A stretch of DNA of 64,000 bases, taken from an uncultured Gemmatimonadales bacterium (GTDB lineage: Bacteria; Gemmatimonadota; Gemmatimonadetes; Gemmatimonadales; Gemmatimonadaceae). A model generated the notes under the pieces. It was not told the DNA's origin. It ran no database searches and saw only the letters and a program-made list of their open reading frames with translations. The stretch lies in contig CAWBZV010000002.1 of assembly GCA_963793305.1 (NCBI GenBank), positions 256,001-320,000 on the forward strand. The letters are read 5' to 3'. Within the stretch, counting starts at the first letter, position 1; each line of letters starts with the position of its first letter. This document shows positions 1 through 64,000 of the stretch, piece by piece. Made by a program: the position numbers and the translations under genes.

Positions 1-552
1 TTCGTCGTCCGCTCGCTCGAAGAACGCGGCTGGACGGTCGACACTCGACTCGTGCTCGGCCCCCATCACGCTGTCACCCAGGGGCGAGAGTCACCGCTCG
101 ACACAGCCCATTATGCCGCGGTGCTGGCCATCGACAGTGGCGCGCGTAGTGCCGCCACGGCCATTGAACGCTATGCCATGCAGGGTGGCGGGGTGATCGT
201 CGCCGGCTCGGCTCGCCGGGTACTCGGCGCCATTGCGCGGGCCAGCAATGTCGTACAGTTCGGCGACGACACGACCTGGCGTCTACGGATGGACAGCACC
301 CATGGTCCAGCGGCGCACAGGGACTTGTGGGCGGGTCTCGTCGCGGCGGTGGCGTATGCCCCGAGAGCTCGGGCGGTGGCGCATGTCGACGACGACCCGG
401 CGCCGGTCGCGTCGACCATTGCCCGGCTCGGACCGCCGACGCCCGTGGAGCGCGGAGGGCTCAGCTGGCCGGACCCCTGGGTGTGGTTTGGGGTGCTGGC
501 CTTGGGGCTGCTCGTCGACTGGACCTCGCGCCGGTTGCGTGGAGCGCCCTGA
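1..552 (+). CDS. Hypothetical membrane protein, 5'-truncated at the window edge
   Basis: Frame is open from base 1 to TGA at 552. It ends in a hydrophobic helix followed by DWTSRRLRG. Confidence 0.6.
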   Translation, partial: FVVRSLEERGWTVDTRLVLGPHHAVTQGRESPLDTAHYAAVLAIDSGARSAATAIERYAMQGGGVIVAGSARRVLGAIARASNVVQFGDDTTWRLRMDSTHGPAAHRDLWAGLVAAVAYAPRARAVAHVDDDPAPVASTIARLGPPTPVERGGLSWPDPWVWFGVLALGLLVDWTSRRLRGAP

Positions 553-573
553 ACCCTATAAATTCTTCAGTCT

Positions 574-969
574 GTGCCGACTATCAATCAACTTGTCCGG
601 CAAAGCCGGAGAGATGTTTTAAAGAAAGAGAAAGCGCCTGCGCTCAAGTCGAATCCTCAGAAGCGGGGCGTTTGCACGCGCGTCTACACGACGACTCCGA
701 AGAAGCCGAATTCGGCGCTGCGTAAGGTCGCGCGCGTTCGGCTGACGAACGGCTTCGAGGTGACGGCCTATATCCCGGGCGAGGGCCACAACCTGCAAGA
801 GCACTCCATTGTGCTCATTCGCGGTGGCCGTGTGAAGGATCTGCCGGGTGTTCGCTATCACATCGTGCGCGGCAGCTTGGATGCCTCCGGCGTCAACGGC
901 CGCAATCAGAGCCGCTCCAAGTACGGCACGAAGAAGCCGAAGGCCGGCGGCTCGGGGGGCAAGAAGTGA
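574..969 (+). CDS. rpsL: 30S ribosomal protein S12
   Basis: MPTINQLVR start, [11 protein letters not shown] and [11 protein letters not shown] motifs; GTG start. Confidence 0.99.
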
Positions 970-1436
970 GTCGTCGTAAGAAATCAGTGCGGCGTCCGAT
1001 CCTGCCGGACGCGCGGTACGATAGCCAGACCGTGTCCAAGTTCATCAACGCGATGATGCTCGAGGGCAAGAAGTCGACGGCCGAGCGGATCTTCTACGGC
1101 GCGATGGACCTCGTGGAGTCGCGGACGAACCAGCCTGGCGTCAACGTCTTCAAGCAGGCCCTCTCGAACTTGAAGCCCGTCGTCGAGGTCAAGAGCCGGC
1201 GTGTTGGCGGCGCGACCTACCAGGTCCCCGTCGAGGTCCGGCCGGATCGGCGGACGGCGTTGGCTATGCGGTGGCTCATCACCTTCTCTCGCGATCGGTC
1301 GGAGAAGTCCATGCCCGAGAAGCTTGCGGCCGAGGTTATTGCCGCCGCCAAGGGTGAGGGCAACGCGATCAAGAAGAAGGAAGACACGCACCGAATGGCT
1401 GAGGCGAACAAAGCCTTCGCTCACTATCGCTGGTAA
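966..1436 (+). CDS. rpsG: 30S ribosomal protein S7
   Basis: [12 protein letters not shown] and [19 protein letters not shown] overlap with rpsL. Confidence 0.99.
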
Positions 1437-1447
1437 CTGGTTCTGAT

Positions 1448-1476
1448 TTGACAAGTCGTTGTCAGACTTGTAGCTT
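1448..1476 (+). promoter_or_regulatory. Sigma70-type internal promoter upstream of fusA
   Basis: TTGACA (1448-1453), 17 bp spacer, TAGCTT (1471-1476). Two inverted repeats overlap it. Confidence 0.75.
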
Positions 1477-1482
1477 ATAAGG

Positions 1483-1704
1483 CTGGAGCAAAACTAAACG
1501 TCGGGAGCTTTTCCCCGGCGCGCCTTGGGTCCCCACCCGCGCACCAGTGGCGAGTGCACCCGGCGGCAGCGGATGGATACCGGTCCCGCAAGGGATGCCA
1601 GGTCCACCCGCGTTTTTGCTGAACCCCGTGCGGCGCAAGCCGAACGGGCTCGTTGGCCTCGCGGCGTCAGCCGCGTGATCAACAATCACTTCGGGATTTT
1701 CCTA
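1483..1704 (+). ncRNA. Putative structured 5' leader RNA of the fusA-tuf-S10 transcript
   Basis: Several stems read by eye, including two GCAA tetraloop hairpins (1584-1595, 1631-1642), a cUUCGg hairpin (1684-1698), and a long stem 1569-1611 followed by TTTTT. Confidence 0.55.
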
Positions 1705-3800
<2,096 letters not shown>

Positions 3801-3801
<1 letters not shown>

Positions 3802-4994
3802 TGGCCAAGGCGAAATTCGAGCGGACGAAGCCGCACGTGAACGTGGGCACCATCGGCCACGTCGACCACGGGAAGACCACGCTGACCGCAGCGATCACGT
3901 CCATTCAAGCCGCGCAAGGCTTGGCGAAAAAAGTGGCGTTCGATCAGATCGACAAGGCGCCGGAAGAGCGCGAGCGTGGCATCACGATCGCGACGGCGCA
4001 CGTCGAGTACGAGTCGACGGCGCGCCACTACGCGCACGTCGACTGTCCGGGACACGCGGATTACGTGAAGAACATGATCACGGGTGCTGCCCAGATGGAC
4101 GGCGCCATTCTCGTGGTCAGCGCGGCGGACGGCCCGATGCCCCAGACGCGCGAGCACATCCTGCTCGCCCGTCAGGTCAACGTGCCGTACATTGTCGTGT
4201 TCATGAACAAGGTCGACGCCGTCGACGATGCCGAGCTGCTGGATCTGGTCGAGCTCGAAGTCCGCGAGCTCCTCTCGGTCTACAAGTTCCCGGGCGATGA
4301 GATCCCGGTGATCCGTGGCTCGGCGCTCAAGGCGTTGGAGAGCGGTGACCCGAAGTCGGAGTGGGGCGCCAAGATCGGCGAGCTGATGGCCGCATTGGAT
4401 TCGTACATCCCGATTCCGAAGCGCGACATCGACAAGCCGTTCCTGATGCCGGTCGAAGACGTGTTCTCGATCACCGGCCGTGGCACGGTGGCGACCGGTC
4501 GTATCGAGCGCGGCAAAGTCAAAGTCGGCGAAGAGCTCGCGTTGATCGGGTTCAACTCCGACAAGAAGACGGTCGTCACGGGCGTCGAGATGTTCCAGAA
4601 GACGCTCGACGAGGGTCAAGCCGGCGACAATGCCGGGTTGCTCCTGCGCGGCATTGCCAAGGAAGAAGTCGAGCGCGGCATGGTGTTGGCCAAGCCCGGC
4701 TCGATCACGCCGCACACGCATTTCAATGCCGAAGTCTACGTGCTGACCAAGGAAGAGGGCGGGCGGCACACGCCGTTCTTCAAGGGCTATCGTCCGCAGT
4801 TTTATTTTAGAACAACGGATGTCACGGGAAGCGTTGAGCTCCCCGCGGGCACCGAGATGGTCATGCCGGGCGACAATGTGCAGATGGTGATCGAGTTGAT
4901 TACGCCGATCGCCATGGACGAGGGTCTGCGGTTCGCCATTCGTGAGGGTGGCCGGACGGTCGGCGCCGGTGTTGTCACCAAGATTCTCAAGTAG
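3801..4994 (+). CDS. tuf: Elongation factor Tu
   Basis: [32 protein letters not shown] and NKVD. Confidence 0.99.
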
Positions 4995-5005
4995 AGGCAC
5001 GGGCA

Positions 5006-5314
5006 ATGGCCGGTAGAATCCGTATCAGACTCAAGGCCTTCGATCACGCCGTGATCGATCAGGCTTCCGCCGACATCGTGCGCACCGCCGAGAAGACCGG
5101 CGCGCAGGTGTCCGGCCCGATCCCGTTGCCGACGAAGACGCAGCGGTGGACGGTGTTACGCTCGCCGCACGTGGACAAGAAGTCCCGCGAGCAGTTCGAG
5201 CTCAAGACGCACAAGCGCGTGATCGACATTCTCGATTCGCGCGCGCAGACGGTCGACGCGTTGACGAAGCTGGATCTTCCGGCTGGCGTCGACGTCGAGA
5301 TCAAGGTCGAGTAA
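5006..5314 (+). CDS. rpsJ: 30S ribosomal protein S10
   Basis: [17 protein letters not shown] and [14 protein letters not shown]. Confidence 0.99.
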
Positions 5315-5317
5315 GCA

Positions 5318-5995
5318 ATGATCGGCATTATTGGAAAGAAGGTCGGCATGACGCAGATCTTCACCGCGGAAGGACTCCAGATCCCGGTGACGGTCGTGGA
5401 AGCGGCGCCGAACCCCGTGCTCCAGGTCTCTGCTCCGGACGCGAAGCTGGCCCAAATCCAGTTGGGTTTCGGCGCGCAGCGCGTAGCGCGCGCGTCCAAG
5501 AAGGGTGAGCGCACGCCGCGGGGCCGCCGCGCGACGAAGGCCGCCATTGGTCATGCGGCCAAGGCGGGTCTCTCGGCGCCGCCGGCTGTCCTGCGCACGA
5601 TCCGCTTGGATGATGGCCCGAAGTCGATCGAGATCCCGACGTTAAAAGTCGGCGATACGGTCGGCGTCGGCATCTTCGCCCCGGGCGATCAGGTCAAGGT
5701 CACGGGAACGTCGAAGGGTCGTGGTTTCCAGGGCGTTGTGAAGCGCCACAGCTTCCACGGTGGCCCGAACACCCACGGGAACACCAAGCATCGGAGACCA
5801 GGATCCATCGGTCCTGGTACCGACCCGTCGCGCGTCATCAAGGGCAAGCGCATGCCTGGCCACTTCGGGGCCGAGCAGCACACGCAAACGCATCTCCGGG
5901 TCGAGAAGGTCGACGCGGAGCGCAATCTTCTCTACATCCGCGGCGCAGTCGCCGGTCCCAAGAACGGGATCGTCATTGTCCGCAAGCAGGGCTAA
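5318..5995 (+). CDS. rplC: 50S ribosomal protein L3
   Basis: [23 protein letters not shown] and [11 protein letters not shown]. Confidence 0.99.
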
Positions 5996-5999
5996 CGCC

Positions 6000-6941
6000 G
6001 TGGCTGAGACTGCACCGGTTTTCTCATCGTATGGAACCAAGCGTGACCCGGTCGCGCTGCCGGCCGAGCTGTTCGATGGCACGGTGAACATGCCCGTCAT
6101 GCACCAGGCGGTGAAGGCGTATCTCGCAAATCAGCGCCAGGGGAATGCGGCCACGAAGACCCGAGGTTTAGTCGCGGGCGGCAATCAGAAGCCCTGGAAG
6201 CAGAAGGGCACGGGTCGCGCGCGTCAGGGTTCGATTCGCGCGCCGCAATGGGTTGGCGGTGGGACGGTCTTCGGTCCGACCCCGCGGAGCTACGCCGAGT
6301 ATGTGCCGCGCCAGGTGCGCGCGCTCGCTCGGAAGAGTGCCTTCAACGCGAGAGCGAACGAAGGCGGCATCATCGTGATCGATGGCTTCTCGTATGACAC
6401 GCCAAGCACGAGGCGCCTGGTGGCGCTCCTTACGTCGCTCGGCGTGGCGGACAAGAAAGTCTTGATCCTGACCGATGGGGTGAAGCACAACCTCTTCTTG
6501 TCGGGCCGCAACTTGCCGTCGGCGCACGTGATGCCGTATAGCGATGTCTCCACGTATCACCTGCTCTGGTCCGACGTGGTGCTGATCGAGTCGTCGGCCT
6601 TCGGTTTCACGATCGAGCCACTCGGCGAGACGCCCCCACCGCTCGAGCGGAAGACACCGGCCCGCTCGACGCCGGCGATCGCGAAGAAGTCCGCGAAGCC
6701 AGCCAAGTCGACGAAGACGACCAAAGCCGCGTCCAAGAAGGCGGCCGCCGAAAGCGATGCGCCAAAGGCGCCCGCCAAAAAGAAGGCTGCGGCGAAGAAG
6801 TCCGTGAAGAAGGGGTCGAGCGCGGCCCCGAAGGGGCAAGCGAAGTCTCAGAAGTCGCAGTCGAAGGCGTCCCCGAAGACCAGTGCCAAGAAGTCGGCGC
6901 CCAAGAAGGGCGGCGGCGGTAAGAGCCAGAGAGGGAGATAG
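6000..6941 (+). CDS. rplD: 50S ribosomal protein L4 with a ~100-aa Lys/Ala/Ser-rich C-terminal extension
   Basis: KPWKQKGTGRARQGSIRAPQWVGGG; GTG start at 6000; tail such as AKKSAKPAKSTKTTKAASKK. Confidence 0.97.
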   Translation: MAETAPVFSSYGTKRDPVALPAELFDGTVNMPVMHQAVKAYLANQRQGNAATKTRGLVAGGNQKPWKQKGTGRARQGSIRAPQWVGGGTVFGPTPRSYAEYVPRQVRALARKSAFNARANEGGIIVIDGFSYDTPSTRRLVALLTSLGVADKKVLILTDGVKHNLFLSGRNLPSAHVMPYSDVSTYHLLWSDVVLIESSAFGFTIEPLGETPPPLERKTPARSTPAIAKKSAKPAKSTKTTKAASKKAAAESDAPKAPAKKKAAAKKSVKKGSSAAPKGQAKSQKSQSKASPKTSAKKSAPKKGGGGKSQRGR

Positions 6942-6945
6942 CGAG

Positions 6946-7235
6946 ATGCCCGCATTGCATCGCACGATCATCCGCCCGACTCGTGACCGAGCAGAGCTCG
7001 GCCGCTTATCAGGAGCGGGGCGAGTACACGTTCGAGGTCGCGCCGACGGCGACGAAGCCGGCGATCCGCCAGGCGATCGAGTCGCTCTTCGGCGTGAAAG
7101 TCACGGGCGTCTGGACCGTCGAATCAGCGCGGCAAGATCCGCCGGGTCGGCCGGAGCGCCGGTCGGCGCCACGATTGGAAAAAGGCGATCGTCACCCTGC
7201 GTGAGGGTGATTCGATCGATGTCTTCGAGGGTTAA
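6946..7235 (+). CDS. rplW: 50S ribosomal protein L23 with two apparent +1 frameshifts (~6979, ~7118), probably sequence error
   Basis: Joining three frames gives [11 protein letters not shown](L/I)VTEQSS...[26 protein letters not shown]...[14 protein letters not shown]...[19 protein letters not shown]. Syntenic between rplD and rplB. Confidence 0.93.
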
Positions 7236-7241
7236 CGGTTC

Positions 7242-8072
7242 ATGGCGATTCGTCAATTCAAGCCGGTCACGAAGAGCTCGCGATTCCGCTCGGTTTCGGA
7301 TTTCGCGGAGATCACGCGCGACCATCCCGAGAAGTCGTTGGTCGAGCCGCTCAAGAAGTCGGGCGGCCGCGACAACCACGGCCACATCTCGATGCGCCGC
7401 CTGGGCGGCGGGCACAAGCAGAAGTATCGGATCATTGATTTCCGCCGCAACAAGCACGGCGTCACCGCGACGGTGCGCGAGATCGAGTACGATCCGAACC
7501 GCTCGGCCCGTATCGCGCTCGTCGAGTACGCCGACGGCGAGAAGCGGTATATCCTCCACCCCCGCGGCCTCAAGGTCGGCGATACGATCGTGTCGGGCCC
7601 GGGCGCCGATGTCCGCATCGGCAACGCGATCCCGCTGCGTGAGATCCCGCTCGGCACCGACGTGCACAACGTCGAGCTCAAGAAGGGGAAGGGCGGCCAG
7701 GTCGCTCGTTCGGCCGGGACGTCCATCGAAGTCGTCGCGAAAGAGGGCGACTACGTGACCGTCCGCATGCGGTCGACCGAGATGCGGATGATCCATGGCG
7801 ATTGCCTCGCGACGGTCGGCACCGTCGGCAACGCCGAGCACGAGTTGCTGTCCTGGGGCAAAGCGGGGAAGACCCGCTGGCTGGGACGGCGGCCCAAGGT
7901 CCGTGGCGAAGTCATGAACCCCGTGGATCACCCGCACGGCGGCCGCACGCGCGGTGGCCGGAACGTCGTGAGCCCGTGGGGCAAGAAAGAAGGCGTGAAG
8001 ACCCGACACACGAAGAAGGCGTCTCAGCGCCTGATCGTTCGTGGCCGCAAGCGCGGCAAGGCGACTCAATAA
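7242..8072 (+). CDS. rplB: 50S ribosomal protein L2
   Basis: [13 protein letters not shown] and [10 protein letters not shown]. Confidence 0.99.
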
Positions 8073-8416
8073 TGGGTAGAAGCGTACATAAAGGACCGTA
8101 CGTCCACGACAGCTTGCTCAAGAAGGTCGGCGCGATGAACGCGGGCCGCAACGACAAGCGCGTCGTGAAGACGTGGTCGCGTTCGAGCACCGTCATCCCG
8201 GATTTCGTCGGGCACACGTTCGCGGTGCACAACGGCAACAAGTTCATCCCGGTGTACGTGACCGAGAACATGGTCGGGCACAAGCTCGGCGAGTTCTCGC
8301 CCACCCGGCTGTTCCGCGGTCACGCGGGCAAAGTCACGGACAAGAAGGCCGCCGGCGTGCCGGCCGCGCCTGCCGCCCCGGCGGCCAGCGGTCCGCCGTC
8401 AAAGGGAGGCAAGTAG
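8072..8416 (+). CDS. rpsS: 30S ribosomal protein S19 with an Ala/Pro-rich C-terminal tail
   Basis: [18 protein letters not shown] and [14 protein letters not shown] at 8072 overlaps the rplB stop. Confidence 0.98.
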
Positions 8417-8417
8417 C

Positions 8418-8873
8418 ATGGCCGACGTGCGGGCGATCCAGCGGACGACGCGGCAGTCGCCGTACAAAATGCGGTTGGTCATCGACCAGATCCGCGGCAA
8501 GGACGTGAACGAGGCCGTCGCGCTGCTCCGGTTCTCGAAGAAGCACGCGGCGCGTGAGATCGCCAAGGTCCTGCACTCGGCCGTGGCCAACGCCGAGTTC
8601 AAGGCGCGGAACGCGAACGAGACGGTCGATGTCGACACGCTGTTCATCAAGCACGCGATCGTGAACGAAGGGCCGAAGCTCAAGCGCTTCACGCCCGCCG
8701 CGATGGGTCGTGCCACTCAGGTGTTGAAGCGCACCTCGCACGTCGAGATCATCGTCAGTGAGCGCGCCAAACGCATCAAGGTGGTGAAGGCGGCGGCAGC
8801 GACGAAGACGGCGGCCAAGAAGACGGCGCCGAAGAAGGCGGCGGCAAAGAAGAAAACTGCGGAGAAGAAATAA
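8418..8873 (+). CDS. rplV: 50S ribosomal protein L22 with a Lys/Ala-rich tail
   Basis: [21 protein letters not shown] and KRTSHVEI. Confidence 0.98.
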
Positions 8874-9532
8874 TGGGCCAGAAAACAAACCCGATCGGCT
8901 TCCGCCTCGGCGTCTCGAAGCAGTGGCGCTCGCGCTGGTACGCCAACCGCGACTTCCCGGCGCTGCTCAAGGAAGACGAGCTGCTCCGCAAGTACTTGAA
9001 GGCGCGCGTCGGCCACGCGGCGATCGCCGACATTCATATTGAGCGCAAGCCGGGCAAGGTCGTCGTGACCGTGCACACGGCGCGCCCGGGTGTGGTCATC
9101 GGCAAGAAGGGCGCCGAGGTCGACAAGCTCCGCGATGAGCTGACCCAGCTCTCGGGCAAAGAAGTGGGGATCAACGTCGAAGAGATCAAGCGCCCCGAGC
9201 TCGATGCGCAGTTGGTCGCTGACAACGTCGCGAACCAGCTCGCGCAGCGCATCTCGTTCCGCCGCGCCATGAAGCGCGCGGTGCAGAGCGCGATGCGCAT
9301 GGGCGCCCAAGGCATCAAGATCAAATGTGGCGGCCGCTTGGGTGGCGCCGAGATCGCGCGCGTGGAAGGCTATCACGAGGGTCGTGTCCCTCTCCACACG
9401 CTGAGAGCGGACATCGATTACGCGACCTCGACGGCCAAGACCACGTTCGGCACGATCGGCGTGAAAGTGTGGATCTTCAAGGGTGAGATCGTTGAAGACC
9501 GTCGCGGCAAGACGTACTCGACGGGGACCTGA
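8873..9532 (+). CDS. rpsC: 30S ribosomal protein S3
   Basis: [23 protein letters not shown] and [11 protein letters not shown]. Confidence 0.99.
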
Positions 9533-9537
9533 CGCCG

Positions 9538-9966
9538 ATGCTGAGTCCAAAGCGAGTCAAGTACAGAAAGATGTTCAAGGGCCGCACGACCGGTCTCGCC
9601 ACGCGTGGCAACACGGTGGTGAACGGCCATTACGGTCTGCAGGCCTTGGAGCCCGGTTGGGTTTCGAATCGACAGATCGAGGCCGCCCGTGTCGCGCTCA
9701 CCCGCCATATCAAGCGCGGCGGCAAAGTCTGGATTCGTATTTTTCCGGACAAGCCGATCACGAAGAAACCGGCTGAGACACGGATGGGGAAAGGCAAAGG
9801 CTCTCCGGAGGGATGGGTGGCGGTCGTCAAGCCGGGGAGAGTCATGTTCGAGCTCGAGGGCGTGACGCCGGAGATCGCGAAGCACGCGATGGGGTTGGCC
9901 GCCGCCAAGCTCGGCGTGAAGTCGAAGTTCGTCGTTCGGGAGGAGGCGCACACGGATGCAAACTGA
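9538..9966 (+). CDS. rplP: 50S ribosomal protein L16
   Basis: [11 protein letters not shown] and RMGKGKG. Confidence 0.99.
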
Positions 9967-10153
9967 TGAGATCCGGCAGATGAGCGACGACGACATCCGC
10001 GCGCACATTGCCGAAAAGGAAGAGTCGCGGTTCCGGCTACGGTTCCGCGGAGCGACCGAGACGCTGGAGAAGCCGCTCGAGCTCCGCTGGCTGCGGAAGG
10101 ACATTGCGCGCCTGAAAACTATTCTTCGTGAACGTGAGCGTTCCCATGAGTGA
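9956..10153 (+). CDS. rpmC: 50S ribosomal protein L29
   Basis: [15 protein letters not shown]; position after rplP. Confidence 0.95.
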
Positions 10154-10421
10154 GCAGCAGGTTCAAGAGCACCGCGGCCACCGCAAGACGCGGGTGGGAA
10201 CCGTCGTGAGCGACAAGATGCAGAAGACCGTGGTCGTGGCGATCCAGCGGCGCGTGCCGCACCCGACCTACGGCAAGATGATGACGCGGACCAAGCACTT
10301 TAAGGCCCACGACGAGCAGAACGCGTCGAAGGCCGGGGACGTGGTGCGCATCATGGAGACCCGTCCGTTGTCGAAGGACAAGCGCTGGCGTGTCGTCGAG
10401 ATCCTCGAGCGTGCCCGATGA
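10146..10421 (+). CDS. rpsQ: 30S ribosomal protein S17
   Basis: [11 protein letters not shown] and [11 protein letters not shown]. Confidence 0.98.
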
Positions 10422-10786
10422 TTCAACAGGAATCCATCGTCAAGGTCGCGGACAACAGTGGCGCCAAGCGCGCGCTGGTCATCCGCGTGCTCGGCGGGAC
10501 CCGTCGTCGCTACGCCGGTCTCGGTGACACGGTCATCGTCGCGGTCAAGGACGCCCTGCCGAACGGCACCGTCAAGAAATCCGACGTCGCTCGCGCCGTA
10601 GTCGTGCGCACGGCGAAAGAGACGCGCAGAAAAGATGGCAGCTATATCCGGTTCGACGAAAACGCGGTGGTGATCATCAACGAGGCGGGCGAGCCCCGTG
10701 CCACCCGTATCTTCGGCCCGGTCGCGCGCGAGCTGCGCGAAAAGAAGTACATGAAGATCGTGTCGTTGGCTCCTGAGGTCTTGTAG
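10418..10786 (+). CDS. rplN: 50S ribosomal protein L14
   Basis: VADNSGAK and [10 protein letters not shown]. Confidence 0.99.
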
Positions 10787-10787
10787 C

Positions 10788-11189
10788 ATGCGCATCTTAA
10801 AGCACAAAAAGACCGCCAAGCGCAAGAACCAGATTCGACATGAGCGCAATGTCGAGCGCCTGAAGATGCGGATCACCAAGGGCGATACCGTCCGGGTGAT
10901 GCGCGGCGACGACCGTGGAAAAGAAGGGAAAGTCCTCGAGGTCTTCCGCAAGACGGGCCGCGTCAAGATCGACGGCGTGAACATCGTCAAGCGGCACCGC
11001 AAAGCCCGCGGGCCGGATGATCAGGGTGGCATCATGGAGATGCCCGCCCCGGTGCACGTGTCGAACGTGATGCTGCTCGATCCGGACTCCGGTGCGGCGA
11101 CGCGCATCGCGGTGCGGATCGATGAGGACGGCACGAAAGAGCGGTTGAGTGTCAAAGGTGGCGGGGCGATCCCCCGCGTGCAGCAGTAA
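10788..11189 (+). CDS. rplX: 50S ribosomal protein L24 with a basic N-terminal extension
   Basis: KOW motif ITKGDTVRVMRGDDRGKEGKV; PVHVSNV. Confidence 0.97.
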   Translation: MRILKHKKTAKRKNQIRHERNVERLKMRITKGDTVRVMRGDDRGKEGKVLEVFRKTGRVKIDGVNIVKRHRKARGPDDQGGIMEMPAPVHVSNVMLLDPDSGAATRIAVRIDEDGTKERLSVKGGGAIPRVQQ

Positions 11190-11198
11190 GGGAGCGCT

Positions 11199-11909
11199 AT
11201 GGCGACGAAAGAGAAAGACAAAGATCAGCCAAAAGAGAAGAAAAGCGGAGCACCGCCGGCCGGTGCCAGTCGGAAGGGGCGCGCGAAAGAAGCGCCGGCT
11301 CCGCGCGGCCCGCACGCGGGCGCCGGCAAGCCGGTTCCCCCGCCGCGGATGCGCATCTTCTACGCGGAGAAGGTCAAGCCGAAGCTGATGCAGCAGTTCG
11401 CGCTGACGAACACCCACCAGGTGCCCGCGCTGACGAAGATCGTCGTCAACGTTGGCGTTGGTGAGGCCATCAAGCAGCCCAAGGCGCTCGATAAAGTGGT
11501 CGAGGAGCTGGCGGTGATCACCGGCCAGCGCCCGGTGCGGAAGCGCGCGAAGAAGTCGATCGCGAACTTCGGCCTCCGCGAAGGCCAGGAGATCGGCGCC
11601 GCGGTCACGCTGCGTGGCGCGCGGATGTGGGAGTTCCTCGACCGGTTCGTCTCGGTCGCGATCCCGCGGATCCGCGACTTCCGCGGGCTGTCGACGCGGT
11701 CGTTCGACGGGCGCGGCAACTATTCGCTGGGTGTCAAAGAGCAGATGATCTTTCCTGAGATCAATTACGACATGATCGATCAGGTCCATGGCATGGACGT
11801 CACGTTCGTGACGACCGCGGGCCGGGATGACCGGGCGCTGGCGCTGCTGCGCGAGCTTGGGCTCCCGTTCCGTACGGATGAGAAAAAGGGAGCAACACGT
11901 GGCTCGTAA
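11199..11909 (+). CDS. rplE: 50S ribosomal protein L5 with a ~50-aa N-terminal extension
   Basis: [19 protein letters not shown] and [10 protein letters not shown]. Confidence 0.99.
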
Positions 11910-12084
11910 AGCAATGGTCGAAAAATCCAAGCGGACGCCGAAGTTCGCGGTGCGGCAGCACAATCGCTGTCAGCGCTGTGGTCGCGCTCGCGCGTTCCTT
12001 CGCAAATTCGGGCTCTGCCGCATCTGCTTCCGCGAGCTGGCCCTCAACGGTTTCATTCCCGGCGTCCGCAAGGCGAGCTGGTAA
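11899..12084 (+). CDS. rpsZ: 30S ribosomal protein S14, short Zn-binding (type Z) form
   Basis: 61 aa; RCQRCGR...[11 protein letters not shown] at 11899. Confidence 0.97.
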
Positions 12085-12099
12085 GGCGAGGACTTTGTC

Positions 12100-12501
12100 A
12101 TGACGATGACCGACCCGATCGCCGATATGCTGACGCGCATCCGCAATGCCTGCGGCGCGAAGCATCGGCGCGTGGATATCCCGCAGTCGAAGCTCAAGGT
12201 CGAGATCGCGCGCGTGCTCAAGGAGAACGCGCTGATCCAGGACTACAAGACGATCAGCACGGACGAGGGGCATAAGATCCTCCGCGTGATCCTCAAGTAC
12301 GCCCAGGGCGGGCAACCCGTGATCCGCGAGATGCACCGCGTGTCGTCACCGGGCCTCCGGCGGTACGTGGGCGTGCACGACATCCCGCGCGTCCGGAACG
12401 GCCTCGGCATGGCGATCCTCTCGACCTCCAAGGGGTTGATGAGCGACCGCCAAGCAAGAGCCGCACGGCAGGGCGGTGAGCTCTTGGCCGTCGTCTGGTA
12501 G
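12100..12501 (+). CDS. rpsH: 30S ribosomal protein S8
   Basis: MTDPIADMLTRIRNA and STSKGLM. Confidence 0.99.
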   Translation: MTMTDPIADMLTRIRNACGAKHRRVDIPQSKLKVEIARVLKENALIQDYKTISTDEGHKILRVILKYAQGGQPVIREMHRVSSPGLRRYVGVHDIPRVRNGLGMAILSTSKGLMSDRQARAARQGGELLAVVW

Positions 12502-12512
12502 AGGATCCCGAT

Positions 12513-13052
12513 ATGTCTCGTATTGGCAAGAAACCGATAGCGATCCCCAAGGGTGTCACCGTTACCGTCGACGGTTCCGACGTCAAAGTGAAGGGCCCCA
12601 GGGGAGAGCTCGATCGCACCGTTCACTCGGCCATGACGGTCGCCGTAAACGACGGCCAGGTCGCCGTCACGCGTCCCGATGACGAGCCCCAGAGCAAGGC
12701 GCTTCACGGCCTGACACGCACGCTCGTGGCCAACATGATCGAGGGCGTGACCGCGGGCTATAAAAAGCAGTTGGAGATAGTCGGTGTTGGCTACAAAGCC
12801 GAGACGCGCCCGTATGGCTTGCAGCTCGCGCTTGGCTTTTCGCACCCGGTCGAGTATCGGGCGCCGAAGGGTATCAAGCTGAGCGCGCCGCAACCCACGA
12901 GCATTGTCGTCGAGGGCGCGAACAAAGAGACCGTGGGCCAAGTCGCGGCTGAGTTGAGACAACTGAGACCACCCGAGCCGTACAAGGGCAAGGGCATCAA
13001 ATACGTCGGTGAAGTCATCCGCCGGAAAGCGGGTAAGGCCGGAGGCAAGTAA
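12513..13052 (+). CDS. rplF: 50S ribosomal protein L6
   Basis: MSRIGKKPI and [11 protein letters not shown]. Confidence 0.99.
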
Positions 13053-13411
13053 TGGGTAGAATCGGGATTCCCAAGACCCGCGAGGAATATCGCTATCGCC
13101 GGCACCTCCGCGTACGGAAGAAGATCTCCGGCACGCCGGACCGGCCGCGCCTCGTCGTGTACCGCTCGCTCAAGCACATCTACGCCCAACTCGTCGATGA
13201 TGCCACGCAGCGCACCCTCATGACGGTGTCGAGTAGCAGCATCGATGAGGGCAAGAAGACGGAGAAGTCGACCGAGGTCGGCAAACGACTCGCCGCCAAG
13301 GCGAAGGAAGCCGGCATCACCCGCGTCGTGTTCGATCGCGCGGGGTACAAATACCATGGCCGCGTCAAAGCGGTCGCCGACGGCGCCCGCGAGGGCGGTC
13401 TGGAGTTTTAA
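13052..13411 (+). CDS. rplR: 50S ribosomal protein L18
   Basis: RPRLVVYRS and [13 protein letters not shown]. Confidence 0.99.
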
Positions 13412-13414
13412 ACG

Positions 13415-14284
13415 ATGTCTGAATCGCAATCAGGTGGAGGTCCCCCGCGTCGTCCGTCGGGGAGCGGCCCGGGACGCCCAAGTGGCGGTGGCCCCCCCCG
13501 CCCAGGTGGCGGCGGTGGTGGTGGTCCGCGCCGTCCGGGTGGTGGCGGCGGAGGCGGTGGTGGTCGCGGCGGCGGCGGTGGTCGCGGCGGCGGTGGTGGT
13601 GGCCGTGGCCGCGGCGGACCTGGGGGCGGTCAGGGCGGTCGCGGGCGCGGTCCGGGTGGCCCAGGCGGTGGTCCTGGTGGTCCCGGAGGCCCTGGCGGTC
13701 GCGAAGGCGATGCGCGCCGGTCTCGGGACAGCCGCGCCAGCGGCTCCGTTGAGAGTGGAGGTCGCGAAGGCGGCGATCTGTTGGAAAATGTCATTGCGAT
13801 CAATAGAGTGGCGAAAGTCGTGAAGGGTGGTCGTCGCTTCTCGTTCAACGCGCTCGTTGCCGTCGGTGACGGCCAGGGTCGCGTTGGGTTCGCGACTGGC
13901 AAGGCGAACGAAGTCTCGGAGGCCGTCCGGAAGGCGGTCGACGCGGCGCGCCGCCGCATGGCCAACGTTCCGCTGACCGGTGGCACGATCCCACACGAAG
14001 TCGTGGGCGAGCACGGTGCCGGTCGCGTGTTAATGAAGCCCGCGGCGCCTGGTGCGGGTGTCATCGCCGGCGGCGCCGTACGCGCGATCATGGAGTGCGC
14101 CGGTATCACGGATATCTTGACCAAGAGCCTCGGGTCTACGAATCCGCACAACATGGTGTTGGCCGCGCTCGATGGCCTCTATCACCTGACGACCGTCGAA
14201 GAGATCGCGCGCGAGCGCGGCATCGACATCGCGTCGCTCGGCTACAAGTCGAGAGCCAAGGGCAAGGAGGCGGTGCATGGCTAG
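13415..14284 (+). CDS. rpsE: 30S ribosomal protein S5 with a ~120-aa Gly/Arg/Pro-rich N-terminal extension
   Basis: [16 protein letters not shown] and [13 protein letters not shown]-rich N-terminus. Confidence 0.98.
13432..13700 (+). repeat. Low-complexity GGN codon repeats encoding the Gly-rich S5 extension
   Basis: Runs such as ggtggcggcggtggtggtggt and repeated ggtcgcggcggcggc, in frame with rpsE. Confidence 0.8.
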
Positions 14285-14525
14285 AACATTCGTCTGGCAT
14301 CCGGGACGTGGCCCAGCCAAGACCGAAAAGGCCATCACCGACGCCAAAACGGTCGAGATCCGCCAGGTGCGCTCCGGCATCGGTCACTCCTCCCGTATGC
14401 GGGCGACGCTCGAGGCGATCGGCCTCAAGCATCATCAGGACGTGGTCATCAAGCCATTTACGCCTTCCTTGGCCGGGCAACTCAAGCACGTCCGGCATTT
14501 AGTTTCGGTAAAGAAGCATGACTGA
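14277..14525 (+). CDS. rpmD: 50S ribosomal protein L30
   Basis: IRQVRSGIG...TLEAIGL...HVRHLV; between rpsE and rplO. Confidence 0.93.
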
Positions 14526-14979
14526 GCATATTGGTCTCGACTCGCTGCACCCGGCGCCCGGCTCGCATCGCAACCGGAAGCGCATCGGCCGTGGTCCAGG
14601 CTCCGGAACCGGCAAGACCTCGGGGAAGGGCCATAAGGGCATCAAGGCCCGCGCAGGGCATCACGGACCCGGTGGCAACAAGCCACATTTCGAGGGTGGC
14701 CAGATGCCGCTGACCCGTCGTGTCCCCAAGCGCGGCTTCACGAACCCGTTTCGTGAGGAGTCGCAGGTGATTCGGCTCGATGCACTGAGCCGGATCCCCG
14801 AGGGCACGGAGGTGACGCTGCAGGCGCTCGTTGAGGCCGGGCTGGCGAAAGCGTCCAAAGGCGCGCCGAAGATTCTGGCCACCGGCGAGCTCGCCCGCGC
14901 GGTCACCGTCCGCGGTGTCCGAATGAGCGCGGGTGCGAAGGAGAAAATTCTCGCGGCCGGAGGCCGCGTAGAGGAGTAG
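14518..14979 (+). CDS. rplO: 50S ribosomal protein L15
   Basis: RIGRGPGSGTGKTSGKGHKG and FEGGQMPL. Confidence 0.99.
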   Translation: MTEHIGLDSLHPAPGSHRNRKRIGRGPGSGTGKTSGKGHKGIKARAGHHGPGGNKPHFEGGQMPLTRRVPKRGFTNPFREESQVIRLDALSRIPEGTEVTLQALVEAGLAKASKGAPKILATGELARAVTVRGVRMSAGAKEKILAAGGRVEE

Positions 14980-14983
14980 TCAC

Positions 14984-16318
14984 ATGGCTCAGGCAAATCC
15001 GGCCGCGGCGATCGCCAACGTCTGGAAGACAACGGAGCTGAAGGACAAGATCCTGTTCACGCTCCTGTGCCTCGTCATTTATCGACTGGGCGCGCATGTC
15101 ACGGCGCCCGGGATCGATGTCGTCGCGCTGACCGACTTCTTCGCCAATCAAGGGAAGGGCGGGCTGCTCGGCCTCTATGACTTGTTCGTCGGCGGCGGCC
15201 TGTCCAAGGCCACCGTCTTCGCCCTCGGCATCATGCCGTACATCTCGGCCAGCATCTTCATTCAGATCGCGGGCGCCGTCATCCCGCAGGTCGACAAGAT
15301 GCAGAAGGACGAGGACGGGCGGAAAAAGCTGACCCAGTACACGCGGTATATCACCGTCGCGCTGGCCATCGTCCAGGCGTACGGGTTCGCCCTGTTCACC
15401 GAGTCCCTGCAGGGCGCCGTGCTCCATCCGGGCATCGCGTTCCGGATCCAGATGGTCCTCTTCCTGACGACCGGCGCGATCTTCGTGATGTGGCTCGGCG
15501 AGCAAATCACCGAGCGCGGCGTCGGCAACGGCGCGAGCTTGATCATCTTCTTCTCGATCGTCGAACGCTTCTGGCCCGGCATCTTCGACACGGCCAAGTA
15601 CGTCAACACGGGTGCGACGAACGTCGTCAAGCTGCTCGTGCTCGGCGTCCTCATGGTCGGCGTGGTCGCGGGCGTGGTCGCGATTACCGTGGCGTCGCGC
15701 AAAGTCCCGATCCAGATCCCGCAGCGTACCATGGCCCGCGGGCGGATGCGAGAAGCCGCGAAGAACTTCATCCCGCTCAAGATCAATTCGGCGGGCGTCA
15801 TGCCGATCATCTTCGCCCAGTCCGTGGTCGTCGTGCCGGGCGCGATCGCGCAATTCAGCGGGCTCCAGGCCGCGCGCGATTTCGCCGACTACTTCCAGCC
15901 CACCTCGATTCTGTACTTCGTGCTCGAGGCGGTGCTCATCGTCTTCTTCACGTACTTCTATACGTCGATCATCTTCAACCCGATCGACCTGGCCGAGAAC
16001 CTCAAGAAGCAGGGCGGCTTCATTCCCGGCGTCAAGCCCGGCACGAAGACCGCCGAGTACATCGACGAAGTCATGTCCCGGATCACCCTGCCGGGCGCGC
16101 TCTTCCTGACGTTCATCGCGCTCCTGCCGTCGTGGATCATCACCAGCATCAACGTCCCGTTCCGTTTCGGCGGAACGTCGCTCTTGATCGTGGTCGGCGT
16201 CGCGCTGGATACGATCACCAACATGAACCAGCACTTGCTGCTCCGGAAATACGACGGGTTCATGAAGAAGGGCCGCATTCGCGCGCGCGGCAGCGTTCCA
16301 ACGCCCGGCGGCTATTGA
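14984..16318 (+). CDS. secY: Preprotein translocase subunit SecY
   Basis: FALGIMPYISASI, WLGEQITERGVGNG and GGTSLLIVVGV. Confidence 0.99.
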   Translation: MAQANPAAAIANVWKTTELKDKILFTLLCLVIYRLGAHVTAPGIDVVALTDFFANQGKGGLLGLYDLFVGGGLSKATVFALGIMPYISASIFIQIAGAVIPQVDKMQKDEDGRKKLTQYTRYITVALAIVQAYGFALFTESLQGAVLHPGIAFRIQMVLFLTTGAIFVMWLGEQITERGVGNGASLIIFFSIVERFWPGIFDTAKYVNTGATNVVKLLVLGVLMVGVVAGVVAITVASRKVPIQIPQRTMARGRMREAAKNFIPLKINSAGVMPIIFAQSVVVVPGAIAQFSGLQAARDFADYFQPTSILYFVLEAVLIVFFTYFYTSIIFNPIDLAENLKKQGGFIPGVKPGTKTAEYIDEVMSRITLPGALFLTFIALLPSWIITSINVPFRFGGTSLLIVVGVALDTITNMNQHLLLRKYDGFMKKGRIRARGSVPTPGGY

Positions 16319-16320
16319 TC

Positions 16321-16977
16321 GTGGCGGTTGCCGCGGACAGTCAGCTCGTCGTGTTGCTGGGTCCCCCCGGCGCGGGCAAGGGGACCCAGGCTCAGCTCCT
16401 GTCCGCGGCGCTCGGCATCCCGCAGTTCGCCACTGGCGACATCCTGCGCGCGGCCGCCAAGGCTGGGACACCCTTAGGGCTAAAGGCCAAGGGGTTCATG
16501 GACTCCGGCGCGCTCGTCCCGGATGACGTGATCCTCGGGATCATGCGGGAGACGCTATCGTCTCCTCAATCCACCCGCGGCGCGATCCTGGACGGCGTCG
16601 TCCGCACGGTGCCGCAGGCCGAGGGCCTCAATACGATGCTCGATGGCCTGCATCGGCCCCTGAATGCCGTACTGCTGTTCGATGTGCCCGAGGAGGAGCT
16701 CGTCCGCCGGATCTCTAGCCGGGTGGTGTGTGAGGGTTGCCAGACGCCGTACATGGGCCGCGATCCAGGCGCAGCCTGCGAGAAATGCGGCGGCCGCTTG
16801 GTGCGGCGCAAGGACGATGAACCGGAAGCGGTCCGCAATCGCCTCGCCGTGTACGAGCGCCAGACCGCCCCGGTGATCGCATGGTACCGCTCACACGGCG
16901 TGCCCGTACGCGAGATCGACGCCGTCGGCGCCGTAGACCAAGTCCAGCAGCGCGTGCTCCACGCGCTCGGCCGATGA
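16321..16977 (+). CDS. adk: Adenylate kinase
   Basis: GPPGAGKGTQA P-loop, Cys4 lid and RRKDD. Start is GTG 16321 or TTG 16315. Confidence 0.97.
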   Translation: MAVAADSQLVVLLGPPGAGKGTQAQLLSAALGIPQFATGDILRAAAKAGTPLGLKAKGFMDSGALVPDDVILGIMRETLSSPQSTRGAILDGVVRTVPQAEGLNTMLDGLHRPLNAVLLFDVPEEELVRRISSRVVCEGCQTPYMGRDPGAACEKCGGRLVRRKDDEPEAVRNRLAVYERQTAPVIAWYRSHGVPVREIDAVGAVDQVQQRVLHALGR

Positions 16978-17726
16978 TCCAACTCAAGTCGCCACGCGAA
17001 ATCGAGATCATGGCCGCGGGCGGCCGGATCCTCGGCGCGACCATCGAGCTCTTGACGTCGCGCGTCATCCCGGGCATCTCGACGGGCGAGCTCGATCAGA
17101 TCGCCGATGAGTTCATTCGGAGCCACGAGGGCGCGGTGCCCGCGTTCAAGGGCTTGTATGGATTCCCCGGCAGCGTCTGCCTCTCGGTCAACCAGGAGAT
17201 CGTGCACGGCATCCCGTCGCCCAAGCGTGTGTTGCGCGAAGGGGACATCATCTCGCTCGACGTCGGCGTGAAGTACCAAGGATTCTATACCGACGCCGCG
17301 GCGACCGTGCCGGTCGGACGGGTCAGCGACGAGACGCAACGGCTTCTCGATGTCACGCAGCAAGCGCTCGCGGCCGGCATTGCGGCGGCCCAGCTCGGCA
17401 ATCACACCGGCGATATCGGCGCGGCGATCTTCGATGTCGTAGAGCGAGCGCACTTTACGGTCGCGAAAGATCTCGTCGGGCACGGCGTCGGCGTCGAGCC
17501 GCACGAGGAGCCCCAAGTGCCGAACTTCGGCAAGCCGAAACGCGGCACGAAACTCGTCACCGGCCTCACGATCGCGATCGAGCCCATGGTCAACATCGGC
17601 CGCGCCGACACGCGCACGCTGTCCGACAAATGGACCGTCGTCACCGCCGACGGCACCCGCTCGGCCCACTTCGAGCACACGGTCGCCGTGACCGACAACG
17701 GCCCCCGGATACTCACGGCCGCATGA
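16974..17726 (+). CDS. map: Type I methionine aminopeptidase
   Basis: HGIP, DVG, GHGVG, HEEP, AIEPM and AHFEHT. Confidence 0.98.
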   Translation: MIQLKSPREIEIMAAGGRILGATIELLTSRVIPGISTGELDQIADEFIRSHEGAVPAFKGLYGFPGSVCLSVNQEIVHGIPSPKRVLREGDIISLDVGVKYQGFYTDAAATVPVGRVSDETQRLLDVTQQALAAGIAAAQLGNHTGDIGAAIFDVVERAHFTVAKDLVGHGVGVEPHEEPQVPNFGKPKRGTKLVTGLTIAIEPMVNIGRADTRTLSDKWTVVTADGTRSAHFEHTVAVTDNGPRILTAA

Positions 17727-17783
17727 CGCCGCTCCGCGGCGCGTCAATGCAGCGCTTCGCACTGCTCGACTGGTCTGTTCTCC

Positions 17784-17823
17784 TCCGGGGGGCAAACCCC
17801 AACTACGCCCCCCGGACCCCCCC
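17784..17823. repeat. Perfect 10-bp inverted repeat followed by a C run (REP-like or atypical terminator)
   Basis: TCCGGGGGGC (17784-17793), 13 nt loop, GCCCCCCGGA (17807-17816), then CCCCCCC. Confidence 0.5.
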
Positions 17824-17843
17824 AAAGCTGCTAACTGCTTCAA

Positions 17844-18419
17844 GTGATCACCACTTCACGCCTTGTTCTAAGGGAATGGCGCGATAGCGATCTCGAAGCG
17901 TTCACGGCGCTGAATGCCGATCCGCGAGTCCGCGAGTACTTCCCGTCGCTCATGACGCTGGCCGAGAGTCAGGCGAGCATAGACCGCATGCGCGCGCACC
18001 AGGCCGAGTACGGGTTTGGATTCTGGGCGATCGAAGCGCCGGGCGTAGCCGATTGCGTCGGCATGTGCGGCCTGGCTTGGGCGCGCTTCGAGGCCCACTT
18101 CACGCCATGCGTCGAGATCGGCTGGCGGATCGCCCATGAGCATTGGGGCCGCGGCTACGCCCCCGAGGCGGCCCGCGCTTCGCTCGACTACGGGTTCGAG
18201 ACGCTAGGCCTCGACGAGATCGTCGCATTCGCGGTCGTCGCCAACGCGAAGTCGCGCCGCGTGATGGAGAAAATCGGGATGACCTACGACCCCGCCGACG
18301 ATTTCGATCACCCGGGCCTCCCGCCGGGACACCCCCTCCGTCGACACGTCCTCTATCGCATCACAAATGGCGCTCGACGGACGCCGTCGCCAGCGCAACC
18401 GCACCAGCAGCAGCGCTGA
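17844..18419 (+). CDS. GNAT family N-acetyltransferase (RimJ/RimL-like)
   Basis: TSRLVLREW, VEIGWRI, HWGRGYAPEAA and NAKSRRVMEKIGM. Confidence 0.92.
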   Translation: MITTSRLVLREWRDSDLEAFTALNADPRVREYFPSLMTLAESQASIDRMRAHQAEYGFGFWAIEAPGVADCVGMCGLAWARFEAHFTPCVEIGWRIAHEHWGRGYAPEAARASLDYGFETLGLDEIVAFAVVANAKSRRVMEKIGMTYDPADDFDHPGLPPGHPLRRHVLYRITNGARRTPSPAQPHQQQR

Positions 18420-19854
18420 CCGCCTCGTCGGCCTCTTGCACGAGTACCTCGCCAACCGAACGCTCCGGCAACGCGGCGACATTGATCCGCACATTGTAGG
18501 CGGCGCCGCGGCACGCGGCCTCGGCGAGCAGCGCCCCGACGCCGGCATCGGAGACCGCATTCGTGTTACCCTTGTCCGCGATGCGCGCCGCCAGCGCGGC
18601 GACCCGAGCCGCCGCGCGCGCGGTCTCGAGCGGCACGCGCGCCGCGCCGAGGAGTGCTTCGGTGATGACCTGCTGCCGGTTCGCGTCGGTCTTCGGCAGC
18701 TTGTAGGCGGCCGACACCGCACCGTAGGCCGCGGCGTCACGTTCGACGAGCTCCGCGAGTTGGCCGGACAGCTCGGTCGCTTGCCGCGCAATGTCTCGGA
18801 CCTCGGCGTCGACGGCCGCGTACTTGGGTCGGCCCACAGTCAGGCCAGCGACCATTTGCACCAGCGCTCCGGCGAGTGCCCCGACGTGCGCCACCACGCT
18901 GCCACCACCGGGTGTCGGAGACGGTCCGGCGACGGCCGCGACGAAGTCGCCAACCGAGGGGCCGCCCGAGACGGCCGCGCGCACCCGGCGCTCCAGCACT
19001 TGCTTGTCCGCATCGAATCCCTTGAGCTGCACGTGCCGCACGCCCGCGTCGAGCAGCGCACGCTCAGGGATGAGTCCGACGATTTCGCTCCAGGTCGGCA
19101 CGACGCCGTGCGCCGCGGCTTCAGTCCGTACGGTCTCGTAGGCCCGGAACATCGGCGTCTTATCAATGTCGACGAGGTTCATCGAGACTTGCGCCTGTCC
19201 GTCGACTTCGAGTCCGAGCCCTTTCACGTAGCGGAGCCCGCCGGATGAGCCACGCACGGCCTTCGCGACGTCTTTCGCAACTGATAGGTTGGACGCGGGA
19301 CCCAAATAGACGTTGTACGCCACGAGAAACGGCCGCGCCCCGATAGCGACCGCGCCGGCCGTGGGATGGACCGCCGTCGGTCCAAAATCCGGCTGGCGCA
19401 TTTTCGTGCGCAGCCCCTCGAACTCACCGCGCCGCACGTCCGCCAGATTTTCATTCTCGGGTCGGGTCGCCGCCCGTTCGTAGAGAAACACGGGGATGCC
19501 CAGCTCTCGACCCACGCGCTCGCCGAGGCTTTTCGCCAGCGCGATGCACGTGTCCATGGGCACGCCGTCGAGCGGCACGAACGGCACGACGTCGGTGGCG
19601 CCCATGCGCGGGTGCTCGCCTTGATGCTGTGTCAAATCGATCAGCTCGCGAGCCGTACGAATACCGGCGAATGCTGCCTCGGCGACGCTCTCCGGTGGGG
19701 CAACGAACGTCAGTACCGTTCGATTGTGCGATGCGTCCGACGACACATCGAGAATCACGACGCCAGTAACGGCGGCGATCGCATCGCGGATCCGGCCAAT
19801 GACCTCGGGCCTACGGCCCTCGGAAAAATTCGGTACACATTCGACAAGTGACAT
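18361..19854 (-). CDS. ftcD: Glutamate formiminotransferase / formiminotetrahydrofolate cyclodeaminase fusion
   Basis: LVECVPNFSEGR, HPRMGATDVVPF, PTPGGGS and GNTNAVSD. Confidence 0.93.
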   Translation of the reverse strand: MSLVECVPNFSEGRRPEVIGRIRDAIAAVTGVVILDVSSDASHNRTVLTFVAPPESVAEAAFAGIRTARELIDLTQHQGEHPRMGATDVVPFVPLDGVPMDTCIALAKSLGERVGRELGIPVFLYERAATRPENENLADVRRGEFEGLRTKMRQPDFGPTAVHPTAGAVAIGARPFLVAYNVYLGPASNLSVAKDVAKAVRGSSGGLRYVKGLGLEVDGQAQVSMNLVDIDKTPMFRAYETVRTEAAAHGVVPTWSEIVGLIPERALLDAGVRHVQLKGFDADKQVLERRVRAAVSGGPSVGDFVAAVAGPSPTPGGGSVVAHVGALAGALVQMVAGLTVGRPKYAAVDAEVRDIARQATELSGQLAELVERDAAAYGAVSAAYKLPKTDANRQQVITEALLGAARVPLETARAAARVAALAARIADKGNTNAVSDAGVGALLAEAACRGAAYNVRINVAALPERSVGEVLVQEADEAVSAAAGAVALATASVERHL

Positions 19855-20678
19855 TAGATCGTTCCCACTCCCCTATCGCTGCTCGCACGCGTCAGCGTGT
19901 CGAGCAGCCACCGGTGCATGGTTGGATTGCCGGCAACGAGGCCGGTGTGAGTGACACGAGCGGGCGCGCCGGAGAGGTCGGTGACCACACCCCCAGCCTC
20001 GCGCACCAAGAGGAGCCCCGCCGCAATGTCCCACGGCGCGAGCTTGAGCTCCCAGAAGGCATCGAACTGCCCAGCCGCGACGTGCGCCAGATCGAGCGCG
20101 GCCGAGCCGGCGCGGCGCATGCCGGCGGTGTGACTTGCGACGGCGGCGAACTGTGGCAGGTATTCGTCGATCCGGTCCATACTGGAGAACGGAAATCCGG
20201 TCCCGATGAGAGCCCGCTGGGGGTTGGTAGTCAATGACACGTGAATCGGGCCGCCGTCCCGCTTGGCCCCGGAGCCAGCGAGCGCGGTGTAGGTCTCACC
20301 GGTGACGACGTGCCGCACGACTCCCGCGACCAAGTCGCCGTCCACCACCACACCAATAGACACGGCATATTCAGGAAAGCCGTGCAAGAAATTCGTCGTC
20401 CCGTCGAGCGGGTCGACGACGAACACGACGCCATGTTCTGGGCGCACTCCGGGCGATAGCTCCTCGCCGAGCACCTGGGCCTCGGGAATCTCGCCGAGCA
20501 ACATCGTGCGGAGCGCCTCCTCCGAGGCCCGATCGACGTCGCTCACGTAGTCCTGCGGCCCCTTCTGTTCCCATTGCAGCATGGCGAGCCCGCTCGCGCC
20601 GCGCCGGACGATCTCGGCGGCGGCGTGGGCTGCCCGTACCGCCAGGTCGAGGAGCGCGCTACTTTCGCCGGATGCCAC
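19854..20678 (-). CDS. suhB: Inositol monophosphatase family protein (SuhB-like)
   Basis: VDPLDGTTNF, RRAGSAALDL and PWDIAAG. Start is uncertain and overlaps the trpS start. Confidence 0.9.
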   Translation of the reverse strand: MASGESSALLDLAVRAAHAAAEIVRRGASGLAMLQWEQKGPQDYVSDVDRASEEALRTMLLGEIPEAQVLGEELSPGVRPEHGVVFVVDPLDGTTNFLHGFPEYAVSIGVVVDGDLVAGVVRHVVTGETYTALAGSGAKRDGGPIHVSLTTNPQRALIGTGFPFSSMDRIDEYLPQFAAVASHTAGMRRAGSAALDLAHVAAGQFDAFWELKLAPWDIAAGLLLVREAGGVVTDLSGAPARVTHTGLVAGNPTMHRWLLDTLTRASSDRGVGTI

Positions 20679-21670
20679 GGGTCTTCAGCGGGATCCAGCC
20701 ATCCGGTGAGCTCCACATCGGGAATTACCTCGGCGCGGTACGGAACTGGGTGGACGTGCAGCGTCGCTACGAGTCGATATTCTGTATTGTCGACTATCAC
20801 GCGATCACCGCTCCGTATGATCCGGCGGATCTTCGCCTCCGGACGCGGGATCTGGCGGTGTCGCTGCTCGCCGCCGGCATCGATCCCGACGCCGCGATCC
20901 TGTTCGCGCAGTCGTCGGTGCCGGAACATACCGAGTTGGCGTGGATATTCAACACGGTTACCGCGGTCGGCGAGCTCGAACGGCAGACGCAATTCAAGGA
21001 CAAGTCACAGCGGCAGGAGAGCGTCCTCGCCGGAGTGTTGAACTATCCGATCCTGCAGGCAGCCGACATCCTATTGTATCGTGCGGACACGGTTCCGGTC
21101 GGTGAGGACCAGGTCCAGCATCTGGAGCTGTCGCGCGAGATTGCTCGACGCTGGAACGCCCGGTTCGCCTCGCCGGATGCGCCGTACTTCCCCGAGCCGG
21201 CGGCGCTGCTCACCCCCACGCGCCGGATCATGGGGTTGGACGGTCAGGCGAAGATGTCGAAGTCCCTCGGCAACACGATCGGCGTCGTGGAGCCGCCTGC
21301 CTCGGTGTGGGAGAAGCTGCGGCCCGCGGTCACCGATCCGAATCGGGTGCGCAAGACCGACCCTGGTACACCCGAGGTCTGCAATATTTATCACTTGCAC
21401 CGAGCTTTTAACTCGCCAGCTGTCGTGGACAATGTCGCGACCCGCTGTCGAAGCGCCGGTTGGGGATGCATCGATTGTAAGCGGGTGCTGTTCGAGGGGA
21501 TCGAAACCGCGCTGGCCCCGATTCGCGCGCGGGCCGAAGAGCTGACCGCTCAGCCCAAGATCGTCGATGAGGTGCTCGGCGACGGTGCGAACCAGGCGTC
21601 GGCCATCGCGCGTACGACCATGGCCGAGGTGAAATCCCTTATGGGACTCAAGGTTTACGGCGGAATCTGA
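20672..21670 (+). CDS. trpS: Tryptophan--tRNA ligase
   Basis: FSGIQPSG, HIGN, YPILQAADIL and KMSKS. Confidence 0.98.
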   Translation: MPRVFSGIQPSGELHIGNYLGAVRNWVDVQRRYESIFCIVDYHAITAPYDPADLRLRTRDLAVSLLAAGIDPDAAILFAQSSVPEHTELAWIFNTVTAVGELERQTQFKDKSQRQESVLAGVLNYPILQAADILLYRADTVPVGEDQVQHLELSREIARRWNARFASPDAPYFPEPAALLTPTRRIMGLDGQAKMSKSLGNTIGVVEPPASVWEKLRPAVTDPNRVRKTDPGTPEVCNIYHLHRAFNSPAVVDNVATRCRSAGWGCIDCKRVLFEGIETALAPIRARAEELTAQPKIVDEVLGDGANQASAIARTTMAEVKSLMGLKVYGGI

Positions 21671-22691
21671 AGCCTCGGCCTGGATCTCCAGGCTCGCCGT
21701 ACATCCGAGGCCCGCGGGAGGCGAAGCCGAAGCGCGGGCCCGAGCCGTATGCGGCGCTCACTTGGCCTCCCTGGGTTTCTCCGTGCGCGAGGTGCCGTTC
21801 ACCTACGCCACGTGGCCGGGCCGCTGGGGCACACCTGTCGCGGGAATCGCCTGGATTGTGACGGTGCTGATAGCGGGGCGCTTTCCGGCTGCGTCATTGA
21901 CGGTGCTGATCGCCGGCGCCCTCGTCATTGCCTTGGGAGCGCGGTGGCTGCAGCGCGAGGGGGTGTCGAGAGGGAAGACCCCCGGCGTCAATCTCGAGGC
22001 GAAACGGGGCGAGCCAGCCATTTGGCTCGTCGCACACTTGGACAGCAAGTCACAGCCTATCCCCATTCTCGTGCGCGCGGCGGCAATCGTTGCCTGCATT
22101 CTCGTGTGGATGGTACTGGTGGTCCTATCTGCCCTACGGGTCGAGGGCCTCGCATGGCAGATCGCGACACTTGCCGCTGTCCTCGCGGGACTGCCCGTAG
22201 CGATCTCCACGGTCGGCAGCAAGTCCCCGGGTGCGCTCGACAATGCGACTGGCGTAGCCACCGTGTTGCTGGCCGCCGAGCGCGTCGACCGGTCAGTCCC
22301 GCTCGGGGTCCTGATCACGAGCGCTGAGGAGCTCGGGCTCGCGGGGGCGCGAGCGTGGGTGCGACGGCAGCCCGCGAAGGCTGCGGTCATCAACTGCGAC
22401 ACGATCGACGATCATGGTTATCTTACGATCATGCACTCGCACGGCCGGCCTGAACGGCTGATTCGGGCGTTCGAGCGGCGAGCCGTGCGGGCTCGGCGCG
22501 TGCTCCCTGGTATCCTCGTCGACTCCATCGCCTTTGCCGAGGCGGGCTGGGACGCGGTTACCGTGAGCCGCGGCACGCTCGCAACCTTGGCGAGAGTCCA
22601 CCGTCGCATAGACACACCCGAGGCGCTCAGGAGCGGCAGCGGTGTGGCCGGGGCTGCCGACGTTATCGCCGAGGCGCTGGTGCATGTTTGA
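21657..22691 (+). CDS. M28-family peptidase-like membrane protein (start uncertain)
   Basis: AHLDS, GALDNATG, SAEELGLAGA and INCD motifs. The frame is open upstream of TTG 21762 and encodes HPRPAGGEAE. Confidence 0.75.
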   Translation, partial: TAESEASAWISRLAVHPRPAGGEAEARARAVCGAHLASLGFSVREVPFTYATWPGRWGTPVAGIAWIVTVLIAGRFPAASLTVLIAGALVIALGARWLQREGVSRGKTPGVNLEAKRGEPAIWLVAHLDSKSQPIPILVRAAAIVACILVWMVLVVLSALRVEGLAWQIATLAAVLAGLPVAISTVGSKSPGALDNATGVATVLLAAERVDRSVPLGVLITSAEELGLAGARAWVRRQPAKAAVINCDTIDDHGYLTIMHSHGRPERLIRAFERRAVRARRVLPGILVDSIAFAEAGWDAVTVSRGTLATLARVHRRIDTPEALRSGSGVAGAADVIAEALVHV

Positions 22692-23961
22692 CGAGCGGAC
22701 GCGAACGGTTGTCGTGGTCGGCGCGCAGTGGGGCGATGAGGGCAAGGGCAAGCTCGTCGACGTCCTGGCCGAAGGCGCGGACTGGGTCGTGCGATACCAA
22801 GGCGGGGCGAATGCGGGGCACACGGTCGACCTCGGACCTCGCTGCTTCGTGTTGCACCAGATCCCGAGCGGGATTCTGCACCACGGCGTCCGCTGCGCGA
22901 TCGGCAACGGCGTAGTCCTCGACCCGGAGACGTTCTTCACCGAGATCGACACGCTCGTCGCCGACGGCGTCGACGTTGAGGGTCGCCTGTACGTCAGCGA
23001 CCGGGCGCACCTCGTCCTCCCGTATCACAAATTGGTTGATGCAGAAAGTGCCGCCAGCAAAGAAATCGGCACGACGGGTCGCGGCATAGGCCCAGCATAC
23101 GAAGACAAGATCGCGCGCCGCGGCGTGCGCGTCGTAGACCTGCGTCATCCGTCGCACCTCGAATCACTGGTGTCCCGTGGCGCTGAACACGCCAACGCGA
23201 TGCTCGAGCACTACGGCAGCGCGAAGCGCGCCGATGTCGGCCAAACGCTAGAAATCCTGCACGGTCTGGCCCCCCGCCTCCTGGCGCTCGCGGACAATGT
23301 GGGCCTGGCCGTCCATCGCGCGCGCGAGAGTGGCGCGGCGATCCTATTGGAGGGTGCTCAAGGGTCTTTGCTCGACATCGACCACGGCACCTATCCGTTC
23401 GTGACGTCGAGCAACACAACGTCGGGTGGAGCGGCAACGGGCGCCGGGATCTCCCCGCGATCCATCGATGCCGCATTGGGTGTCGTCAAGGCGTACACCA
23501 CACGCGTGGGCAACGGCCCCCTTCCGACCGAGTTCGACGAGCCGCTTGGCTCGCGAGTTCGCGAGCTCGGTCACGAGTACGGTGCGACCACCGGGCGTCC
23601 GAGACAATGCGGATGGTTTGATGCCGTGGTCGTGCGCTACGCCGTGCGCGTGAACGGCCTGACGCATCTCGCCGTGACGAAGCTCGACGTGCTCGACACA
23701 CTGGACCGCCTCGCGATCTGCACGGGATACGAAGCGGCGGGTGACGTGCACACCGAATTCCCGAGCGACCTCACGGCACTCGATGACATGGTGCCGCGCT
23801 ACGAGTGGTTCGAGGGGTGGCAATGCTCCACAGCCGGTGCGCGAACGCGGGAAGACTTACCACCCGCCGCTCGTGCCTATCTGGATCGCATTGAGGCGCT
23901 GGTCGAGGCGCCGATCAAATTCGTGAGCGTAGGCACGCGACGCGATCAGATCATATGGTAG
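22684..23961 (+). CDS. purA: Adenylosuccinate synthetase
   Basis: GAQWGDEGKGK, GGANAGHT and GTTGRGIGPAY. Confidence 0.98.
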   Translation: MFDERTRTVVVVGAQWGDEGKGKLVDVLAEGADWVVRYQGGANAGHTVDLGPRCFVLHQIPSGILHHGVRCAIGNGVVLDPETFFTEIDTLVADGVDVEGRLYVSDRAHLVLPYHKLVDAESAASKEIGTTGRGIGPAYEDKIARRGVRVVDLRHPSHLESLVSRGAEHANAMLEHYGSAKRADVGQTLEILHGLAPRLLALADNVGLAVHRARESGAAILLEGAQGSLLDIDHGTYPFVTSSNTTSGGAATGAGISPRSIDAALGVVKAYTTRVGNGPLPTEFDEPLGSRVRELGHEYGATTGRPRQCGWFDAVVVRYAVRVNGLTHLAVTKLDVLDTLDRLAICTGYEAAGDVHTEFPSDLTALDDMVPRYEWFEGWQCSTAGARTREDLPPAARAYLDRIEALVEAPIKFVSVGTRRDQIIW

Positions 23962-24953
23962 TCGTGGGGCGCGGGAAGACACCTTTTTCTATTGCCATCA
24001 TCGGCGCTGGGCCCTGTGGCTTGGCGGCGGGAATCGCTTTGCAACGTGCGGGCTATCGCGTCGTGCTCTATGACCGGTCGTGCGTGTGCTCGAGCATTGC
24101 GAGTTACCCGTTGTATACGCAGTTCTTCTCGACCGCCGAGAAGCTCTCCATCGGCAACCTGCCGTTCACGACGGGCGGCGACAAGCCGACGCGCCGGGAT
24201 GCACTCGGGTACTATCGCGCGATCGTGCAGCACTTCAACCTGCACGTGCGCCAGTACGAGCCGGTCGTCGACATTCGCAGCGAGCTCCCGCAATTCGTCG
24301 TGACGAGCGAGCGCCGGGCCGAGGGCAAGGTCCAGACGCCGTACGATGCCATCGTCATCGCCACCGGATACTTCGGCACGCCGAATCTCCTCGACGTACC
24401 AGGCGAGGCACTGCCGCATGTCTCGCACCTCTATAGAGAAGGGCACGAGGCGTTCCGTCGCGATGCCGTCGTGGTCGGCGGCGGAAACTCGGCGGTCGAC
24501 GCGGCGCTCGATCTCTATCGCAGCGGCGCTCGCGTCACGATCGTGCATTTCGCCGACAAGCTCGATGCGAACGTCAAGCCATGGATCCTGCCGGACATGC
24601 AGAATCGCCTCAAGGACGGCAGCATCGCGGCCCGGTGGAATGCGCACGTCACGCGCATCGATCTCGAGACGCTCGAAGTCGAGACCCCCTCCGGCGTCGA
24701 GCGTCTACCGGCGCAACACGTCTATCTCATGACGGGCTTCACCCCCAGCGTCACACTCCTGCGCCGTCTCGGCGTCTCGATCGATGACGCCACGGGCATC
24801 CCGATGCACAACGGCGCGACGATGGAAACGAACGTTCCGGGCGTTTTTATCGCCGGTGTCCTAGCCTCGGGGTACGACGCGAACAAGATTTTCATCGAGA
24901 ACGGCCGCAACCACGGCGACCACATCGCGCAATGGCTTTCCCAGAGACAATAG
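23955..24953 (+). CDS. YpdA-family putative bacillithiol disulfide reductase (flavoprotein)
   Basis: [36 protein letters not shown] and [10 protein letters not shown]. Confidence 0.85.
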
Positions 24954-26314
24954 AAAAAATCGTCTCGCTCGCGAAGCGACACGGTTTCGTCTTCCAATCC
25001 TCCGAGATCTACGGCGGCGCCGGTTCCGTATGGGACTACGGCCCGCTCGGCGTCGAGCTCAAACGCAACGTCAAGGACCGGTGGTGGAACGCGATGGTCC
25101 GGAGCCGCGACGACATCGAAGGTCTGGATGCCGCCATCCTCATGCACCCGAAGGTGTGGGAGGCCAGCGGCCACGTCGCCGGATTCACCGACCCGTTGAT
25201 CGATTGCAAGACGTGCAAGGGTCGCTTCCGCGCCGACAAGCTCGTCGATGCGCAGTGTCACCAAAAGCCGAGTCGCCACCCTGGCGACCCTGGCACGCCG
25301 TGCGTGTTGACCGAGCCGCGGCAGTTCAACTTGATGTTCAAGACGTTCATGGGCCCAGTAGAAGAGTCAGCGGCGGTCGTCTACTTGCGCCCGGAGACTG
25401 CCCAAGGGATCTACGTCAACTTCCTGAACGTCCAGCAATCATCTCGCCAAAAAATCCCGTTCGGCATCGCACAAATCGGAAAGGCGTTCCGCAACGAGAT
25501 CACCCCGGGCAACTTCACCTTTCGAACCCGCGAGTTCGAGCAGATGGAGATGCAGTTCTTCGTCGAGCCGGGCAAGGACATGGAGGCGTTCGAGTACTGG
25601 AAAGCGAAGCGCATGGAGTGGCACCAGGCGCTCGGCCTCGACCCCGCGCGGCTCGAATTTCACCAGCACACGAAAACCGAGCTGGCGCACTATGCGAAGG
25701 CCGCGTTTGATATTCAGTTCGATTTCGGGGGCACGCTTGGCTCGCAAGAGATCGAGGGCATTCACAATCGCGGTGATTTCGATCTCACACAGCACCAGCA
25801 ATACTCGGGCAAGCGCTTGGAGTATTTCGACCAACCCAATAATCGTCGTTTCGTCCCGTATGTGGTCGAAACCTCGGTCGGCGCCGATCGCGTGACACTC
25901 GCGGTCCTGGTGAATGCCTATCGAGAGGAGACCGTCGAAGGCGAAGAGGAGGGGCGCACCGTATTAGCCCTGCATCCGGCACTCGCTCCGACGAAGGCCG
26001 GCGTATTCGCACTCGTCAAGAAAGATGGCATGCCGGAGTTTGCTCATAAGTTGGCGGAGGATCTGAGACGGCGTTTCCCCGTGTACTACGATGAGTCGGG
26101 CTCAATTGGCCGGCGATACAGAAGACAGGACGAAGTCGGGACGCCGTACTGTCTCACGATCGACGGCCAGACGATGACCAATGGCACGGTCACGATCCGC
26201 GGCCGCGATGACCTCAAGCAGGTGCGGATCGCCGCCGACCAGGTCGCGTCGCGCTTGCATGATCTGCTCGCGGCCGATCGGCCCCACGCACGAATCGAGG
26301 ATCTGGTTGGCTGA
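24932..26314 (+). CDS. glyQS: Glycine--tRNA ligase, homodimeric (alpha2) type
   Basis: [24 protein letters not shown] and [15 protein letters not shown]. Confidence 0.97.
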
Positions 26315-27821
26315 CCTGACGTTGGAGCGCCTGCGGACCGAGGCCAACGCCCTGATGGAAGAGATCTCGCGCGAGTTCTATCTCTCGCACGCGGGCCTCA
26401 AGCCGGACGCCGAGCTCGTGCCGATCTACGCGCGCCACGCCGCGGTCGTGAGCGACAATGCATTGGCCCTCGCGCGCGACGAGTATCGCCGCGCGGCAAA
26501 AGACTCGGAGGACCAGCGAGCCGCGCGCATTCTGCTCGACTTCGTAGTTGATACTCGCGCGCAGCGGGCGTTGGCGCCAAGCGAAGAGCGCGAGATCGCC
26601 TGGGAAAGCACCGCCATGGTGCAACTCGGCGACGGTCGAGCCATCCCCTACGCGCGGACAGCGATCGAAATAGGCAACGCGACGGACCGGCGGGAGCGCT
26701 CGGCACTGGACATGGCGCGAGCCACGCTGGTCGAGGCCGAGCTGGCGCCGATGCGGCTGGAGCGGTTCCAACGCGAAATCGATCTCATGGCCGGCATGGA
26801 GATCGCGCCGAGCTACAACGCCACGTTCGAGGCCTTGAGTGGGATCGATCTCGCGAAACTCATGGGAGAGTGCGAGGGCTTTCTCCGCGACACGGCCGAG
26901 CTCTGGCGCGAGCTCTTACCGCACGCGGTGAAGCGCTCGCTCGGCGTTCCCGTCAGCGATTTGACGCGCGCCGATGCGCTGGCCCTGTTCCGGGCGCCGC
27001 AATTCGACGGTGCGTTCCCGGGCAATGCCATGGAGCCCGCCGTGCGACGGCAGATGGGCGAGATGCGGATGGATCCGGACGCCGGTGGGCGCGTGCGCTT
27101 CGATGTCGGCGAGCGGGAAGGCAAGCGCGCCCGCGCGTTCTGTGCTCCCGTGCGTGTCCCCGAAGAGATCTACCTCGTGCTGCGTCCGCACGGAGGGCAA
27201 GGCGACTACATGACGCTGCTGCACGAGCTCGGGCACGCCGTGCACTTCGCGTACACGCGCGCGGATTTTCCTTTCGAGTATCGTTGGGCTGGTGACAACT
27301 CGGTCACCGAGTCGTACGCCATGCTCTTCGATCATCTGACCCAGAATCGGGGCTGGCTGGCCCGGTACACGGGGCTGGGCCGCGACCTGCCGGCATACCT
27401 CCGGGCGGCGGCCCTGGAGGAACTGCACTTTCTCAGGCGGTACTCGGCGAAGCTGATCTACGAGGTGCAACTGTACAGCGGCCGGCTCCCGTGGTCTGCG
27501 CTCCCCGATCTCTACGTCGAGACGCTCTCCTCGGCGACCTCGTTCCTCTACTCCCGCTCTGACGCCTTCGTCGACGTCGACCCGCGGTTCTATTCGGCCA
27601 GATATCTGCGGGCGTGGCAGCTCGGCGCGTTGCTCGCCCAGTCCCTCGTTGAGCAATTCGACGCCGACTGGTATCGCAACCCGCGCACCGGTCCCTGGCT
27701 CGTCGAGAACCTGTTCGCCGAGGGGCAGCGCGAGACCGCCGACGAAATCGCGCGCCGCGTCGCCGGACGGTCCCTGAGCTTCGCCCCGGTCATCAACGCG
27801 CTCGAGGGCTTGCTGGGTTAG
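26307..27821 (+). CDS. M3-like zinc oligopeptidase
   Basis: [16 protein letters not shown] (HExxH) and a downstream TESYA glutamate; TTG start. Confidence 0.8.
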
Positions 27822-27845
27822 CCGTTCGCAGTAGCTTTTGGCTCC

Positions 27846-29081
27846 GTGCACCAAGGCCACAGCGCGATCGAAATCGGGGCCGTGCGCGAGATTGTTCAGG
27901 CCCTGCTGACCGCCGAACGCCCGGACAATGTCTTCCGGTTCGCGCTAGAACGCGTGAGCCCTGTCGTCGGTGCCACATTCGCCTCGGTGTACCTGATCGA
28001 CGGCCCGTCCGAGCTGATGCGCCTCGCCGCGTCCTACAACTGGCCGGCCCGCTACGCCCCATGGCTCGACGACATGCGCGTCCGCGTCGGTTTCGGGCCG
28101 AGCGGTGAAGCCGCGAGCGAGCGGCGGGCGATCGAGGTGCCGGATGTCTTCGCCGACCCCGCGCTCGAGGACTGGCAGGATGTCGCGGCCGAGTTGGGCT
28201 TCCGCGCGCTGATCGCGCTGCCCCTGCAGACGGGCCACCGCGTGCTCGGCGCCGTGACGTTCTACTTCGCCGAGTCGGGCAGCCCGAGCGTCGAGCGGAG
28301 AGCGTTGCTCCGGATCGTCGCCGCGCAGATGGCGGCGACTGCCGAGAAGGCCGCGCTGATCGGCGAGTTGCGCGACGCCCAGCGGGTGCGCGAGGAGTTC
28401 CTGACGAACATCTCCCACGAGCTCCGGACACCGCTCACGACGATCATGGGCTACCTGGCCTTACTCCAGGATGAGCTGGCGGGCCCGCTCAGCGACCGCC
28501 AGCACAGCGATCTGCGCCACGCACGCGACGCCGGCGAGCGTCTCTTGGTGCTGATCGACGATCTCCTCGAGTTGACCGCGCTCGCCAAGGGCAGCGTTGA
28601 CGTCCGGGCCGACGCATTCGATCCCCGGGAGCCGCTCCGCGACGCCGTCGCGCGGTGTCGGCCGGCGCCCGCGCCCGGTCCCAAGATCGACGAGCCCACG
28701 GGCTTGCTACCCTGTGTCTGCAGCGACAGGGGAAAAGTCACGAAGATCCTGGTCAACTTGCTGGACAATGCGTACAAGTTCGCGGGTGATGGCGCCGTCA
28801 CGATCTCGGTCCACGTCGAGCACGACCGGGCGGTGTATCGGGTGTGTGACACCGGCGTCGGCGTTCCGCCCTCGTCCCGTGGGCTCATCTTCGACGACTT
28901 CCGTCAGGTCGATGGGTCGTTGACGCGACGCTACGGCGGGGCCGGCATGGGTCTCGCGCTCTCGCGTCGCCTGGCGCGCCTTCTCGGCGGGGAGATCGAC
29001 CTCGAGTCGGCGCCAAACGAGGGCTCGACGTTTACCGTCGGCATCCCCTTGGAGTACCGGCTGGCCGACGCGGCGAGTTAA
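27846..29081 (+). CDS. GAF-domain sensor histidine kinase (soluble)
   Basis: GAF region, SHELRTPL H-box, NLLDNAYKF, DTGVG and GAGMGL. Confidence 0.93.
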   Translation: MHQGHSAIEIGAVREIVQALLTAERPDNVFRFALERVSPVVGATFASVYLIDGPSELMRLAASYNWPARYAPWLDDMRVRVGFGPSGEAASERRAIEVPDVFADPALEDWQDVAAELGFRALIALPLQTGHRVLGAVTFYFAESGSPSVERRALLRIVAAQMAATAEKAALIGELRDAQRVREEFLTNISHELRTPLTTIMGYLALLQDELAGPLSDRQHSDLRHARDAGERLLVLIDDLLELTALAKGSVDVRADAFDPREPLRDAVARCRPAPAPGPKIDEPTGLLPCVCSDRGKVTKILVNLLDNAYKFAGDGAVTISVHVEHDRAVYRVCDTGVGVPPSSRGLIFDDFRQVDGSLTRRYGGAGMGLALSRRLARLLGGEIDLESAPNEGSTFTVGIPLEYRLADAAS

Positions 29082-29092
29082 CTTCCCTGGCC

Positions 29093-29362
29093 ATGCCGCC
29101 TACCGTCCAAGCCACCCGCACGTCCCTCGACGGCGAGTCTGTGCTGACGCACGCCACGCGCTTCTTTTCCCGCCAAAACTCGCTCTACCCCGCATTCCCC
29201 GAGAAACGCGGTCCCGCCTACGCGACATTCCGCGGGCAGGGCGGAGAAGAGATCACGATCGGCGTCGCATCATCGCCCGAGGGCGGCACCGCCGTCACCG
29301 GCTCATCGTACATGTTCGACGCCCAGATCGCGCGGTTCTTCTCGACGCTGCCACCCGCATGA
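29093..29362 (+). CDS. Small hypothetical protein (89 aa)
   Basis: Its stop overlaps the next ATG (ATGA). Codon usage looks genic. No motif recognised. Confidence 0.7.
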   Translation: MPPTVQATRTSLDGESVLTHATRFFSRQNSLYPAFPEKRGPAYATFRGQGGEEITIGVASSPEGGTAVTGSSYMFDAQIARFFSTLPPA

Positions 29363-29673
29363 CGGCTTTCGTCACGTCGCTTCGCGCGCGGCCCGAAACC
29401 ATCGTGCTGGGCAAAGGGATGACGATCCGCGTCGAGATGGCGGAAGTCTGGGACGCGGTTCGCGTAGAGACCCCAATCACCGAGCCGATTTCGGAGATCA
29501 AGGCCGCCGCGCTCAAAGCCCTCTATCCCGACGACCACTCGGACGCCGATTTCGTCGTGAAGCTCAATGGATACGAGATTCTCGACGAGAGCGTGCCGGT
29601 CTCGCAAACAGGAGCCATCGACGGCTCGACGTTGCTGGTGACGTTCCGTCGGCGTCGACCGGTTCGGTCCTGA
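29359..29673 (+). CDS. Ubiquitin-like (beta-grasp, YukD/EsaB-like) protein
   Basis: By-eye match to ubiquitin: EPISEIKA vs DTIENVKA, NGYEILDE vs AGKQLEDG, GSTLLVTFRRR vs ESTLHLVLRLR. No C-terminal Gly-Gly. Confidence 0.6.
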   Translation: MTAFVTSLRARPETIVLGKGMTIRVEMAEVWDAVRVETPITEPISEIKAAALKALYPDDHSDADFVVKLNGYEILDESVPVSQTGAIDGSTLLVTFRRRRPVRS

Positions 29674-30602
29674 CGGTCGCGTACATCTCGCACGCCGACT
29701 GCGGCCGGCACGACACGGGGTGGGGCCACCCTGAACACGTCGGCCGCCTCCGGGCGATCACTCGTGCGTTGCGTGATGACCCCGAGCTCTTCCAGCTGAT
29801 TGATCACGTCGAGGGCCGCCACGCCACGGTCGACGATCTCTCTCTGGCGCACGATCCCAGCTACATCGATGCGCTCGGCTCGATCGTCGCGCGCCTCCAG
29901 GAGCCCGCTAACCTGACACCGGACACGGTGGTCAGTCCGGGTTCGTTCGCGGCCGCGACTGCGGCGGTCGGCTGTGTTTTGGACGGCGTAGACCGGTCGC
30001 TCGATGGGCGCTCGATGAGAAGCCTCTGCGCGGTCCGTCCGCCCGGACACCACGCCCTGCGGGACGAGGCGATGGGGTTCTGTCTCTTTGGCAATGTCGC
30101 CATTGCGGCGCATTACGCGAGGCAGAGACGTGGTCTGGAGCGGGTGCTGATCGTCGACTGGGACGTGCACCACGGCAACGGAACGCAGGCGCTCGTCGAG
30201 CGCGACCCGGGGATACACTTTGTGTCCATGCACCAGTGGCCCTGGTACCCGGGCACCGGCGCAGCCGAAGATCGCGGACCGCATGAGTCGGTATGGAACG
30301 TGCCAATGCCCCCGGGACTCGCCCCGGGGGTCTACGTGGATGCGTTACTCGCGGCCGTGGACGCCGCGACGGCCGGATTTTCACCCGATCTCGTGCTGAT
30401 CTCGGCCGGATTCGACTCGCTCGCTGGCGACCCACTTGGCGGGTTCACGCTCGAAGTCTCTGACATGGTTCAACTTACGCGCGAGTTGGTCGGGCGCGCC
30501 GAGGGTTGGTGTCAGGGGAGGATCGTGAGCGCGCTCGAAGGCGGATACGTTCCCGAACGCGTCGGTGCGGCGTGCGTCGCCCATCTGCGGGCCCTCGCAT
30601 AG
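29670..30602 (+). CDS. Histone deacetylase family (AcuC/AphA-like) Zn-dependent deacetylase, apparent CTG start
   Basis: HPE, RPPGHHA, GFC, DWDVHHGNGTQ, SAGFD and EGGY. The HPE segment lies upstream of the first canonical start (29769). Confidence 0.93.
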   Translation: MTVAYISHADCGRHDTGWGHPEHVGRLRAITRALRDDPELFQLIDHVEGRHATVDDLSLAHDPSYIDALGSIVARLQEPANLTPDTVVSPGSFAAATAAVGCVLDGVDRSLDGRSMRSLCAVRPPGHHALRDEAMGFCLFGNVAIAAHYARQRRGLERVLIVDWDVHHGNGTQALVERDPGIHFVSMHQWPWYPGTGAAEDRGPHESVWNVPMPPGLAPGVYVDALLAAVDAATAGFSPDLVLISAGFDSLAGDPLGGFTLEVSDMVQLTRELVGRAEGWCQGRIVSALEGGYVPERVGAACVAHLRALA

Positions 30603-30615
30603 GTTTATTGGCACA

Positions 30616-31422
30616 ATGAGCACGTCGACCCCGCGCGTGCGTCCGACCCCCCCGCCAGCGCCAGCCATTCTCCGCCTCGTGCAGCTCGCTGTGCTGGGTC
30701 GCTGGCGAGCCACCGGGGAGCAGCTCTATCGGGAGGTCGTCCGGGTCGCGGATATCGGCCGCTCGCAGGAGGTACTCGTCTCCGGTTGCGGCGATGGCGT
30801 CACCGCCGAATGGCTGGCGCGCCGGACCGGCGCGTCGGTGACCGGAGTCGACGCAGACGGTGCCCGGATCGAGCACGCCGAGCAGCGGGCGCGGTCCATG
30901 CCAGTCCGCTTGCCGTTGTCCTACAGCCAAGCGCCGCTCGACGATCTCCCGCACGAGACCGCGGTCTTCGATGTCGCCATCGGCGAGCCCGCATTGGCCG
31001 CGGCGCGCGTCCCCAGCCGGGCCGTGTCCGAGCTGGTACGGGTCGTCAAGCCAATGGGATCCGTCGTGCTGCTCGAGCTCACGTGGGGCTCGGAGCTCTC
31101 GCGCGAAGAACGCGAGCTCGTCGTCGAGCGATTGGGCCTCCGCCCCCATCTGCTGGTCGAATGGAAGCAGATGCTGCGCGAGGCGGGCGTCGTCGATGTC
31201 GTCGTCGAAGACTGGACCTCCGCCGGAGGCACCCCACGCGATGGCCGCCCGGTGCACCTCACCTGGCAACAGAAGGTTCAAATCGCGACCCGTGCCTGGC
31301 GCAAATGGGGATGGCACGGCGCGCGCCGTGCAGTCGAAAAGGAGCTGTCGTTGCTGAGAGAGTTGTCGGATGAGCGGGCCATCGGGTTCCAGCTGATCAA
31401 GGGCGTCAAGTGGCGGAGCTGA
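30616..31422 (+). CDS. Class I SAM-dependent methyltransferase
   Basis: VLVSGCGDG motif I, VTGVD, FDVAI and RVVKPMG. Confidence 0.85.
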   Translation: MSTSTPRVRPTPPPAPAILRLVQLAVLGRWRATGEQLYREVVRVADIGRSQEVLVSGCGDGVTAEWLARRTGASVTGVDADGARIEHAEQRARSMPVRLPLSYSQAPLDDLPHETAVFDVAIGEPALAAARVPSRAVSELVRVVKPMGSVVLLELTWGSELSREERELVVERLGLRPHLLVEWKQMLREAGVVDVVVEDWTSAGGTPRDGRPVHLTWQQKVQIATRAWRKWGWHGARRAVEKELSLLRELSDERAIGFQLIKGVKWRS

Positions 31423-32124
31423 GCTCCGGCGTCCGCCTCTACGGCATCGTCAGCGCGCAGGAAGCGGACGGACGACAGAATGCCGGACGGCGCCTGCGTC
31501 GTCCCGTTCCGCGATCTTGCGGCGATTACCACCGAGTGTTCCCCCGGCGAAGCCTTCTCCTGGCGCCGCACTCCAGCCCCCCCAAACCTCGATACCTACC
31601 GGGGCGTCATCGAAGCGGTGTTCGAGCAATGCTCGATCGTCCCGGCGCCGCCCGGGATCATCTTTCGCTCGCGCCAGGCTATTGTGCGTTGGATGGAGCT
31701 TCATTACGTCGCGCTCAGCGACGCGCATGCGTTCATCGATGGCCGCGCGGTCGGGCGCGTGCACGTCGAGCGCCGCGCGCCCTTGCTCGCAGGAGCGAAC
31801 GTACGGCACGAGCTCCTCGCCGGCGAAGCCGTGGCCCGCGAGGTGTTCCGCTCCCTGTCGGGTCACGCCGTCACGTGGACCCCGATCGGGGGCGCCCCGG
31901 TCGGTGCGACGGGCGAATATCCCGCTGTCCCGGCGACGACGGGCGCAACGGCTGAATACGTTGCGTCGGACGCCTCGCAGGCGTCTTTCTTGATCGATCG
32001 CGCGCATTGGGCGGACTTCGAGGCTGCGGTCGCCGAAGAGGACCGGCGCGATGCTGCGCTCGGCGTCTGGGTATCCGGCCCCTGGCCGCCGTACGACTTC
32101 GTCCGATTGCAGTTCGGAGGGTAG
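31410..32124 (+). CDS. GvpL/GvpF-family protein with an apparent +1 frameshift at ~31450-31480
   Basis: N-terminal RLYGIV in frame 31410; FRDLAAI, IVPAPPG, ASFLI and C-terminal SGPWPPYDFV in frame 31480. Confidence 0.8.
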
Positions 32125-32127
32125 GCT

Positions 32128-33114
32128 CTGTTTTGCCCTGACTGCGGCACGTGGAACCGCGGTGTCGCCGTTCAGTGTGCGCGCTGCTCGGCTCCGCTTC
32201 CGGAAATCACCGGAGGGCCGGCCGAATCTCCGGATTCCGAGATCGGCGCGCTCCGACGCTTGACCGGCAATCGCTACCGCATCGTGCACCGCCTCGGCTC
32301 CGGCGGCATGGCCCACGTCTACTACGCCGAGCATGTGCAACTCGGCCGCCCACTCGTCATAAAGGTCCTGCACGCGCATCTGGCGCGCGAAGCGGAAATG
32401 CGCGAACGATTCCGGCGCGAGGCCGAGGCGGCAGCGCATTTAGTCCACCCGCATATCTGCCCGATCGTCGATTTCGGCGAGAACGATGACGTTGTCTACT
32501 TGTTGATGCCGTTCTTGGGTGGCGGCTCGTTAGCCGACCGTCTCGTCCGCGACCGCACGGTGCCACCAGTCTTCGCGGCCACGGTCACGGCCCAGGTCTC
32601 ATGCGCTTTGGATTATGCGCATCGCCGCGGCGTGATTCATCGAGACATCAAGCCAGATAATATTTTGTTCAATGACGATGGCTTCGCGCTGGTGACCGAC
32701 TTTGGCATCGCCACCGCGCGACGACATGGGCGCTTGACGGGCACGGGGCGAGCGATGGGGACGCCCCATTACATGTCGCCGGAGCAGGCCATGGGACGCC
32801 TCGTCGACGGCCGATCCGATCTGTATGCCCTCGGCGTCATGCTGTACGAGATGCTACTGGGATTCCCCCCGTTCAATGGCGCGGACTCGTATTCCGTCGG
32901 ATACAAGCATGTGCATGAGGCGCCCGTGCCGCCGGAAGTCGTCGACTCCCGCACGCCGGCGCCGCTCGCGGCCATCATTATGAAGTGCCTGTCGAAGAAC
33001 CCCGACGAGCGCTTTCAGCGCGGGAACGACGTAGCGGACGCGTTGTTACAGTACTTGGCCGAACAAGCGTCTTTGGCCGAGTTCCGGACGGCCTGGCTGG
33101 CGAGAGCGTCGTAA
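32128..33114 (+). CDS. Hanks-type Ser/Thr protein kinase with N-terminal Zn ribbon, apparent CTG start
   Basis: FCPDCG...CARC in frame upstream of LGSGGMA, HRDIKPDN, DFG and GTPHYMSPEQ. GGAGG lies 7 nt before CTG 32128. Confidence 0.93.
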   Translation: MFCPDCGTWNRGVAVQCARCSAPLPEITGGPAESPDSEIGALRRLTGNRYRIVHRLGSGGMAHVYYAEHVQLGRPLVIKVLHAHLAREAEMRERFRREAEAAAHLVHPHICPIVDFGENDDVVYLLMPFLGGGSLADRLVRDRTVPPVFAATVTAQVSCALDYAHRRGVIHRDIKPDNILFNDDGFALVTDFGIATARRHGRLTGTGRAMGTPHYMSPEQAMGRLVDGRSDLYALGVMLYEMLLGFPPFNGADSYSVGYKHVHEAPVPPEVVDSRTPAPLAAIIMKCLSKNPDERFQRGNDVADALLQYLAEQASLAEFRTAWLARAS

Positions 33115-33118
33115 CCGC

Positions 33119-33145
33119 TGTCGATTCCGGGGGTCCCCGTTCGAC
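33119..33145 (+). promoter_or_regulatory. Putative ECF42-type autoregulatory promoter
   Basis: TGTCGA (33119-33124), 17 bp, CGAC (33142-33145) upstream of the DGPF/ECF pair. Matches the ECF42 motif as I recall it. Confidence 0.65.
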
Positions 33146-33170
33146 AAGGGATGAACCCTAACCGGAGTCG

Positions 33171-33533
33171 ATGATGAAGTACCTCTGCCTCATCTACAGC
33201 AACGAGCAAGAAGACGCCAGCATGCCGGACGCCGAGCGCCAGGCGATGTTCGCCGACTATGGCGCGCTGACCGAGAGCATCACGCGCAGCGGCCATTACA
33301 TTGGCGGCGACCCGCTGACGCCGACGAATACGGCCACGACCGTTCGCGTGCGCAAGGGCAAGACACAAACGACGCACGGCCCGTTTGCGGAAACGCGCGA
33401 GCAGCTGGGCGGGTACTACAAGATCGAAGCGAAGGATCTCGACGAAGCCGTCGCGATTGCTGCCCGCATCCCCAGCGCGAAGAACGGATCGATCGAAGTT
33501 CGGCCGGTGATGGAGATCCCAGGGAGAGCATGA
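33171..33533 (+). CDS. YciI/DGPF-domain protein
   Basis: [23 protein letters not shown] and GSIEVRPV. Confidence 0.92.
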
Positions 33534-34777
33534 ACATCCAGAACGTCGTCGAGCGCGCGTTCCGGGAGGAATCGGGACGCGTGCTCGCGACGCTCATTCG
33601 CTTGCTCGGTGACTTCGACCTCGCGGAAGAAGCCACGGCCGAAGCCTTCTCGGCGGCCGTCGAGCACTGGCCGACGAGTGGTGTGCCCGCGAACCCGCGC
33701 GCGTGGCTGGTGTCGACGGGGCGCTACAAAGCGATCAATGCGATCCGACGGCGGTCGCGGTTCGTCGAAGTCGATCCGATGCTGGCGATTCACCAAGATC
33801 CGGAGATCGACGAGGCGGTCGTCGCGGACGATCAGCTGCGACTCATCTTCACGTGCTGCCATCCGGCGCTCGCGCCGGAGGCCCAGGTCGCGTTGACGCT
33901 GCGCATGGTGGGTGGGCTGGAGACCGAGAACATCGCGCACGCGTTCTTGGTCCCGGTGCCGACGATGGCCCAGCGCCTCGTCCGCGCCAAGGGCAAAATC
34001 CGCGACGCGGGCATTCCGTTCGTCGTGCCGCCACGTGAGGCGTTGCCCGAGCGGTTGGACGCCGTGCTGCGTGTCGTCTATCTCATCTTCACCGAAGGCT
34101 ACGCGGCGACGACGGGCGATGCGATCGTGCGCCACGCGCTCTGCGACGACGCGATTCGTCTCGCGCGACTGCTCGTCGCGCTCATGCCGGATTCGACGGA
34201 GGCGAACGCCCTCCTCGCGCTCATGCTACTCCACGACTCCCGTCGATCGACACGCGCGCGTGACGACGGCGAGCTCGTGTTGCTCGCCGATCAGGACCGG
34301 AGTCTCTGGGACCACGCGAAGATCGCCGAGGGCCTGTCGCGCGTCGAATCCGCATTGCGCGCGGGCCCCGCTGGCCCATACGCGTTGCAAGCCGCGATCG
34401 CCGCGCTCCACGCGCAGGCCCGTCGTCCGGAGGACACCGACTGGCGCCAGATCGCGGCACTCTACGCTCTACTCTTACGCCACGAGCCCACACCAATCGT
34501 CGAGCTCAATCGCGCCGCGGCCGTCGCAATGGCTCAGGGGCCGGAGGCGGGCTTGCGCTTGATGGACGACCTCGCGTCCCGCGGCGATCTCGCCGACTGC
34601 CATTTGCTCTACGCCGCCCGCGGCGACCTGCTCAAGCGACTCGGCCGCAACGACGCAGCCGTAGCCGAGTATCGCACGGCATTGTCGCTGGCCACTGTTG
34701 ACGCTGAGCGAAAGTTCTTCTTGCGGCGCATCGAAGAATTGAGCGCCACAAAACAAGTCGGCTCGTCAGTTGGCTAG
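33530..34777 (+). CDS. ECF sigma factor with C-terminal TPR extension (ECF42-like)
   Basis: [24 protein letters not shown] and [13 protein letters not shown]; coupled to the DGPF gene. Confidence 0.92.
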
Positions 34778-34789
34778 CCTGACGAGCCG
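34759..34789. terminator. 11-bp perfect hairpin between convergent genes (terminator or REP-like)
   Basis: CGGCTCGTCAG, 9 nt loop, CTGACGAGCCG. No clear U tract. Confidence 0.5.
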
Positions 34790-34869
34790 CCGAACGGAGC
34801 CCCATTATCCTCCCCGTATACGTCTATACGTGTAACCTATCCGGGGCTCAACGCAGGAACAGTAGTCAC

Positions 34870-35265
34870 TCACACGAGCGCAGTCAATTGGGCAAATCCT
34901 AACGCGTGTAGAACTGCACGTTGTACAGCGCGAAAATGATGCGCCGACAGAGAATGATCCGCCGATAGAGACGCCGATGATAGAAGCGGAGATAGGCGCG
35001 TGAGCGATACGGCGGAAATCATGTCGCCCTTAATCCAGCTATCGACTCGTCGGTGCAAAAACCGGTAATGACCGGCGCGGATTCGAACGTGGTGAAGCTC
35101 AAGTGGTGTGGGTTTCGATGTGCTGAAGGGCACAACAAGCACAGTTTGTGGACCCGGTGAGAGCACCACCACAGGTCGGCGCTTGGTCATTTCCGGTGGA
35201 ACAAACCCGGTGGAGTAATCACACAACAGGACAGTTCCGGGCGCGGGCACAAGGTGAATTGGCAT
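34870..35265 (-). CDS. Orphan PemK/MazF-superfamily (YifN-like) protein
   Basis: PGTVLLCDYSTGFVPPEMTKRRPVVVLS, VVPFST and SWIKGDMISAVSLTRL. Visibly more AT-rich than its neighbours. Confidence 0.8.
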   Translation of the reverse strand: MPIHLVPAPGTVLLCDYSTGFVPPEMTKRRPVVVLSPGPQTVLVVPFSTSKPTPLELHHVRIRAGHYRFLHRRVDSWIKGDMISAVSLTRLSPLLSSASLSADHSLSAHHFRAVQRAVLHALGFAQLTALV

Positions 35266-35328
35266 CCGCCACTCTGCCAACCCACCGTCAGTCGACCGTC
35301 AGCGCACGCACCCGATTATCGTTCCTAC

Positions 35329-37533
35329 GTGCTGATCGACGTAGCGCTCCCGCTCCCGCTATTCCGGAACTTCACGTACGACTCCGACGCCCCAGTCGCA
35401 CCGGGCGCACGGGTCGTCGTGCCGCTCCGTGGTTCGCGGGTAATCGGCATCAGCCTCGGCCCGCACGAGGGCCCGTCCGCGGTAGCCGCCCCACGCAAAA
35501 TCCTCGACGTGCCCGACGCCGAGCCCGCGCTCGCGCCGCACATGCTGGCCCTGTGCCGGTGGATCGCCGAGTATTACGTGGTCCCATTAGGCCTAGTCGT
35601 ACGCAGCGCCCTGCCGGCCGCGCTGCTCGGCGCCGACACTCCGCGTCCGGCGCCGAAGGTCCAGAGGCTCGCGCGACTCGCCCGAGATATCCCCTCGCTG
35701 ATGGAGCGCGATGCACTGTTCGCTCGCGCCAAGCGCCAGCGCGAAGTGTACGAGCTGATCGAGACCCTCGGCGGACGAACTCCGGTCGCGCACCTGATCA
35801 AGCAGCTCGGCGTATCGCCGGGTGTCGTGCACGCGCTCGAGACACGCGGCCTGATTCAGATCGACGAGGATGTCGTCGAACGCGACCCGTTCGCCGCACG
35901 CCCGAGCGACCCGGCACGTCACACACCGACACCCGCGCAAACCGCGGCCATCGACGCGCTCGGCGCCGGCCAACCGGGCGAGGTGTTCTTGCTGCACGGT
36001 ATCACGGGCAGCGGGAAGACACTCGTGTATGTCGAATTTCTACGCCGCCTGATCGACGAACGCGGCCAGACCGCGATCGTGCTCGTCCCCGAAATCGCCC
36101 TCACGCCGCAGACCGTCGATCGATTCCGCGCGGCATTTGGTGACCGCGTGGCCGTGTTGCATAGCGCGCTCAGCGATGGCGAGCGGTCGGATGCGTGGCA
36201 CGCGCTCAAGTCCGGCCGCAAGCGCATCGCGGTCGGCGCCCGCTCGGCCGTCTTCGCGCCCCTCGAGAACCTGGGCGCGATCATCGTCGACGAGGAACAC
36301 GAAGGGACGTACAAGCAGGGCGAATCCCCGCGCTATCACGCGCGCGAGGTCGCGATCGTCCGCGCACGCCTGCAGGGTGCGGTCACGGTTCTCGGAAGCG
36401 CGACGCCCAGCCTCGAAAGCTGGTCGAACGCCTCGTCGGGCAAGTATCGCTTGCTCTCGCTCCCGGACCGCGTGGGCGGCGGCCGTCTCCCCCATATCGC
36501 GGTGCTCGACATGCGCCGCCCGAGCGATGCCGCTGCGCCGGTGTCACCAATGTTGCCGCCGCTGGAGGCAGCGCTCGCCGAAACGCTCGCCCGCGGTGAG
36601 CAATCGATTCTCCTACTCAACCGCCGCGGCTACGCGGCATTCGTCCAGTGCGGCATCTGTGGCAACGTCGCCGTGTGCCCGAATTGCTCGATCTCTCTCA
36701 CCGATCATCGAACGCCGCCACGATTGGTCTGCCACTATTGTCTCCACGAGGAGCCGCCACGGGAGACGTGTGCGCGGTGTGGCGGACGGACGCTGCGACG
36801 ACGGGGCCTCGGCACGCAGCAGGTCGAGCGGCTCCTCGCCGAGCGCTTTCCCACCGCCCGCATCGCCCGCATGGACGTCGATACGACGACGGGAAAGTGG
36901 GCCCACGCCGAGATCCTCGACCGCGTGGGGCGCGGCGAGGTGGACATGTTGCTCGGCACCCAGATGATCGCCAAGGGACTCGATTTCCCGAACGTGACGC
37001 TCGTCGGCGTGATCGACGCCGATGTCGGCATCAATCTCCCGGATTTCCGCGCGTCGGAACGCTGCTTCCAGCTGCTGAGCCAAGTCGCCGGCCGCGCCGG
37101 TCGTGCCCAGAAACCCGGGCGCGTTTTCATCCAAACCCGCTTGCCGGCGCACCACGCGGTGCGCTGTGCCGTTGCGCATGACTACGCATCGTTTGTTCGC
37201 GAGGAGCTCTGCGGCCGGCACTCCCCGCCGTATCCCCCGACAATCCGGATCGCCAACATCGTATACAGTGGCACTGACGAACAGGCGACGGCGCGATTCG
37301 CCGAGGACAGCACGGCTTGGCTCTCGCGCCTGCCGGCCGATGTGAAGATCATCGGGCCCGCCCCGTGCCCGGTCGAGCGGATCAAAAACCGGTGGCGTTG
37401 GCACGCCGTACTCAAGGCCGAACACCCGGCCGAGCTCACGCGGTTGGGGTTGTACTTCATGCGTCGCGTGACCGTCCCATCGGCCGGGCAGCTCCGCGTG
37501 ACCTTCGACCGCGACCCCGTGGCGCTCCTGTGA
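35329..37533 (+). CDS. priA: Primosomal protein N' (replication restart helicase)
   Basis: GITGSGKT, VPEIALTPQ, DEEH, two Cys clusters, GTQMIAKG and QVAGRAGR. GTG 35329 follows TATCGT. Confidence 0.97.
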   Translation: MLIDVALPLPLFRNFTYDSDAPVAPGARVVVPLRGSRVIGISLGPHEGPSAVAAPRKILDVPDAEPALAPHMLALCRWIAEYYVVPLGLVVRSALPAALLGADTPRPAPKVQRLARLARDIPSLMERDALFARAKRQREVYELIETLGGRTPVAHLIKQLGVSPGVVHALETRGLIQIDEDVVERDPFAARPSDPARHTPTPAQTAAIDALGAGQPGEVFLLHGITGSGKTLVYVEFLRRLIDERGQTAIVLVPEIALTPQTVDRFRAAFGDRVAVLHSALSDGERSDAWHALKSGRKRIAVGARSAVFAPLENLGAIIVDEEHEGTYKQGESPRYHAREVAIVRARLQGAVTVLGSATPSLESWSNASSGKYRLLSLPDRVGGGRLPHIAVLDMRRPSDAAAPVSPMLPPLEAALAETLARGEQSILLLNRRGYAAFVQCGICGNVAVCPNCSISLTDHRTPPRLVCHYCLHEEPPRETCARCGGRTLRRRGLGTQQVERLLAERFPTARIARMDVDTTTGKWAHAEILDRVGRGEVDMLLGTQMIAKGLDFPNVTLVGVIDADVGINLPDFRASERCFQLLSQVAGRAGRAQKPGRVFIQTRLPAHHAVRCAVAHDYASFVREELCGRHSPPYPPTIRIANIVYSGTDEQATARFAEDSTAWLSRLPADVKIIGPAPCPVERIKNRWRWHAVLKAEHPAELTRLGLYFMRRVTVPSAGQLRVTFDRDPVALL

Positions 37534-37554
37534 CCCGCCACTGATCTTTCCGGG

Positions 37555-38671
37555 GTGACGTTCACGCACCCCGATTTCACCGCCGCCCGCTTCGCGGCAG
37601 CTCCCGACGCGACGTTCGTTCCCGCGCCCGGAGATGGTGTGCTCCCGGACGGATTTTTCTCGACGACCAATCTGCCGACCTACGTCCGCCTCGACGGCGC
37701 GTGGCGTATGCCGCGCGAGCCGCGCATGGACGCGGTCCTGCTGCTCGACGCGAACGGCGACCTGTGGGTCCGCGAGGGTCGGCGCGTACGCCGCGGTGAG
37801 CGCGTGGCCGTCGGACGCGCCGAAGACGGGAGCGAGGGCATCTACGTGCACGCGTCCGCCTTCCTCGGCTCCGAGGACAGGGCGGGCGAGTTCAAGTTCA
37901 TGACCAGCGAGGTCTCGCGCGAGAAGCCCATCGATTACGCCGGAGATGGCTCGCCTCTTGATCTCCGAGCGCGAGCGTGGCGGCTACCCGGTGTGGGTCA
38001 CCGGGCCCGCGTTGGTTCACTCGCGGGCTCGCGCTGACATGACGTGGTTTATCGCCAACGGTTTTGTCGGCGCTTTATTGGCCGGCAACGCGGTCGCGGT
38101 GCATGATATCGAAGCCTCGATCTTCGGGACGACCCTCGGCATGAGCGGCTCGGGCGAGGCCACGTCCGGTGGACACGGCCTCCACATGCGCGCGATCAAC
38201 CAGGTTCGCTCGGCTGGCTCAATCGCCGCGGCCGTTCACAAAGGCATCATCAAAGACGGCATCATGCACGCGTGCGTCGTGCACGATGTCCCCTTCGTGC
38301 TCACCGGCTCGATCCGCGACGACGGCCCATTACCCGACGTCGTGACCGACGCCATCGCGGGGCAAGACGCGATGCGGCGGCATACGACGAAGGCGACCAT
38401 GGCCATTCTCATTGCCACGGCGCTCCACGCTATCGCGACGGGGAACATGCTCCCGGCCTTCGTGACTGAAGCCGATGGATCGCTCCGGGAATTGGCCACC
38501 ATCTGCGTCGACTCGTCCGAGTTTGTGGTGAGTAAGTTGAAAGACCGGGGTACGCACCAGGCGTTCGGTGTCGTGACCAATGCCCAGGATTTCATGCATA
38601 TCCTGAGGCTCTATGTCGAGCGCGAGCTGTCGACGATGCCCCCGCTGCGCCTGGCCAAAGTCTCGGCATGA
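37555..38671 (+). CDS. TIGR00300 / LOR-SDH-related protein (ArgZ/AgrE C-terminal-like) with an apparent +1 frameshift at ~37942
   Basis: DGVLPDGFFSTTN, FKFMTSEVSREKP, GNAVAVHDIE, GSIRDDGPLPD and KLKDRG. Confidence 0.8.
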
Positions 38672-39021
38672 CCGACGGCGAACGCCGGTTCCTCCGCGAG
38701 CTGGCGGAGAAAGTACAGCCCGCCGATGTCGTCGATGCCTATCTCTTCCCCGCGTTCCGCCACGGGGTCGTCGAGAGCGGCGTCGCGGTGCTGGCGACGA
38801 CCAGCGACGGCGATGGCCGCTATGCCGTACTGACCGCGCGCTATCGTCTCGACGTGAAGGGGATGGACCGCGGCGCCTGGAACTTCGATGTCCGCCGCGA
38901 AGCCGACGCCCCGCTGGACGCACTGGCCGAAGTCGTGCATGGCGTGACGCGGCGCGCCGCCGACTACGGCGTTCCGCTTCATTTGAATGGCGACGCGTAC
39001 CGGGCCATGATCACGGAGTGA
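38668..39021 (+). CDS. Hypothetical protein
   Basis: ATGA coupling to the upstream gene; genic codon pattern. Confidence 0.65.
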   Translation: MTDGERRFLRELAEKVQPADVVDAYLFPAFRHGVVESGVAVLATTSDGDGRYAVLTARYRLDVKGMDRGAWNFDVRREADAPLDALAEVVHGVTRRAADYGVPLHLNGDAYRAMITE

Positions 39022-40628
39022 ATGTCGCGCGCGTCCTCGATCGGCGTCGTCTCGTCGATGCCGAGCGCCGGGGGTGTGATGAGAAACGGAAAGACCTGAT
39101 CGCCGCCGACCGACCCGTGCGCGCCGACCTGATCGTCGAACGACACGATATCGTAGCCATCGTACGCGCCGAAGAGGACGAGATCGCCGCCGTTCGGCTG
39201 GCGAACCACTGACTCGATCGCCCGCCGGGCCAGCGCATCGCTCTTGTATGGCGCGAGCGGATCGTCGCCCGCGAGGATGGTCAGCACGCCCTGGTCGAGC
39301 CGTGCCCGGCCGGTGCGCGAGGCCAGATGAACGCCGGTCCCCTTCCGCGTCGCGATGAGCCCGATGCCCGGATGCTCCAGCAGCGCAGCGTAGAGCCCGG
39401 CGCGGCGTGCGTCCCGCTCGATGTCGTCGTGGTCGAGCGCTCCATCCTCATCGGCGAAGTACAGCTCGGCCAGACATGAGCTATACGTCACGACGACCTC
39501 ATGCCGCGCGTCGATCTTGTATTTCTCGGGTACGAGGAGCTCCCGCAACCCGTAGTGACGCCGCAGCCAGTCCAACAGGCGGGGGCCGACCGGCGCGTAT
39601 TCGCTGTCCTCGGCGAAGCTGGCGAAGGAATTGGAGAGCACCTTGGCGACGGTTGTCCCGAGCGTCTCGCCGAACCGCACGCGATAGCTGACCGAGGGCG
39701 TCATGCCGTGGTCCGAGAGGATCACGAGGTCGTACCCGCGGTTGGCCGCGTTCCGCATCATGCGCACGATCTCGGTGAGCCGTGCGTCGGTTCGCCGCAG
39801 ATCCGCCATGGCCTGCCGGCTGCTCGGCCCAAAATGATGCGCCATCTCATCGTACTGCATGAACGTCGAATAGATGATCGGCACACCGAGATACAGGTCG
39901 AGCATGATCGCGATCGTCTGGAGCTCGCGTACGACGACGTTGCTCAGGATGCGCACGAAGGGGAAGATCCCTTCGGTATGCGTGGCCCGCCCGGCCAGCT
40001 CACCCGAGAAGCGCTCCCACTCCTCGCGCAGCCATTCGACCGCGGCTTGCGCCACCATACGGACCAGTCGAATCGGATGGAGCGCGATCAAGAGCACCAT
40101 TCGCGTGCCGCCGAGTCGCTGAAAGACCGATGTGCGCTCCCGGGTCGCCACGGTGAACGCGACGGTGGCGGCGTCGCCGTCGAGCAGATTCACGTAACTC
40201 GACCCGCCCGCCAGCGCCCCAGGGGCATGGATCCGATCGCGGATATACTGGACGCCTTCGGGAGCGTTGCAGGTGATCACCCGATGTTCCCGCTTGTCAT
40301 AAAACCGAAACGCGGGGATGCCGTCGTTCTCACCATGGAAAATGCCAGCCTGGCAATACGGCGTGGCAGCCGGCAGACCACAGAACCAACGCCGGAGCCG
40401 AAAGTCATCCTCGGCCAGCAGGCGTTGAATGGTTGGGCAGTATCCCAGTCGCAGCGCCCGACGCAGATCCGCGTAGGCGAGCGCATCGATCTGCAGCATG
40501 AGCAGTCCGCGACGTCCATCGCGTGGGCGTCGCTCGCGACGGAAGATGCTGTACTTGAGCGTGTAGTACAGCCGCACGATCGGCCCTGCCCGAGGCCGCT
40601 GACGTCGTTCGACGAATGGCTCTGACAC
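38979..40628 (-). CDS. Alkaline phosphatase / nucleotide pyrophosphatase superfamily protein
   Basis: LQIDAL, YDEMAHHFGP, LSDHG and GAHGS metal-ligand motifs. Confidence 0.85.
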   Translation of the reverse strand: MSEPFVERRQRPRAGPIVRLYYTLKYSIFRRERRPRDGRRGLLMLQIDALAYADLRRALRLGYCPTIQRLLAEDDFRLRRWFCGLPAATPYCQAGIFHGENDGIPAFRFYDKREHRVITCNAPEGVQYIRDRIHAPGALAGGSSYVNLLDGDAATVAFTVATRERTSVFQRLGGTRMVLLIALHPIRLVRMVAQAAVEWLREEWERFSGELAGRATHTEGIFPFVRILSNVVVRELQTIAIMLDLYLGVPIIYSTFMQYDEMAHHFGPSSRQAMADLRRTDARLTEIVRMMRNAANRGYDLVILSDHGMTPSVSYRVRFGETLGTTVAKVLSNSFASFAEDSEYAPVGPRLLDWLRRHYGLRELLVPEKYKIDARHEVVVTYSSCLAELYFADEDGALDHDDIERDARRAGLYAALLEHPGIGLIATRKGTGVHLASRTGRARLDQGVLTILAGDDPLAPYKSDALARRAIESVVRQPNGGDLVLFGAYDGYDIVSFDDQVGAHGSVGGDQVFPFLITPPALGIDETTPIEDARDIHSVIMARYASPFK

Positions 40629-40979
40629 TCAGGTCGTGAGCGTCGCGGTCAGCGCCAGGAGCGTGCGCGCGGAAACCGGCTTGAGCAGTACGTCCCGGCA
40701 TCCCGCGGCACGACATCGCGCGAGAACAGCCGGCTCGTCCCAGCCAGTCAGCGCGACTGTTACCCGAGGCGTTGTGGCCGCCTGCGCGAGGACCTGCAGG
40801 CCATCTCCATCGGGCAGCGTCAAATCGAGCAGCATGAGGTCGACCGGTGTTTCGTTGCATGCCGCGATCGCGGCGGCAACCGTTCCGGCCACCCGCACGT
40901 CATGTCCGCCCGCTTCGAGGAGCATGCGCATGGCGTCACCGGCATCCGCATGGTCCTCGACCACCAGGACGCGCGCCAC
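40629..40979 (-). CDS. Single-domain response regulator (CheY-like)
   Basis: VLVVEDH, LLDLTLPDGDG, ALTG and LLKP; GTG at 40979. Confidence 0.9.
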   Translation of the reverse strand: MARVLVVEDHADAGDAMRMLLEAGGHDVRVAGTVAAAIAACNETPVDLMLLDLTLPDGDGLQVLAQAATTPRVTVALTGWDEPAVLARCRAAGCRDVLLKPVSARTLLALTATLTT

Positions 40980-40983
40980 GCGG

Positions 40984-42768
40984 TCAGGCCGCTCCTTCGA
41001 GTGCTTCGACCAGCTGTTGGCGGCGGAGGAGCGACCAGTACCGACCCCCGAGCGCGAGCAAGTCTTCATGGCGGCCTTGCTCGACGATCCGCCCTTCGTC
41101 GAGGACGACGATCCAACTCGCGTCGCGGATCGCGCTGATCCGGTGCGAAGCGATGACGGCCGTCCGCCCCGCGAGCGCATCGCGCAGCGCGTGCAGGATC
41201 GCGGCCTCGGTGTGCGTGTCGACCGCCGAGAGGGCGTCATCCAGCAGCACGATCGACGGCCGACGGGCGAGCGCCCGAGCCAGTGCCGCGCGCTGCTTCT
41301 GGCCGCCGGACAGGTTGATCCCGCGTTCGCCGAGCATCGTGTCGTAGCCGGCCGGGAACGCCGTGATCGTCTCGTCGAGTTGCGCGATCCGCGCGGCCCA
41401 TCGGCCGGCATCTTCGTCCGGTGCTTCCTCCGCCGCGCGCTCGTCGACCAGCTCGGCGTTGTCGCCGTACACCAGGTTCGCACCGATCGTGTCGCTGAAC
41501 AGTAGGCTTTCTTGCGGCACGACCCCAATCGTACGTCGGAGGTCGTCGAGCGGGACCTCGCGGATCGGGACCCCGTCGATCAAAATCTCACCCTCCTGGG
41601 GATCATAGATGCGCGGGATCAGGTCGATCAGGGCGCTCTTCCCACTCGCGGTCGCGCCCACGATTCCCAACGTCGCACCGGCTGGGACGAAAAAGGAGAT
41701 GCCTCGCAAGACGAGTCGTTGGGTGCCCGGGTACGCGAAGCTGACGTTCCGAAACTCGATGGACCGTCCCTGTGGAGCGACGGGCAGTAGCCGAGGCTGC
41801 GCCGGCGAAACGACGCGCGCCTCGGCACGAAAGATGTCCATGAGCCGTGTCATGGACGCCGCCCCGCGCTCGAAGAGATTGATGACCCATCCCAGCGCAA
41901 TCAGCGGCCAGGTGAGCGCCGAGAGGTACATGCCAAAGGCGACGAACTTGCCGACGCTGATCGTCCCTTGCATGGTCAAAATCCCACCGAGGCCCAAGAC
42001 GACGACCCAAGCCAAGCCGGCCAGCAGCCCAAACGCAGGATTCATTGCGCCATTGAGGCGCACGAGATGCATATTGCGTCTCAGGTACTCATCATTGAGC
42101 GCGCCAAACCGGCCGAGCTCTGCCGCCTCCTGGCGATACGCGCGAATGATGCGTGTTCCAGAGAAATTCTCCTGCGCATGCGTCGTCATTGTACTGAAAT
42201 GGTCCTGGACCGCCTCGAACCGCTCGTGGATGATCCGCCCGAACCGCACCATCATGACGGGCAGCAGGACCATCGGCAGCAGGGAAATGCCGGTCAACGT
42301 TGGGCTGATGCGCAGCATGAAGCCGAGGGCGAACACGCCACCGGCGATCGTGGCGACGAGGTACATGATGGCGGGTCCCGCCGCCATCCGAACCGCGCTC
42401 AAGTCGTTGGTGAGCCGCGCCATGATGTCACCCGTTCGGGTATGCCCGAAGTAGGAGGCATCGAGGGTTTCGAGATGCTGAAACAGATCGTTTCTGAGAT
42501 CGTACTCGATGCGGCGGCTGACGCCGTTGAGCACCTCGCGCATCCCGTATCGCAGCCATCCGCCGAAGAGCGCGATCGCCACCATTTCGCCGGCGATGCC
42601 CCAGATGCGCCCGGTGCCCGAGCCGCCACGCATGTCGTCGATCGCCCACTCGATGAGCGTGGGGATGACGCTCGTCACGGCCGACGAGCCCAGGACAAAC
42701 AGCAGTCCAACGATGACCTGCGTCCGATACCGCCGCAGGTATGGCAGGAGTGGCCTAAGAGCCTTCAT
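40984..42768 (-). CDS. ABC exporter, fused permease/ATPase (MdlA-like)
   Basis: N-terminal TM helices, GATASGKS, LSGGQKQR and LLDDALSAVD. Confidence 0.95.
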   Translation of the reverse strand: MKALRPLLPYLRRYRTQVIVGLLFVLGSSAVTSVIPTLIEWAIDDMRGGSGTGRIWGIAGEMVAIALFGGWLRYGMREVLNGVSRRIEYDLRNDLFQHLETLDASYFGHTRTGDIMARLTNDLSAVRMAAGPAIMYLVATIAGGVFALGFMLRISPTLTGISLLPMVLLPVMMVRFGRIIHERFEAVQDHFSTMTTHAQENFSGTRIIRAYRQEAAELGRFGALNDEYLRRNMHLVRLNGAMNPAFGLLAGLAWVVVLGLGGILTMQGTISVGKFVAFGMYLSALTWPLIALGWVINLFERGAASMTRLMDIFRAEARVVSPAQPRLLPVAPQGRSIEFRNVSFAYPGTQRLVLRGISFFVPAGATLGIVGATASGKSALIDLIPRIYDPQEGEILIDGVPIREVPLDDLRRTIGVVPQESLLFSDTIGANLVYGDNAELVDERAAEEAPDEDAGRWAARIAQLDETITAFPAGYDTMLGERGINLSGGQKQRAALARALARRPSIVLLDDALSAVDTHTEAAILHALRDALAGRTAVIASHRISAIRDASWIVVLDEGRIVEQGRHEDLLALGGRYWSLLRRQQLVEALEGAA

Positions 42769-42799
42769 ACTAACGTCGGCTCATGAGACGGAGAGACTT

Positions 42800-43741
42800 A
42801 TGATCACCAAATATAATATCCTGGGTTGCCTCGCCCTCAGTCTGACGGTCGCCGCGTGCGGAAAGTCAGACAAATCGGCGGCCGCTGACAAAATGTCGCC
42901 CGATACGTCGCTGGCGAGCGATCTGGCCGCCGCCGGCGCGCCACCAGCACAACCGGCGTTAGCTGACACGGGTTCCGCGACCAAGGCGACACCAGCGCCT
43001 GCGCCGACGCCTGCACCCGCGCCCGCGGCCGATACCGCGAAGAAAGAAGTCGCGAAGGCCGAGCCCGAGAAGCATCACAAGAAAGAGAAGACCACAACTG
43101 GCGGCGGCGCGACCAGTGGCGGGACTGCGACGCCGTCCCCGACTCAGCCCGGGCAGCCAACGACGACCGCCAGTGGCAATACTGTAACGCACGGTGGCGC
43201 CGGTGGCGGCAATGTCGGAACGATCGCGGCCGGTACCAACATCGCGCTCACCGCCGACCAGCGGATCTGCACCGACAGCAACAAAGTCGGCGACACGTTC
43301 ACCGCGACGGTCGCGAACCCGGTCGTCGGGTCGAACGGCGCCGTCATTCCCGCCGGCTCGAGCGTCTCTGGCCACGTGGTCGCGCTCGGCGCGAGTAAGG
43401 CCGTCGGCCAGACCGTCACGTTCTCGCTGGCATTCGACAACCTGACAGTCAATGGGACAGGCTATCCCTTGGATGCGGCGCTGGCCGGTACGCCGCAGCT
43501 CGCGCAACACCGCACGACTGGCGTGGGAACGGATGCGGCGAAGGTCGGCGGCGGTGCCGTCGTCGGCGCTCTCATCGGCGGGTTGGTCAGCCACAAGGTG
43601 ACAGGCGCCGTGATCGGTGGCGCCGCCGGCGCCGCGGCAGGCGGCGGTGTCGCGGTCGCGACCGGGAAGTTCGACGCATGCCTGCCGCAGGGTGGCAAGC
43701 TGAACATCCAGCTCAATAGCGATCGGCCAATTCGGTCCTAG
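42800..43741 (+). CDS. Lipoprotein with Pro/Ala/Thr linker and a VirB10/TrbI-like beta domain containing a glycine zipper
   Basis: Lipobox VAAC; IAAGTNI...KVGDTFTATV...VIPAGSSVSG; GGGAVVGALIGG...GAVIGGAAGAAAG. Confidence 0.7.
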   Translation: MITKYNILGCLALSLTVAACGKSDKSAAADKMSPDTSLASDLAAAGAPPAQPALADTGSATKATPAPAPTPAPAPAADTAKKEVAKAEPEKHHKKEKTTTGGGATSGGTATPSPTQPGQPTTTASGNTVTHGGAGGGNVGTIAAGTNIALTADQRICTDSNKVGDTFTATVANPVVGSNGAVIPAGSSVSGHVVALGASKAVGQTVTFSLAFDNLTVNGTGYPLDAALAGTPQLAQHRTTGVGTDAAKVGGGAVVGALIGGLVSHKVTGAVIGGAAGAAAGGGVAVATGKFDACLPQGGKLNIQLNSDRPIRS

Positions 43742-43748
43742 CCGACCG

Positions 43749-45446
43749 CTAGTATCCGACCGCGCCTCCCGTCGCGCGCGGGTCCACGGCGCCAACCCAG
43801 CCGTCGGGCCCGCGCATGACCGCGGTGCACGTGCCGCTGGCGCCGCCCTGCGCCACAGCGTACCCCATCGCCCGCAACGAGTCGAGCATCGCCGGGGCGA
43901 ACCCGCCGTTGTCCACGCGCAAAGTGTCCGGCAGCGCCTGATGGTGGACGCGCGGCGCGCGGATCGCGTCGGCGAGCACCATGTGATAGTCGATCGCGTT
44001 GACGATGACCTCGAGGGTGCTCGAGATGATGCGTGGGCCGCCGCGGGCGCCGACGACGAGGAACAGCCGCCCGGTGGGATCAGTGACAATCGTCGGCGAC
44101 ATCGCGCTCAACATGCGCTTGCCAGGCACGATCGCGTTCTGCTCGCCTTGCACGAGGCCGAACATGTTCGGTTGCCCGGGCTGCGCCGCGAAATCATCCA
44201 TCTCGTCGTTCAAGAAGAACCCCGCACCCCGGACGTATACGCCGGAGCCGTACAACGCATTGAGGGTGGTGGTCGTCGCCACCGCATTCCCGGCCGCATC
44301 CACAACCGAGTAGTGCGTCGTCTCGGTATCGCGCACGGCTCGCGCGTACTGTTTGCTGGTGAGCTGATCGACGGGGTTCTGCACGAATTCCGGGTCGCCG
44401 AGTCGGTTGTTGCGATCGGTGAACGCGCGCTTGAACGCATCGCCCAAGCGGCGCGCATACGCGGTCGTGCCATAGGGCGGCAGCGCTGGGTATGTCTCGA
44501 GGATGTTGAGCGTCTCGACAATCGTCACGCCGCCGGACGACGACGGTGGCATGGTGAGCAGCGAGTACCCGCGGTACGTCCCTCGAATGGGCTCCCGCCA
44601 GCGGGCACGATACGCCGCCAGATCCGCTTCCGTGATCAACCCATGCCCACGCTGCTCTTCGTCCACGATGGCGCTGGCGATGCTTCCACGATAGAACGCG
44701 TCGGGCCCCTGGTCCGCGATGAGGTTCAGCGTGCGCGCGAGCTCGGGTTGGACGAGAGTCGCGCCGACCGCCAGAGGCGCGCCGCCCGGATAGAACCGGT
44801 CGGCCCCGGCGAATCGTCCAATCCGCTTCTGCTCATTCGCCAGCGATCGCGCCAGCGCGCTATCGACGCGAAACCCGACGGTCGCCAGCCGAATCGCCGG
44901 CTCCATCACGCGCCGGAGCGGCATGGTGCCGTACGACTTGAGCGCCTCGGCCAACCCGGCAACGGCGCCAGGAACGCCGGATGCGCGGTACCCGGTCACG
45001 CTCTCGTCGGTCAGCTTCCCGTCCGCCCCGACGTACATGTTGCGGGTAGCCGCGAGGGGCGCGACCTCCCGATAATCGAGCGCCGCGACGCGACCGTCGA
45101 CCATGCGGATGACCATGTACCCGCCACCCCCGATGTTGCCGGCCTCGGGCAGGGTCACCGCGAGCGCGAACCCCGTGGCGACCGCCGCGTCGACCGCATT
45201 GCCACCCTCGCGAAGGATCTCGACGCCGGCCGCGCTGGCGAGACCGCTATTGCTCGCGATCATCGCGTGCGGCGCCGTCGCCAGCACCGGCGTCGTCTGG
45301 AAGCGCCACGTGGACGGAATGCGGCCCGCTGCCGTCGTGAGTTGATCGTGGCCCACGCTGCGAGCGCATGAGGTCGCCGTCAGCGCGATTGTGATGCAGA
45401 TCACGAACCGGCGCCCTTGCGAAACGCTTAACCTGGTCTGTTCCAT
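43749..45446 (-). CDS. ggt: Gamma-glutamyltransferase
   Basis: [33 protein letters not shown] and KRMLSAMSP. Start is 45446 or GTG 45404. Confidence 0.95.
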
Positions 45447-45447
45447 T

Positions 45448-46384
45448 ATGGCACTCAAGCTAGCGAAACACCGATTGCCTGCCAACGCCGCCGACACGAG
45501 CCTGACTGAGCGCCGGAACCCGCGCACAGCTGATATAGATCTCGCCTCACCGCAAGAGATCGTCGACCTGATCGGCGCGGAGGACGCGACGGTTGCGGCG
45601 GCGGTACACGCCGAGCGCGAAGCGCTCGCGCGCGCCATCGAATTCGCCGTCGCCGCGTTTCACTCCGGGGGTCGCCTACTATACGTGGGCGCCGGCACGT
45701 CGGGCCGACTCGGCGTGCTCGACGCGGCCGAGTGCCCGCCGACCTTCGGCACGGACCCTTCGATGGTGCAGGCCCTGATTGCGGGCGGCCCAGCGGCCAT
45801 CACGCGCGCACAGGAGGGAGCCGAGGACCGCCCCGAATGCCGGCGCGGCTGACCTCGCCGCCGCCCGAGTCGGCCCCGCTGACTTCGTCATCGGTATCGC
45901 CGCATCCGGCACCACCCCGTACGTCCGGGGCGCTCTCGCGTATGCCCGCGAGGCTGGTGCTCGCACTGCCATTGTCGCCAGCACGCCAATACCATCCGAC
46001 CTCAAAGTCAACGTCGCGATCCTGCCGATCGTCGGCCCGGAGGTGATCACGGGCTCGACCCGCATGAAAGCAGGCACGGCGACGAAGCTCGTGCTGAACA
46101 CGATCACGACCGGTGCGATGATCCGCCTCGGCAAGACGTACGGCAACCTGATGGTCGACCTCAAGGCCACGAACGCGAAGTTGGCGGCCCGGAGCGAACG
46201 TATCGTCGCCGAGGTCGGCGGGATCTCGCGTGAGGCCGCGCGCGAAGTGCTCGCCAGCGCGGGCGGTAGCGTCAAAGTCGCGATCGTCATGCACAAGCGT
46301 GGCGTCGATCGAGCCGAGGCAGAGCGCCTGTTGACCGAGGCCTGCGGTCTCCTTCGCGACATCATCGGCCCGCCGCCGCCGTGA
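45448..46384 (+). CDS. murQ: N-acetylmuramic acid 6-phosphate etherase with an apparent +1 frameshift at ~45837
   Basis: [26 protein letters not shown] and EGAED, then [10 protein letters not shown] and [16 protein letters not shown] in the next frame. Start uncertain. Confidence 0.92.
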
Positions 46385-47469
46385 GCGAACTGTACGTCGG
46401 ACTCATGTCCGGCACGTCCCTCGACGGAATCACGGCCGCGGTCGCCCGCTTCTCGGAAAACCGCTGCGAGCTCGTGGCGTCGAGCACGTGCCGGTACAGC
46501 GACCAGCAGCGCGCTCGCTTCGAACGCGCGCTCGGAGGTCCGATCTCGGCCGCCGAGTGGGCCCGTCTCGACGTGGACCTCGGCACCTGGCTCGCCGATG
46601 CGGCGCTGACGGCGATCGCCAAAAGCGGCGTCGAGGCGACTGCCATCCGCGCGATCGGATCGCATGGCCAGACCGTCTGGCACGAGCCCGCTCGGGCCAC
46701 GTGGCAGATCGGCCAGGCCGCGGTGATCGCCGAGCGGACGGGGATCGATGTCATCAGTGATTTTCGGGTGCGCGATGTCGCCGCGGGCGGGCAGGGCGCT
46801 CCGCTCGTCACACTCGCCGACGCGATGTTGTTTCGTGCGCCGCACGGCGTGCGCGCGTTGCAAAACCTCGGCGGCATCGGCAACGTGACGGTCGTCGCCA
46901 ATGTCGTCCGGGCGTTCGATACGGGCCCGGGCGTCGTGGTCATCGATGGCGTGGTCCGTCGCCTGACCGGTCTGCCATATGACACCGATGGCCGTCTCGC
47001 CCGCGCGGGTCGTCCGCTCGAGTCCGTCGTCGCTCGCGCGTTGACCGATGCGTATTTCTCCGCGCCGCCGCCCAAGTCGACCGGTCGCGAGCTGTTCACC
47101 GCCGAGTATGTGACCGCCTTTATCGACCAATGCCGGGGCGCATCGACGGCGGACATCGTCGCCACCGCGGTCGCGTTGACTGCCGCAAGCCTGGCCAATG
47201 CCTACAATCGATTCGTGCCCGAGCCGCTGGCCGACGTGTTGCTGTCTGGCGGTGGTGCGAGCAACCCAGCCCTCGTCGATGCGATCACGCGTGCGCTCGC
47301 GCCGCGGATCGTGCGTCGGTTCGATGATGTCTTTTTTGATGGCGAAGCCAAAGAGGCCGTGGCGTTCGCGTTTTTGGCCTATCGGCACGTCCACGCGCTG
47401 CCAGGGAACGTCCCGTCCGCGACCGGCGCGGTCGGACCGCGCATCCTCGGAAAACTGACGCCGGCATGA
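46381..47469 (+). CDS. anmK: Anhydro-N-acetylmuramic acid kinase
   Basis: GLMSGTSLDG, GSHGQT, GGQGAPL, DTGPG and PKSTGRE. Confidence 0.96.
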   Translation: MSELYVGLMSGTSLDGITAAVARFSENRCELVASSTCRYSDQQRARFERALGGPISAAEWARLDVDLGTWLADAALTAIAKSGVEATAIRAIGSHGQTVWHEPARATWQIGQAAVIAERTGIDVISDFRVRDVAAGGQGAPLVTLADAMLFRAPHGVRALQNLGGIGNVTVVANVVRAFDTGPGVVVIDGVVRRLTGLPYDTDGRLARAGRPLESVVARALTDAYFSAPPPKSTGRELFTAEYVTAFIDQCRGASTADIVATAVALTAASLANAYNRFVPEPLADVLLSGGGASNPALVDAITRALAPRIVRRFDDVFFDGEAKEAVAFAFLAYRHVHALPGNVPSATGAVGPRILGKLTPA

Positions 47470-48878
47470 TTGCCTACGCGCAGTTATTGATCCCGACGAT
47501 CTGGTGGGATGAGAAGACGGGTTTCGCTGGCGCGAAGCCGCGGACTGACGCCGCATTGGGACTCGGCGTCGGAGGGTTCATTTTGCGTGGGGGCGAGCGC
47601 GAAGCCGTGCGCGCGCTCACGAAAGACTTGCGGCAGCGTTCGCGCATCCCACTGCTGATCGCCGCCGACCTGGAGCGCGGCGCCGGCGAGCAATTCGTCG
47701 GCGCGACGGGCCTGCCCCCAGTCGGCGCGATTGCGTCGCTCGGCGATATGGATGCCATTCGTCGCGCGGCCCGCCTCACCGCACGCGAGGCGCGCACCAT
47801 GGGAGTCAACTGGGATTTCGCGCCGGTCTGCGACCTCGATCTCGATACCAACAATCCGATCGTCGGGACGCGGGCGTTCGGGTCGGATCCCGTGCGCGCC
47901 AGCGAGTGCGCGGCCGAGTGGATCGCGGCGTGCCAGTCGGAAGGCGTGCTGGCCTGCGCGAAGCATTTTCCGGGGCATGGGCGCACCGAGTCCGACTCGC
48001 ACTGCGCGTTGCCCGTCGTGCGCGCGTCGGTCGCGGAGCTCACTGACGTCGATCTCGCTCCGTTCCGCGCCGCGATCGCGACCGGCGTCGCCTCGCTCAT
48101 GACCGCGCATGTCGCGTATCCCGCGCTCGACTCGAGCGGTCAGCCGGCCACGCTGTCGCGCGAAATTCTGCACTGGCTCCTGCGGCAGCGCCTCAAATTC
48201 GACGGGCTGGTGATCAGCGACGCCATGACAATGGCCGGCGTGCGCGACGGTCGCGACGAGTCCGAGGCGGTGGTCGAAGCCGTTCGCGCCGGATGCGATC
48301 TCGTGCTCGACCCCGTCGACCTGCCTGGCGCCATCGCGGCATTGGAAGCCGCGGCAAAAGATCGGCGGTTCGACGACGAGCGGTTGCACCAGTCGCTGCG
48401 TCGTCGGCTCAAGTGGGCGCAGTGGGCGTCGCCGCCCAACGAGTATCGGCGGCCGTCGCTCACCGATCTCGCCTGGGGCGATCAGCTCGCCGAGCGCGTG
48501 ATTCACGTCGTACGCGGTGCGGTGCCGCGGGTCGCCGGCCCGCTCAACGTCCTCGTGATCGACGACGATCATGCGCAGCCGAGCGCATCACGCGACGTGT
48601 TCGTCGCATCGCTGCACGCGGCTGGCGTCAAGCTCGGAGCAAGTGGCGCTGTGATCGTCGCATTGTTCGGCGACCTCGGGCCAGGACGCGAACGCGTTGG
48701 ATACGCGCCCGAAACCTTGGCGAGGGTAGCGGCCGCGCGAGCGACGCTCGTCGTGCAATTCGGCCCACCGCGCTGGGCGTCCGCGCTGACCGACGCCCCG
48801 AACGTTATCTCGGCCTGGGGCGGCGACCGAACGATGCAAACCGCCGCCGCGCGCTGGCTCAAACGCGCCGCATTGTGA
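47466..48878 (+). CDS. nagZ: GH3 beta-N-acetylhexosaminidase (NagZ-like)
   Basis: ADLERG, KHFPGHGRTESDSH, MTAH and ISDAMTM; operon with murQ-anmK. Confidence 0.88.
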   Translation: MIAYAQLLIPTIWWDEKTGFAGAKPRTDAALGLGVGGFILRGGEREAVRALTKDLRQRSRIPLLIAADLERGAGEQFVGATGLPPVGAIASLGDMDAIRRAARLTAREARTMGVNWDFAPVCDLDLDTNNPIVGTRAFGSDPVRASECAAEWIAACQSEGVLACAKHFPGHGRTESDSHCALPVVRASVAELTDVDLAPFRAAIATGVASLMTAHVAYPALDSSGQPATLSREILHWLLRQRLKFDGLVISDAMTMAGVRDGRDESEAVVEAVRAGCDLVLDPVDLPGAIAALEAAAKDRRFDDERLHQSLRRRLKWAQWASPPNEYRRPSLTDLAWGDQLAERVIHVVRGAVPRVAGPLNVLVIDDDHAQPSASRDVFVASLHAAGVKLGASGAVIVALFGDLGPGRERVGYAPETLARVAAARATLVVQFGPPRWASALTDAPNVISAWGGDRTMQTAAARWLKRAAL

Positions 48879-48932
48879 CGCCGGCCGCGCCACCTCGTCA
48901 GATCGCGTAGCCTATCAACGACGAGGTGGGGC

Positions 48933-49355
48933 GTGAAACGTGGGTTCGTGGTCGCGGTCTTGGTGCTCGCCGGTTGCAACATCCCCGGCCTGGACGATCC
49001 GACATCGGGCGGGTCGTCGTCAACGTCGTCCGGCTCTGGTATCGCGACGTTCGACGGCACATACAGCTATAGCTACCAGATCGATAACAACGGCACCGAG
49101 CAGTCGAATAGCAACGCCGCGCAGCTCCTTATCTCGAATGGCGTGATCACGAGCAACCCAGCCGGTTTCGCCGGCAGCGTGACGGACAGCACGGGCAACG
49201 TGTCGTTCGTGGGTCCCTGTCCGATCAGCGGGAACACGGGCGGGGCGACCTACATCGGGACGGTCGTCAACGACACCCCGAAGTTCGGGCAGGGTACCTG
49301 GACCTGCACGACCGGGGGCGTGTCGGACAACTGGCAGGTGAACGGCGGCGACTAG
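48933..49355 (+). CDS. Hypothetical lipoprotein (Gly/Ser/Thr/Asn-rich)
   Basis: MKRGFVVAVLVLAGC lipobox; GAGG SD upstream. Confidence 0.75.
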   Translation: MKRGFVVAVLVLAGCNIPGLDDPTSGGSSSTSSGSGIATFDGTYSYSYQIDNNGTEQSNSNAAQLLISNGVITSNPAGFAGSVTDSTGNVSFVGPCPISGNTGGATYIGTVVNDTPKFGQGTWTCTTGGVSDNWQVNGGD

Positions 49356-50644
49356 TTCGGTAGCTCGCGAGCGAGCACGGTCGCTGGTACCGCGTACACA
49401 ATCCGCCCAGCGCTTTCCCGAGCGCCGCCATAGACGACGCCGATGACATTCCCGTCGGCGTCGAACACCGGGCTGCCGCTCGATCCCTCGCCGGCGAACG
49501 AATCCATCTGAATGACGTCGTCGAGCACTTTGCTGAGGGTGCCGGCGACGAGCGTCGAGCGCGCGGTGATCTGCATCCCGCTGCCTTCCATGGGGGTATC
49601 GATGCCGAGCGGATACCCGATGATCGCGGCGGGCGAACCGACGCCTGGCGGTTTCGCGCTCGCCGACGGCGGGGCAATGGCGGGATACGTTCCCGTTTCG
49701 TCGATTTGCAGGAACGCCAGATCGGCGTCCGACGAGACCTTCACGACGTGCGCCGGCACCCATCGTTTCGTATCCGAAAAGATGAGGAGCATGCGCTGCG
49801 CGGCCGTTCCGTCGTCCGAGCGCACGAGATGCCGGTTGGTGACGACGAGCCCCGCTGTCGAGACTGAAAACCCCGTGCCCGTGAACGCGTGCCCGTCCGG
49901 CATCTCGACGGCAATGAGCACGACGGCCGGCCCTTTCGATCGCGCGATCTTCGCGTAATCCACCCGCGACGCGGTCGCCAGGAGCTTCTCGCGCGACTCC
50001 GAGTGTTTGAGCTGCGCGACGTCCGCGGCCGCTTGTGCGCTGCCCCGTTGCTCGGCCGCGAGCCGCGTGCGTAAGCCTTCGCTTTCGTGCTGCGCCGCCG
50101 ACAGCGCGCTATCGAGGCCCGAGGCGCGAGAGCTCACGTCCCGCACGCTGGCCGAGAGCACCTGATTGACGCTGTCGCTCTTGCGCAGCAATGCGTCGAG
50201 CGCCGACTCCCGCTTGCGGGCCGCCCGGTGCGTGGCCGAGTAGGCGACGATGATGCCGGCGGCGAACCCTGCCGCCCCACCCACGGTCATCCACACGCGC
50301 CGCCGCGTCCAATGGAAGCGGCGGTCGACGTGAAACTCCATGCGCGGGCCACTGGCGCCGAACGCAATGACATCGCCATCGGTCAGCACGTGGTCCCGCT
50401 CGAGGCGATCGCCGTTCACCCAGGTGCCGTTCGTGCTCCCCGCGTCGCGGATCGTAAACCGCGTGCCGTTGCCGCTGCCAATGATTTCCGCGTGGCGTCC
50501 GGAGACGTCGCGATCTTTGGTCGGATCGAACTGAAAGTCACTCGCCGGATGCCGCCCGATGCGCAACCGCTGCATGCGGCGGCCATCGAATCGCGCGGTG
50601 TGGCCGCTTTTCGCGCCGGTCAGAACGTGGAGGACGATGCGCAT
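49352..50644 (-). CDS. FHA domain - TM helix - coiled coil - trypsin-like serine protease
   Basis: FHA motifs IGRHP, VSGRHA and STNGTWVNG; protease triad TNRHLV, ADLAFL and GSSGSP. Confidence 0.9.
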   Translation of the reverse strand: MRIVLHVLTGAKSGHTARFDGRRMQRLRIGRHPASDFQFDPTKDRDVSGRHAEIIGSGNGTRFTIRDAGSTNGTWVNGDRLERDHVLTDGDVIAFGASGPRMEFHVDRRFHWTRRRVWMTVGGAAGFAAGIIVAYSATHRAARKRESALDALLRKSDSVNQVLSASVRDVSSRASGLDSALSAAQHESEGLRTRLAAEQRGSAQAAADVAQLKHSESREKLLATASRVDYAKIARSKGPAVVLIAVEMPDGHAFTGTGFSVSTAGLVVTNRHLVRSDDGTAAQRMLLIFSDTKRWVPAHVVKVSSDADLAFLQIDETGTYPAIAPPSASAKPPGVGSPAAIIGYPLGIDTPMEGSGMQITARSTLVAGTLSKVLDDVIQMDSFAGEGSSGSPVFDADGNVIGVVYGGARESAGRIVYAVPATVLARELPN

Positions 50645-50656
50645 CGTGCTCCGGCG

Positions 50657-51838
50657 CTACTTGGTTCGGAGATACGTGACGAGCCCGTAGACGAGAACCA
50701 CGATGGCGGCGACCGCGACGATCAGGACCGCGGCGCGCCGCTTGCGCCCCTTGGGCTGCGGCGCACTGGGGTCCGTGCCGAGCGCTGCCCTGGCGGCTTC
50801 GATGTCAGCCGGCGTCAGCGCTCGCCGCACGCCGGTCGGCTGCAGCGACGGAAAGGCCGTGTGGTCCGCCGCGGGCGGCGCCGCGTTCAACACCTCGGTC
50901 AGCTCGTCGCGCGGGGGGGTCGGTGCGCTGACCTCGAGACGCGGATGCGGCGTGACCGGCGTCGTCTCGCCGACGGCGAACGTCTGGTGCCCAACCTGGT
51001 CGCCATCGGTGGGTGGCACGAGGCCCTCGCCCTCGAATCGCGCCGCCACGACCGTGATGTTATCCGGCCCGCCACTCTCGTTCGCGAGCGAGATGAGCTG
51101 ATGGCACAGCGTCACGAGGTCTGACGACTCGCGCGCCACCCGCTGGATCTCGTGATCGCGCACCACGCCGGACAATCCATCGCTACACAGTACGAGCACG
51201 TCGCCCCGACGAAGCTGCTGGTGAGTGATGTCGACCTTGATGGCGGCCTCGGGTCCGAGCGCCTGCAGGATAATGTTGCGGCGCTCGCTCACCTCGGCCT
51301 CTTCGGCCGTGATCTCGCCGGCTTCGATCAGTCGCTGCATGAGCGACTGGTCCTTCGTCAGTTGCCGCACCTCGCCCTGGCGCATGAGATACGCGCGACT
51401 GTCGCCGACCTGCGCGATGTAGAGCGTGTCGCCGAGGATCCCGGCGACCGTCGCCGTCGTGCCCATGCCGCGGTTTTCGGGGTGCTCCGACGCATACTCG
51501 TGGATCCGATCGTTCGCGACCTCGGTCGCATCGTGCAGCGTCACCGCGAACACCTTCGGGTCCGTGCCGGGCCCAGACGACCACTTGCCTCGCAACTCGG
51601 ACAGAATGACATCGACCGCCATCGAGCTCGCGATCTCGCCCGCCGCGGCGCCGCCCATGCCGTCGGCGACCATGAACAGGGTGCCGTGCTCTCCCGGCAC
51701 CTGCGTCTGTTCGGCCGGGAACGTCAGTGGCTGCGCCTTGTCGAGATCGGCGACCATGAACGCGTCTTCATTGTGCTCGCGCGTTCGGCCGACGTCCGAA
51801 ACGCCGTACACGTGCACGACGATGTTCGGCTCGGTCAC
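50657..51838 (-). CDS. PP2C-family Ser/Thr phosphatase with C-terminal TM helix (Stp1/PstP-like)
   Basis: REHNEDA, VADGMGG, GMGTT, VGDSRAY, CSDGL and GGPDNIT; GTGA coupling to the kinase. Confidence 0.94.
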   Translation of the reverse strand: MTEPNIVVHVYGVSDVGRTREHNEDAFMVADLDKAQPLTFPAEQTQVPGEHGTLFMVADGMGGAAAGEIASSMAVDVILSELRGKWSSGPGTDPKVFAVTLHDATEVANDRIHEYASEHPENRGMGTTATVAGILGDTLYIAQVGDSRAYLMRQGEVRQLTKDQSLMQRLIEAGEITAEEAEVSERRNIILQALGPEAAIKVDITHQQLRRGDVLVLCSDGLSGVVRDHEIQRVARESSDLVTLCHQLISLANESGGPDNITVVAARFEGEGLVPPTDGDQVGHQTFAVGETTPVTPHPRLEVSAPTPPRDELTEVLNAAPPAADHTAFPSLQPTGVRRALTPADIEAARAALGTDPSAPQPKGRKRRAAVLIVAVAAIVVLVYGLVTYLRTK

Positions 51839-53547
51839 TGACACTCCTGCGCGATCGCGTTCGAGTCCGCGACCTCCCACCGGTTGCCCCGCGCGGCGTT
51901 TCGCATCTCCCCACTGGTCAACACGGAGCACGCTTCCGCGGACTTCTTGAGGATGACATAAGCGTCGGCACGGTCGAACAATACTTCGGCCTTCTGCGTC
52001 GGATCAGTCACCCTGGGCAGGACACGGCTGGTCAAGGCGAGGGCTTCAGTGGCGTTTGCGTCGGTGCGTTTCTCGAGCAGCGACCCAATACGCTCGATCA
52101 GTGCGGCGGGAGACGCCGCAGTATCCGTGGCCGGCGGCGGCGTCACGTGGCCACCGGTGGTCGAGTCGTGTCGAGCCGGTGGCTTCTGTCGCTGCCCTTT
52201 GCCGCCGTCCGACGTCTGCTTGACAACCGTGCTCGTATCGTGCGTCAGACTGTCGGGTGCTGGGGCGACCTGGGCGGTCGTGTCCTTCCCTACAATAGGC
52301 GGCTTCGAGCCCCGGCCGTTGGTCGCCAGCACGAACGCCGTGCCGCCGGCAACGAGGAGCGCCACCGCGCTGATCCCGACCACGAGCCCCGTACGCTTGC
52401 GCGGCGGGCCAGATGGCGGCGGAGCGGACGGGCCCTCGGCCGCGCCAGGACCGCGTGGCAGCGTCGGAGGCTCGACCGCAGGCGCCACTCGCGTCGCCGG
52501 CACGGTGCTCGCTCCGCCCGCTTTGCCGGCAGCCATCGCGTCCATCGCCGTCGTGACAGCGCCGTAGGGACTCTGCCGTGGAACCGCCACCCCGGCGGCT
52601 TGCGCGGCATGCACGAGGTCAGCACCGAAGTCTGCGGCGACCGCGTAGCGCTGGGTCATATCCCGCGCCAACACCTTGTCGAAGACGGCCTGTAGACCGG
52701 GCGGAAAGGTGAGATCTGGCCGCATTTCCGCCAGCGTTTTCGGCTTCTCCATGAGGCGCATGAGCATCGCCTCCTGCGCGGTCTCGCTCGGAAACGGAAG
52801 CTTGCCCGTCAGCATGACGAAGGTCACGAGGCCAAGCGAATAAACGTCGCTCCGCCCATCGAGTTTGTCCCCGGCCAACTGCTCGGGGCTCATGTACTCG
52901 GGCGTGCCGACGACCAATCCGGTCTTGGTGACTTTCTGCGCCTCGTTCTGACTCGCTTTCGCGATGCCGAAATCCACGACCTTCACCATATCGGCGCCTT
53001 CCCGCCCGCGCCCAATCATGATGTTGTCGGGCTTCAAGTCCCGGTGCACGATCCCCAGCTCGTGAGCGACCGTCAGCGCGTCGGCCGTCTGCCGAGCGAT
53101 AGTCACCGCGCGGGCCAACGGCAGCGCGCCCAAGCGCTGGATGAGCTTCGTCAGCGGCTCGCCGTCGACGAACTCCATCGCGAGGTAGATGAGGCCGTCC
53201 AACGTCTCCCCGAAGTCGTAGATGGCCGCGACATTGGGATGCGTGATGCGGCTCGCGTTCGCGGCTTCCCGGTTGAACCGGCTCACCGCGTCGGGGTCCC
53301 GTGTCAGGTTCGGGCTCATGACCTTTACCGCGCACCGCCGCGCCATGCGGACGTGCTCGGCCAGGTACACCTGCCCCATGCCACCTTCGCCCAGCTTCTG
53401 CAAAACGTGATACCGCTCGGCGACGACTTGGCCAACGAGATCGGCATGAACGTCGGCGGAACGCAGCGCCGAGCCGTCCTTAGGACAGAAGCGCTCGGAC
53501 ACCGGGTATTCCGTGCCGCACGTCGGACAGGTTTTCAAGGGCGTCAA
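51835..53547 (-). CDS. Membrane Ser/Thr protein kinase with N-terminal Zn ribbon
   Basis: CPTC...FCPKDG, LGEGGMG, HRDLKPDN, DFG, GTPEYMSPEQ, a TM helix and a helical C-terminal domain. Confidence 0.95.
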   Translation of the reverse strand: MTPLKTCPTCGTEYPVSERFCPKDGSALRSADVHADLVGQVVAERYHVLQKLGEGGMGQVYLAEHVRMARRCAVKVMSPNLTRDPDAVSRFNREAANASRITHPNVAAIYDFGETLDGLIYLAMEFVDGEPLTKLIQRLGALPLARAVTIARQTADALTVAHELGIVHRDLKPDNIMIGRGREGADMVKVVDFGIAKASQNEAQKVTKTGLVVGTPEYMSPEQLAGDKLDGRSDVYSLGLVTFVMLTGKLPFPSETAQEAMLMRLMEKPKTLAEMRPDLTFPPGLQAVFDKVLARDMTQRYAVAADFGADLVHAAQAAGVAVPRQSPYGAVTTAMDAMAAGKAGGASTVPATRVAPAVEPPTLPRGPGAAEGPSAPPPSGPPRKRTGLVVGISAVALLVAGGTAFVLATNGRGSKPPIVGKDTTAQVAPAPDSLTHDTSTVVKQTSDGGKGQRQKPPARHDSTTGGHVTPPPATDTAASPAALIERIGSLLEKRTDANATEALALTSRVLPRVTDPTQKAEVLFDRADAYVILKKSAEACSVLTSGEMRNAARGNRWEVADSNAIAQECQ

Positions 53548-53649
53548 ACCGTATCCCCCCGGGGAACCGATCCAAAATAGACTATATCAATAGCCGTGAT
53601 GTCACCCCCGGGTCGCCCGAATAGGGTGCCAGTGCTTACTTTCCCGTCC

Positions 53650-55236
53650 GTGTCGGTTGGACGGACGCTTCGGCTCTTTGTTCTCGCGACCGGCCTCGCG
53701 GGTTGCGCCGGCACGCCGCCGACGACCACCCCGACGCCGCTCGGCGAGCCGAAGGCCGCCGAAATAGTACCACCGGCGCCCCCACTGCCGCCGATCCCGC
53801 ACTTGAGCGGCCCCCCGGTGATCACGGTGGTATATCCCCGGGCCGGGGCAACGATCGCGGTCCGCGACTCCAATTTCATTCTGGGCTCGGTCGGCACCGG
53901 TGACGCCACGCTGACCATCAATAACACGCCAGTCCACGTGGAGCCGAACGGCGCGTTCCTGGCCTGGCTCCCCCTTCCGGACAGCACGGCATTTCGATAC
54001 GACCTGGTCGCGGTCGAGGGCTCCGACACGGTGCGATATACGCATCCGGTCTCTCGGATTCCAACCGCCGACACGGTCGACACGCTGATCGAGCGCCTCC
54101 CGCCATTTCCCGACAGCGGCCAATACGAGGCGATCGGACTGCCGGCCACACCGGACACCGACCGCGCGATCATCGCGCGGCCGACACCGGCCGGGACGTA
54201 CAAATGGTTCTTCCTCCCGGGAACGGCGTTCCAGGTCACCGGCCGGTCCGGCAACTTCATCCGTGTCCGCCTGGACTCGTCGCTCGATGCCTGGGTCTCC
54301 GCCTCGGACGCCCACCTGGGGCCGACCGCGGTCGTCCCCGTGCCGCACCGCATCGTCACCGCGGCGCGCGTGACGTCGAGCACCGGATACGTCGATCTCA
54401 TACTGCCGCTTGGCGACCGTCCGCCATACGCGGTCGAAGAGAGCGGCTCTGATCTCGTCCTCACACTCTATAACACGAAAATCGCGATCGATCTGATTCA
54501 GTATGATGCCAAGGACAGCCTCGTTCGGACCGTCGCGTGGGACCAAGTCACGAACGACCGGGGGCGGATCACGGTCCACCTGAGCCGACCGCCCTACGGC
54601 TACCTGGCGATGTGGGATGATGTCGTTCACCGGTTCGTATTGCGAATCCGCCGCCCTCCCGTGATCGACCCGTCCGCTCCACTCCGGGGTCGCGTGATCG
54701 CCGTCGATCCCGGTCACCCGCCGATCGGCGCGACTGGACCCACGGGGTTATGGGAACCTGTGCCGACCCTGGCGGTGGGACTCAAACTCGACTCGATCCT
54801 CACGGCGCGCGGAGCGCGCGTGATCATGACCCGCACCACGGCCGACCCGGTTGAGCTCTACTCGCGGCCGATTATGGCGCGCCGGGCGAACGCCGAGGCG
54901 CTCGTGAGCATTCACCTCAACGCGCTCCCCGATGGAACGAACCCATTCCTGGGGATGGGCACGGGGACGTACTTCTTCCAGCCCCAGTCCGCGCCGCTCG
55001 CCCGAGTCGTACAGGAGTCGATGGTGCGGCATATGGGACTCTTCGACCGCGGAATCTTTTACGACAACCTGGCGCTCGCCCGCCCAACGTGGATGCCGGC
55101 GATCCTCTGCGAGGGCGCGTTCATCATTGTGCCGCAGCAGGAGGCCGCTCTCCGAACGAGCGAGTTCCAGCGCACCTATGCCATCGGCGTCGCCGACGGG
55201 ATCGAGGCGTATTTTCGCGCACTCGCCACGCACTGA
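53650..55236 (+). CDS. N-acetylmuramoyl-L-alanine amidase (Amidase_3) lipoprotein
   Basis: Lipobox LAGC 19 aa after GTG 53650; VDPGH, SIHLNA and ILCE catalytic motifs. Confidence 0.9.
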   Translation: MSVGRTLRLFVLATGLAGCAGTPPTTTPTPLGEPKAAEIVPPAPPLPPIPHLSGPPVITVVYPRAGATIAVRDSNFILGSVGTGDATLTINNTPVHVEPNGAFLAWLPLPDSTAFRYDLVAVEGSDTVRYTHPVSRIPTADTVDTLIERLPPFPDSGQYEAIGLPATPDTDRAIIARPTPAGTYKWFFLPGTAFQVTGRSGNFIRVRLDSSLDAWVSASDAHLGPTAVVPVPHRIVTAARVTSSTGYVDLILPLGDRPPYAVEESGSDLVLTLYNTKIAIDLIQYDAKDSLVRTVAWDQVTNDRGRITVHLSRPPYGYLAMWDDVVHRFVLRIRRPPVIDPSAPLRGRVIAVDPGHPPIGATGPTGLWEPVPTLAVGLKLDSILTARGARVIMTRTTADPVELYSRPIMARRANAEALVSIHLNALPDGTNPFLGMGTGTYFFQPQSAPLARVVQESMVRHMGLFDRGIFYDNLALARPTWMPAILCEGAFIIVPQQEAALRTSEFQRTYAIGVADGIEAYFRALATH

Positions 55237-55238
55237 TC

Positions 55239-58139
55239 GTGCTCCGCCTCGCGCTGGCGCTGACGCTCGGAGCGGCCGCGACGGCCGTCGCGCAAGTTGA
55301 CCCGAGCGAACCCTGGCGCGAGATCCGCACGGCGCACTTCCGCATCATATTCACGCCGCCGCTCGAGGACCAAGCCCGCCGCGCGGCGGTGAGCGCCGAG
55401 CGCGACTATGCGGCGCTGGCGAGGGAGCTCGTGCCGCCACGCGGGACGATCGACATCGTGCTGGCTGATAACGTGGATTATACGGAAGGCTCGGCGACGC
55501 CATTTCCGACCAACCGGATCATCGTCTACGCGCACCCACCGGTCAACGTCCAGACGCTCAGGTTCTACGGCGATTGGAACGCGCTCGTGATGCAGCATGA
55601 GCTCACGCACATATTCCACCTCGACCGCGCCCGCGGTTGGTGGAGCGTTGCCCAGCACGTGCTCGGGCGCAACCCGGTGTTCTTTCCAAACCTCTATACC
55701 CCGGCATGGGTCACGGAGGGCCTCGCGGTCTACTACGAGTCGCGCCTCACGGGATTCGGGCGGTTGGCGGGAACGGCGCACAATACGATCGCCGAGGCCG
55801 CGGCACGCGACGGGATGCTGCCGCGGCTCGACGAAGTGAATCTGACGTCACCCGTCTGGCCGCTGGGCGAGGGCTCGTATGCGTACGGCTCGCTCCTGTT
55901 CGAGTACCTGAGCCGCACGCGCGGCGACACGACGATTCCGAAATTCATCGAGCGGACGAGCATCCAGGCCGTGCCGTTCTTTCTCAACCACGCGGCCAAG
56001 CACGCATTCGGCGTCACGTTCGAGAAGGCGTGGGCGGAGTTCCGTGACTCGGTCAATCGAGCGGTGGCCGCATCACCGCCGCCTGGCCCGCGTCTCTCGC
56101 TGCTGTCGCTGACGCGCGACGGCTACCAGGCGATGTTCCCGCGCTGGCGCGACTCATCCACGGTGCTGTTCAGCGCGAACAACGAGAAGGATGTGCCCGG
56201 CCTCTACGCGGTCGACCTTGCGGGGCACGAGCGACGGCTCGACCGCCGGAACGACGCCACTGACAACGACGCGGTTGGCGAGCACACCGTCGTGTACGAC
56301 GAGTTGGACTTCACATCGCCCTATGACCTTCGGTCCGACCTCTATCGCAGCGATCACGGACACCACCGCCGGTTGACGCATGGCGCGCGGTTGTCGTTCG
56401 CCGACGTGCGGCCGGCAGGTGACAGCGCGATCGTGGCCATGCAGGCGATACCCGCGTCGACGCGCCTCGTACTCGTGTCGGCGGACGGACGGCGCATCAC
56501 GCCGTTGACGCGCGGGACGCCGGACACGCAGTGGACGGAGCCTCGATGGTCGCCGGACGGCCGGGCGATCGCCGCCGTCCGGTGGACGCGCGGCGGTTTC
56601 TCCGAGATTGTGGTGCTCGACACGACCGGTATGATCGTGCGGGTCGTAACCCGCAGTCGTTCGGTGGAATCCTCGCCGGTGTGGACCCCCGACGGACGGC
56701 GGATTCTGTTCACGTCGGATCGCACCGGCCGCACAGAGCTCTATTTATCTAACCTGACCGATTCTACGCTCACGCGCGTTGGTGGCGCGGGGGCCGCGGT
56801 GTACTACCCAGCCGTGTCGCCCGAAGGGCGCACGCTAGCTGTGGCCGCCTATCGCGGCGACGGCTACCACATTGCGGTCACGCCTTTCGATACCACAGCC
56901 GGCGTGCGCGTCGCGCGCGACACGCTGCTGGACAGCATCCGGCTGGCGCCGATCGCGTACGACTCGTCGCCATCGCGTCGGTTTCACCCATGGAGTGGGC
57001 TCATCCCGCGATACTGGACGCCAACGGTCGCGCAGACCGATCTCGGCGACTACGAGCTCGGTGTGTTCACATCAGCGTCCGATGTCGTCGGGATCCATTC
57101 GTACACGGCGCAAGTGCTGTTCGACCCATTGCACGCCAACCAGCCCGAAGGCGGCTTCGGGTACGTGTACAGTGGGTTCGGCAATCCCGTGCTCGATGCC
57201 GGCGTGGACGTTTACTGGACGCACCAATATCTCCTCAACGCGAGCGGCGCCACGGTCGCGACGCTCACGCACAGCTCGATCGCGCCGACCATCGGCGCGA
57301 CGCTGCTGCGTCCCCGTGCGCGCACGAATCTGACGTGGACGATCGGCGCCGAGGTCGAGTTCCGCGATTACAGCACCGCGCCGTCCGCCGTTCTCACGGA
57401 GTTGCCGCGGTTCTACGGTACCCACCCGGTGTTTCCATCGTTGTTCTCGACGCTTTCGTGGACAAACGTCAAGTATCCAGGGATCGCCATCTCGCCCGAG
57501 GATGGCGTGGCGGTCTCGGTCACCGGGCAGCAGCAGTGGCAGTGGCAGAGCGGCGCCGCCACGACGCGGAGTGTGGTCGGTGTGTTGAGCGGATACGAGG
57601 GGATCGCGCTGCCGGGGTTCGCGCACCACGTGATCGCCGCGCGCGTTGCCGCCGGGTGGGAAGATGCGAACGCGACGGGCGAATTCGGTACCGGTGGGAT
57701 CAGCGGGCTCGGCATCGGTGTCGTGCCGGGGCTTGGGTTCGGCGACCAACCGCGCGTGTTCTACGTGCGAGGGTACGATCCAAATTCGGAGGAGGGCACG
57801 CGCGCCGTGGTGGGGTCGGTCGAGTATCGCCTTCCGTTGTTCATCCCCGCGCGCGGATTCCACCTCTTCCCGGTTTTCCTCGGCCGCACATTGCTCACCG
57901 TCTTCGGCGACGCGGGCGAAGCCTGGTGCCCGTCCGCACCGTTGCCAGCGGCGTGTTCGCCGGGCGATGTCCAGCGGCATATCATGGAATCGGTCGGTGG
58001 CGAGCTCAATTTCGACGCGACCCTGCAGTACGATATCCCGTACCGGTTTCGTCTCGGCCTAGCTGCGCCGGTCGCGAATCGCCAACGTTACGGCGCGCCG
58101 GTTGTCGCTCCTTATTTCTCTCTTGGTCTCTCGTTCTAA
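55239..58139 (+). CDS. Omp85-family protein with N-terminal gluzincin-like domain and PD40/TolB-like propeller
   Basis: Signal peptide; HELTH plus WVTEGLAVYYE; PRWSPDG, PVWTPDG and PAVSPEG repeats; VRGY loop; terminal Phe. Confidence 0.8.
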   Translation: MLRLALALTLGAAATAVAQVDPSEPWREIRTAHFRIIFTPPLEDQARRAAVSAERDYAALARELVPPRGTIDIVLADNVDYTEGSATPFPTNRIIVYAHPPVNVQTLRFYGDWNALVMQHELTHIFHLDRARGWWSVAQHVLGRNPVFFPNLYTPAWVTEGLAVYYESRLTGFGRLAGTAHNTIAEAAARDGMLPRLDEVNLTSPVWPLGEGSYAYGSLLFEYLSRTRGDTTIPKFIERTSIQAVPFFLNHAAKHAFGVTFEKAWAEFRDSVNRAVAASPPPGPRLSLLSLTRDGYQAMFPRWRDSSTVLFSANNEKDVPGLYAVDLAGHERRLDRRNDATDNDAVGEHTVVYDELDFTSPYDLRSDLYRSDHGHHRRLTHGARLSFADVRPAGDSAIVAMQAIPASTRLVLVSADGRRITPLTRGTPDTQWTEPRWSPDGRAIAAVRWTRGGFSEIVVLDTTGMIVRVVTRSRSVESSPVWTPDGRRILFTSDRTGRTELYLSNLTDSTLTRVGGAGAAVYYPAVSPEGRTLAVAAYRGDGYHIAVTPFDTTAGVRVARDTLLDSIRLAPIAYDSSPSRRFHPWSGLIPRYWTPTVAQTDLGDYELGVFTSASDVVGIHSYTAQVLFDPLHANQPEGGFGYVYSGFGNPVLDAGVDVYWTHQYLLNASGATVATLTHSSIAPTIGATLLRPRARTNLTWTIGAEVEFRDYSTAPSAVLTELPRFYGTHPVFPSLFSTLSWTNVKYPGIAISPEDGVAVSVTGQQQWQWQSGAATTRSVVGVLSGYEGIALPGFAHHVIAARVAAGWEDANATGEFGTGGISGLGIGVVPGLGFGDQPRVFYVRGYDPNSEEGTRAVVGSVEYRLPLFIPARGFHLFPVFLGRTLLTVFGDAGEAWCPSAPLPAACSPGDVQRHIMESVGGELNFDATLQYDIPYRFRLGLAAPVANRQRYGAPVVAPYFSLGLSF

Positions 58140-59008
58140 TGCCCTCCTATCTCATCACCGGCACGAACACCGGCATCGGCCGCGCCACGGCCGAAGCGCT
58201 GGCCGCCAAAGGCGGTCGCGTGATCCTGGCCGCGCGATCGCAAGAGAAAACGATGCCCGTGCTTCAGGAGATTCGTGCTCGATTCCCGAGTGCCGAGCTC
58301 GAGTTCTTGTCGATCGATCTCGCCGATCTCGCGTCGGTCAAGGCCGCTGCGACAACGGTGATGTCCTCGGGTCGCCCGCTCGATGTCCTGATCAACAACG
58401 CGGGCCTCGCCGGCTCGACGGGCCGCACAAAGGATGGCTTTCAGCTCACGTTCGGCACCAATCATCTCGGCCCGTTCGTGTTGACCGAGATGCTGCTCCC
58501 GCTGCTCACGGCTGCGCCGCAAGGCCGCATCGTGAACGTCGCCAGCGAAGCACACCGGGGCGCGAAAGGCATCAACTTTGGCGCGCTGCGTGAATTCGAC
58601 AAGGGATTGATCAGCGCATACAGCGTCTCCAAGCTCGCGAACGTGCTGTACGCGAAGGAGCTCGCGCGGCGCCTCATGGCCACGCATGTGACGACCTACT
58701 CACTCCACCCCGGTGTCGTCGCCTCCGACATCTGGCGCAAGCTTCCGGCTCCGGTCAGGGTGATCGCCAAGCTCTTCATGACCTCGAACGAGAAGGGCGC
58801 AGAGACGTTGGTTTACTGCGCGACCGCTCCAGAGCTGGCGTCGGTCTCCGGGCGTTATTATGAGAAGTCCAGGGAGAAGGAGCCCTCGCCAGTGGCGAAG
58901 GACGAGGCCCTGGCCCGCGAGTTGTATGATTGGAGTGAGTCAGCGGTTACGAGCGTGCTCGGCCAGGGCTGGCGCTCGGCGCAGCCGGGCGCTGTCCAAC
59001 CGACCTAG
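58139..59008 (+). CDS. SDR-family oxidoreductase
   Basis: TGTNTGIG, INNAG, YSVSK and LHPG. Confidence 0.93.
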   Translation: MPSYLITGTNTGIGRATAEALAAKGGRVILAARSQEKTMPVLQEIRARFPSAELEFLSIDLADLASVKAAATTVMSSGRPLDVLINNAGLAGSTGRTKDGFQLTFGTNHLGPFVLTEMLLPLLTAAPQGRIVNVASEAHRGAKGINFGALREFDKGLISAYSVSKLANVLYAKELARRLMATHVTTYSLHPGVVASDIWRKLPAPVRVIAKLFMTSNEKGAETLVYCATAPELASVSGRYYEKSREKEPSPVAKDEALARELYDWSESAVTSVLGQGWRSAQPGAVQPT

Positions 59009-59322
59009 TCGAGCAGCGTAGTGTGCTGCGTCGACGCGCGGCGGAGCCGCGGCAGGTTGCCAGGTCGTGAGTCCAGGCAAACCGGCCAGGGCATAATCGC
59101 GACAAAAGCTGCATAACACGTTATATTTATTAGGCTTGCGCTGAGCTCGATTGTAACGGCGGCGCAGCCCGATTGTCACGTGGAAAAGGCGGCCATTGTG
59201 ATATCACTTTTCTAACACGTTTCGCCGCAACGACTTGACAGCAACTGGTGCGGATACACGAGGCGAGCTACAATGCGCCCCCACCAAGTCTGACTTCGAT
59301 ACTTGTCCAACACGAGCTGATC

Positions 59323-61816
59323 ATGCCCCTTTCCGCGACGCCTCCGTCGGGTCCCGCCTCCTTCAGCCAGAACGCTCGCACCGTTCTCGAGAAGCGCTAT
59401 CTGGTAAAAGATGCGACCGGGAAACCGACGGAGAAGCCAGAGGAGATGTTCTGGCGCGTCGCCAGGACGATCGCCGAGGGCGACCGTCGCTACGGAGCGA
59501 GTGATGGGGCGATCGAGTGGGTGGCCGAGGAGTTCTATCGGCTCATGACCGAGCGGCGGTTCGAGCCGAACTCGCCGACCCTGATGAACGCCGGCCGGCC
59601 ACTCGGCCAGCTCTCGGCGTGCTTCGTGTTGCCGGTCGAGGACGCGTTGTCGAATGGCAAGGACGGGATCTACGACACGCTCAAGTCGATGGCGCTGATC
59701 CATCAGAGTGGGGGCGGCACGGGCTTCTCGTTCTCCCGGTTGCGGCCGAGGGACGCGATGGTCCGCTCGACCACGGGCGTTGCATCGGGGCCGGTGTCGT
59801 TCATGACGCTCTACGATGCGTCGACCGAGGCGGTGAAGCAGGGTGGCACGCGGCGCGGGGCGAACATGGGGATTCTGCGCGTCGATCACCCTGATATCGT
59901 GGAATTTATTACCTGTAAAGAAGACATCACGAAGATCGTGAATTTCAACATCTCGGTCGCGGTCACGGACGAATTCATGCGCGCCGTGCAGGCCGGGACG
60001 ACGTACGATCTCAAGGATCCGCGGACGGGCACGGTCGTGAAGTCGCTCGACGCGAATATGGTATGGGACAAGATGATCCAGGGCGCCTGGAAAACGGGCG
60101 AGCCCGGATGCTTCTTCATCGATGAAGCGAACCGGTACAATCCGGTGCCGCACCTCGGCCCGTACGAAGCGACGAACCCGTGCGGCGAACAGCCGCTGCT
60201 GCCCTACGATGTCTGCAACCTGGGCAGCATCAACATCGGGTACTACGTCAGGGATGGGAAGCTCGACTGGGACGCGTTCCGCCGCGACATCCAGCTGTCG
60301 ACGCACTTCCTCGACAACGTCATCGACGTCAACAAATACCCGCTGGCCGAGATCGACCATCTCTCGAAGCGCATCCGTCGCATCGGTCTAGGCCTCATGG
60401 GCTTCGCCGACGCGCTCGTGCGCTTGGGTATCCCCTACGACTCCACGGAGGGGGTCGAGTTCGGGCGGAAGGTCATGGAGTTCGTCGACACCGAGTCGAA
60501 GCGCGAGAGCGAGCGGTTGGCGCACGAGCGCGGTGCGTTCCCCGAGTGGGCGCGCTCGATCTGGGGGCCGGACGAGACGTGTGCGCGGGGCAAGGACGGC
60601 CAGCGCGTTCGTCCGATGCAGCTGCTCCGCAACTGCAATGTGACGACGATCGCGCCAACGGGCACGATCTCGATCATCGCCAACTGCTCCTCTGGTCTCG
60701 AGCCGCTCTTCGCGGTGGCGTTCATGCGCAACCAGGCGGGCGTGATGATGCCCGATGTCAACGAGGATTTCGTCGCCATTGCCCGGCGCGAGGGCTGGTA
60801 CTCGGAAGCCTTGATGCAGAAAATCGCGACCGAGGGCCACATCAACTTCCCCGAACGTCCCGGAGAAGTGGCAGCGGGTGTTCGTGACCGCGAACGCGAT
60901 CGCTCCAGAGTGGCACATGCGCATGCAGGCGGCCTTCCAGCAGCATTGCGATAGCGCGATCTCCAAGACCACGAACTTCGCTCACACGGCGACGGTGGAC
61001 GACGTCCGCGCGATCTACGAGTTGGCGTACGCGCTCAAGGCGAAGGGCGTGACCGTCTATCGCGACGGGTCGCGCGATGGCCAGGTCCTGTCCACCGGCG
61101 CCACGGAAAAGGCGAAGGCCGAGCGCGATAAGCCGGCTGGAGACAAGCGCGAGATCGGCGAGCTGCAGGGCACGATCAGCGAGCTGCACGCCGAGGTCGA
61201 TCGCCTGAAAAAGTCGTTGTTCGATGTCGAGGCCGAGAACCTGCAGCGCCGCATGAAGCGTTCGCGTCCGGACATGCTGCGTGCGACGTCTCTACGGAAA
61301 GAGACGCCCCTCGGCACCATGTTCGTGCACATCACCGAGGACGATCGCGGTCAGCCGTTCGAGGTCTTCATTAACCTCGGCAAGGCCGGCGGCGCCGCCA
61401 TGGCTGATGCCGAGGCAATGGGTCGCCTGATCTCGGTCGCTCTGCGCTCGGGGATCCCTCTCCAAGAGATCCACCGCCAACTCCGCGGGATCGCCTCCGA
61501 CCGCGCAATCGGCCTCGGCCCGAACAAGGTCTTGTCGGTCCCCGACGCGATCGGCATCGCGCTCGAGGAATGGTGGCGCCAGAAGCAGGGGATCCAGCAA
61601 GACCTTCTCTCGTCATCCCCGACCCCGCCCTCTGTGCCCGCTCTGCCTGCGCCAGTCGCCAACTATTCGAACGGCCATGCCCCCGCCCCGGCCGAGTTCT
61701 CTGGTCACACGAACGGCGAGTCGTTCATTGGCCAGTGCCCTGACTGCGGCTCCTCCCTCGAGTTCGCCGAGGGCTGCGCCAAGTGCCACGTCTGCGGCTT
61801 CTCGGAGTGCGGCTGA
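59323..61816 (+). CDS. nrdJ: Class II (adenosylcobalamin-dependent) ribonucleotide reductase with an apparent +1 frameshift at ~60856
   Basis: PNSPTLMNAG, SACFV, TNPCGEQ, CNLGS and IAPTGTIS, then AISKT, YRDGSR, a TSCPD-like domain and terminal CPDC/CHVC/ECG. Confidence 0.95.
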
Positions 61817-61843
61817 CGGCCATCGTTCAATCTGGAGTCTCGT

Positions 61844-61987
61844 ATGTCGAAGCAAGACCAACACGCGGTGATGCTCGTGAGCGCAGTCGTTCTCGGAGTG
61901 ATCATGCTACAGAATCCGAGATGCAATCGAGGATGCAAGACGGTTGCTGAGCATCTGATTGCTCACGGTATCGACGCTCTGCTCTGA
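61844..61987 (+). CDS. Small 47-aa putative membrane peptide (below the ORF-track cutoff)
   Basis: GGAG 6 nt before ATG; MSKQDQHAVMLVSAVVLGVIMLQNPRCNRGCKTVAEHLIAHGIDALL. Confidence 0.5.
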   Translation: MSKQDQHAVMLVSAVVLGVIMLQNPRCNRGCKTVAEHLIAHGIDALL

Positions 61988-62094
61988 CGTTGCGCATGCC
62001 GGCGGCCTGGTCGCGGGCAATGCTGCTGTTTGGGCTTCAACCCCAGCAGGACGGCTCCTTCTCAGCAAGCTGCGTTTGTGACGGCGTCGCACGA

Positions 62095-62123
62095 TTGCGT
62101 TGCGGTATAAAGAAAGTTATACT
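62095..62123 (+). promoter_or_regulatory. TA operon promoter with overlapping palindromic operator
   Basis: TTGCGT, 17 bp, TATACT, 5 nt, ATG. GTATAA-N6-TTATAC at 62105-62122. Confidence 0.75.
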
Positions 62124-62128
62124 TGGGT

Positions 62129-62377
62129 ATGAAGACCGCTGTCTCCATCCCGGACCCACTTTTCGCTGCCGCCGAGACAGCGGCTGAAGAGCTTGGAGTG
62201 TCCCGGAGCGCTCTGTACAGCCGCGCGCTTCGCCGATTTCTCGCTCGGTACCGCCAACATTCAGTGACCGAGCGACTCAATGCGATTTACGAGGATCAGC
62301 GCGCATTGGCTGACCGGTCGCTGCTTCGCTCGCAATGGAAGCGGCAGTCGCACGATGGCGGACCAGACGAGTGGTGA
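62129..62377 (+). CDS. Ribbon-helix-helix antitoxin (MazE/ChpI-like)
   Basis: MKTAVSIPDPLF...LGVSRSALYSRAL; directly upstream of a PemK/MazF gene. Confidence 0.9.
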   Translation: MKTAVSIPDPLFAAAETAAEELGVSRSALYSRALRRFLARYRQHSVTERLNAIYEDQRALADRSLLRSQWKRQSHDGGPDEW

Positions 62378-62730
62378 CTGATGACGACGTGCGGCGCGGC
62401 ACTCTGTGGTGGATTGATTTGCCTGACGACGGTGGCTCTGGGCCCGCATTTCGCCGACCCGGCGTCGTTGTCCAGGCGGATGCGTTCAACCGAAGCCGGA
62501 TTGCCACGGCGGTCATCGCCCTGCTGACGTCCAATCTCAAACTCGCGGATGCACCTGGGAACGTCATCGTGCGAGCGCGCGAATCCGGCCTGTCGCGCGA
62601 TTCGGTCGTCAACGTCTCACAGCTCTATACCGTTGACAAGTCCATGTTAACGGAACGATGCGGTCATCTCAGCGGCCGAACGATGCGTACGGTCGACGCT
62701 GGCTTGCGCCTTGTACTTGAGCTAGGGTGA
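62371..62730 (+). CDS. mazF: PemK/MazF-family toxin (endoribonuclease)
   Basis: RRGTLWW, RRPGVVVQADAFN, LTSN and DSVVNVSQLYTVDK; overlaps the antitoxin stop. Confidence 0.92.
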   Translation: MVTDDDVRRGTLWWIDLPDDGGSGPAFRRPGVVVQADAFNRSRIATAVIALLTSNLKLADAPGNVIVRARESGLSRDSVVNVSQLYTVDKSMLTERCGHLSGRTMRTVDAGLRLVLELG

Positions 62731-62742
62731 TTGCTGGCGGCA

Positions 62743-62943
62743 TTACCGACGCCGACTAGGCGACGCGAGACCCAGGTATGCCAGCACGCGATCGACCTCC
62801 TCCTCGGCCGCTAGGTCGCGCGCAAGGAGCGCGTAGACCGCGCCCGCCAAGTATGGATCCCACTCAGGGTCCGGCTCGAATCGAGGTCGCTCGTCCGGGG
62901 TATCGCCCCATGTCGTCGGGTCGTCATCGTCGTCACTTGTCAT
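62743..62943 (-). CDS. Possible small acidic hypothetical protein
   Basis: ORF fills the gap between mazF and the LprI-like gene. No clear SD or motif. Confidence 0.3.
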   Translation of the reverse strand: MTSDDDDDPTTWGDTPDERPRFEPDPEWDPYLAGAVYALLARDLAAEEEVDRVLAYLGLASPSRRR

Positions 62944-63010
62944 ACCCGTCTGACGGACGAACACGCAACTTGGATACCCTACGGGGTCGCCTCCTCCGCC
63001 ACGACGATAC

Positions 63011-63436
63011 CTACGAGGGACGGCTACCCTTGCACACGTTCCCGTCCTCTTCAGGGGCTAGCCAGACCTCGAGTTCCTTGACGCGTGCTAGAATCAGCCC
63101 GGCGTTCTCTTCACAGAAGCACGCGGTGAACACACTCCCGTATTCGCCGGGATGCGTATTCGCGCTCGGATAATACGCATCCAACTCGGCGTCCGCATAT
63201 CGTTGCCACGCGCGTTGCGCTGCTTCGAACTTCACGAGAAAGGCCGTGTCGGAAGCGTAGCGCTTGCGGATGGCGGCGAGCCGTGACTGCATGCGCTTCT
63301 GCGCGGCCGAGAGGTGATCGCAACTCACTTCGTTCATGTGGGCTTGCGTGCCCTCTGGCGCCGACTGAGCCAGGCAGGGCGCGGCGACCGCCATCGCGAT
63401 GAGGATGCTAGACAGCGAGGTTCTCGGCAGGCGCAT
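63011..63436 (-). CDS. Secreted LprI/DUF1311-like protein
   Basis: Signal peptide; TQAHMNEVSC, AAQRAWQRYADAE and ARVKEL. Confidence 0.75.
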   Translation of the reverse strand: MRLPRTSLSSILIAMAVAAPCLAQSAPEGTQAHMNEVSCDHLSAAQKRMQSRLAAIRKRYASDTAFLVKFEAAQRAWQRYADAELDAYYPSANTHPGEYGSVFTACFCEENAGLILARVKELEVWLAPEEDGNVCKGSRPS

Positions 63437-64000
63437 TGATAACAGATGATCGCCACATTGCAGTGGCGGTGTAGAGGATCACGCCGACGACGAGCCACCG
63501 CACGACGTCGAGGGGGAGTGACTTCACCAAGTACGCGGCGATGATCACGCCTGGAATGCCGCCGAGCGCGAGGCCGAGGGCGGCTTGTTTGTCGTAGGCG
63601 TGGGCCCGCGCGAAGCGGATGGACGCGATTGGCATCAGCACGGCGCACGAGCCCATCATGATGGGGAAGGCTGCCAGCGGGGTCATGCCGAGCATGTAGA
63701 CCATACCCATGCACGGCGCATAGAGCCCCACGCCGAGCGTCATCAGGGCGCCGAGAATGGCGTTCCCGACGATGCCGGCCACGAGTAAGGGGCCAGTCAA
63801 TCCCAGAGCATCGCCGCCGCCCGGGAAAAATTTCAGCTGCCGCAAGATGATGATTGCCGCGGTGATGGCCAACGCGATCGCCATGCCGCGCTGGACCCGG
63901 CGCCGCGGCCAGCCGCCGACGATGCCGGCGCCGAGCCATGCACCCAAGGTGGCGCTGAGGATGAGCGCCACCAGGGTGAGCACATTGACTTTGACGATCC
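63408..64000 (-). CDS. TauE/SafE-family membrane protein, 5'-truncated at the window edge
   Basis: Multiple TM helices; LMTLGVGLYAP, AFPIMMGS and GGIPGV. Confidence 0.75.
   Translation of the reverse strand, partial: IVKVNVLTLVALILSATLGAWLGAGIVGGWPRRRVQRGMAIALAITAAIIILRQLKFFPGGGDALGLTGPLLVAGIVGNAILGALMTLGVGLYAPCMGMVYMLGMTPLAAFPIMMGSCAVLMPIASIRFARAHAYDKQAALGLALGGIPGVIIAAYLVKSLPLDVVRWLVVGVILYTATAMWRSSVINAPAENLAV

Follow-up and report, generated by a model that had tools for sequence, protein, structure and literature searches.

A conserved gene pair including a ubiquitin-family beta-grasp protein in a six-gene run of an uncultured Gemmatimonadales bacterium

Six co-directional genes found in a 64,000-nt window of the genome of an uncultured Gemmatimonadales bacterium (contig CAWBZV010000002.1, positions 256,001 to 320,000) encode a small protein that belongs to no known family (g1), a ubiquitin-like protein (g2), an HDAC-family deacylase, a methyltransferase, a GvpL/GvpF-like protein and a protein kinase, and raise the question of whether such a combination constitutes one system. 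Every junction described in the initial annotation, which had the run starting 11 nt after a GAF histidine kinase, is found in the window sequence (Table 1): the 11-nt gap before the ATG of g1, the ATGA at 29359 shared by g1 and g2, the CTGA at 29670 in which the stop of g2 and the sole possible start of the HDAC gene overlap, the 13-nt gap before the ATG of the methyltransferase gene, the 13-nt overlap of the latter with the GTG of the GvpL/F-like gene, and the 3-nt gap between the stop of this gene and the first codon of the kinase. The domain calls (HDAC, class I methyltransferase, GvpL/F, Hanks kinase) agree with Pfam matches as well, and a full-text search of the literature has found no described system with this gene combination, as was supposed.

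Table 1. Genes of the run and the preceding context gene (window coordinates).
Feature	Coordinates	Strand	Remarks
GAF-HisKA-HATPase_c histidine kinase	27846..29081	+	context gene 5' of g1; Pfam GAF + HisKA + HATPase_c
g1, 89-aa protein of no known family	29093..29362	+	ATG start
g2, 104-aa ubiquitin-family beta-grasp protein	29359..29673	+	predicted fold and profile matches
HDAC-family (class IIb-like) lysine deacylase, 310 aa	29670..30602	+	PF00850, 281.7 bits
class I SAM-dependent methyltransferase, 268 aa	30616..31422	+	Methyltransf_11, 57.5 bits
divergent GvpL/GvpF-like gene	31410..32124	+	PF06386 (GvpL_GvpF), 66.2 bits on 31480-32124
Zn-ribbon + Hanks-type Ser/Thr kinase, 328 aa	32128..33114	+	Pkinase, 164.9 bits

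The junctions are as initially annotated, but the HDAC and kinase genes have only CTG at the start position and the GvpL/F-like frame is broken at 31479. At the conserved N-termini of HDAC and the kinase, ATG, GTG and TTG are absent and CTG alone is available (29670 and 32128, respectively). The earliest in-frame ATG/GTG/TTG of the HDAC gene is at 29769, the aligned start in relatives is ATG, GTG or CTG, and no difference is listed at 29670-29672 in the contigs of four runs. The kinase CTG, located 7 nt after GGAGG, is also present in two further genomes (G278 and the same-genus genome G435), the x-F-C-P-[DE]-C-G N-terminus starts with ATG, GTG or CTG in relatives, and all differences listed for X1 record 6 and X3 record 23 fall outside this codon. 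The GvpL/F-like gene is split between frame 3 (31410 onward, starting with GTG and encoding the N-terminal GVRLYGIV) and frame 1 (31480-32124). The extra base at 31479 is absent from the contigs of runs X1, X3 and X4 and from G435; once it is left out, the frame is unbroken. The G435 orthologue is intact (237 aa, 71.5 bits).

Does the run, with or without the histidine kinase, constitute a single system for protein modification or signalling, in which the small proteins are targets of the deacetylase, methyltransferase and kinase and the GvpF-like protein serves as a scaffold? The genes are co-directional in the window and in G435, with overlaps or gaps of at most 13 nt in both, and terminator-like sites within the block are not above chance (6 vs. 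4.4 ± 2.3 expected). Tight co-directional gene packing is, however, ordinary in bacteria; packing beyond chance is shown only by conservation, which holds for parts of the block and not for the whole. Conservation was assessed in 40 related loci, 32 from the same family and 8 from sister families (f2 and f3), with 26 further loci added; distances between genes in relatives were measured from one tblastn match to the next and not from annotated gene ends. The observed order is PyrRedox, aaRS, M3 peptidase, [HK], g1, g2, [MoxR/DUF58/BatA], HDAC, [MTase], [CorA], [GvpF-like], STK, [MR_MLE], PriA. The histidine kinase orthologue is present at most 152 nt 5' of g1 in 24 of the 32 own-family loci and in none of the eight sister-family ones. 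The latter all retain g1-g2-HDAC-MR_MLE-PriA, while the kinase, GvpF-like, methyltransferase and histidine kinase genes are absent from all eight. Moreover, insertions within the block comprise a CorA gene as well as a 6-7 kb MoxR/DUF58/BatA operon, the latter in 12 loci; the methyltransferase is found in eight related loci only, and the GvpF-like gene is missing in 9 out of 48 family genomes. Thus, the six genes proposed as one unit are not kept together, and a single six-part system seems very unlikely. As the block is flanked in conserved order by housekeeping genes, an aminoacyl-tRNA synthetase upstream and PriA downstream, co-occurrence there does not independently indicate that the genes work together.

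By contrast, g1 and g2 are neighbours in 45 out of 45 genomes, and the g1 stop forms an ATGA/GTGA overlap with the g2 start in the window and in 43 of the 44 distinct relatives, so that both adjacency and overlap hold across the order. A single-copy g2 homologue is present in 88 of the 93 genomes of the own family, 161 of the 166 f2 genomes and all five f3 genomes. (Two genomes flagged as unpublished, G157 and G419, are included in the tallies of g2 homologues, family GvpA and loci of the g1 paralogue considered below, and contribute one row each to alignments A1 and A2; no conclusion rests on either.) Since g1 and g2 always occur together and the other four genes come and go, the run is a conserved gene order rather than one machine; our preferred reading, which we consider probable, is that this order is family-specific and made of separately conserved parts, g1-g2 being the sole invariant unit and likely a two-protein complex. 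The upstream histidine kinase and the downstream GvpF-like/kinase pair would then be later family-level additions that may share transcription with g1-g2 and are presumably not its required partners. The novel part of the locus is the g1-g2 pair itself, whose function we infer.

The 104-aa protein, initially described as beta-grasp, indeed belongs to the ubiquitin family: it has a ubiquitin fold (AF2 model with pLDDT 90.7, which Foldseek aligns with ISG15, NEDD8, ubiquitin and BilA at E about 1e-5 and TM about 0.8), and its sequence profile also finds ubiquitin-like proteins (ISG15 at 1.8e-5, BilA at 7e-3). Its C-terminus is a conserved RRRRPVR(S) tail without Gly-Gly (alignment A1). In g1, no Pfam, NCBIfam or PADLOC match is found; the predicted fold (pLDDT 91.4) is beta-alpha-beta4-alpha with an invariant RGQGGEE hairpin (alignment A2). 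Matching folds, among them Rv2186c (Z 10.1), the CIPK14 regulatory domain (Z 10.1) and Chk1 KA1 (Z 9.4), suggest a KA1/SRPBCC-like protein, with the reservation that matches at Z 8-10 may reflect a common arrangement alone. In our reading g1 would be a KA1/SRPBCC-like alpha/beta protein complexed with g2, possibly via docking of the Arg-rich RRRRPVR tail on the acidic GGEE hairpin; the motifs are both kept in f1-f3 and both altered in f6, a correspondence coming from two lineages only.

A g1 paralogue, g1' (hhalign probability 99.2%, E 7.7e-20), is located directly 5' of MoaD-MoaE in 31 out of 31 loci from families f5, f6 and f8, co-oriented in all 30 f5/f6 loci and in one f8 locus; given this position, g1-type proteins look like beta-grasp partners, and may well be dedicated ones. 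One could then assume that g2 is a conjugatable or sulfur-carrying protein similar to MoaD, ThiS, TtuB or SAMP, with g1 as its activating partner or a synthase-like one, and with a tail that is processed to a reactive end. The g2 tail does align at the ubiquitin LRLRGG position, and the g2-like proteins of f5/f6 have one conserved Gly as their last residue (...PRF[RHKT]G, 4 out of 4), but in f1-f3 the tail is Gly-free in 45 out of 45 rows, g2 has no ThiS-family Pfam match, its profile finds ubiquitin-type proteins whereas neither MoaD nor ThiS is matched at E up to 1, and E1, E2 and JAB domains are absent among the scanned ORFs around the pair in the window and relatives. Hence we regard conjugation or sulfur transfer by g2 as improbable.

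As in molybdopterin synthase (MoaD-MoaE), the gene of a small beta-grasp protein adjoins that of a small alpha/beta partner; however, g2, with neither a Pfam match nor Gly-Gly, does not belong to the ThiS/MoaD family, g1 is not MoaE, and the window locus lacks cofactor-synthesis genes. The ubiquitin-like BilA (PDB 8tyx) of the Bil systems is matched by the g2 model as well (Foldseek 2.8e-5), but the g2 locus has no nearby E1, E2 or deubiquitinase gene, the terminal Gly is absent, and g2, found as a single copy in almost all genomes of the order, is not an island gene. The ubiquitin fold without a Gly-Gly end is shared with the non-conjugated YukD/EsaB proteins, and an f5 g2 homologue has a weak YukD match (E 1.2e-4, 23.2 bits vs. 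the cut-off of 27); still, the window g2 has none, type VII secretion genes are absent, and only this lineage has the g1 partner and the RRRRPVR tail. YukD is described as a probable adaptor rather than a tag (PMC1779556). In our preferred reading the g1-g2 pair may serve in adaptor or regulatory functions without being conjugated.

Within this order, the most plausible client of the pair would be the neighbouring HDAC6-like lysine deacylase. Its nearest solved structures are the catalytic domains of HDAC6 (tandem 4e-91, single domain about 2e-49), followed by the 307-aa "lysine deacylase" 5zmp (3e-61), and the match to APAH is only 3e-25. HDAC6, a class IIb deacetylase, is in addition able to bind free ubiquitin ends; here a ubiquitin-like gene adjoins the HDAC gene, but the protein is a bare catalytic domain without the ubiquitin-binding zinc finger. 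HDAC directly follows g2 in 23 of the 40 loci and lies beyond the MoxR/DUF58/BatA insert in 12. It neighbours the pair only within one order: in f5/f6, other families of the class, divergent g1-like and g2-like genes remain neighbours with no HDAC nearby. The putative HDAC-g2 link is thus one of gene order, inside a single order with a wholly syntenic neighbourhood.

The methyltransferase is sporadic at the locus (5 of the 40 related and 3 of the 26 further loci), and its best NCBIfam match, the DVU_1556 family, has 71.7 bits against the cut-off of 155. Together with the kinase it could suggest an anti-phage defence island of the MADS or PD-T4-6 type, as in PADLOC the kinase matches mad6 and, with up to 328.9 bits, PD-T4-6 models, the methyltransferase matches mad2 (48.1 bits), and NCBIfam MAD6 is matched at 6e-40. 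The latter score, 137 bits, is below the cut-off of 460, indicating matches to generic kinase and methyltransferase domains; g1, g2, HDAC and the GvpF-like protein have no PADLOC match. Moreover, unlike genes of a mobile island, the kinase has an orthologue in a single position with housekeeping synteny in 26 out of 26 family genomes (61-98% identity), and we consider a defence role of the block extremely unlikely.

The GvpL/F-like gene, called "orphan" initially, is an orphan by its position, but a full gas-vesicle cluster is present on another contig of this genome. This raises the possibility that the GvpF-like protein and the Zn-ribbon kinase are a gas-vesicle outpost that regulates or assists vesicle formation and is unrelated to g1-g2-HDAC. 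The GvpF-like gene is found beside the kinase in all 26 GvpA-containing family genomes compared to 13 of 22 lacking GvpA, all nine genomes without it also lack GvpA, and in six genomes g2 and the gvpA cluster share a contig and are 7-12 kb apart. On the other hand, 13 genomes (92-100% complete) retain the GvpF-like gene with no GvpA found, and the nine losses fall into about six genera; as 67 of 101 family genomes are GvpA-less, the chance that six independent losses would all fall in GvpA-less lineages is roughly 0.09, and GvpA status guided the choice of the second 26 genomes. Taken together, this makes a gas-vesicle role of the two proteins rather doubtful.

The protein itself resembles GvpF/GvpL in passing the PF06386 cut-off (66-107 bits vs. 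23.6) and in the N-terminal LYGIV and C-terminal GPWPPY motifs, but it is just 23% identical to the canonical GvpF (270 bits) of the genome's own gvp cluster, and its gene adjoins the kinase and not gvp genes. It is present in 23 of the 26 further loci and is always immediately 5' of the kinase, at a distance of 3-10 nt (once 76 nt) in 15 loci.

Six genes on one strand, from g1 (an 89-aa protein) to a Zn-ribbon Hanks kinase, follow a GAF histidine kinase (HK) in the window, and in the initial annotation they had been put forward as a candidate protein-modification or signalling operon. For the individual genes this description holds: each junction is reproduced when ORFs are listed and the sequence is read directly, and the GAF histidine kinase, HDAC, methyltransferase, GvpL/F and Hanks kinase calls agree with Pfam.

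Features of the block and its downstream flank (window coordinates)
Feature	Position	Strand	Basis and remarks
HK (GAF-HisKA-HATPase_c)	end 29081	+	ORF listing and DNA reading; Pfam
g1	29093-29362	+	ORF listing and DNA reading; ATGA overlap with g2
g2	29359-29673	+	ORF listing and DNA reading; no Pfam, NCBIfam or PADLOC family
HDAC	29670-30602	+	CTGA at start; Pfam PF00850, 281.7 bits (cut-off 27.9), profile positions 1-297 of 298
Methyltransferase	30616-31422	+	Pfam Methyltransf_11
GvpL/F-like	GTG 31410 to 32124	+	13-nt overlap with methyltransferase; Pfam GvpL_GvpF
Kinase	32128-33114	+	Pfam Pkinase, 164.9 bits (cut-off 31.7)
YCII-domain gene and ECF-type sigma factor (DUF6596, TPR)	33171-34777		after the kinase
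PemK/MazF-like toxin ORF	34870-35280	-	PF02452, E 1.7e-10; just upstream of PriA

Forty loci, one per genome, were fetched from members of the window's bacterial order, the window proteins were mapped by tblastn and the intervening ORFs were compared with Pfam; related genomes are not independent samples. We observe a conserved backbone, with genes of variable presence given here in parentheses: Pyr_redox, class II aminoacyl-tRNA synthetase, M3 peptidase, (HK), g1, g2, (MoxR/DUF58/BatA operon), HDAC, (methyltransferase), (CorA), (GvpF-like), kinase, (MR_MLE), PriA. As gene presence varies across the 40 loci within this backbone, the six genes amount to a patchwork set in a stretch of conserved synteny to which housekeeping genes also belong. 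HDAC directly follows g2 in 23 of the 40 loci, and in 12 it stands behind a MoxR AAA+/DUF58/BatA-type operon of 6–7 kb, inserted at a constant site between g2 and HDAC; three loci are cut by a contig end, and in two HDAC is not seen. In three further loci MoxR follows g2 and HDAC is not seen (loci with the insert or with MoxR: L042-L047, L050, L061, L064, L073, L075, L076, L078). HK is found within 152 nt of g1, as measured between tblastn matches rather than annotated gene ends, in 24 of the 32 loci of the window's own family and in none of the eight loci of the two sister families. The methyltransferase is present in 5/40 loci and in 3/26 further loci. All eight sister-family loci have the order g1-g2-HDAC-MR_MLE-PriA, and HK, methyltransferase, GvpF-like gene and kinase are absent from all of them.

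The six genes are hence not conserved together as one unit, the sister families keeping g1-g2-HDAC only. Gene-neighbourhood conservation, by which the proposed operon was to be checked, is complete for g1 and g2 (adjacent in 45/45 genomes) but fails for the whole set, given the rarity of the methyltransferase and the MoxR/BatA insert. The close spacing in a single genome made the unit look larger than it is; compared across genomes, gene order separates a pair, a neighbour that is often present, and additions made at family level. A promoter and terminator scan of 26000–35400 is uninformative, with 0 promoter-like sites and six terminator-like ones against 4.4 +/- 2.3 expected; it also yields a weak 5-pair hairpin at the HDAC stop (30586–30599). 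In RNA runs X16-X20 just 0.05–0.07 of the sampled words are present.

The homologue of g2, a 104-aa protein, is single-copy and present in 261 of the 401 sampled genomes of the phylum; by family of the order the counts are 88/93, 161/166 and 5/5, and it is rare elsewhere. Roughly 250 genomes have the g1-g2 pair. Among 44 distinct relatives, 43 have a g1 stop codon that makes an ATGA or GTGA overlap, which suggests that the pair is translationally coupled. Two unpublished genomes, G157 and G419, enter the tallies of g2 homologues, GvpA and loci of the g1 paralogue, and G157 is one row of both the g2 and the g1 alignment (A1 and A2, respectively); no conclusion hinges on them.

The description of g2 as a ubiquitin-like protein is supported by both fold and sequence. 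The AF2 model (pLDDT 90.7) is a ubiquitin-type beta-grasp with 391 Foldseek matches in the PDB at E<=0.001, led by ISG15, NEDD8 and ubiquitin (TM about 0.8 on the target), and the A1 profile matches ISG15 (1.8e-5), FAT10 (2.6e-4) and BilA (6.8e-3). Scanning of 1.84 billion representatives with the g2 profile retrieves 295 proteins, mostly relatives of 80–125 aa and also a few eukaryote-like poly-Ubl repeat proteins. Two lysines of g2, Lys48 and Lys68, are invariant. Unlike conjugatable ubiquitin-like proteins and sulfur carriers (ubiquitin, ThiS/MoaD, SAMP, BilA), g2 lacks a terminal Gly-Gly: the position of ubiquitin LRLRGG is aligned with RRRRPVR(S) in the window and the A1 rows, none of which ends in Gly-Gly or Gly, and only divergent homologues from families f5 and f6 have a terminal Gly. 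No E1-like, E2-like, JAB or DUB genes are found nearby among the ORFs scanned (14 of the window, 24 of relatives, 28 of f5/f6 loci). Neither ThiS/MoaD (PF02597) nor any other Pfam family matches g2 at E<=0.01, while true MoaD proteins neighbouring the g1 paralogue score 56–78 bits. To our knowledge, few bacterial proteins have both the sequence and the fold of the true ubiquitin type, and those known are sulfur carriers, tags with E1/E2 enzymes or secretion adaptors. In g2 we see a ubiquitin-type protein without Gly-Gly that is near-universal and single-copy throughout one order of a little-studied phylum; judging by the stop-start overlap, its translation is always coupled to that of a partner whose family is undescribed.

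This partner, g1, is modelled by AF2 as beta-alpha-beta4-alpha (pLDDT 91.4), with the invariant RGQGGEE of alignment A2 forming a hairpin. It has no Pfam, NCBIfam or PADLOC family, nothing significant in the PDB by sequence, no Foldseek match to the model at E<=0.001, and only unnamed Gemmatimonadota clusters in the ESM Atlas. By fold it comes closest to SRPBCC and KA1-type domains, at Z 8–10 (Rv2186c and CIPK14, 10.1; Chk1 KA1, 9.4; C-terminal domain of 1v8c, 8.3), a range that a common arrangement alone can give. Such matches could suggest a KA1-type, kinase-associated role for g1 in regulating the kinases nearby; this reading is not adopted, since the sister families retain g1 without either kinase nearby. 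The match to 1v8c, a Thermus 'MoaD-related protein', is a lead only. Profiles of g1 and its paralogue against solved structures give nothing significant and do not retrieve 1v8c.

A second pairing comes from families f5 and f6. In these other families of the class a divergent g1-like/g2-like pair has likewise stayed together, with a Na/Ala symporter and an aminotransferase as flanking genes instead of HDAC, and the g2-like proteins have ...PRF[RHKT]G as their C-terminus. The same genomes encode g1', a paralogue for which hhalign against g1 gives a probability of 99.2% (E 7.7e-20) and which immediately precedes MoaD-MoaE in 30/30 loci; one locus of family f8 has g1'-MoaD-MoaE followed by MoaA, so that g1' comes first in 31/31 loci (L084-L088, L135-L165). 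Members of the g1' family are roughly 90–100 aa long and unannotated, all named relatives being 'hypothetical protein' from Gemmatimonadota MAGs; the window's own genome has a single g1-family gene. One candidate, a g1-like/g2-like fusion in a single 203-aa ORF of genome G270 (L082), is rejected as a likely frameshift or assembly indel because its sequence diverges from the relatives exactly at the junction.

In every context examined, g1-family genes stand upstream of a beta-grasp gene, and it is mainly from this position that we infer binding of g1 to g2. The two proteins are probably synthesised in equal amounts and would form a complex, in which g2 would serve as a non-conjugated ubiquitin-like adaptor and the acidic hairpin of g1 may be the docking site for the Arg-rich tail of g2. 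Tail and hairpin are both present in the own and sister families and both changed in f6, a comparison of two lineages only. Complex prediction for g1 and g2 gives a score of 0.00, which counts neither for nor against binding. The tie of the g1 family to MoaD-MoaE in sister lineages yields a testable idea for two unannotated families, that of a beta-grasp-binding accessory; g1' may assist molybdopterin synthase as an accessory not yet described, and it could be a new participant in the synthesis of molybdenum cofactor. The open-access literature covered, PMC1779556 and PMC1796856 among it, yields no description of the g1, g2 or g1' families or their pairings, the GvpF-kinase pair, or the 1v8c C-terminal domain.

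HDAC, the frequent neighbour of the pair, contains PPGHHA, DWDVHHGNGT, SAGFDS and EGGY, presumably the catalytic His-His, the Asp/His/Asp metal ligands and Tyr. Among solved structures it is nearest to HDAC6 catalytic domains (4e-91) and a 307-aa 'lysine deacylase' (5zmp, 3e-61), and far from acetylpolyamine amidohydrolase (3q9b, 3e-25); a protein is therefore a more likely substrate than a polyamine. Gene order, within one order of bacteria only, suggests that g1-g2 may regulate the adjacent HDAC or be its substrate. The full proposal, that g1-type proteins are dedicated beta-grasp partners (of MoaD in some Gemmatimonadota families, of ubiquitin-type proteins in others) and that g1-g2 is a new conjugation-independent module controlling a HDAC6-type lysine deacylase, we regard as a long shot; if true, it would give prokaryotes an equivalent of the HDAC6-ubiquitin link, joined in one family to His-kinase and Ser/Thr-kinase signalling.

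Downstream, the GvpF-like gene and the kinase form a pair. A full-length kinase orthologue (61–98% identity) is found in 26/26 further family genomes, and wherever the GvpF-like gene occurs, it immediately precedes the kinase (15 loci of the 40-locus set and 23/26 further loci). Kinase motifs GSGGMAHVY, VIKVL, HRDIKPDN, DFG and SPEQ are taken by us as the Gly loop, VAIK-type Lys, HRD, DFG and APE-type motifs. PF06386 scores are 66.2 bits for the window fragment, 71.5 for the intact orthologue of the same-genus genome G435 and 106.7 for that of G278 (cut-off 23.6); the protein is divergent, with 23% identity to the genome's canonical GvpF and 72–107 vs 270 bits. Its designation as an orphan is correct as to position, between methyltransferase and kinase and not beside gvpA/J/K/N, but the genome does have a complete gas-vesicle cluster, with three GvpL/F and three GvpA/J-type genes, on another contig (C3, 825–831 kb). 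GvpA is present in 34 of 101 sampled family genomes and absent from 67. With the second set of 26 genomes chosen by GvpA status, the GvpF-like gene is beside the kinase in 26/26 family genomes having GvpA and in 13/22 without it; the nine genomes lacking it represent about six genera, and the association, with a chance of roughly 0.09 for six independent losses, is only suggestive. A gas-vesicle cluster can also neighbour the block, as gvpA lies 7–12 kb from g2 on the same contig in six family genomes (G214, G157, G244, G072, G171, G036).

An anti-phage defence island (MADS/PD-T4-6) was considered in view of generic PADLOC/NCBIfam matches of the kinase and methyltransferase, and rejected: curated cut-offs are missed by far (137.4 bits against 460 for the kinase and MAD6), PADLOC has no match for g1, g2, HDAC or the GvpF-like protein, and the block genes are fixed single-copy orthologues in conserved synteny.

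Two starts are unusual. The conserved N-termini of HDAC and kinase begin at CTG codons (29670–29672 and 32128–32130), and the first ATG, GTG or TTG in these frames comes not before 29769 and 32260, respectively. Relatives have ATG or GTG exactly at both positions, CTG recurs for the kinase in G278 and G435 and for HDAC in one relative, GGAGG lies 7 nt upstream of the kinase CTG, and no difference at either CTG is listed for contigs of other runs. Both codons are possibly true initiation codons. The GvpL/F-like gene is spread over two frames by one extra base at 31479 (AA where others have A). As this base is missing in contigs of runs X1, X3 and X4 (three studies, X1 possibly being the source sample and so not independent) and in G435, and the gene without it reads through as in G435 (237 aa) and three other relatives, the break probably reflects faulty assembly or else a change of very recent date.

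Further homopolymer indels may exist in this assembly. At locus L040 (G278), tblastn matches Pyr_redox, M3 peptidase and kinase in two pieces each, likely because of assembly indels. The X4 contig lacks two bases at 29091, inside the 11-nt HK/g1 spacer; this is a strain difference, the contig coming from a more divergent relative. The YCII and ECF genes are also found after the kinase in G435, and most relatives have in their place an MR_MLE (enolase-superfamily) gene before PriA.
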